Of a stretch of 64,000 nt of DNA, positions 1-64,000 are shown piece by piece (within the stretch, counting starts at the first letter, position 1; the number at the start of each line of letters is the position of its first letter). Position numbers and translations under genes: made by a program. The DNA comes from Stylophora pistillata (taxonomy: Eukaryota). The stretch lies in assembly GCF_002571385.2 (NCBI RefSeq), contig NW_019218088.1, positions 215,218 through 279,217 on the forward strand, read 5' to 3'. The notes under the pieces were generated by a model. That model did no database searches. It saw only the letters and a list, made by a program, of their open reading frames with translations, and was not told the DNA's origin.

Positions 1-13559: not shown

Positions 13560-13904
13560 GAACTTTCCAGCGAAAAGAGAAGCTAAGATTGTAAACACTG
13601 AGTTCATACCCTACTGGCGATATTAAGATTAATCGGTTTTCAGGGCGTGGGTGGAATCATGGGTACCTATTTATCGTTTTGTGAAAACACCCACAGCACA
13701 AGCAACAACATTGACTACCGTTTCTTTCCGGCACGAAAAACAGTCTTGATAGGGCTATATGGTTCACACATAAAACGCTGATTCCGGAATGGTATTTGTA
13801 ACGTGGGAAAGCTGCGCCGCCTCGATCTTGTGAGTGAATCGTCGTTTAGCCGATAGGTTTGTGACACTGATGACAGAACCATAGCGGATGGCGGTGCACT
13901 CAGT

Positions 13905-15077
13905 TATCTATATTTATTTTATTTATTTATTTTTTTTATACACGGTAAAAAAGTTCATACAATGACTAACTTCCTAAAACCTAAAAATCCTAATCCTAAC
14001 ATTATATTAACTTACAATATGCCACTTCAAAAATCTGATTTCCATGAACGCCGTGCTTAAAAATTTTATAAAGAAGGCGTTTAAATTGGTTTAATGAACC
14101 AGACTCTCTAAGGTTACAGGGCAAGCTGTTCCAAAACGTTGCGCCGCTGTAACTAAAACTATTTTTCCTGTAATTAGTTCTTGGAAAGGGACAACAAGTT
14201 TGCTTACCGAGTTCCTCAGAGAATAGTTTGATTCATTTTGCTTTATAAATTTAGACGTGAGATATTCGGGAGCCAGCCCGATTGAAGACTTGAAAACCAT
14301 TAAGACGTTGAGATTTCAAGTCTTTCCACCTGAGTTTATGGAACAAAGAAACGACATCTACGTCATAGTCTGATGCAGTTATTCAACTCGTGACTCGTGC
14401 AGCATGGCTTTGTAGTTTTTGTAGCTAGTTAAATAATATACTTTGCCACAATTACCCCAGACTAGGCTGCAGTAATCAAAGTGAGATTGAACTAGTGAGC
14501 TGCATATACCAATTAGGGCGGATTGAGGCACAAATGGCTGAACTCGCTTTATGGCTCCAATTGCAGAAGCGATCTTTTTACACAGTTTATCAATGTGGGA
14601 ATGCCACGTTAAATTTTCATCGATATACAGAAGAAACTTTTTCAATCGGAATATTATCAATGGAGAGCTCGAGTGTATCAGATAGAGTACTTAATCCTTG
14701 CCTGATCAACATAAATTCAGTTTTTGTAGCGTTCAAGTTAAGTCAGTTAGACACAAGCCATTTGCTTAGCTTTTCAAGGTCGTGAGATAGACTAGACTGA
14801 ATCAAATGCAAATCAGAACCAGCATAAGTAATGTGGATATCATGATCAGCATACATTCTAGGTATACTGAACGAAAGACAGTTAAGCAAATCGTTAATAT
14901 AAATGAGAAATATAAAAGAGGGCCAAGGATCGTTCTCTGTGGCACACCACATTACGAATGGTGAAGTCAGAGAGACAACCGTTAACTGAGCACCGTTGTT
15001 TGCAATTCGTCAAATGCGATTTAAACCAGTCAAGAGTTTTACCTTGAATTCCACATCGATTCATTTTATTTAGTAAT
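13905..15077 (-). mobile_element. 5'-truncated, decayed CR1/L2-group LINE
   Basis: GIQGKTLDWFKS...IYINDL...YAD...LSKWLVSN...IDENLTWHSHIDKLCKKI...FDYCSLVWG; simple-repeat (TAAA)n tail at ~13905-13935. Confidence 0.9.
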
Positions 15078-15542
15078 ATGTTTAGATATAATAGGCTCCT
15101 TACGCTAAGAAGTCACGTGATCTTTTCCGCCATGATGGAGGGCAAAGAAGTCGGTTGCTACGGGAAACAATGGCTTCCTCGTGAGATGACGAAAGGTGAG
15201 TTACGCAAATATCACTGGCTCTACTTGCTTCTTTGTTTCGGAACAAAACGATCTTTATCCACTGAGAACTCTCAAAAAGAGCGACTGTAATAGTTGCAGA
15301 CCTACTGCTGTTTTTGATTTGTCGGAAAGCTCCATATTTGCTTGTGTTTTCGCGTTCGTGTAATCCGCACTTTGCCAACTGGTACGTCATATCATTTTTT
15401 TTTTTAACTTCCTTTCAACGCCGGTTTTGTCTATTTTTAAGTTGATATTGTTAGGTGATGATCGTCGAGTCAATTTAGTTTCCAGAATGGTAGCGAATAA
15501 AACATTTCCGAGTGAAGGTAAGAAAAATAAGTTTGTTTACTT

Positions 15543-15696
15543 GTATCCTCACTATATACTGGTTCTATTTCAGATAAACAGATTACAAAGTGTTGTGGAA
15601 TTTTAGAACTTTTGGAGCCTAATAATAGTGTGATGGCTGATAAGGGTTTTAATATTGATGATCTATTATGTAGTAAAGGGATAAAGCTAAACCTTC
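15543..15696 (+). mobile_element. ISL2EU/Harbinger-group (DDE_Tnp_4-type) transposase fragment, central part
   Basis: VSSLYTGSISDKQITKCCGILELLEPNNSVMADKGFNIDDLLCSKGIKLNL, with the SD and MADKGF motifs. Confidence 0.8.
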
Positions 15697-16332
15697 NGGT
15701 GGGAGAGCATAAAAAAGTAAGTTTGACTTTATCAACTGGGTTGATATGTAAATTGGCCACCGTAATGAGTTTCAAGCTGACGTTTCGAACATTAGGCCTT
15801 CGTCATTCACTCTGTTAATAAAGCCATAATTACATCTTAAGCCCCGGGAATATTCCCTGAATCATCTTTCTTTTTTATTCTATTCAGCTATCTGCTTGCC
15901 AATGAAATGAAGCTGTATGGAAATATTTCTCGATAGGAAGAATGTATCTTGCTGAGAACAAGTTTCATCACTGGTGGAGCTTACAGCAATGTCTCGATGA
16001 GTGTTTTAAATTTCCTTTTCAAAGCTATTTGACCTCGTTAAAATACTTCTTGAAAATTCGAAATTCTGTTCAGAAACACATTTCTAGGCTTTGTTAAATA
16101 ACAGTTTCTTGTCGTTTTAAAGCCTGCCTTTCCTACCCAGACAGTTCGGTCTGTTGACGCTGGCACAAATACATGTAAAGACTGACAGATTTAAGAATGT
16201 ATTTGTAATAGGCTTATTTTTAAATATAATATTTTTATATTTCTATTATTTATATACAGTATGTCATGTATTTTTAGACTCCTAACGGCTGGTGTAACTT
16301 AAGACATGTCTTTTTATCTAAGGAGGAATAAA

Positions 16333-16367
<35 letters not shown>
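16333..16367 (+). repeat. (GATT)n microsatellite after AATAAA, probably a retroelement tail
   Basis: aataaagattgattgattg... Confidence 0.8.
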
Positions 16368-17059
16368 ACAATTACAACAACGTTCATCTATACACCTAGC
16401 ACATGTAGTCTATTTATTGATTACACATATGTCTGCAAACAAACGTGCTAGGTTTACAAAAATTTATCACTAAAGAGAAAACTAGTTATAATCTAAATGA
16501 AACTAAGAAGATAAAAGATCGCTTATAACGTTCCGTACGAATACGAGGTAAAATGTAGTTATAGCCGCGAGAACGGAGCGACCATNTCGGGCGGATATGA
16601 TTGAGCTAAACGTACTATCCTTCGAAAAGAGATTTAGCTAATGGATAGCGTTATCCATCCTTTGAACAACCTGAGCCAGAATTTTAATTTTAGCTGCCAG
16701 CAGGCGAATAGCATCAATTCTTCTTAACGTCCTTCACTCAAACCAGCGCTATACAAGTTCATCATTTGCATCTTTGCGCGTTAAAAACACTCAACTGGTG
16801 AAGATCTGAGCACAGACATGTCTCTGAGACGTCGCGTTGTTGTATTTAGCTGCAAGCCGTAAATTGTACGAATCAGACGTTTTTCCGCAACTTAATTGTT
16901 CCATCCGGTGAACGAAAACAAGTTGTTTACTCGCCACTTGGACGGCTTTGTTCGCTTAGGAAAAACCGCTTAGGAAAAACCGCCTTAGGAATGGCCGGTT
17001 CAAAATACTAAGAGGTGTCTAACTCTTAAAATACTCATGAACAAAGTTGAGCAACTTAC

Positions 17060-17464
17060 CTTCTTTTTCCTCTGCGGTGAATGTGGCCTTGAAACCATGG
17101 TGATACAAAGACTCCGAGTGGGATCTGAAACTCACCCTCATGTACCGTCCGCTTGAGAGAATGTCCGCTGGTGTTGAAAGACCACAAAATGTCCCTTTAC
17201 TTGCGCTGTAACTTTCTTTCCCGTCTCGAACCTCTACATAATCTTTACTACAAAATCCGTATTCGGGTTGTAGTTGAAATTCATCAAAGCTGAGCTTTAC
17301 AATCTTTCTCTCTGGCATAGTGATCACCCAATCACATCTCATATTCGGCGGGTATGAGGAACCTTCCTTTGGACTTTCTAGAGTTCCGTATGTTCCGTTC
17401 AAACTCAGTTTCTCATTGATGACGTTCCCATAGTAACACTTCTCCATTGAATAAGCAGCAGAGG
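17060..17464 (-). CDS. Open orphan CUB-domain exon (type C, third CUB) of a paralog or allele
   Basis: 405-nt phase1-phase1 exon with AG/GT ends; about 24 amino-acid differences from 24144-24548; flanking intron also homologous. Confidence 0.8.
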
Positions 17465-17571
17465 CTATAGAATAATTTGCGAAAAAAATGACTGTTAATA
17501 AATATATATTTTAAATCTGAACTACAGATTAATGAATAGAAGATAATGGCGATCTTTGCAGTAAATATGTC

Positions 17572-17589
17572 TTATTAGACATTTTATTG

Positions 17590-17637
<48 letters not shown>

Positions 17638-17918
17638 ACGTAGGGCGAGTCAAAATACTAATAACGAGTAAAAATACTCAGCGATACTACACAAAAAAAC
17701 GTCTAATAAGTTATTTATTATCTAACACGCCAAACTGTTATTTCAGTGCGGGCGAATTTCGCGGATATTTATTTACGCGGAGTACGTGACAGAAGTGTGC
17801 GAAGGGGAACGGAATTGACGCGTTGTCGTGTTGCTGTTCCTTTTTTCTTCAATAAATGAAGAAATTTCCAGGTCGTCTAGCTGTTTTTCTTCGTTCGATT
17901 CATCTAATAAACTTGGAA
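17572..17918 (-). mobile_element. Hairpin-ended repeat with a short remnant ORF, possibly a non-autonomous Crypton-type element; second copy at 51433-51900
   Basis: Hairpin gtgtagtatcgctgagtattttta...taaaaatactcagcgatactacac. Minus-strand remnant EEKQLDDLEISSFIEEKRNSNTT resembles N-termini of Crypton/DUF3504 recombinases (recognition only). Confidence 0.45.
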
Positions 17919-18114
17919 NNNNNNNNNNNNNNNNNNNNNNNNNNNNNNNNNNNNNNNNNNNNNNNNNNNNNNNNNNNNNNNNNNNNNNNNNNNNNNNNNN
18001 NNNNNNNNNNNNNNNNNNNNNNNNNNNNNNNNNNNNNNNNNNNNNNNNNNNNNNNNNNNNNNNNNNNNNNGTTTCTCATTGTTGACGTTGCCTATGTAGC
18101 ACTTCTAAGGGAGA

Positions 18115-18354
18115 AACCTTCCACGATATCTTTTAAATCATGCACAGTTTTCACCAGAGGAAGTCAAAGAAACAAAAACCATAGCCAAAGTCCGGATTCA
18201 TGTGGAGAGGGCCATACGTCGAATTAAAGAATATCATGTTTTCGACAACGAAATTCCTTTGTCACTTTTGGGCACTGTCAATCAGATGTGGACAGTGGCA
18301 CGTTTGCTTGTAAATTTTCAGGGACCATTAATTTTGAAAAATAATCTGTCTTAG
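18115..18354 (+). mobile_element. ISL2EU/Harbinger-group transposase C-terminal fragment
   Basis: NLPRYLLNHAQFSPEEVKETKTIAKVRIHVERAIRRIKEYHVFDNEIPLSLLGTVNQMWTVARLLVNFQGPLI; RIHVER carries the catalytic Glu. It continues the peptide broken at 15696. Confidence 0.8.
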
Positions 18355-18499
18355 CAGGTGCCACAGGGTGTTATCATTATACATATTACAGTGATGTAAG
18401 TGTTCTCACAAAAAATAGTTAAAATAAAACATGTCAACCTTATCCTTACATTCTTGGAAAAAAATAGGATCAAATACTGTTCTTTGGCAAAAAAAACAA

Positions 18500-20336
18500 A
18501 TCATCTGCAAGTTTTAGCCGCTGAATTCGGAAGCTCGAAGCTTGTCCAGGTTCAAGTTCGCCCTTCTTTAGAAAAGCCAACTTCAATCTGTGCTGCAAGT
18601 GAAAACATTATTTTGTGTGCAGACGATGCCCAGAGAGGAATTATACAAGTGACATTACACTACAATGGAGTTGGCATTGCTGGTACCGGGGTCAGACTCG
18701 TGACCTACCTGACTGGCATTTTGAATATCATATCTATGGAAGTTCTCAAACAAGCTTAGAAGTTGATCAACTTCTAAAGAACAACTCGGTGTCTTGTAGA
18801 GAAATCAAAAGACTGTTAATTTGAAGACGGGATAGCGTTCACTAATTCGGGGGATGGAAGGTAAAGTTCTTCAGTCCTTGTGAGAAAAACGTTAAAACCT
18901 TGATGGGCTATGGTCAGGAAGGAGCAAGTGATGGAACGGATGAAACGTGTTCTTTTACGCAAGTTCATGGCATCTGTTCTATGGAGAAGACTCTATTCAT
19001 ATCGGATGTGGCTACAGGTTGCATTAAACTAGCGTCGGGACTCAGTTGTACTGTGTCGTTCTTAAAATATCACATGTAAATGTCAACATCACAAAGACCG
19101 TTTCTGAGGTGAGACAACGGCACAGTATAAAACAAACCACAGAAGCCAACGGCCCTGAAAGAACTCTGTCTCATAAAATTCAAGTCTCACTTAAACTGCT
19201 CGAAGGGATACACCGCCTGCACAACTGCATAGCCTCGATTAACAACGATTATCTCCAAGACATTGAATTGAGCACATTACTCACAGTAGTTGTGGAGAAT
19301 CTACATGAAGTTTCACATTTTAAACATGAGACCTTCACCGCATTACAGTATCCCCAAAACTTTGGATTAATTACCAAGGAGTCGTTGAAGAGAGTAACGA
19401 AATGGGCAACCAAGTATTTCACTCATGAAAAATCCTACTATCCTGTCCCTCAGACCAGCACGGAGTTTGCAAATGTAAACTTTATGCGACCTCTACATTC
19501 AGTAGAGACCGACCCCAAGATTGAAAGTGCTATGTAAGAATCTGTGGAGAAGTATCGTCCCTTGAGGCAAAGGACAGTTCGGGAGGAAACTACCAAGGAC
19601 AGGGCAGGAACTTTGCCACCGGGCGTCTACACGAAGCAACAAGATTCCGCCAAACTGGACTTGTTGGCGGGACTAGGTAACTATTTTTACTCGGGAGATC
19701 AGTCAGTACGGTTCAGCAGCGACAAAAGAGCTGTTCAAGCTACTTCGAAAGGTGGGAATGTGACAGATATCACATTTGTTGACGACTGTATCGTTGAAGT
19801 GGCAGTTGCTGAGGTGCGAACACATGCAGGCGAATATGACACGGACTCAGAAAACGACTTTTCTGACCAAGAGGATGGAGATGTTACCCCAATTACGGTT
19901 ATGCTCTCGCACATTTTCGCTTGGACTTCTAAGGTACGCTTTCTCTGATATCCTAGTTGAAAAGTAGACAAAAGAACGTTCCTTTCCGATCATTTCATCG
20001 GAGCCAATCGCAATCGGAGCTTTGTAAAACAAAACATAAATCCATTATATCGTGCTGGAGGACTTTTCACAAGTTTGTTTTCTTTCTGATGATCTTCTTT
20101 CCAACATTTTGACCCGTTAAAAAGAAAGTACGGTCAAGAAAAATTTAATCTCAGTTAGGAGACTTTTTCCTCAGGTGTTCGAAAATAACTGCCATTTTGT
20201 CTAGTTTGCTTTGTATTAGCGCATGAGCGCTTCGAAGTTGCCCACTTTTACAACTTTCGTGTTTAAAAAAACCGCCATCATGGATATACGGCATTGTGAC
20301 GTATCAATAGTCAAACTTTAGTTCGGCACTTTGTCC
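18500..20336 (+). mobile_element. Decayed intronless element: NHL beta-propeller repeats followed by a P/THAP9-transposase-like C-terminal segment
   Basis: Frameshifted ORF pieces: KPTSICAASENIILCADD; VKTLMGYGQEGASDGTDETCSFTQVHGICSMEKTLFISDVATGCIKL; LLTVVVENLHEVSHFKHETFTALQY; YFTHEKSYYPVP; RQRTVREETTKDRAGTLP; acidic tail. The right boundary is approximate. Confidence 0.5.
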
Positions 20337-20429
20337 TTATTGACTAGTTTGACCTTTTGTGAAAACATATTTCTAATACTCTCTGTAGTTGAAATGAGGT
20401 GAACTGTCCTGTTGTTGAATAATATAGAT

Positions 20430-20815
20430 CAATTTCTATAGCGCATTTCCATGTAAATGCTCTAATGCGCTTTACAACACTGTGCGGGGGACTTTTCCAG
20501 ACTGCCGGCGGCAGTTTACAATTAATAAAGGAGAAATTTTTACAGATGCCCCCTCCCCCCCTTCCCAGTAAACAGGCCAGACCACATCACAGTAATCTCG
20601 TGATGTGGGTTCTTTAACGTCCCTTGCCGAAATTAACTAATTGATAGGTGCAGGAGACGGGACCTCCGGCTTTACGTCCTATCCGAGAAGACGAAGCAAT
20701 GTGAGTGAAGCGTCTTGCTTAAGGACACAACGTCAAGCCCCAGCCAGGACTTGAACCCGGGCCATCTGACCTAGAGTCCAGCGCACTGACCACTGGACTA
20801 CTCACGCCTCACATT
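20430..20815 (-). mobile_element. tRNA-derived SINE with an L2-like 3' tail; same family at 34635-34880 (+)
   Basis: Head with A/B-box-like tagtccagtggtcagtgc...gggttcaagtcct; core ggataggacgtaaagccggaggtcccgtctcctgca. Confidence 0.75.
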
Positions 20816-21506
20816 NNNNNNNNNNNGTCGTTGCCATTTTGAAACGGTCATTGTCATTTGTCGAAACAGTCGTTGCCATTTTGTAATGAATGGCAACGAC
20901 TGTTATCGGAAATGGCAACGACCGTTTCAAAATGGTAACGACCGTTTCAAATGGCAACGGCCGTTTACGAAAGGGAAAATTGCACCGAGGTGACTACTTT
21001 TTATTCTTTGAATCTCTTCCAACCCCCAGCTAACATAAATATCCCATAATTCTCCACACCCCTCTCTGTACATTCACTTTCGTACTGACAGGGAGAATTC
21101 GTCTAACAATCAAAACCTCCTAGGTTGGCGATCATTTTCTTTATTCCAGAGAAATTAGAAGCCAGTCACTCTTGGAGTTTAAAGACTCAAGACAAAATTC
21201 TTACAACAATTTGCATGTTTGCCATTGCAATCACTGTGTCTTTTTTCGTTACAGGCTACTGCATGTTATGTTTTTTTCTAAATGTTAAAGTTGATCGATT
21301 ACCCATAATTCTTAAGTCGTTTAGTTTGGCGGAGAGTTATTTTTCAGCCCAAAAAAACTTGTTGTGGCGGGGGAAAGAGAGCTGACGCTTTGAGAGTTAT
21401 CCCTTCGTCAGAGCGAATGAAACTGTTTACAGAAGCCAATTTCCAAATCATAAAACATAATACAAATAGAACGAAGTGAACGATAAGAAAATAATGAATA
21501 AGTTAC

Positions 21507-21881
21507 CTTTAGAAGCCGCTAAGACATTCAAACTGAAACCCCTGTAATTAGTTATTCCATCAGACGAGAACCTTACAAGCAGATGACGACCAGTGGAGTA
21601 AATAACCTCAGGATGCACTTTTCAACAATAGGACCCAAGGAGATTGGACACAGTGCTGTTACCGTCATAAAAGTCCAACCTATCATCAGAAAAATATCCA
21701 AAAAGTCCCTGTTTGACCTGAAAGTCGTTAAATGTCACCTTCACTATAGCACCAATGAGATCAGCTTGGATATGTCGAGTACAGTCCAAGTAATAGGTGT
21801 AATAGGATGGATAGCCAGGACTTGTGATAGTCGAACTTTGCCTTGTGAAGGCAACAATTTCTTGTGGATAAACTGAACAAC
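21507..21881 (-). pseudogene. CUB-domain exon (type A) with a nonsense codon
   Basis: 375-nt exon GCSVYPQEIVAFTRQSSTITSPGYPSYY...LLGSYC*KVHPEVIYSTG; TGA at 21622-21624 replaces the conserved Gly; a conserved Trp and Cys are also lost. Confidence 0.85.
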
Positions 21882-22460
21882 CTTAAGTTTAAAGAAATCC
21901 AATCATAAAAAAGAAATTAAAATAACAAAACACTCCATTTAACAAAAGAACAGAACACAACAGTTCTTGGTCACCCAACACATACTGCAGCTTCTATGCT
22001 GTAAATCATCAAACACAAAAGCCACAATGCTTTATTGATTTTTCNTGAGAAAAAGCAGTTCTTATTGTATCAGTTTTCGACTGAAAGATTTTCAAGTTTA
22101 CGTTATATGTGCGCTATATATGCGCTGTATATGCTTGTGTTCAGAAGGGTCGTAACTGACTTAGACAATGACTGAAAGTCATGTCAAAGATCTCATTTCA
22201 TTCCAGAACTCAGAAAAAGCAGTTCTTATTGTATCAGTTTTCGATTTAATTTTCGAGTTTACCCTATATGTGCTTTTCATCCAAAATTATAGGGTCGGAA
22301 AGTAATAATTAACTTGCTAAGTTAATCATTAACAGTCATTTAAATGACAACTGACAAATGGCCGAAAATTTAACTGACAACTGATAAATGGCCCAAAAGT
22401 TAACTGACAAGTGACATTCGTACCCCCCCCCCATCCATTCAGACCCTCATTTTACTGATT

Positions 22461-25400
22461 CTATGCTTCCGCCNNNNNNNNNNNNNNNNNNNNGGGGGGC
22501 GCGGACGGTTCTACTTGTGTACTCTGTTGCCATGGGTACGACTGACCTGGAGGTGGATACTGAGGAACTTGTTCCTCCCCAGGGTACGGTGGTGGTGGCT
22601 GCAATGGATACGGGTACCCTGAGGGTGGTGGATGCGCGTTAGACGGCGCAGGAGCAAAAAGCACAGGAGGGGGTGGGTAAGGATTTGATGCCGATTGGAA
22701 AGGAGGTTGGCTTGCCGGTTGCTGAAATGGGGTTGGATGGTGAATCACACCTGAGTGTATGGTCTGAGACATCGAGGCGGTAGTTTGTGTCGCCATTGAA
22801 ATCCTGGCAGCCGCGGATTGATTCCGTCTGGTCTTCCTGCATTTTAAAACACATACCAGACCACAAGTGCAGATGACGAAGACAACCGAAAAGACAATGG
22901 CGAACACACTAAGCGAAGATAACTCTGGAGAAAGAAAAATATTAATAATCATGTAAAGCTACAACCTACCTCCTCATGTATCCTTATCATGGCTCCTTTT
23001 AATATCCTATTCTATTGATTTAATCAACTATTTTATCAGTTAATAAGTTGATATTTTCTGACAAGCGATCTTGAAAATTAGAAGCGACGTAATTTCAAGT
23101 TGGGGGCGACGCAATTTCAAGTTGGGGGCGACGCAACCCTATTTCGAGGTGACGGAACTTTATTTAGAGGCGACAGAACTAGAGGCAACCGTGGAAAAAG
23201 GCGAGATCACCTCCAACCCGATATTAAACGCGAAAAACTAAACCCAATCCTTCGAACAACTTGGTCCTGAATTTTAATTCGCCAGTTGGCGAACAGCATG
23301 AAGTTATCTCAACGTCCTCCATGCAGACCAGCGCTCATTATACGAGACGTCGTCATTAACTTTTTTGCACGACTACACACTCAAATGGTGATCAATCGCA
23401 ACGAAGAAAATTAGTGAGCACAGACCTGTCTCTACGCACCCGATTCGCCTTTAATCTACCGCTTATAAGCGAATCTAATTATACCAAATTACCGCATACA
23501 TGCTGATAAAGTAGGACCTATTTACCTACCGAGACTAGATTACCGAGAACAAAACAAAGGCCAAAACAAAAGAAAACAAAACAAAACAAAACAAAGGAAA
23601 AAAAAACAAAGGAAATGATTTCAGAATGTCTTCGGTATCGCAGTCGCACTTGACATGTGGCAAGGTACAAGCGAAAGAGGAAAATTCATCGCTTTTACAT
23701 CTGGTAAAAAGAGATCATGGATAAAATTCCACGCGTGAAGATTACTGAAGAACAGAAAAACATTCTGAAATCATTTCCTTTGTTTTGTTTTCCTTTGTTT
23801 TCTTTTGTTTTGGCCTTTGTTTTGTTCTCGGTAATCTAATCTCGGTAGGTAAATAGGTCCTACTTTATCAGCATGTATGCGGTAATTTGGTATAATTAAA
23901 TTCGCTTATAAGCGGTAGATTAAAGGCGAATCGGGTGCTCTACGACTCGGACGTCACGATCTTGCATCCACAAAGCAGATGCTTTTTTTGAAACTTAAAT
24001 GCTTATCTTAGCGAACAAAGATAAAAGATGGTTAGCGGCCGCTTCGACCATGTTTGCTAAAACCACATTTCAAATAGCCCGGCTTAGTCCTATGTAAGAA
24101 GTGTCTTACTAATAATACTCATGAACTTAGTTAAGCAACTCACTTTTTTTCTCTTCTGCTGTGAATGTAGCCTTGAAGCCATCGTAAAACGTAGAATCGG
24201 AGTCGGATCTGAAACTCACCCTCATGTACCGTCCGCTTGAGAGAATGTCCGCTGGCGTTGAAAGACCACAGAATTTCCCTTTACTTGTGCTGTAACTTTC
24301 TTTCCCGTCACGAACCTCTACATAATCTTCACTGCATGATCCGTAGTCAGATTCCAGCTGAAATTCATAAAAGCTGAGCTTTACAATCTTTCCCTCTGGC
24401 ACAGTGATCAGCCAATCACATCTCATATTTGGTGGGTATGAAGAACCTTCCTTTGGACTTTCTAGGGTTCCATATGTTCCACTCAAACTCAGTTTTTCAT
24501 TGTTGGCGTTCCCATAGTAACACTTCTCCTTTGAATTAGCAGTGGAGGCTATGGAAAAACATGCGAACAAGTGACTGTGAATACATGAATATCATATAAT
24601 GAACTGCGGATTGATAAATAAAAGATGATACTGATTTTCGCAATAAAGAGTATCACTTTAAAAGGAGTAGTGAAAATAAAGCCTGAAAACAAAATTCAGG
24701 CTTGTACAGGAGTTTAACCCTTACAGGGTATGAAGAAACTTCCTTTGGACTTGCTTAAGTTCCTTTCGTACCAGTCAAACTCAGTTTCTCATTGTTGACG
24801 TTGCCTATGTAGCACTTCTTCTTTCAAAAAGTAGCAGAAGCTATGAAAAAATACTCCGAAAAGTCATGAACTCATAATTATAGCGCCATACTCTAACAAA
24901 CTGCCTAACTGGGTATTTGTACAAACAGACAGTAGTCTTATTTCATTTACACCATCTCTCTCATAACTCACTCCGAGTTGAACAGCATCAATCATAGCTG
25001 CAATGGAAAAAAGAAATCATTTCCACTTGTTTGCCCTCGAAAAGAAGAATGACGCACGGTTTTCTCATGGTCGTCCGCCTATAGAACCAATCCCAACAAT
25101 GGATTCTTAGAATTTCTTAGAATTGGGCACCAACAAAAATAAAAACCGAGGTACTAAATTGACGTGTCCACTTTAAGTATATATCTATCGGCGTTCTAGG
25201 CAGCAATCTGATTGGCTACGCTGCTCACCAGCTATTCCGTGAAAGACATTGAACACTCTTTTCTGTTTTGATGTTACGTTCCGAACGCCCAGTAGATTTA
25301 TTCTAAAACATTCAGTTTATTTGCTCTCAATTTCTATACGTGATAGATAACTCAGGTTTCACCCTCGTCCAATATTGAAAAAATGGAATCCATGTTGCCG

Positions 25401-28400
25401 TGCGTCTATAGAAATCTCGAGCTTGGAATCAAATTGTAAAATAGAGAAGTATGTGGCGTAGAGATCGAAACAAAACTCAGGCTGGTCCACTCAATACTTA
25501 CAGGGCTCTGAAACTTCGTAACGTGCTTTAAATCCTTTTTTCGTTCCAAGGGCAAATGACGTGGAGGAAAACGTAACCCTCATGTGATTTCCTGTCGAAT
25601 AAAGATCTACTAGATTCTCCAACGTGTGATATCCACAATAGAAAACAAGCTCTTTACTCGAAGAGTCCTTCCCGTCACGAATCTCCACGAAGTCTTCTTC
25701 CTCAGAAACATCTCTACAGTGGGTGAAGCGTGTTCCGAGGTCATAGTCTTGGAACGTCAACTTCACTATTTTTCCAGAGGGAACGGAGATCACCCAGATG
25801 CACTTGGAATCACTTGGATATGGATATGGATAATAAGGACTGAATATTGTTCCAGAAGGGCCACTGAGCTGCATGACATCATTATTTGAGCCTCCAGATG
25901 TTTTCCGACATACTCCAGCGGCTTCCTCTGTTAGGAGTGAATTGAACATTTTCATTAAAATCCTCGTTTTTTATGTACATTGCGGTTTATCTGGGAATGT
26001 TCAATTTACCTGTCACTTAAAATTTATATAAGAAAATATCTGATTTTGGATTGAAATCGGAACCACGGCCTCTTAAGTCAGTTACGATCAGATGTTCAAG
26101 GGCTCTCTCCCCATGGCACCGCGGCACACTGGCCTGTGTGATTGTTTTTAACTTTTTTATTATAAGACAACTTGGTTTTGACAGCCTGAAATAACGCCAC
26201 CTTAACATCCCTAGTCACCATAAAGTTGCCACGTTTTATTTATTCATTTATTACAATTTATGGCTTACAAAAAAACAGAATTTCTGCTTCTGTTTCTGTT
26301 TCTGTTTCTAAAGATTTGTACATTGTACAGGTGGAAGAACAATAGGACACGTAGTCCCCTACTAAACCCAACCCACCCATCCCACCCCGGGGAAGGACAT
26401 CCATCACACAGTAATCTCGTGCGTGCGAAATTAACCTCTCCTACCCCTCCTGCAGGAGACGGGACCTCCATTTATTCGTCCCTATCCGAAAAGACTAGAA
26501 TATCTAGCCATTTCTTGATGTTATACAAAGGTAGCATATTCTTCTCAATTATTTTAAGACCTTGAGTGCTGGTCCGGCCGGGGCTCGAACCCTCGACCTC
26601 CCGCACAACAGTCCAGCGCTCTATCCATTGAGCTAACTGGGAGGCGGTCTAAAGAAGCCAAAGGGATAAAATGCAAAAGAGTATTGGACCCCATATCAGA
26701 GCAGATCACCCATGGTACTAGAATGAAAATAATGATGCAAATTAAAATATGGTAATAATAAATATACATATTAAACAATAAATACACTAAAAGAATGAAC
26801 TAGTCCATGGAAAACTTTCTAAGACTTTAAAAGAATTTACACCTGTTGCCTCACGAATACAAAGGGGAAGGGAGTTCCATGTTACTACAACTCTGTGAAA
26901 ATAACTATATTTAAGAACATTCGTTCTTGCGTGCCTCATCTTTAGAGTTGTCTTATCGTTGTGTCTAAATGAATAGTGATCAGTACCCTAATAGAAATCT
27001 ACATGAGGTCCAACATCAAAATCAATTATTCTGTGGAGAGCTTTGTAGGTGCAGACATCTGATCACTGTGTGGGGGGGGGGGGGGTACCCTACTATCTTC
27101 TAAGTTAAATTTAGCCAATTTACTGTTCACTTCTTACACCAAGAGTACTTTTTGTAACATTATTCTTTAAATTTTAGTCTGTTTAAAAACCCACATGCTG
27201 GTCAAATTATGGACAATTATGGCCATTTTACTGTTTATTTCTTACACCAAGTATTTTCTAAACAGCAGTTTTCAACTCTTACTTGGTTGAAAAGGCTTAT
27301 GCACAAACAATGTTATAAATTACCTTTCAAAACAGCTGAAACACTCAAACTGAAACGCTCCCTTCTTTTAATATTGTCAGACAATAACTTGACATACAGG
27401 TGATGCCCAGTTGAATAAATAACCTCAGGATGCACTTTTCCACAGAAGAACCCAAGGAAATTAGACCCAGTGCTGTTACCATCATAAAAGCTCAACTTGT
27501 CGTCAAAACAAGATCCAAAGGAATTCTGTCCAACTTGAAAGTCATTAAATGTCACCTTAACTATGTAACCAGGGTAGTTAGCTTGAAACAGCCATGAACA
27601 TTCCAAGTTAAAATTGTAATTAGATGGATAGCCAGGACTTGTGACAGTTTTATTGTACCATTTAGAGACAAAAATTTCTTGTGGAAGAAATGAACAACCT
27701 AAAGTTTAAGGAAATCATATTAAAATGAGTATATACAAACAAACAAACAAAACAAACAAAAAAGAAAACAAAGCAAAATGAAAATCTTGTTTCATTTCAT
27801 TTTTTCTTTTCATCTGGCAATGGAGAAAATCAAAACTTCAAAATAGAGGAGGTAAGTTTCTAAAGAAACTGTAGTGGTGTTACTTCCTAGGAATGTAGGG
27901 TCAAGGGGATCCTGTCACTGAACAGGTTCCCCCTTTCACGACCAGAAAACTAGAGTGAAGTTGCATATTTTAGCGCATTTTTGGGGATTTGGGAGGGTAA
28001 GAAAATTCTGGTAATTAGGAATATACAAATGGCCTTCTTAAAAGGCTCTGTGAGGTGGATGCATTAACAGAAAGTAACCAAGCTGAGATCATGAAAATTG
28101 CATTTGCCCAAAAGTGACTATGATGAGGTTTAATTGGCCACTGAATTTATTATAATAGGATGGGGGCTTTGGGATTTTTGGTTTTGACTGTTTTTTTAAT
28201 CAGTTTTTCGGTTTTTGGGCCAAAAAGGTCCGGTTTTTCGCTTTTGATGTTCAGAGCGGTTTGCAGATTTTACGTGTTTTTGCATTCGGTTTTCACGAAA
28301 ACTCTGATGTGGTTTTCAGTTTTTCCTTTTTGACCCCTTTAAAGGTGAAAATGTAGCAGTTTTGCCAGGTTTGCATGTGGTTTTCAGTTTTGCTGCCTTT

Positions 28401-29744
28401 TTTTGTCGGTTTTTTCCTCCGGTTTTGTGGTTTCCCAGAGGCCCCAATGCCCCCCTCTAATAAAATGGGGGTTTTAAGAAGCCAGCACCACATACCAAGC
28501 AAGTAAGTAAATATTTGTTTGACCTTCAGGAGCTTTGTAAGTTGATTTCCTTTATTTTTGTGTCCTTTAAGTGTCAAGTATTCAAGGGTGATACTGTGCA
28601 GAGAAACAATATCTTAGTCATTCAAAGTGGTAAAAGGGTATAAAAGTTTTGTTAACTTACCTTGTCCAAAGGCAGTTTCTGAAGCCCAGGAAGCTAATAC
28701 AAGACCTATGATCAAAATTTATGTGAAAGTTGTTAATATGAGAAGAGTATCAAATTAAATTCACAATGTTTAGGAGAATTGCAAACCCTAGGTTTTAGAA
28801 TATATCAACAAAGTTGAAATGGTAAATTGGTCACCGTAACGATTACAAAAGCTGACATTTCGAGCGTTAGCCCATAGCGTCGGAGCGAATAGAGGAATTG
28901 TGGGTTGTGTGTGCTTTTAAAGGCAGAAAATGGAGCTACGTTATTGGTGGGAACATGGCAACGAGAAAAACATGAATAAATTAGTGGAATAAAAGATTGC
29001 CATATGTTGCTTCCTGGCATAGCTCCTAGGTTTTTGAGACTTGTTTAACAGAAAACCAAACAGTTTGAGGGACTACACCAGATAGGAAAATGTACTTAAC
29101 TGACCTTTTTCAACAGCTTAAATTTGGAACTATGCTCTTTAATTAGGTACAACTGCCTAGAGGGAAACATTTAAGTTTAACTAGTAACCAACTTTTCCCT
29201 CTGATTAATCCACTAATTAGCTAACTCCCCACCACCCCCATCTCTACCCATATAGAACAATAGACTTGGTTAAATCTACGTGTTACATTGGTCTTGAATG
29301 GTTTGACAAAACGAGGGTAGAAACGAGCTTTAGAGTACGTTTACAAATTAAACGAGATCTCAACTGAGGTGACGTACGTGACCAATATCAGACACAGACT
29401 TTGTAAATTCGTAAGGTTTGAATGCAAATTCGATCGATGTCACACCGAAATCAAGAACAACAAATCAAGAACCGAAAAATCAACAAATCAAGAACCGAAA
29501 TCGATGAAAAATTTAGATACCAGTATAATGCTCTCCTCTCACTACCTCGACGGGTAAAAGCTATACCTTCCTTTAAAAGTAATTCAGTGACGGAGCTGCA
29601 CCACTGATGTTCATCTTCGAGTTGTACGCACCGTAACTTAGTCCATCGTTTCACACCTAAATTTAGGAACTCCCCCAAGAAAGATCGTACAAATATAAAC
29701 ATACGAGATCTACCTAAAATGTTGAGGCCTGATCCAGGTGCCAT
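22461..29744 (-). CDS. Type I membrane protein: signal peptide + 3 CUB domains + TM + Pro/Tyr-rich cytoplasmic tail (~580 aa)
   Basis: Exons 29714-29744, 28661-28705, 27324-27698, 25502-25927, 24144-24548, 22461-22924. All introns are GT-AG phase 1 and the frame is open. N-terminus MAPGSGLNILGLVLASWASETAFGQGC; TM VFAIVFSVVFVICTCGLVCVL then KCRKTRR. The last codons are obscured by gap 22474-22493. Confidence 0.88.
23437..23937. mobile_element. MITE with ~180-bp TIRs, CA...TG ends and a 7-bp TSD (P-superfamily-like)
   Basis: CACCCGATTCGCCTTTAATCTACCG...CGGTAGATTAAAGGCGAATCGGGTG; CTCTACG at 23430-23436 and 23938-23944. Confidence 0.85.
24726..24840 (-). pseudogene. Truncated pseudo-exon (5' part of CUB-C) inside intron 4 of the intact gene
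   Basis: SATF*KKKCYIGNVNNEKLSLTGTKGT*ASPKEVSSY with the acceptor retained; 24784-24819 is identical to 18071-18106. Confidence 0.8.
26230..26648 (-). mobile_element. tRNA-derived SINE; related copy at ~38790-39110
   Basis: Head agttagctcaatggatagagcgc...gggttcgagcccc, SINE core shared with 20430-20815, and a (TAAA)-like tail. Confidence 0.75.
28801..28890 (-). mobile_element. Penelope-like element terminal fragment (minimal hammerhead-type motif, degenerate)
   Basis: Inverted copy of 30011-30093; related motifs at 5314-5352, 15776-15812 and 21381-21419. Confidence 0.55.
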
Positions 29745-30010
29745 GAACCATCCGGTGAACAGAGATTACGAAGTAACCAGATATTATAATTCTTCATGTA
29801 AATAACCGCATCAAGGCGAGGGTGGAATCATGGGAACTTTGGGTTCTCTTGTACAAGAGATCACATGATCCCCAGCAAATTATCTGAATGGTTGGGGTGC
29901 TTACAGGGGAAGCGTCAAAATAAGTCGACGTTGAAAGGGAAAAAAAGGAAGTCTGATATACGACGTTAACTTGGTTTGGACTGGTTAGGAAAGAAAGCCG
30001 AATCACGCCC

Positions 30011-30093
30011 TTCGCTCCGACGAAGGACTAACGCTCGAAACGTCAGCTTTTGTAATCGTTACGGCGGCCTACCGCTTCAACTTTGTTGATATA
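30011..30093 (+). mobile_element. Penelope-like element terminal fragment (minimal hammerhead-type motif)
   Basis: ctCCGACGAaggactaacgctcGAAACGTCagc matches the CUGANGA...GAAACGUC layout with a U4C change. Confidence 0.55.
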
Positions 30094-30533
30094 TCCAAAT
30101 TACTTCACTGAAGAGTGTTGCGTGACGAGCAGCCTACAAGCGTGACCCGCCTAGGGACATGGGGCAAAAGTGATCAAAAATTGCAATGTTTGGGACTTTT
30201 CTTAAGCTCGCTTTCGCCCTATGCCCCGCAGTAATGCAGTGACGAGATAGACACAGTACAGCTTCCATTAACCACTTATTATTCCTGGTCATGATCCTTT
30301 TTGAGATCAGATAACTAATCAATATATTATTTTTTCATCCTAAAGGGGACAGAAAAATAAGCATATCTTACACTGATAACAGGGGCACTGAGAGGGCTGT
30401 GTCAAGAAAAAAACGAATTCCTCTTGCCATAAATATGCAGGAAGCAAAGCAAGCCATTGACGATTATCTAACCTTTACAAGCAAAGTATGCAAGACTTGC
30501 CCTTTCACTCCCAGAAGAATGAACAAGTAACTT

Positions 30534-30775
30534 CAGGGTTGCCACTCATTAGAACCCAAAAAATTCCCTGACTTTTCCCTGACCTCAAAAGATTTTTCAC
30601 TGATCTTGAATTAAATTAATTATCAAACAGGCCAAATCCACTTTTACGTTTCTCCACCACTTTTAAGCTTTCTATCTGATTTGCTACACTCAGTCGGCTA
30701 CTTCACAAACCTTTGTGGAACCCTCAAAACAAAATTCCCTGACTTTTCACTGACTTTGACAAGAACTAAGATTTT

Positions 30776-30806
<31 letters not shown>
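30534..30806. mobile_element. hAT-like MITE with a 5-bp TSD, nested in a piggyBac-type MITE
   Basis: TIR CAGGGTTGCCAC / GTGGCAACCCTG; AACTT at 30529-30533 and 30807-30811; internal ttccctgact repeats. Confidence 0.75.
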
Positions 30807-31446
30807 AACTTCTTCCCATAATATCTATGCATTTTCCAACAAACAGGTATTAACAATACTCAAACTTATCAGATTGGAGTTGTCATCTTGATCTAACACC
30901 AAACTCTTGTAACTAATTTACAAGGAAATCTGTATCGGCTAGAGGGGAGAAATTACAATCACATCTTGGGGGTTAAAGAGAAAGACAGAATCTGAGATCC
31001 AGTTAGATCATACAGTCCTGCTAATGTTCTCAACTTTTAACAAGTTTATTTAGTTTTACTCGCAAGATGATCAGCCTTGACTGAAGGTATTAAAATGTTA
31101 CAACAGTTAAGACTGATTATCTTGATCCAACAACTGTAGATATCAGTGTTGTTAAATACTTGTAGCTACTGAGAGTTCCCTCTGAATGTTATAAATTACC
31201 ATAAAAGTGTGATCAATCACAACTTTGACAAGAGGAGCTGAACAGAAATAGTAAAATGTAAATGATCACGATTAAGACAATGCCAAATCCTGCATTTTTT
31301 TTTCTTTCAGTCTAGCTGATTAATTAAAGTATTCAATCACTGGTGTTGTACGATGATGATGATAAACTTCTTTGAATGGAAAGACAACATTCTGTACACT
31401 TTAAAACATTTTTTTTTTTTACATCTGCTGCCATCAGAACAGAGGT

Positions 31447-37045
<5,599 letters not shown>

Positions 37046-38354
37046 TGTTCTGATGTTGGACACACGGTAATGGCAAGGCTGTAATCCAAGGATTGGCGAT
37101 TAGAAATAAGTTTGACAACAGATTTTGTGTTTGTTTTACGCGGTGAACGACCATGAAGAATCGTGGTGCATTGTGGACTTTTGCGCTTCCCGCGTCAATG
37201 AGAGAAGACTGGGGTTACCTAAACTATTTTCTATCCCAGACTCTTATCATTTTCACAATATTCAAGACGAACCTTTGTTTTTTTCCCTTTGTTAAAGGAA
37301 AAAGTGTTTTTCTAGGTTGCTTTATAATTTTGTGTTAAGCTTTGATTGTTTCATGCCTAACTTTGTGCCAGAAATTTCGATAAGTGTAACGAGATCGCCA
37401 TCAACTCATCGGTACGTCTGACTGATTACAAAAAAGACGTGAAATGCGTTTATAAAATAAGTTCCAATTATCTTAATTTGAAACCGCTTGCTATTTTTAT
37501 TTGTAATCTTGTGAAATAATTTGTATCTTCATCAAAACAAAATAGGTTAATTTGGACAGGAAACACTTGCATTGTGACACCTTTCGTTAATCCACCTGAA
37601 GTAATTCAATCAATTAGGTCCTTTAAGGGTCGAAAATGAAATTATTTTCAAGCACTTAACAGGAGTTTGATCAATCCTGCTTTAGTAGCACCAAGATCGC
37701 AGTACTTGACCAGAGGAGACCGACCCTGGAGGCGAGAGACCAAGACTTATCCCAGACTCCCTGATCCCGGCCTGGCACGCATGCACTGAACTTAAGTCAG
37801 CAGCTTTGTGAAGGAGTTGTGCCAGGGTCTGATTCTCCTCAAATAACCTCGGTCGCTTGAAGATCTTGTGGGTGAGAGAGGGTGTGTTTTGCGCTTTTCA
37901 CTTGAAATAGTTTTCATTTACCAAAAGTGCGTTTTTTATGCCCTGCCCATGGTGGCCTCAGGAAGGAAATTCTGGAGATTCATTCCATAACTGACCTCAT
38001 ACGTTACCAGCGGAAACTATCACAGACATAATTAATTTATTTTCAAATAAGTATCTTTGATTCTGTTTCGGTATGTATACCTCATATCATGATCCTAGCA
38101 CTTGAGCGAAGTTTAGCCGGATGGTAAAAAGTGATAGGTTCTCAAACCGCGGAAATGTATCTGTGTGTTGACGCGCCCTGAATGTAATTTTAAAGAGTCT
38201 CTGTCATCATATAATGAGTCAATATTTGCTCCAGATGTTGAAAAATTATCTGCAAATCAGAGCCGGAATCGCACGATCTTTATCAAAAGGAAGCATGGTA
38301 GTCCCGCATGGCAATTGACTGAAAAACAAGAAAGAGGTAACGAAAGTTATATAA

Positions 38355-38629
38355 GCTTCGGTGAATATTGTCGAATAATCCCTTCGACTTCGTCTCGGGG
38401 ATTATTCGACGATATTCACCTCACCTTCGGTGAATAATTGTTTTAGTATAATTTCAGAGCTGAACAACAGATAAATTTCTAAAATCATAACATTTTAGTA
38501 AAATTTATTACATTTTGTTTTAATATTTTATATAAACCGCGTGGAGCGGTTTATATAGCGTCATATAAGGAACCGCTCGACCAATCAGATTGCTGGAAAC
38601 TCTTTGCTCAGCTCTGAAATTATACTAAA
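38355..38629. mobile_element. Hairpin-ended repeat, inverted copy of 9280-9575
   Basis: Direct sequence similarity. Confidence 0.7.
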
Positions 38630-40809
38630 GGATTATATACAAAAAGCTTGGCTTGGTTAGCTCATGTTGTAGAGTACTGAACTGCGCGTGCCAAAGAACC
38701 CTTCAAAAGTTTTGGGACATTCGACCAAGGTCTGCGCTTGTTTCCTAAGGTTTGTGAATCTTAAAAATTTAATTAATTTATTTATTTACCTATTTTCGAT
38801 ATTTAGACAGGCTGGCAAAGTTCAGCTTAAAAGCTGGTTTATATAGGGAACCTGTCTACACAACAACAAGGCCAGACTCCTACACCGGAAGATACATTCC
38901 ATTCTTATCGCGAGAAGTACACGAGCTCTGCTTTAACGTCCCCTACTAACCAGTGCCAATAAGATGCAGGAGATATGCATATGACCTACGATTTATCGTC
39001 CTTATCCGAGACTAAACGTCAAAGTAAAGGCAGCTCATTCCCCGCAGTTATATAGAGACTCTGAGTGTTGGTCCGGTCTGGGCCCGGCTTAGACCCTCGG
39101 CCACCCGCTTTTTTTTCGACCATTTGCAATTTCAGCAGTGTCCTTTGTGCCCACAACCGACCGATTAACGCGATTCTTGACATTGAACAGGTGGGTACTT
39201 GTTTAATAGCATATAATTTCACTAACCACAATACGGACCAAACAGTTTGTGAAAAAGATAACAAGACTTGATATTTCGTTCATATCCACCAAAACGAGAG
39301 GACGTTGATGTGTCGCCCTCCCCCCTTAAAATATTAATTATGTTTCGGGGGGGGATGTGCATTTGACAGATCACTTGCATGAGGTTCTTGAAGGAGCAAG
39401 GTCACGCAGTTCGATCCGATGTGCTGATTAAATTTCCCCTTAACAAATTAAAGCTATATCATAACAAGATAAGGATAAATTTTGAACTGACCACAGATAG
39501 TAATTTTTGATTAGCATAATATTGTCTCCATTATTTATATCAGCTCGCATACCACTCTTGGCAGTCCAATCATGCACCATACGCCCTCCAGACCTAGCTT
39601 ATCTAGCTTCGCCCTAAATTTATTTCCTGTGGAAAATGCGAAAAACGTTTTAGTGATCAAAATAAGTTGCATGTATTTCAGTATTGAATGCAGGCTGCTG
39701 CATCCGGCGGAAAAGATACAGTTTTAGTAGACATACGGCGAACTTGGCGGAACTGAATGAATATCACGGAAATCGACAAAATAGCGCTAGCTTGCGTCCG
39801 ATTCCTTCACTTCGCATCAGCTTCTCTTTTTTATCATGTCTATCCTCTACATATTTTGGTACGTATATACCAAGCTTAGCACGTGGACAGATGTATCTCA
39901 ACTGGGATTACGCTTTCATGTAGAGGCGTGCTTGCCTTCTCAGGAGATGGTAAACTACCTGCACCCTTAGATTTTTTATTTACCAGCACTTGACCTCATG
40001 TAAGCCAACGATTACATGCGTAGAATTTTAACTTTTAATTACGCATATAGTTTGCTTATCACAATGTCGTTCCGCCCAAATCCTCAATGATATTTGCTTA
40101 AAAAGTCACTTAATCTTCTAACTTGAAGTTTATTTCATTTGAATGACATAGGATCATCATGAATATATATAGATGACCCCATTCGCGCCTTCTCTACGCC
40201 ATGTTTCCGATCAGGTGGTAATGAAAGCGGAAGAATCCCATTAAACTCTGCTCCCTGAGAAATAAAACCGATAAGAGAAATATCTTACAGCTTGGTCATG
40301 GGAAAGGAGCGACTTTAGCTTTGTTAATTGTATTACTGATAATAATATAACAATTTTTTCTTCCGGTCTGTGGGAGAGAGTAAATGCTCAATGTTGATAC
40401 CAATGAAAAGGAACAGGCAAATAAACTGAGCATGAAGCGAAGAAATGCAGCTACCCATACGAAACGTGGCAGTGCGAATTTGAATTTTTGTATGTGATAA
40501 AACTGGGCAGGAGGTTTCAAGAGGATGTTTGCTTCATTTCATTTCTTTTGTCTCTCGATCGCGAGGGCGTAAAATAGTGGGGGGGGGGGGCGGCGGCGGA
40601 TATGAAATCTTTTTGCAATCTGAAGGTGTCTTTCATTGTCATATCTAAAATAAATTTACCACTGTAGCCGATAGACTCCATTGTCGGACTCACGGAACAT
40701 CTGAAAAAAAAAAAACCGAGCGAAACTTTAGAACGATAGGGGTGGCAAGCGGCAAGCGTGATCGGAATATGGAATTTCTTTTTCTTTTTTTTTTTTTTTT
40801 TGTAGCACT

Positions 40810-40945
40810 TAAGCAGACGATCTGGTGCAAAACCGCACATTCTGGTACTTCCGTTTGCGTGGGCACAACTTTTTCCCAGAAGACCTAGAAGAGACATAAC
40901 TGCCCTTGCTGTTCGTCTGAAGTCTCAACGTTTTCCTCTCCGGAG
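40810..40945 (+). other. Candidate non-coding first exon of the FGF gene
   Basis: Strong donor GAG|GTAAGA at 40946 downstream of a GC-box-like tract; acceptor-like ctcacag at 49098-49104 just before the FGF ATG. No transcript evidence. Confidence 0.3.
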
Positions 40946-43900
40946 GTAAGATAATTCAATAATTTTATCATCGTTTTGGGAGGTTTTCTCTTCTTTATCA
41001 AATCAGGGCCGAGAATTGAACCCGTGGTACATTTTCTCCTGGCACCATAAACGGTAAAGATAGGATGTGTGGGTATCCATCTGCTCAGATCAATTACCGC
41101 TATACTCTAATTTGAATGTATAAAAGTGAAAGTACCACTGCTCACTATATCTATGTACCGAAACCATTAAGACCATTAAGCGCAAGGAAACACAGTATGT
41201 GCGATCCATTATTCATTCCAATGGTCTAGACAAATTTTCTTGAGGCTTAATCGGAGAATCGAGTGAGCGAAAATATCGATCAATGGAAATCTAAACTGTT
41301 TGTGTGGTACTAACGGTAAAATATGATAATTAGTCAAAGCTGAAGCTATTGTAGTTGTAAATTTGTTGAAGCCCGGAGAAATATTATTTACGACTAAAAA
41401 ACAAAATCATTAATTGGCTGAAGTAAGGCGTAGAGGCTCAAGGTCCACGTGCTTACTCCCAGATATGATTCCAATATAAATTCTCATAATGCTATCAATG
41501 CGTTATCCAGCAAACAGGTGATGAGAATTTACAAACTTAAATTATCAGCTGAAAGCTGGCGTCTGGATAGAATATAATAAACTCTCAAACGACTGATGTG
41601 CGACAGCTAGGTAGAGTAGAAGTTAAGATAAAGAGTTGGAACCGAAAATATTTTGAATCCCTTGACCCGGTAGAGGGTTATTTGAATGAATTTTACCTCC
41701 TGGTTTGATAACCATTGCAAAATATTGAACGCAAGCCAAAATAGCTGGAAAAAGCTCGCTTTCCTGCGAGGCTTATGTCCATCAAATTCAACCCCCTTCC
41801 CTCCCCTCTCCCAACAAAAAAATAGGAATCGAGCAAACTCCTGAAGCGCTTTCAGATTCCGTTGACTTTACATAATGTTTAAATTTAATTCATTTTGTAA
41901 TTTTACCGCGCATATATCTTAAGAATTGAATTTCACAAACGTTCAAGTTCTCATTAGATCAGCATAACTTCGTTGAGTGGGTTTTGACTTGGACTATGCC
42001 CGGAAGCGCCAGTGCTCACTGATCAACAAGTTCGAGGATCCACGCAAATGTGTGCCGTGTGTGATTCAGCTGATCTACAAAGTCATGAGACACACGGATA
42101 TTCTAGAACTTTGGAACACTGCCTAAAAGTTCACTTTATTTTCTTTTTTAACGTCCGATTTTTGACGTCTTATCAACTGGAGCTGTCAAGTCGAGGGGAA
42201 ACTTAGCGGGTTTTTTTTTTCCATTTTTCTTTTCACTTCCAAGGTGTCACCAAATGTGACGGAAATTTTAGTGTTTTAATCTTCAGACGCGAATCCCTGA
42301 ATAAACACATCGTCACTTCGAAAGGAAATTAAGATCGTAACTTAATACCTGCGCCCATAAACACGCAGGAAACGATCGATTGTCGACAGACCTAGTATAC
42401 TTGCTTCAACAGGAAAATAAATCGCAAAAACGTGGTTTTAAACTAGTTCTTCTGAGTGATAAAACGTGCTGGATCACGGGTTTACCGGCAAGTGCGCGAT
42501 AATCGATTCAAAACCATAGAAAGTCAATGACCCTTCTTAAAAAAGGTGAGTTTAATTTGGTTATATTTGTTTCCTTAGATGAGGAGGAATACTCGTCAAA
42601 TTGAATTACCGTAAGAGCTAGATGTCGGGCTTATGTAATTTGTTTCGATTTTATCTCGTTTAATATGTCTGAGTAGATGCTGAATGGTTCGTGTCTGTGG
42701 ACTAGATATGAACACAACTAAATTAGCTCCCAGTATCTTACAAGATACCGTCAACTTAGTATTGTTTATTGTTCTGCTAATTTTGTATTGTCGCCGTTCC
42801 ATTTATAAGATTTTTGTCACAAGTAACGCACTTGGGAAGTGTTCCAAATCACACTTTTCTCCAAATTTTTACTATGTACTAAGCTATTTTCAGTGCCTAG
42901 GAAATTCGTCAGCAGTTCGTTTATATGAAGACAAAATTTATTGCATAGTTTATTCGACCTGTTAAATTGACTCGCTCATTATGTTAAATATAAAATACAT
43001 TTTTACCAAAGATACATGTACAAACAGCGATAATATATCGATACACTCAAATATCGGCTCAACTATTATATTTTCTGGGGGACAAGGTTAGACCTAATAT
43101 ACTGATACAATTTATATATTTTTGACGGATTATTCCTTGGCGATCGATCTTTTCCGCTCTGCTTCTGATGATTCAAGCCACTGTTTTGAATGAGCTTGAA
43201 CATGTCCAATTTCCTTCGTCTAAGTTCCCGAAGCCGCGATATCAAGAAAAATTGCGACGCACATCGAAAGAACCTCAGCAAGTCAAGTGACCGTTACAAG
43301 TCGCCATCATTCTGGTCTAAAATACTGTTATGAGATCCATTTGGGAGTGTTGGAACCTTGTAGACTAGAACTGCAGACCAATCCTGCCAAGGAGTACGTA
43401 TGTACAAGAGTAACTTGGCACACAGAAACCGTCACTAAACTTTTTCTCTGATATTACATGAGAGGGCAAATATTTGCCCGCGGCTAACACCTCCGGTTAA
43501 AAATATGTTCCACGCCATCTCGCGGATCGAATTTCTTTCCCTTTTTTCGTGTTATCACGAGCGCCATTACATTCTTCACTTCTGTGGTAAGCAACATGTC
43601 GAATAAGTAACATGGTACTGAAAAACAAATAAAGAGAAAACCAAAACAATGAAGATTTTTATAATGGCCAGGCTTTCAAACAACGATCGATATTCGATCT
43701 GATCTCTTGCATCAAAAGACACGTGCTAATTGATATGATTTGCCGCAACAAAAGACAGTAGTTTGTAGGAAATCACAATAACGTCAATGACAGGTAGCGT
43801 TGACAGCTAATAGGGCTACTCATTTCATCAGACATCTGTCAACAACTTGATTTGTGAGCACCTTTTGCGACAAAAAATTTACCCTCCAACTGAACGCGGT

Positions 43901-46900
43901 GATTCCCTTTTCTGTCGCCGACTAAATCTTGTGTCAGCTGAAAAACAATTCCACCGCAATAGATTCTAAGGTTGTTGAAGGAACTACTTCACAAGTATAC
44001 CCACTAATTTACGGAGGTAAGTGCAAAGCGATGTCTTAATGTGACACCGTATCATCGTATGCTATTCAAAGTTGTACGTCCGAGAAAATTCACGGTGAGT
44101 TTGATGTTTTGCGCTAGGCAACCATGGCCATAGTTCATCGTGTACATGTCTAAAAGGCGTGATTTAGACGTATTAAACTACCAATTGATAAGTCTAGAAA
44201 TTTCATTGTCCTTTTAAAATAATGATGCGATAAAAGAGATAAGGTTTGGATGGAATGATAACAAAAGGGGCCCAAATAAGTCTATTCGGTGTCGTATTTT
44301 ACAAACCCCTTGGGCCAGTTTATGGTCTTGCGATATTGTCCTTCAGAACAATGGATCGTGGGCCCTGAAATATGTTGTGGTTTACAAACAATAATCGGCA
44401 ACTAACGATCTTCTTTACGCGTCGTTGGAGAAAAATAAACGCTATCATCGCGCTTGCTATTAGCATCACAATGTAATATTTACGCGATGCTGTTTACTTT
44501 GTCATATCCGGTCAAAAGTGGGGGCGAAAACGGTTTATGCAATCGACATTTATAATTGCTATGAAATTGCGGGAAAACCGACTGAAGAACATCGTAAAGG
44601 TATTTTGATCTTTAAATTTACGTTACTGCTTCTAAGTATTACTCTAAGTGGTGTTTAAATACACCAGTTGAGGTACTTTTCGATCAGATAACAATAACAA
44701 TATAAGCTAGGGGTCACATGATAAAAAGATTAATTAGGAGAAAGGTTTAGCACGGACCATGAAAAATCGACGGACGCGTTCTTGTCAAGTTAAAGTTAAG
44801 ACTGCCAAACTCGTAGAAAGCGTTTATATTGTGCTCCTAATGAGAATGTTAGCGTTAATCTTGAGCATAACATTCACTTTAGGTGGCAAAGGGCGAAACT
44901 ATCATGTTTGTCTAAAAACCGGATTATGTTAAAATATGTCAATTGATGAAGCATCTCAGTCATGTCTCGCAACAAAGATTCTATGCCTTAGTAAACACTT
45001 CTTAAACAGGCAAATCTCGTTAAATGTTGCTTCGGTTAACAGACTCTCCACTTGAGATTTATAATCCGGAAGACTGCCACAACTGGAGCTCCATGGGGTG
45101 CGATCCCGGACTAAAAAAAAATTAGCAAAAGTACATTAGAGGGATCAGGGACGTCACTAAAACAAAACCGGCAAACCTACTTGAGCGTTAATCATTCCAA
45201 GAGTTTTAATTTGTGGTTGACGAATTCATTGTACCCAGCTTTGATCGGCAGAGAATAACTTCAGTACCCTGCTATTTTTGTGTTTCTTTGGGTTTGTATG
45301 GTTTGTCCAAAACTATTATTTTATGCTTTAATTATACTGGGGTCCACAATCGCGATCTCTTTGCATAACAAATGCTTTTTATGCCGGGCATACGCTCGAT
45401 CGATTTCACTTGTCACGCGTTCGATAAATAGGGAGTGTTAAATCTTTCTCTGTAAATAGTTCAAGGTCGCGAGAGAAATTCTGCTCTCTGTTGAAAAACA
45501 TTAAAAGGACCAGGCAAATTTTTCATCTGCAAAAACTACGTAGTGCATCATGGAAAATTGAGGTAAATTCATCGTTTTCCAAGCTTGTCGATTCTTAACG
45601 AGTTCCTTCTTGTTGTATATTAATACCTCCGAAAGGCTTCCTGTGGTTGAAGGAATCAAATATTTTTATTGCTCTCGATTTCAAGTTGTATGTAGTCTTG
45701 TTACAAATAAGCTTGTCTACACGGAAGGTAAGGGAACTCACGTGCGAAACATAATGAACGTTGGATATCATCTTTCACTATAAGCTTATTTAATTCAGTG
45801 ACTTTTACCCGAAAAGATTTAGTTTAAAGAGGGTTTAAAAACTGTGACCGGTCACTGGATGTGCGGTCGCTCTTGCTCTGCAGAGAAATCATGCATGGAT
45901 TATCACGGCGATGAAAATAAACAACATCACCAACCAGGACCCCCAAACAAAACAAAAACAAGTAAACAACAGATAACAGCAGACAAACATGTTTAATTTT
46001 TTTTCCTTTAGACAAATTTCTTATTAACATCTTGAAAAATCGCGTGCGTTTACTAGCTTCCGATATTCTCCCGCAATATCCGATGAACTCCACATATTAA
46101 ATCTGATATTGACCATCCAAATCTGCTCGATCAGTACTGGAATACTTGACGAGAGAGAACAAAGAGTCTTTTTGGAAATGAAATTGATTTTTGCAATGAA
46201 TATCACGGGAAAGAATCACGTTCTTTACCCTTTCTTCGTTAGCTATAGTTCGTCTTCAAGTATTTGCCCATTGTTGTAGCAAAGGAAAATTTCCTGTACT
46301 GCGTGTTGGTCTTTTTCCATAAGAGTTTTCTGTTTTGTTTTTTTTTTTTGTTTTTGTTTTACATTTAAGAAGGTTACCAAACGCCAACTTAAAAAGGCGG
46401 CCTTTTCCTCTGTCCTCAAAGCCTAGCAAATCACGTTTAATTGATACACTTTATTTTGAATGAAATTTCAAATAACGAAACAGGAATTTTCGTCAATGGA
46501 CGAATTAGGTTAAAATTTACTACCTCGAGCTGTCACCTTAGGGGTCAGTTTGGACATAGCTTGTCCTAACAAGTGTATACAAGTCATTTGTTGTAAACTT
46601 ACAAATATCATGATCCAATCTCTTTAAACGGTAATTAGATGTAGCAACATAGAGTCTACTGTTTGGCGAACAATTGTTTCTTTTGTCAGCCACTTATGGA
46701 GTACAACCAATAAACATAATTTGGATTTACAGAATTGCTTCGCTTCAAATCTGTATACCAATAAAATGATTTAAACTCATAATTTCTGCGACGCCCTTCA
46801 ACATCAGTCTAATTTGATAATAATCACGCTAGAAACAGAAAGTTTGATCTTTTCCGCACTTGCCCAAAGCACGTTAACTCTGAAACACTGTCGACCCCAG

Positions 46901-49105
46901 ACATCCCAACAATTTATTTTTTTCTCGTGATATTCCGGCCATTGGCAGAAAGTGTCCATTTTCTAAAACGGGAGAAAAAATTGAGAAAAACTGCCATTTT
47001 AACGGACAAATATTTATAAATGTACTTATATTGATTGTCTTACAGCTCCTTTGACTTCCGTAACACTTTGTTGAAGCTGGTACGTGCCTTTATATCTCTC
47101 CCAAGTATTCATCATTTCCATTTATATCGTCTCACTCGGAAATTCGATCTTATCACGGAACTAAAAGTTGTTAGGAGTGTAAGTTTTTTCGTGGTTAAGA
47201 AAGAAGTATTCATTTTTTTCCTTTACGCATAAAATAGCACTTCCAAATGGCGCCATACGTCTCTGCAATTTAAATTTTTTTTCGAATACTGCTTTGATTA
47301 CGTCTGGATGGGGGCATTGAAAAGGTTCAAGGGCAAATTTTCTTAACGGCCGAGTGATGATTTGACGCATCAGGACCCCCGCCTCCGCACGAAATCTCTT
47401 GCGGGCGTTCTAGTTTGCAACAGAGTCTTCAACTCTAACTAACACTTTGAAGATGGGGGCATTTGAAAAGCGCAAACTAAAAACAATCAAGAATCAACTT
47501 TTTAAGATCGAAATTTGTTTCGAAACGTTTAACATGGACAGTCGATGATTGATAGTCTGAAGTGTGCGATAAATGATTGTTCTAAATGACGCATGAAGGT
47601 TTGAGAAATGGGAAATCATGTGTTTGAATTATATCTTGTGGTTTCTGGCTTAAGTGCAAAGATTCTCAGACAAGATGTTAATTGCAGTCGAAGCATTTGC
47701 TTCTGTGGGATAGACATTTTAACCGCTCTGACCAAAACTTGCACAAAAAAAACCCGGATAACCCGAAGAACTTTGAGGGATCTCTAAGGTACATAACCTC
47801 TTTTTATTACTTATATTTTATTCTCACGTGAACCTCAGTTTAAAGATAAAATCTAGATACTTTTTTTTGTATGAATTCTAGCTTCATTTTTACAATTAAC
47901 ACTTTGAATTTTTTTTGATAGCGCGCAATTCCGTATCATTTGGATGTTGTTTTATACTTCACAATATTGTAAAGTTTCCGTGACGCAAGCTCTAAGAAGC
48001 GAAATCGGCTCAAATAGTTCTCCTTTTGTTCTTTCTGTTTGGCAAGCACGTCTCGTGTTTTAGTTATAGTGGCTAAAGTTTTTACACTGAAGGATTACAC
48101 AAAAACAAACATCCTTAGGTCATTTTGAATCTCGCGATGGCATCTGTTGAACACGGTTAGCTTTGATGTTCTTCTATTCTCAGTTGTGATTTATCTATTC
48201 TTAGTCAGATCTCTTTTCTGAGCTTCTTTGCAGCATGCTTAAAGTGTAGGTAAAAGGTGCTATTAAAGAGAATTTCGATAGATCTTTTTCTGTAAAGTCA
48301 TTGATATCCCCAGATTATCGCAAGCTTTAAATTAATGCGCGTGTTTTATCAGAGATGTGGCCTATCAAGTAGTACGGCCTGTAACATTACCTTTCGTCTC
48401 GCACGATCACAAAGAGCGACAGAAACACTCGGATATCTATTTTAAGGTGCACTATGAAAAAACACAATATTGCAGTTTAATTTGAGTCAGCGTGCAAATT
48501 GGTTTTTGTCCTGTCTCTGCGTTAAAGGCTAACATCGGGAGTCCTCGCACATTCGGCACGAACTATTTCGAACTAAGCATCACTTGCTGGTATTGGGTCT
48601 ACTTAGTTAAAAGGGTGAGATATGGATCAATGCCCATCTCTACATAGATTATTTTTGCTGTTCACCGGCCATTTTAGCGATGTTAGTGGTAGTAAAATCT
48701 TTCTTTGTCCCGCTTTGCGACGAAACCCCACTTGGTGGGACAAGCATGAGCTTTCGCTGGGGGAAAGGAAAAAACCTGCGTTTGATTTGCTATTGTTCAA
48801 AAAGGCCGGCTGGATTTTTCTCTTCTGGTTTAAAGGAAATCTTTGATTAGTAGCCAGCCAACAATCGAAGTTACATCTTGGTTTGAAGTAGTCGTATTTT
48901 GATATGAAACATTGAACATCCTTGCTTTTGACAGCGGACATTTAATAGCCCGTTTAGGCGATTTCGTTACAACGATACCTGGTTTAGACTACTTTACATT
49001 GCAAGCCTCGACATGTGACAGCTTGCGGTGATTAACATATGAATCATATTTTAGCTTGCGAAAAAAAATGTTAATAATCCTCTTCTTCTCTGGCAGTCTC
49101 ACAGG

Positions 49106-52100
49106 ATGACAAGTATTTATGACAACACCGTTTGCGAAGTGAAAATACAGATGCCTATTCCTGGTAATCCATTTCCAAGAAGTTCCAGACGAGGAAATTA
49201 TCGGGTAAGGACCAAAGCGCACCCTTTCCGCCACACAGATTGGGAAGAGCTACTAAAGAGAGAGTGGAATAAAAGGGCACCTCCCCTCTCGCCGCTGGAA
49301 TGGAGGGAGAAGCACGCTAGAAATACGAACGCTGAGGATTACTGTGAGTTTCTCATGGGAAGGAGATGTGGCAGAAGGCGCAGGTTGCTTTTCCGAAGTG
49401 GCTATTACTTAACAATTCAACCGGATGGGAGCGTCAAAGGAACAAAGCAGAAAGATTGCCCTTACGGTAGGTTAACGTAATGTTATGTAGCTTTGCGTGC
49501 ACCTAAAAAAAAAGAAAAGCGCAATTGATTGATTAGGAAGGCCGTGGAAAGGACTATTCTCTGTAACGACGACTGACGTTTGGACAACTTGAGCGGATGT
49601 CAACATTAGACGGATCGTATTTGACCAAATATACATTTGACACAAGCTGCTTTGGTCTTGCAGCCAACAACAAAACGTACGGAAAATTTGAGCGATAAAC
49701 AAATTTGACATTCGAATGTAATCAATATTTACATTCGACTGACAAAAAGCGTTCTCACTAAGCGACCAGTCGTTATTTATTATTGGGGGAGGGGGGACCG
49801 GAGGGGATTTGGAGGATCTGGGGGGATTCACATAGTTTTCAGGGGGAACTTAGGGAGGATCATTCGTCGCTAATAGACAGAGTATTGAAGGAGGTACATT
49901 GAAAATTGACTGCCAATTAAATGCTGTTGAAGGGTGATCATGAAAACCTTATAGAGCCTTAGGGAGAGAGGGGCGGGGGAAAAGGGTAAAGTCTGTTTAC
50001 GAGCCAAGTGGCCCATCAGGCCGGTGCATAACTCCGGTTTCTGTCGCATAAAGCGACTAGGAGTGTTTCCACTCCCCCCTGGATGGGATGCAAGTCCATC
50101 GCGGGGTCACCCCCCTGCATTAAATTCGTCGGTACTCATTAAATACCTGGGCGAAGAGGCACTGTGCAAGTAAAGTGTCTTGCCTATGGGGAGGGGGGAG
50201 GGGGGAGGCCAGGTAAATTATTATCGTGACACAACGAAACCCCTCCCCCCCTCTCCAAGCCCCAGGAGATACATAATGACTGGTCGCTTAGATAGTCGAA
50301 ATATACAGCCATCACTAACACCGACAAGTATGCTTTCCATCTCACCCTCATAATTTGCTGCACGATCGATTGTTGTACTTGGATACAAACCATTGTAAAA
50401 CTTCCAGTAAAATGTTTTTCAATGGTTTGTATCAATGTATTTTTTTAAGCATGTTATCGCAGCTGCTGACAAATACCTTTTGGGGTAAGGCTTCTTTTAA
50501 AGCCGGAAACGAATTCAGATTACCGCAATGTCAACATTCGTCAACATCAGACCGAGGTCGCTTAGTTCTACCTTACCTGATGGTCTTTTTGTCCCCTTGG
50601 GAGAACCCAGTGGAGACCAGTTATTTTTAATATCCTGGGGAGAAGGAGCAGAGGAATTTGTTTGCGTCACGATAAAGTTCTCTTGATCCCCCATAAGGCG
50701 CTGCAATATTTTTAAGGTACTCTCCCTCATTGGTAGTTAGTTGCCCCCCCTTTCATATTCTGGTGATGACTACGGATCGCCCTCCGCTCCCTTAAAAAAC
50801 ATTTGTTCCTTACCCCCCCCCCGAATTCTTCGACTCCCTCCCCACCTCCCAGCGACAGATATAGGCTGGTTCCTTAATTCCAACTCTCTTTGTAGTTGTG
50901 GACCTGATTCGTTCCCAGTCGTCTATCCTGGTCTCTAGAAGAGCGAGGGAACTGGGATTGAGTCCTATTGGGCTTCCTTTACCTCTTTAGTCGACAGGAG
51001 ACGTGTCAGTTGGTTCGTAAAATGTTCAGAATGCACCATGAGGTTTTGTCGTAGGTTTTTGTTAAGTATCCTTAAACTCGCGGTTCTGATAGACTTCATC
51101 ATAAAATTTAATTTTTCATTGCATGATCAATCTCTCCAGCTACTAAGGTTAATTCCCATGCTATGTTACCTTTTCCCCGAATCTAAATTAAATGATAAAT
51201 TTCCCAACTGGCGTATTTTCTTCCCTTTGACAGCGATTGTAGAAATCTGCTCAGTGGGAGCTGGCTTAGTGAAAATCGCAGGAGTAGAGACGGAGTTCTT
51301 TCTTACAATCGATGATTCTGGAACTCTACGTGCCACGGTGAGTCTAGAAATAAAACGTGGATCTCATGCGAATTTAATTTGGCATTGCACGCACCTAAAT
51401 TACGCGACGTCTCTTAGTAGTGTAGATATATCTTATTAAACGTTTTGTTGTGTTGTATCGCTGAGCATTTTTACGAGTTGTGCTCTATTTTGACGAGTAA
51501 AAATACTCAGTGATACGACACAACAAAACGTCTGATTAGTTATTTATCATCCAACACGACAAATTGTTATTTCAGCGCAGGCGAATTTCTTAGATATCTA
51601 TTACTAAGAGTGCGTGACAGAAGTATGCAAAGCGGAACGGAATTGGCGCGTTGTCATGTTGCTATTTTCTTCAATAAATAATGAAATGTCATTTTCGTCT
51701 AATTGCTTTTCTTCTTTCGGTCTATCTGATAAACTTAGATTAATATTCGCCAGCCACTCACACCCTTCGTCGTGAAAAAAATAATTTAAATTGTCAGCCA
51801 TTTTTTTTGTAACTTCAATCCAATTCGTCGCTTGCGCGATGCGAGAAAACCTGTCTAACCGGTTCTCTGGAGTAACAATATCGCGTGATGTTTGTACTCG
51901 TCTTGGGTGTTATTTGTACTCCATGGAGTTTAGTTGGATAATTAATGTATTTACCCGAAAGAATACAAGAGCCTGAACTAAAACCGCGTTTGGTTAGTTC
52001 ATGTTGTACAGCGCCGCACTTCTACGATGTAGATAGATAAGTACTGAAATAAATGCATGCAGAGCAACCATTTGACTTTCATTATTATCCATTTTCAAAC

Positions 52101-52573
52101 AGGACGCTGACAGTGAGGAATGCGTTTTTGAGGAAGTGATGGTGAAGGATTTTTATAGCGCTTACAAATCATACGCATATTCAAACGAACATTGGACGGT
52201 AGCAATCAACGACAAGGATGGAAGAGCGTATTCTGCTCGTTGCCAAGGACTTATTGATTCAGATCTTGAGGCGCATTCATTACCTGAGATGATGCCTGAT
52301 AGCGACGCATCTTCGGACGAGGAGTCGACATCGGAAACCCGAACATCACTCGAGGTTGACTCGGATACATCACGCTTTATCGGACTGGATGCATCACGCT
52401 TTCTAGAGCATCAAACTTCGCGCCTCTTTGATCTTCTCAATTTTGATCTTGAAGCGTGTTTAATGGCTGAGTTACAAGAAGACGAGGGTCATGCTGTTGT
52501 GTTTCCCGATAATGATGCTGACATTGGACCATCTCTGTCCGAGATTCTTCGCGAGTTAGGAACCAGTTTATAG
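49106..52573 (+). CDS. Fibroblast growth factor family protein (311 aa), no evident signal peptide, acidic C-terminal extension
   Basis: Exons 49106-49466, 51234-51337 (104 nt, the canonical FGF middle-exon size and phases) and 52103-52573. Core RLLFRSGYYLTIQPDGSVKGT...LVKIAGVETEFFLTIDDSGTL...ECVFEE...YSAYKS...WTVAIN. Confidence 0.9.
49985..50183 (-). mobile_element. SINE fragment nested in a G/C-tract MITE (~49760-50290)
   Basis: gagccaagtggcccatcaggccgg...ccccctggatgggatgc...aaagtgtcttgcc resembles Nin-domain SINEs. Host MITE family also at ~50614-50876, ~52915-53265 and ~55360-55651. Confidence 0.6.
51433..51900 (-). mobile_element. Second copy of the hairpin-ended Crypton-like repeat (FGF intron 2)
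   Basis: Similar to 17572-17918; remnant ORF 51604-51801 MADNLNYF...EEKQLDENDISLFIEENSNMTT. Confidence 0.5.
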
Positions 52574-55500
52574 AGAGCGCAAATAGTTAGCCTTGGAGCG
52601 CGCCCATGACGAGGGAACCCGATCACAATTGATTTTGTTGTTGTTGTTTCTTTTAAGGGGCCAGCTGATACTTTCGGAGTTAGAAGGAGTTTAGATTTTA
52701 AAGCGCGCTCTAGAAAAGAGCAATAATCTTACTGGCCAGTGATATGATGCCTCTAAACTGTCACAACTCATCTGTCATGTCTGCAGAGACTTGGGGTACG
52801 TAGGGATAGGAGTTTTCAAGGATCCTTTCGTATCTTTTCTCTCCTTCGTTTCAACGCGAAACACAGTTGCATTTTGGGGACTTGACTGGGATCGGAGGAT
52901 TTTGATTGTTTCACAGAAATAGTTACTTGATCCTCCTCCAAGGGTCTGTCGCACTCCAATTCTCATGATCTGCCCTTACTGGCAGTAAATTTTTTATAGA
53001 CCCCTCCCCCTTTATAATCTGTTAGCGAGGACTGATCCTCGCGCTCCCACTGGAAAACCATGAGATCCATCCAAAATCCTCCGACCCTCCCATCCCCGGC
53101 GATAATAATGATAATATTTTTGTATAGTTCCCCCCCCCTTTATACTCTGTTAGCGGGGACTATTCCCCCCTGTGTTCTCCCTGAAAACCATGAGTTCCAC
53201 CCAAAATCCTTTGACTCTCCCTACTTCCCCCCCCCCCCCCCCGAGATAATAATGAGTGGTCCTTATAAAGCTCTTTGAGACTAAATGACATGCATCCTGG
53301 GTCAGTTTTTATTGCTCGTGGATTAGATTTTGGAAATATATTCAAAAGCTGGCGCAATAGGGTTATTTTAGGATTCTTGGAACTTTCTTTCTCTTGTGAT
53401 AAAACTGCGCTGTAAACATGCCAAAGGTTTAAATTTCGTGTTTTGCTGAAATATGTTTTATATTTAACACACAAAGTTTTTTCTCAAAGTGTGTCACTCT
53501 CTAAACAAATAACTGTTATGTTATCATTTGAAAGTTTTTGAAAATATTTCTCGATTACCGGTGGGTATTATTTTGAATTAAGAGCTTATTTAAGTTATAA
53601 GAATGCTTTTATCGCAAAGGATTATAATATTTGTAATTTAACTATGTAAATAAATAGGTTTATTTGTGAAATAATAAAAATAGAAGTTTTAAATAATGTC
53701 AGGATCATTTCATTTGGCACTAGGTCCTTTAAAAGTTTATAATTCAAGAAGCTAAGATCTATTAAGTTTCGGCTAAAAACTTCTCCAATTTTCAAAGAAA
53801 AAGAGGAGATTGTTTTAACAATGAGAAGACCGTTTTATTACTTTGCTAAAGAACTGACAAGATAAGTGTTAACAATCCGACTCAATGACAGGAAATGTCA
53901 TCGTAAGTGTTGAGATGGAATGGTTCACACACATGCACACCTTGCAGACCTATTTAGTTTTGGGTGAAGGGGCCGGATCATTTGTGGGGAACTGTCGGGC
54001 TTGAAATATTCCCTTTTACAATTTCAATCATTCGAAATCCCTTATGTCGGCTTTTTTCTTAAAACAAGGTGCGTTTACGAGGTTAAGCGGTGTGTCTCTT
54101 CGGGCTCTGATCTTCTTGATGATTGCTATTTCATAGGCAACCGAGGAATTTACCCTGGTATGGATTTTTTTGACAGTGGAGACCATGAATATGGCAAAAT
54201 TTACAATGGCTTCGGGCTGTTAGTCTTAAAATAAAGGTGCTGAGAACCCAGTCGTTTTTTGAGCCAAAAACTTTAATTTGTCTTTTGATCTTGTCCTGTG
54301 CTTTTCCTTTCCTTCCCTGGATCTTCGGTGACTTTTCAGTATTTTGTCAAGTTTCATTGATACCCCTCTTCCTTCCATCGCTACCAGACGGAGAGAGGCA
54401 ATGCGTGAGTAAAGAACCGTTCAAGAATAGAACACAATCTGCATGCATGGGTAGGGCGTCAACCCGAGAGGCATTACTGGGGTTTAACTCTTTCCCCGCA
54501 AGATCTCATCAGTGATTCTTCTCACTATTGGTCCTTAATTTCGTTTGTGGGTGAGGGTGTCAGTGGGGCAATGGCTTTTACGGTTAAAGGTAAGAGGCTA
54601 TTACTTCACTTACTCCTGCTAATGGTTAAAATTTTGTGCCTTATACAACGAACGATTAACACCATTGAAACCCTCTAGTCTGCTTGGTGGTGCATTGATA
54701 TTGTAAGTGGAAGTTACCCTCTAGTCACTGGGTCTGAATTAGTTCACAGCCGCTTGACACTGGGCCTCGCGTCTTACGAAATAGGTGTGAAACCGATTTT
54801 AAAAATGAAAAAAAGAAATAAGACAATTTCTAGGTCATGCTCTGCGCATTTTGCATTTAAGGCTCGGTCTATTTTCAAACCGACTCAAGTTCCCAGAAGA
54901 CTGATTCCTCAAAGAGGTCGATAGACTTACTAGCGAAAAAAGAGCTGTATGGCCAAGCTATAGTACGCTACATTACATGCATTACCAACTGCTGAATGAG
55001 CCTACGCTGCCCCTCGCAAGTAAAGATCAAGGATTGGACCCGAGACCATAACGAAATCGAACTTGGAGTTGCTCGTTTAATTCCCTCGTTATCTCGGATG
55101 CAGTTTTCGATCGGTTCTGAGAGGAGTGCAAGCTTATCAAATTGTGGCTATTAATCAAGCTTAGCTTGTAGCCATGGACTGCCCATAAATGATTGAAATA
55201 CTGTCGTCACGTTTGATCTCTCAATTGTGTACTCTGAGCAGCAAGTTTTAATCAAATGCAGTAATTAGCGTTCTTTACATACTCAGTGAGATAAACCGGA
55301 ACTAAGGATTTAATCAAAACCGAAACTGTTCCATCTATTGGAAGCAGCTGTCTCTCTTATAGACCCGCCATTATAATTATTATTTAGCCTGGGGGAGTGG
55401 GTCGGGGGATTTTGTTATGTCGCAAAAACATTTACCTGATTCCCTTCCCCTCCTTCAAAGGTTCTGTAGTGTTCTTATGATCATCTCTCATAGGTGGTCA

Positions 55501-55808
55501 CTTGGCAGTCGATTGCCTACAGTGCCTCCCTCACTTTCTACTCTAACATCGACGACTGATTCTCCTCCGTGTTCCCCCTCCCCCTCCTGAAAACCCCGTG
55601 ATCCTCCAAAATCCTAAACTCCCTCCCTCGGCGATAGTGACTGGTCCCTTAACAACGAAATCTTTAAATAGCGTGACTAGTCGTGCGTACTGGTGTTGAG
55701 TTACACAAATTCACTGGCACGAGAAGTGATCGTGACAAGATTTTTATTCATGAATACTTAGATTTTCGTTAGTAAAGAGCTTAATATAGGGAATACCAGA
55801 CACTCGAC

Positions 55809-55820
55809 TGACGTCACGTG
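55809..55820 (+). promoter_or_regulatory. Overlapping CRE and E-box in the proximal promoter of the light-chain gene
   Basis: TGACGTCACGTG about 100 bp upstream of the ATG. Confidence 0.35.
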
Positions 55821-55911
55821 AGTTGCTACTAATTAACGTAAACTTCGAACGGCATTCTTATCTCCGATCGTCACACTAAAGGAGCATCAGAGTTTTACGG
55901 GTGGCGTCAAA

Positions 55912-56370
55912 ATGAGCAAAAAACCAGTCCTGAGGGATGAAGGAATGCTTAAAGATATCTTCCAACTATATGACACAACAGGAGGGGACAAAATTGATGT
56001 GAATCAACTCGGGCAGGTTTTGCGAGCGGCAGGGCTGAATCCAACTCAGAGCGAAGTCCAGAAAGTGGAAAGAGATGTTGGCAAGTCGACCATTTCTTTC
56101 GAGGAATTTTTGCCGATTTACAACTCCGTCGCACAGCACATGACAAGTGTATCGAGCGTGAGTCCTGAACAAGTTGTGGATTGTTTCAAACACTTCGATC
56201 GGGAGGGAAGCGGTAGTATTTCGTCCAGTATGCTACGCCATGTTCTAACTTCGTTGGGCGAGAAACTCACAGATGAAGAATTCGATGCTTTGTCGTCAGG
56301 CCATGTTAGCTCAAAAGGAGAAATCAGTTACGAAGTCTTCATACCCGCCATCATGGCAAACGCTGAGTAA
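55912..56370 (+). CDS. Intronless myosin essential light chain-like EF-hand protein (152 aa)
   Basis: IFQLYDTTGGDKIDVNQLGQVLRAAGLNPTQSEV...ISFEEFLPI...FKHFDREGSGSI...LRHVLTSLGEKLTDEE...ISYEVF; Kozak-like aaaATG; ATTAAA at 56392. Confidence 0.9.
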   Translation: MSKKPVLRDEGMLKDIFQLYDTTGGDKIDVNQLGQVLRAAGLNPTQSEVQKVERDVGKSTISFEEFLPIYNSVAQHMTSVSSVSPEQVVDCFKHFDREGSGSISSSMLRHVLTSLGEKLTDEEFDALSSGHVSSKGEISYEVFIPAIMANAE

Positions 56371-58070
56371 GAGAATATCGAAGTTTGTTTTATTAAAGTG
56401 ATTTGACTTGCGAGTGAAATAGAGTTATTGTCAACTGAGAAACAATATCATTCAGAAATAGTTGAAAGCTTTGACTTGACATGCGATGTTGACCCTTTGA
56501 AACGCGTTGAATTCTATTGCCTTTTAAGTCTCTCTAATTAATCATGAAACTTGTAATCATAAGTAATTTAGCTCTACAGATAACAAACTCCAATCCTAGG
56601 AGAACAAACTACAGGCTTTCTGATGAATCCTATCATTACGAACATAACCGGAGAAAACGAAGTTAAAGTCAAGATTGAGTTGTCAACACTATGACAATAT
56701 TTAGTCATATAGACGCCCCGAGAAGTAAACAAATAGTGTTATATAATGGTCTGATAACACAGAGATAAGGGAATTATGAAACTCGTTTAATTACACTTTT
56801 AGCTTATTTCGTATGATAACATATTATCTTGCTTCCGAACACGTTTGGACAAGTTGTGTTTCATTAGACACACATCAGAAAACGCTCTTCTCAGAATTGA
56901 GTACTATGCAAATTTATAAACATTCAATAATGAGTAATAAATTTAAATGTTGACATTGACCCTATTGTCAATAGATCGCATTTTGAATTCCACACTACCC
57001 AGACTGTTTTATTCATATCATGATATTGCAGATTTCAGTGAAATTTCGTATGGAACACATACAGCACCCTTAGACAATCGACAAATTTTTGTCAGGCAGA
57101 ACGGGGCTGACGTCAATAGCGGTGAATGCTAAACCCGTCGATTACGAAATTGCCGCTTCATTCACCTATCTTTCATGTACATGAAAGGACTGGTGACTAA
57201 TCGGAAGAGTCCAAACCGATCAAGCTCCTCTTTCTTTCGGATCAGTGTCAGCAGTTCAGCAACTGCGCACCCACCCCTCCCTTAGCCCAGCTTTAACCCT
57301 CAATGGTTATCCATTGATTGTTGTTGGGTCAGGGGAGGGGTAAGTACGCAGTTTCTTAGATATTGACAGCACGCTCTTTCCTAATCATCATAATAAAGAA
57401 GCATCAAACTATTAACATTTCTTACATACCTTGCTTGTATTAGTGCACTTAACTGGGTTTCATGCGACTCTTTGATTTGAATTAACTGAAAACACTTGGC
57501 ATTAACGGACCTTTCAATTTATTTCCAATGCCGTGTCACCAAGCCGTATCACTAATTTTAAGCAAGCACATTTATTATTTTCAAAAGTCTTTTTTGTTTC
57601 AATTTTTTTTTGTTTGTTTTTTTTTTTTGCGCCCATGTCTTGTATTAGTACACGACCAAGAGACTTAAAGTAGTTTTAAAAATTTTTTGTTTATGACGGC
57701 CTCGCAAACGCCAAAATATGATAGAAACAAACGAAGTGACACAGGAGGTAAAAGCGAGCGCGTCACCGATGCACTTATGTATTTGTCGCGTCTTTTCATA
57801 GGTTTGGCTACAGGTTGTGTCCTGAAATAAGAGAGCCTATAAATCACACAGCAGAATAGAACTTCAGTGTTGTATCCGCAGTTTGAATCCCACTGATTGA
57901 CACCCTCAAATCTTATCTTGAATAGTATCTCAAAGTCATCACCTAATTGCAATATCCCTTGCTACCAGTAGTACCAACAGGATCCGTTTGATAACACTAC
58001 TTATGTACTGTGGGGTTGTCCTGTATAAATATTTGTCATTGTTATTATTACCATCATTATTATTATTATC

Positions 58071-58720
58071 GCAGAGAAATCAACTGAATGCTACATTCTA
58101 ATCAGGCAGCACAGGGCGAAAACCGTAATCTGTGAGCCATGGAGTAAAAAATAAATGTACATTAACTAATCCTGAAAAGCTTTTCCGTTGTGTCTACGGT
58201 CCTCCTTCTAACAGGAACTCAAACTGCTATTTTGAAAGTCCGGGCAATATTCAGCGTGCCCGAGAGCACTGCACTCTGCATCTTTCGCAGTACGTCTGTG
58301 CTTCTGCCTCCCACCAGCTCGCGCATCATGACATCCAGCTCCCGTGGCCACCCCCCGAGGGCATCCATAATGATGTTATATTGCTTCACCTCGTAGCCTG
58401 GGAACTGCTGCCTTAGTTCTCAGCGAAGGGGTCCGTACTTCAGTGTCTTTTCTTCATCCTTTCTTGTCCGATTGTTGACCCACGGGCAGCTCATTTCCAG
58501 CGCCACAACTCTCTTGCACATATGATTTACAATGCGTGCATCCACGCTATTGCATCTGACCTCTTGTTGATCAGCATATATAGAGACATCCCAATAAGCT
58601 TTAACATTCTGACATACACGGGCTTCAGCTTGTCGGGTGAGTACCAGGGTGGTATCTCGTCTATAAATTCCTCATCATACAACAGTTCGTAAAACAGTAC
58701 CTTTAGTGCTGCGTCGTGTC
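58071..58720 (-). mobile_element. 5'-truncated R4/Dong-clade non-LTR retrotransposon (restriction-like endonuclease end)
   Basis: RHDAALKVLF...YWDV...VDARIV...LEMSCPW...KDEEKTLKY...MQSAVLSGTLNIARTF*; 3' end joined to (TAA)n on the element strand. Confidence 0.8.
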
Positions 58721-58781
<61 letters not shown>

Positions 58782-58805
58782 GTTATTATTATTTTTATTA
58801 TTATT
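58721..58805. repeat. (TAA)18 followed by an inverted (TAT)n microsatellite
   Basis: Direct reading. Confidence 0.95.
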
Positions 58806-58874
58806 GACGGAAGGAGTGCAAATCTACGCCATACATTTCAGTAAACGAGGTTCAAACTCGGAATCCAAACTCAA

Positions 58875-59883
58875 GTTTTACCATACAGGTCGTGACCTAC
58901 CCACTACTACATTCAAACTTAGAGACAGTGCGGAAAAAGCAACCAACTGGTACGAATCTAATCTATTAGTTGGTAATCTTAAAAAATACCAAACCTTAAT
59001 TATTGGAAGCGACAATAACTCTGAAAATAACATCGAAGAATGTGCTATCTTAGTAAACAAAGAGAAAATCAACACGACCGCTACTCCAACTTCTCGGAGT
59101 CACAATTGACTCAAATTTTGAATTTTAATAATCACAAAAAATACTATCTGTAACAAAGCCAATCAAAGGACTGGTGAGCTTATGAGACTCTACAACTTGA
59201 TTCCAACAAATGCAAAATTACAACTTTTTAAGGCAGCCATCTACATATCTAACCTACTGCCGTCTCACATGATGGCATTTTTGTAAATCTAGGGATAGTC
59301 GCAGATTAGAGAGAGTTCGAGAAAGAGGCCTAAGGGCAGTTTTCAAAGATAAACACTCTGCCTATGAACGTTTGCTGGAGAAAGCTAATTTACCTCCGCT
59401 ATTAAACAGACGCTTACAGGATATATGCATTTTAATGTACAAAGTTAAACGCAACCTTAGCCCTTTGAATATTTGTAATATCTTTCAGAAACACAACTCT
59501 TCCTATAATTGAAGACAGGCCGACTTTTCTATTCCTAGATACAACACAATAACTTAAGGCAAATATTCACTACGCTATTTAGGACCTAAATTATGGAGTA
59601 AACTGACAACTTATGACAGATCAGCCACAACATTAGCTAGTTTCAAAAACCGCATACGTAAGCGTGACCTCAGCTCTCTATTAGATGATGGCTGCGGGGG
59701 CTGTGCTCTACGTAATTCTTAATTCATTTCATTTTTTTTTTCATGCATGATATGACTTAATTTTATTCTTAAGTAGATAATCTTTGTAAATGATGTTTAT
59801 CCATTCTTTTTTTTTTTTTTGTGTCCCCACATTAGTATGGGATATCTCCCAAACTAGTAGGTTCTTTGGCACGTTAATAAAGT

Positions 59884-59941
<58 letters not shown>
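58875..59941 (+). mobile_element. 5'-truncated, decayed CR1/L2-group LINE with a (TATC)n tail
   Basis: ATNWYESNLLVGNLKKYQ...LLGVTIDS...LERVRERGLRAVF...SLRYLGPKLW; AATAAA then (TATC)n at 59885-59941. Confidence 0.85.
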
Positions 59942-59942
<1 letters not shown>

Positions 59943-60562
59943 GTCTCATGACATTTCAACTTTCTCCTCTGACTCCATCCGGCGCCCGAAGCCGTTGAAT
60001 AGTTTTCCTCAAATTGCGTGACTCTACCAACCACGCACGTGACGTCATCCCATAAGACACGCGATTACGGTAGCTGATGTTACAAACTTCGAACATGATA
60101 TCTTCTTCACAAGACTTTACTCGAACTTTCTACCATAATTAGTTCACTTTGGGATCAAATATTTTTTCTTTTTCCCTCAACCCGAGGAAAATTTGTTTGG
60201 TAAACTCGGCCTAACCTGTACGCTGAAACATTTGACAAGATGTTACCGCAAATCAGCGAACCATCACTCTCTCGTCGCGAGACAATTACCTTCCTTGTCC
60301 TTTTCGATGGTTTTGAGCATTATCGAATTTTAAATGATGAACCAGAAGAATTTTTGGCCTAAAAAAATAGACACATCTTCCCTTAGCACTCCGAGGAACA
60401 GGTGACAGCAGATGGCGTGACATTAATCGTCGTTAAATATTTGTATGTGAAAGTACAGTATGCAAAACACGGCCGGCCCAGCCTTCTTTGTGGGTGTACC
60501 CTACAATATCAGTTTCATATTACATTCCACGCCTTGTGACTCTAGCCTCTTGAAGATTTTAA

Positions 60563-62929
60563 CCCTTTCACTCCCACCAGGGTTCTGTTGGAAACCACTC
60601 TAATTGCCCAAGGGGTGTGGGATATTATGGTTGCTTTGGGGGAGAAACTAGGGGTACCTCAACACAAAGGAAAATAACCAGAAAACTATGCATTTTTAGG
60701 AGTTGCAATGCAATAAAAGTTTATTGTATAGAGAAAGAACTTTCATATCAATATAAAATTAATGCAGTTGGAGTTTATACAAACAAGTTAACTGCGATAC
60801 AAAACTGCATTTTAAGTGATCCTCCTCATTTCAAGGTAAGTTGTGAAATATACTGGTAAAATTTCAAATTTATTCAACACTAAAAGCAGCATACTAAAGG
60901 ATTAAGAATATTATATCAATTTCTAAGATAACAAAGTGAAATACAATGCAAAAAAAATTGGCAAGTCTGGGATTTACGAGTAATTTCATTTCAAGTTTCA
61001 GAGTTCCCGTTCTCGCAAATTCGAATTTCGCGCGGTTGGTGGTCACAGGTTTGCGGAATGATGGTTCTTAAAACACGTCAAACAAATTCGAATCCCGCAC
61101 AGTTCACATCCCATTCGACAAAAAGTGTTCTTTCTGCTCTTAAGGCATCGTTTGCACCTTCCTTTGGACATTTGCACGGGCCAGTGATGAGCTTGTACAG
61201 TTCCTTCGATTGCCGTGTTTCTCTGTCGTGCCGTAAACTCGCCAATCAACCCTTCGATTAGTTCAATGCGAAATTGAAGCTGTGATAGATCGGGATGATT
61301 GTCTGCCTCCATCATTAGAATATGTGGGTTGACAATACACACATCAATGCTAAACCAAAGCAAGTAACGCCACCACTTTTCTGCGCGACGAGAGGACTCA
61401 TAATACTGCCGCTTTTGGTCGCTGAGGTCAACTCCTCCCATGTATTTGTTGTAGAGTTGCACCACAGGAACAGTTGGGACTTGGATAATTGACCCGTCCT
61501 TTTGCTTTCGAGAAACGGTCTCGTTTCCCCCAACCTGGCATTGTGTGCTTATGAAGGAAACCAATTTTTTGTCCTTCCACACGGTCGCAACAACGTCCCC
61601 TTTTCGTCGAAAGAGCGATTCGCCGCGACGAAGAGCTTTCACAGCGGCCACATTTGGCTTGAGTTGTTTTGGAAAGTCCTTTCGATTCGAACGCGTTGTT
61701 CCACAAAGGTAGAGATCATTTTCCAAAAGATCTTCTGCAAGTTTTACAGAAGTAAAGAAATGATCACAAAAGATGTGATATTTTTTCCCGTGTAGGGAAC
61801 GAACGAGGTCAGAAACGACTCGATGACCGAGGCCATGTTCGATTTCATTGCCGTGTTTTCCGGTGTAAACTTGAAATTCGCACACATAGCCATTTGTCGC
61901 ATCAGCACGAACCCAAACTTCAATACCCCTCTTCACAGGCTTGAGAGGTAGATACTGTTTAAATCCTAACCTGCCTTTGTACTTCACCATCGCTTCGTCG
62001 ATGGAAAGAAATCTCGAAGGCCGATATTTCATGCGAAAGCTGCGTGAAACGGAATCCAACAAGGGCCGCACTTTGAACAACTTGTCGTGCCTTCGATCTT
62101 CACGAGGAAAGTTGTTATCACGATTATTTAGCTTAAGGTACCTGCGTACCTTTTCAAAACGATTTCTCGGAAATATTTTCTGAACGCTTAATACCCCGAG
62201 AAACGGATTACGAGATCAGTACAGTCGAACTTCGGGCAGATGTTTTATGCCGAATAAGATGTTTACACCAATAAACGCACGTATGTCCTCTGCCGAAGTA
62301 GGATACCACTGTGGGTCTGGTTTGGTTCGCATCTCTTGGTCTGCTTTCCTGTTTGTCTCCCTGGCAAGAAGTTCGAATAATTCTTCTTCGAACATCAGCA
62401 AAAAGAAATCAAGGGCAAAACCATCCTCAGGAACTCTCCAAGTTGCTCCCGTTCTTTCACTAAATTCGGGAACTACTACTGGCGAGTCATCGGTCGTCCA
62501 CTCCGTTTCATCAGTTTCTTCTTCTCTTTCGCTCTCGCTCTCGCTCGCTGAACCGCTGTCATTCTCACTCGAAACTGACACATCAGACTCATCACTTCTT
62601 TCAAAATTTATTTCTGCTCGAACTCTCTCTACATCCTCAACTTCAAACCCAAGAAACTCTTCCTCGCCGCTATCGGACTCCATTTTGTCGACGATTTTAT
62701 CGAGCGAATTGTGAATAAAATTTGTATGCGAGCCTATTGTGTTTTTGGTATCAAGAGAAACCTTAGGGCCTCTACTATTGGCTGAATTACGGTCACGCTT
62801 TAATTCCCCTATCTATCACGAGTTATGATTGGTCAAAATATGTTTGGTTTCAGAGTGCCATATGGCACTTATGGGAAAATATGCAAATTTCTAGACGAGT
62901 GCCATATGGCACTTATGGGAGTGAAAGGG
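60563..62929 (-). mobile_element. Full-length piggyBac DNA transposon (2367 bp)
   Basis: TTAA TSD at 60559-60562 and 62930-62933; 14-bp TIR CCCTTTCACTCCCA; subterminal 24-bp direct repeats gagtgccatatggcacttatggga at the 5' end. Confidence 0.95.
61043..62683 (-). pseudogene. piggyBac transposase (PGBD4-like), one in-frame stop
   Basis: 547 codons in one frame; TGA at 62216-62218 in the YWS motif (LY*S); DDD motifs SIDEAM, FCDHFFTS, GGVDLSDQ; C-terminal Cys-rich domain. Confidence 0.9.
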
Positions 62930-62962
62930 TTAAAGTAAAACTACTTCGTTTCTTGATTGAAA

Positions 62963-63187
62963 ATGGCGGCAAATTGCGGATGGCTTTGGTCTTTCGTGTG
63001 GTTAATTGTTCTTCTAGCCCTCGCCTGGCCCCTGGGTATTTTAGCTGCGGTATTGTATGCGATATTTTCACCCTTTGCTGCATGTTGTACACAGTGTACT
63101 GACTTTAAAAACTTTCTTATGGAACGCGGCGTCAAGTTGCCCTACACAGCCGCTACTAACATGGTTCACGGACGATCTGGTTGTTAA
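62963..63187 (+). CDS. Small hydrophobic Cys-containing membrane protein (74 aa), uncharacterised
   Basis: aaaATGG start; MAANCGWLWSFVWLIVLLALAWPLGILAAVLYAIFSPFAACCTQCTDFKNFLMERGVKLPYTAATNMVHGRSGC. Pattern W..W...WP...Y....PF..C...LP....NM recalls an unnamed invertebrate family (recall, not a search). Confidence 0.65.
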   Translation: MAANCGWLWSFVWLIVLLALAWPLGILAAVLYAIFSPFAACCTQCTDFKNFLMERGVKLPYTAATNMVHGRSGC

Positions 63188-64000
63188 GTTCTTGTTCTGG
63201 AGTGTAAAAATCGCCGAAAGACTGATCCTTCTTTCCAAGACGTTTCCAGGTCGTTGTGTAGTTTGTTTGAACAGAGTGCAAGAAGTCACGAACATGGAAG
63301 AAACACAGCAACCACTTTCAATTCTCTACTTTCCTTTGTTTCCAGTTGATTACTGTACCTGCAAATCATAATTTCCAAGACGAACTCTACCCAAGCTGTA
63401 ACAAGGAAAACATCTTCCGCCGCTATGACCTTCGAACTGCCACAATAAAGTAGATGAATCTACGGATTTCTTGATTTCTAATATTTCCATGTATTTCTTT
63501 ATCCGTGTGAATGGCTTCTGTTGTGGGTTAGACGACAGTTGAAAGGAATGATTGTTAAATTTACGTAGAGAGATGATTCTCACTCGTGTTCAGGCTGTAG
63601 GTACAAAGAACAATTACCATGATAGTTTCATTACGAGAGTAAAATTCTGTTGTTTATTTTGTATTATGTTGATATTCAAGGTTGAACATAAAATGAAGTT
63701 TTAATTATTCCACTTTCTGTTTGATTCGCAACTTCCGGTTTTACTATCACCTTACATTATACAAGCAAAGGAGTTGCCTCAATTTTTAAGGATGAGTTTG
63801 CAAAACCTGTTTCTTGTATGGTTCTATTTCTCCAAATGTTCAACATATCAGCTTGGATGTAAAATAAATGAATGCATCTCAAAAACCAACCTTTCATCTG
63901 AAATTCAGTTTTAATCAAGTGTGGTTAAGTGTCACTGTTTTTGAAACGATCTTATCTTGTTGTGAGCTTTCCACAAAAAAATGACCTACCAATTGTTTGT

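Follow-up and report, generated by a model that had tools for sequence, protein, structure and literature searches.

A stony-coral family of CUB-domain membrane proteins with a conserved PPxY tail, read as PY-motif receptors or adaptors

The window analysed here, 64,000 nucleotides of the stony coral Stylophora pistillata (contig NW_019218088.1), carries on its minus strand, at 22924-22461, a reading frame in which the end of a transmembrane (TM) segment runs into a tail rich in proline and tyrosine. An earlier note on this DNA proposed that the tail pairs the late-domain motifs PPxY and PSAP behind a variable CUB ectodomain, and that the protein routes a captured ligand to ubiquitin- and ESCRT-dependent degradation or into extracellular vesicles. 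The locus raises the question of which words in such a tail are constrained, and which cellular machinery they would address. The strings quoted in support of the proposal do all lie in this one frame. Among those of the Pro/Tyr type, PPPY is a canonical PPxY, whereas neither PYPPPP (22682-22665) nor QYPPP is; the latter was listed as an isolated string, and the full PQYPPPGQSYPW block, the most constrained of the tail, was missed.

The locus is a spliced, expressed stony-coral gene encoding three CUB domains, a TM helix and a Pro/Tyr-rich tail. Its six exons, separated by phase 1 introns with AG/GT ends, join to a reading frame of 581 residues that is free of internal stops and ends at a stop codon at 22463-22461; a database protein, P0001, is identical at 558 of these residues. 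All exons lie on the minus strand:

29714..29744, minus strand: exon 1, start codon and beginning of the likely signal peptide (100% to P0001 residues 1-11; GT donor, phase 1)
28661..28705, minus strand: exon 2, remainder of the likely signal peptide (100% to P0001 residues 11-26; AG/GT, phase 1)
27324..27698, minus strand: exon 3, CUB-A (Pfam CUB E=3e-20; Ca2+ triad without Glu; signature YGDD)
25502..25927, minus strand: exon 4, CUB-B (Pfam CUB E=8e-21; degenerate Ca2+ triad; signature YGDT)
24144..24548, minus strand: exon 5, CUB-C, membrane-proximal (Pfam CUB E=7e-26; Tyr/Glu/Asp/Asp kept; signature YEDD)
22461..22924, minus strand: exon 6, TM helix and entire cytoplasmic tail (raw-read joint 22924/24144; RNA depth)

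The signal peptide was called by eye, and the two 5' joints (exons 1-2 and 2-3) are supported by the match to P0001 and by splice signals. CUB-A is joined to CUB-B within one RNA contig, the joint 24548/25502 is crossed by 14 and 48 raw reads in two runs, and the joint 22924/24144 by 16 and 52 raw reads in two runs as well as by contigs of two further runs. Read depth over the tail module is about 40-95 in four stranded RNA runs and drops to none in the intron. In these runs exon 6 varies at four places, while PPPY, the PQYP block and PSAP are all unvarying; it should be noted that PSAP lies close to the edge of the read-mapped stretch, where variant detection may be weaker. The 20 bases directly 3' of PSAPP read N, so that the final ten or so residues, and with them the extreme C-terminus, are uncertain: 22 residues follow the conserved Trp in the window model, as against 15 in three module-bearing proteins of its cluster and 97 in the named record.

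The reading as a CUB-TM receptor-type protein held up. By Pfam, exons 3-5 contain a single CUB apiece, and exon 6 shows no family above cut-off; a CDCP1_CUB match also stayed below cut-off. An AlphaFold2 model of P0001 (24 sequences) folds the ectodomain into three beta-sandwiches and residues 431-461 into a helix, and leaves the tail irregular except for one 3-residue helix, as would be expected of a segment carrying linear motifs. Cubilin CUB5-8 (3kq4) is the best PDB match both by sequence and by fold, and the Ca2+-site residues of CUB-C line up with the cubilin CUBs of that structure. Ca2+-binding CUBs are defined by one Glu and two Asp ligands (PMC10214685), a set found here in CUB-C only, CUB-A and CUB-B lacking the full triad. 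With Asp permitted for Glu, 13 of the 24 last CUBs across the family show the full signature, as do 7 of the 17 domains of type A and none of the 20 of type B. The ectodomain had been called variable, which is borne out for copy number, since family records carry one to six CUBs (some records are partial; the commonest order, ABC, accounts for 9 of 24); on the allelic side the data amount to a few listed differences.

At the membrane, two features of exon 6 precede the motifs:

22839..22901, minus strand: TM helix with four clustered Cys at its end (sole hydropathy peak above 1.6, at aa 436; AlphaFold2 helix 431-461 in P0001)
22824..22844, minus strand: basic juxtamembrane stretch (K455 and K458, with no other lysine in the readable tail; candidate sites of ubiquitination)

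The TM end, ICTCGLVCVLKC at 22874-22839, is in the same minus-strand frame as the tail motifs, and its four cysteines are likely palmitoylated. At least one TM-end Cys is present in 30 of 31 tails, and a juxtamembrane Lys likewise in 30 of 31. The CUB domains presumably face outwards and the tail inwards, where the following elements would be exposed:

22647..22658, minus strand: YxxPhi site of many paralogs (mostly GYAPV), degenerate here (FAPA), this tail having no YxxPhi
22605..22628, minus strand: degenerate first PY motif (PPSGY), where most relatives carry a second PPxY
22584..22595, minus strand: PPPY, canonical WW-binding PY motif, aa 538-541 (column conservation 39/42, 41/42, 39/42, 39/43)
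22530..22565, minus strand: PQYPPPGQSYPW block, PxYP-x5-YP-W (Q 38/41, G 39/41, Y 35/37, W 38/38)
22497..22508, minus strand: PSAP, candidate Tsg101-UEV site, aa 567-570 (exact in 9/32 tails)

In a tail of such composition these words come cheaply. When the 117 cytoplasmic residues that can be read were shuffled 100,000 times, PPxY arose in 33% of cases, P[ST]AP in 11% and both in 3.5%, which places the single sequence only mildly beyond chance; that the motif pair is taken as real is owed to its conservation in the family. For this comparison 57 tails were assembled (4 genomic and 53 from proteins) and 9 removed at 85% identity or above; 36 of the remaining 48 reach the module, the other 12 ending early or diverging, and P0046 and P0051-P0053 were excluded from the family set as compositional matches, P0046 being an oyster protein with PSAPP. 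The earlier note had named conservation of PPxY as a check, and the motif passes it clearly: at least one PPxY occurs in 34 of the 36 tails and two in 22, and the spacing between the two is 10 residues in 23 of 24 tails that have both. Such a fixed spacing would suit tandem WW domains. In ARRDC1, both PPXY motifs are required for ITCH binding (PMC5617834). The window gene itself has lost the first PY motif as well as the YxxPhi motif of its relatives. Further downstream, the Trp of the PQYPPPGQSYPW block is invariant in all 38 rows having a residue there, and the preceding PxYP-x5-YP is found in 22 of 36 tails (24 if Phe is allowed), a PxYP-x5-YP-like pattern arising in 1.5% of tail shuffles.

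Constraint on the module as a whole (aa 527-559, 33 residues) is strong. Its identity to six full-length relatives is 94/76/76/70/58/82%; in the same proteins the CUBs reach 32-75% and the proximal tail 17-72%. The module outdoes every CUB in all six comparisons, the Porites relative having 70% identity in the module and 32-39% in the CUBs. Against three genomic paralogs its pN/pS values are 0.04/0.24, 0.22/0.62 and 0.12/0.65, below those of the TM helix and the proximal tail, and the lowest of any region in two of the three comparisons and near-lowest in the third. As judged from these substitution patterns, the tail module is under purifying selection. Most relatives were retrieved with tail queries, which inflates all of the conservation counts except those from a set selected by its ectodomain only (identity of at least 42%, drawn from the best 120 of 159 matches). 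That set comprises 20 coral-type proteins, 16 of which have a TM segment; among these 16, PPxY is present in 13, P[ST]AP in 5 and ASAP in 2, and the tails of the three TM proteins without PPxY are short. In a group of five coral CUB-TM proteins at greater distance, PPxY is absent (0/5).

PSAP behaves differently, and the claim made for it stands only in part: the motif is far above chance and present in three clades, but the exact form is missing from most tails. Where the tail extends at least 8 residues beyond the Trp (32 tails), exact P[ST]AP is found in 9, ASAP in 6 and any [ST]AP in 21, while shuffled sets gave a mean of 0.41 and a maximum of 4 exact PSAP in 2000 sets, a null to be read with the relatedness of the tails in mind. 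ASAP tails, which a relaxed Tsg101 consensus, [A/P][S/T]AP, would admit, are tallied apart. Its place in the tail is shared by the pocilloporid, Oculina-type and Porites clades, and P0008 and P0022 carry two copies after the Trp. Of the module-bearing proteins in the Pocillopora cluster 12 of 13 retain PSAP, as do all 10 in the Porites cluster; in the 90% cluster of the window gene, two of four module-bearing members (P0001 and P0164) have PSAL instead. In a tree of 31 tails built with the PSAP zone omitted, PSAP maps to three clades, each with its own support, and five changes are required to explain its distribution. Such a pattern agrees with repeated loss of an ancient motif, the order of events being an inference on an unrooted tree. 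Three papers bear on how much each form could do: the main anchor of the UEV domain is the proline that PSAL lacks (PMC11670305), ASAP does not support budding in Tacaribe Z (PMC3509680), and a single PSAP binds weakly, requiring oligomer avidity (PMC13442042). We read PSAP, on these comparisons, as a real but accessory and optional motif of the family, a candidate low-affinity Tsg101 contact. Since the exact motif is missing from most relatives, Tsg101-driven budding cannot be the core function of the family.

The gene does not stand alone. It heads a tandem array of 24 CUB reading-frame matches spanning 162-243 kb of its contig (G000:C304). Four tail exons lie at 237.7, 211.6, 182.5 and 161.3 kb, a fifth, weak one at about 155.9 kb, and a five-CUB paralog is on another contig (C37). 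Tail queries against proteins brought up 13 and 19 longer relatives, and the 50%-cluster representatives yielded 38; all family counts are lower bounds, as the tail profile was built from four genomic tails and the genome searches score top candidates only. Named members come from Stylophora, Pocillopora, Oculina, Desmophyllum, Orbicella and Porites, the last lying across the deep Robusta/Complexa split, and neither Acropora nor sea anemones appear among the named relatives, the smaller part of the hits, found with this four-tail profile. The closest named record, in the 90% cluster of P0001, is a Stylophora pistillata 'tolloid-like protein 1'. This name is wrong, a case of annotation transfer, as the astacin domain is absent: the four main exons and P0001 show only CUB-type families, without PF01400 or EGF domains, while true tolloids among the ectodomain matches do carry PF01400. 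CUB domains are the sole likeness to Tolloid/BMP1, the coral protein adding a TM helix and tail. A coral CUB-TM family with such a tail was not found described in the open full-text literature searched.

Which known system, then, does the protein resemble most? Commissureless, PMEPA1/LDLRAD4 and PRRG are PY-motif single-pass adaptors for Nedd4-family ligases, and they share with the coral protein one TM segment, a Pro-rich tail and usually two PPxY, as well as the likely role of bringing a WW-HECT ligase to a membrane cargo. Their defining trait, a conserved cytoplasmic PPxY, recurs here, in the ectodomain-selected proteins as in the full set of tails. The coral protein differs in its exon-shuffled multi-CUB ectodomain, its PxYP-x5-YPW block and its optional PSAP, and no significant sequence match to any of the three was obtained; for Commissureless, the Pfam Comm family matched over the TM at E=0.014 and 16.1 bits against a cut-off of 27. 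The mechanism class of PY-motif membrane adaptors is well known, and the coral family itself is a variant of it with a CUB ectodomain. The best reading of the proteins assembled here is a definable, misannotated scleractinian family of PY-motif receptors or adaptors.

Other resemblances go less far. Shisa-like/STMC6 proteins, especially SHISA5 (Scotin), likewise have a type I TM, TM-end Cys and a Pro/Tyr-rich tail, all present here, and feature matches to Shisa5 clusters in the Atlas reached 0.78-0.79, below its lead threshold of 0.9; they were set aside since the luminal six-Cys domain that defines them (PMC5037681) is absent and the ectodomain is CUB only. ARRDC1 combines PPxY and PSAP on one tail, as does the window gene, with ITCH/WWP and TSG101 as the expected partners (PMC5617834). 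It was rejected together with the other alpha-arrestins and LITAF because arrestin and LITAF domains are absent, the coral protein is an integral receptor-type protein and PSAP is not family-wide. The pair of motifs also occurs in LITAF and in retroviral Gag. Cubilin consists of many CUBs and EGF repeats and has no TM segment. The cubilin-amnionless system shares tandem CUBs and the Ca2+-type triad in the membrane-proximal CUB, but cubilin itself was rejected, given three CUBs here (one to six in the family), the absence of EGF domains and the protein's own TM and tail. The skeletal CUB dcp of Acropora is alike in being a coral CUB protein of a lineage expansion; PMC4890752 describes it as one CUB plus a Thr-rich region, extracellular-matrix-like and with no other known domains, an architecture that differs from the present one and argues against identity.

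We consider it about an even chance (roughly 0.5) that the conserved PPxY recruits a Nedd4-family ligase and that the ubiquitin so attached directs its bearer through ESCRT to lysosomes, PSAP serving, where present, as an extra contact for Tsg101. By this scheme the Ca2+-type CUB-C would bind a ligand outside the cell, while inside, the PPxY would bind the WW domains of the ligase; the recruited ligase might then ubiquitinate the juxtamembrane lysines or a membrane partner in trans, and the ubiquitinated protein or its partners would pass via ESCRT to multivesicular bodies and lysosomes. PSAP may act as a booster whose Tsg101 contact was kept by some paralogs and lost or replaced in others. 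In agreement with the earlier note's appeal to such partners, three contigs of the genome (C595, C126 and C71) each carry neighbouring, same-strand WW and HECT matches, and UEV matches lie on three contigs. The genome has 23 WW matches in all, including a YAP-like one judged by eye, and PPxY does not name its partner. An independent pointer to an endolysosomal route comes from YxxPhi in 19 of 48 tails, 16 of them with Gly before the Tyr, and this GYxxPhi we take to be the lysosomal-sorting form; an NPxY signal is absent from the window tail. Against the Nedd4 reading it must be said that PPxY alone turns up in a third of shuffles, that WW binding leaves the invariant Trp block unexplained, that neither the first PY motif nor YxxPhi survives in the window gene, and that the Ca2+ triad is incomplete in both CUB-A and CUB-B.

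The Trp block is where a rival may enter. As neither WW nor Tsg101 binding explains PQYPPPGQSYPW, the block would need a further, likewise conserved partner, for which its pattern makes an ALG-2-type penta-EF-hand adaptor the most plausible candidate; a YPxL (ALIX-type) reading was dropped, YPWL being present in just 9 of 31 tails. One could go further and make Ca2+-gated ESCRT recruitment primary, the overlapping PPYP-x7-YP and PQYP-x5-YP binding an ALG-2-type penta-EF-hand dimer as the link to ALIX/ESCRT-I, and PPxY playing a subordinate part. Such a view draws on the recurrence of PxYP-x5-YP, on the Pro directly after PPPY that a PPYP core requires (retained in 39 of 43) and, in PMC5037681, on the 5-residue spacing of annexin A7/A11 type-1-like sequences and on Scotin, a type I TM protein, being named as an ALG-2 partner. 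The same text gives 4 as the confirmed type-1 spacing, with variable spacing lacking experimental support, and reports no type-1 motifs in invertebrate ALIX or Sec31A homologs; the spacings here are 7 and 5 instead of 4, and the invariant Trp lies outside the type-1 motif. No ALG-2 exon was recognised by eye among 50 of 69 EF-hand_8 matches (30 loci and 20 stretches). We regard such Ca2+-gated recruitment as unlikely to be the primary function, and give the same low odds to a non-ligase WW partner of the YAP/Yorkie, MAGI or KIBRA type, which would make the protein a signalling or junction scaffold instead of degradation cargo. Many WW matches do sit away from HECT matches, and three tails end in S-T-F, presumably a class I PDZ-like motif, which would fit PDZ-WW scaffolds; these ends, however, are limited to one clade (3 of 32 tails) and do not appear in the window gene as far as it is readable, and the co-occurrence of PSAP and GYxxPhi indicates endosomal sorting.

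Slightly less probable still is that PPxY and PSAP serve as viral-type late domains budding the receptor into extracellular vesicles as in ARRDC1, the second outcome that the earlier note envisaged. Both motifs are unvarying in the four RNA runs, PSAP recurs at a shared position in three clades and is doubled in two proteins, and the authors of a coral skeletal proteome invoke exosome-type secretion (PMC7115838). Yet exact PSAP is missing in 23 of 32 tails and replaced by PSAL in the gene's own cluster, and the inactivity of ASAP and the weakness of a lone PSAP also count against it. Neither the named accession nor the words 'tolloid' or 'bone morphogenetic' appear in the main text or Table 1 of that S. 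pistillata proteome, in which a positive control was found; its supplements could list the gene. A more elaborate proposal, equally doubtful in our eyes, joins several of these elements into mini-cubilin receptors, phase-1 CUB exons having been shuffled onto a tail that addresses ESCRT in three ways within 45 residues (Nedd4 through tandem PPxY, ALG-2 through a Ca2+-dependent site and Tsg101 through PSAP); calcium would gate the capture or vesicular export of the ligand both outside and inside the cell, with paralogs exchanging codes (PSAP, GYxxPhi, PDZ end) to route different ligands to lysosomes or extracellular vesicles. At the far end, the notion that the motifs are chance words in an unconstrained Pro-rich tail, to which the high shuffle background lends some colour, as do weak profile matches to unrelated TM proteins with Pro-rich segments such as the oyster P0046, is very improbable. 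Positional conservation, low pN/pS and the ectodomain-selected set all speak against it, as does the excess of PSAP over 2000 shuffled sets (of non-independent tails), and for PPxY and the Trp block the sequence comparisons already refute it.

If the PPxY/Nedd4 reading is correct, corals own a dedicated, ubiquitin- and ESCRT-coupled array of uptake or down-regulation receptors, for which this genome holds five tail exons or more. The present findings tie the gene to none of symbiosis, immunity or calcification. Many coral CUB proteins bear borrowed names, and here a precise and testable intracellular code is at hand, in which the invariant PQYP-x5-YPW block may represent an undescribed linear motif. 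We believe that the family offers a handle on endocytosis and vesicle traffic in corals.

At two positions of the main tail exon, window 22661 and 22755, the RNA reads carry two alternative bases each and essentially never the base of the window; at both, the assembly has probably failed to resolve a polymorphism. Further CUB exons, belonging to a downstream paralog unit (window 2-21900, minus strand) whose intact tail exon lies beyond the window, contain in-frame stops at 21624, 4181, 274 and 256; these exons represent either partly decayed duplicates or assembly errors. Within the same interval, window 4760-5556 and 20827-21623 form a 797-bp duplicate of 99.9% identity that takes in part of a CUB exon, the result of either a recent tandem duplication or an assembly artefact.

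The surroundings of the CUB gene hold the following features, whose likenesses were judged by inspection:

about 30800-37100, minus strand: centrin-like gene, spliced and multi-exon, just upstream of the CUB gene
49055-51440, plus strand: FGF-exon-like frames
55837-56367, plus strand: single-exon EF-hand frame, myosin-light-chain-like, also with an EF-hand_8 match
61046-62812, minus strand: PiggyBac-like transposase frames
near 8003-8737 and 14400-15100: reverse-transcriptase-like fragments

Elsewhere in the paralog array, the tail at L003:1471-1920 (182.5 kb on the array contig, G000:C304) has an internal PTAP and a disrupted PQYP block, and its PDZ-like S-T-F C-terminus is common to the database proteins P0020 and P0027. 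Towards the far end of the array, at 161.3 kb and 155.2-155.9 kb of G000:C304, the tail exons are more divergent, with PPPY motifs. The oyster protein P0046, which is unrelated to the coral CUB family, has a small Cys/Tyr ectodomain followed by a TM segment and a PSAPP tail; the tail design thus recurs in invertebrates.
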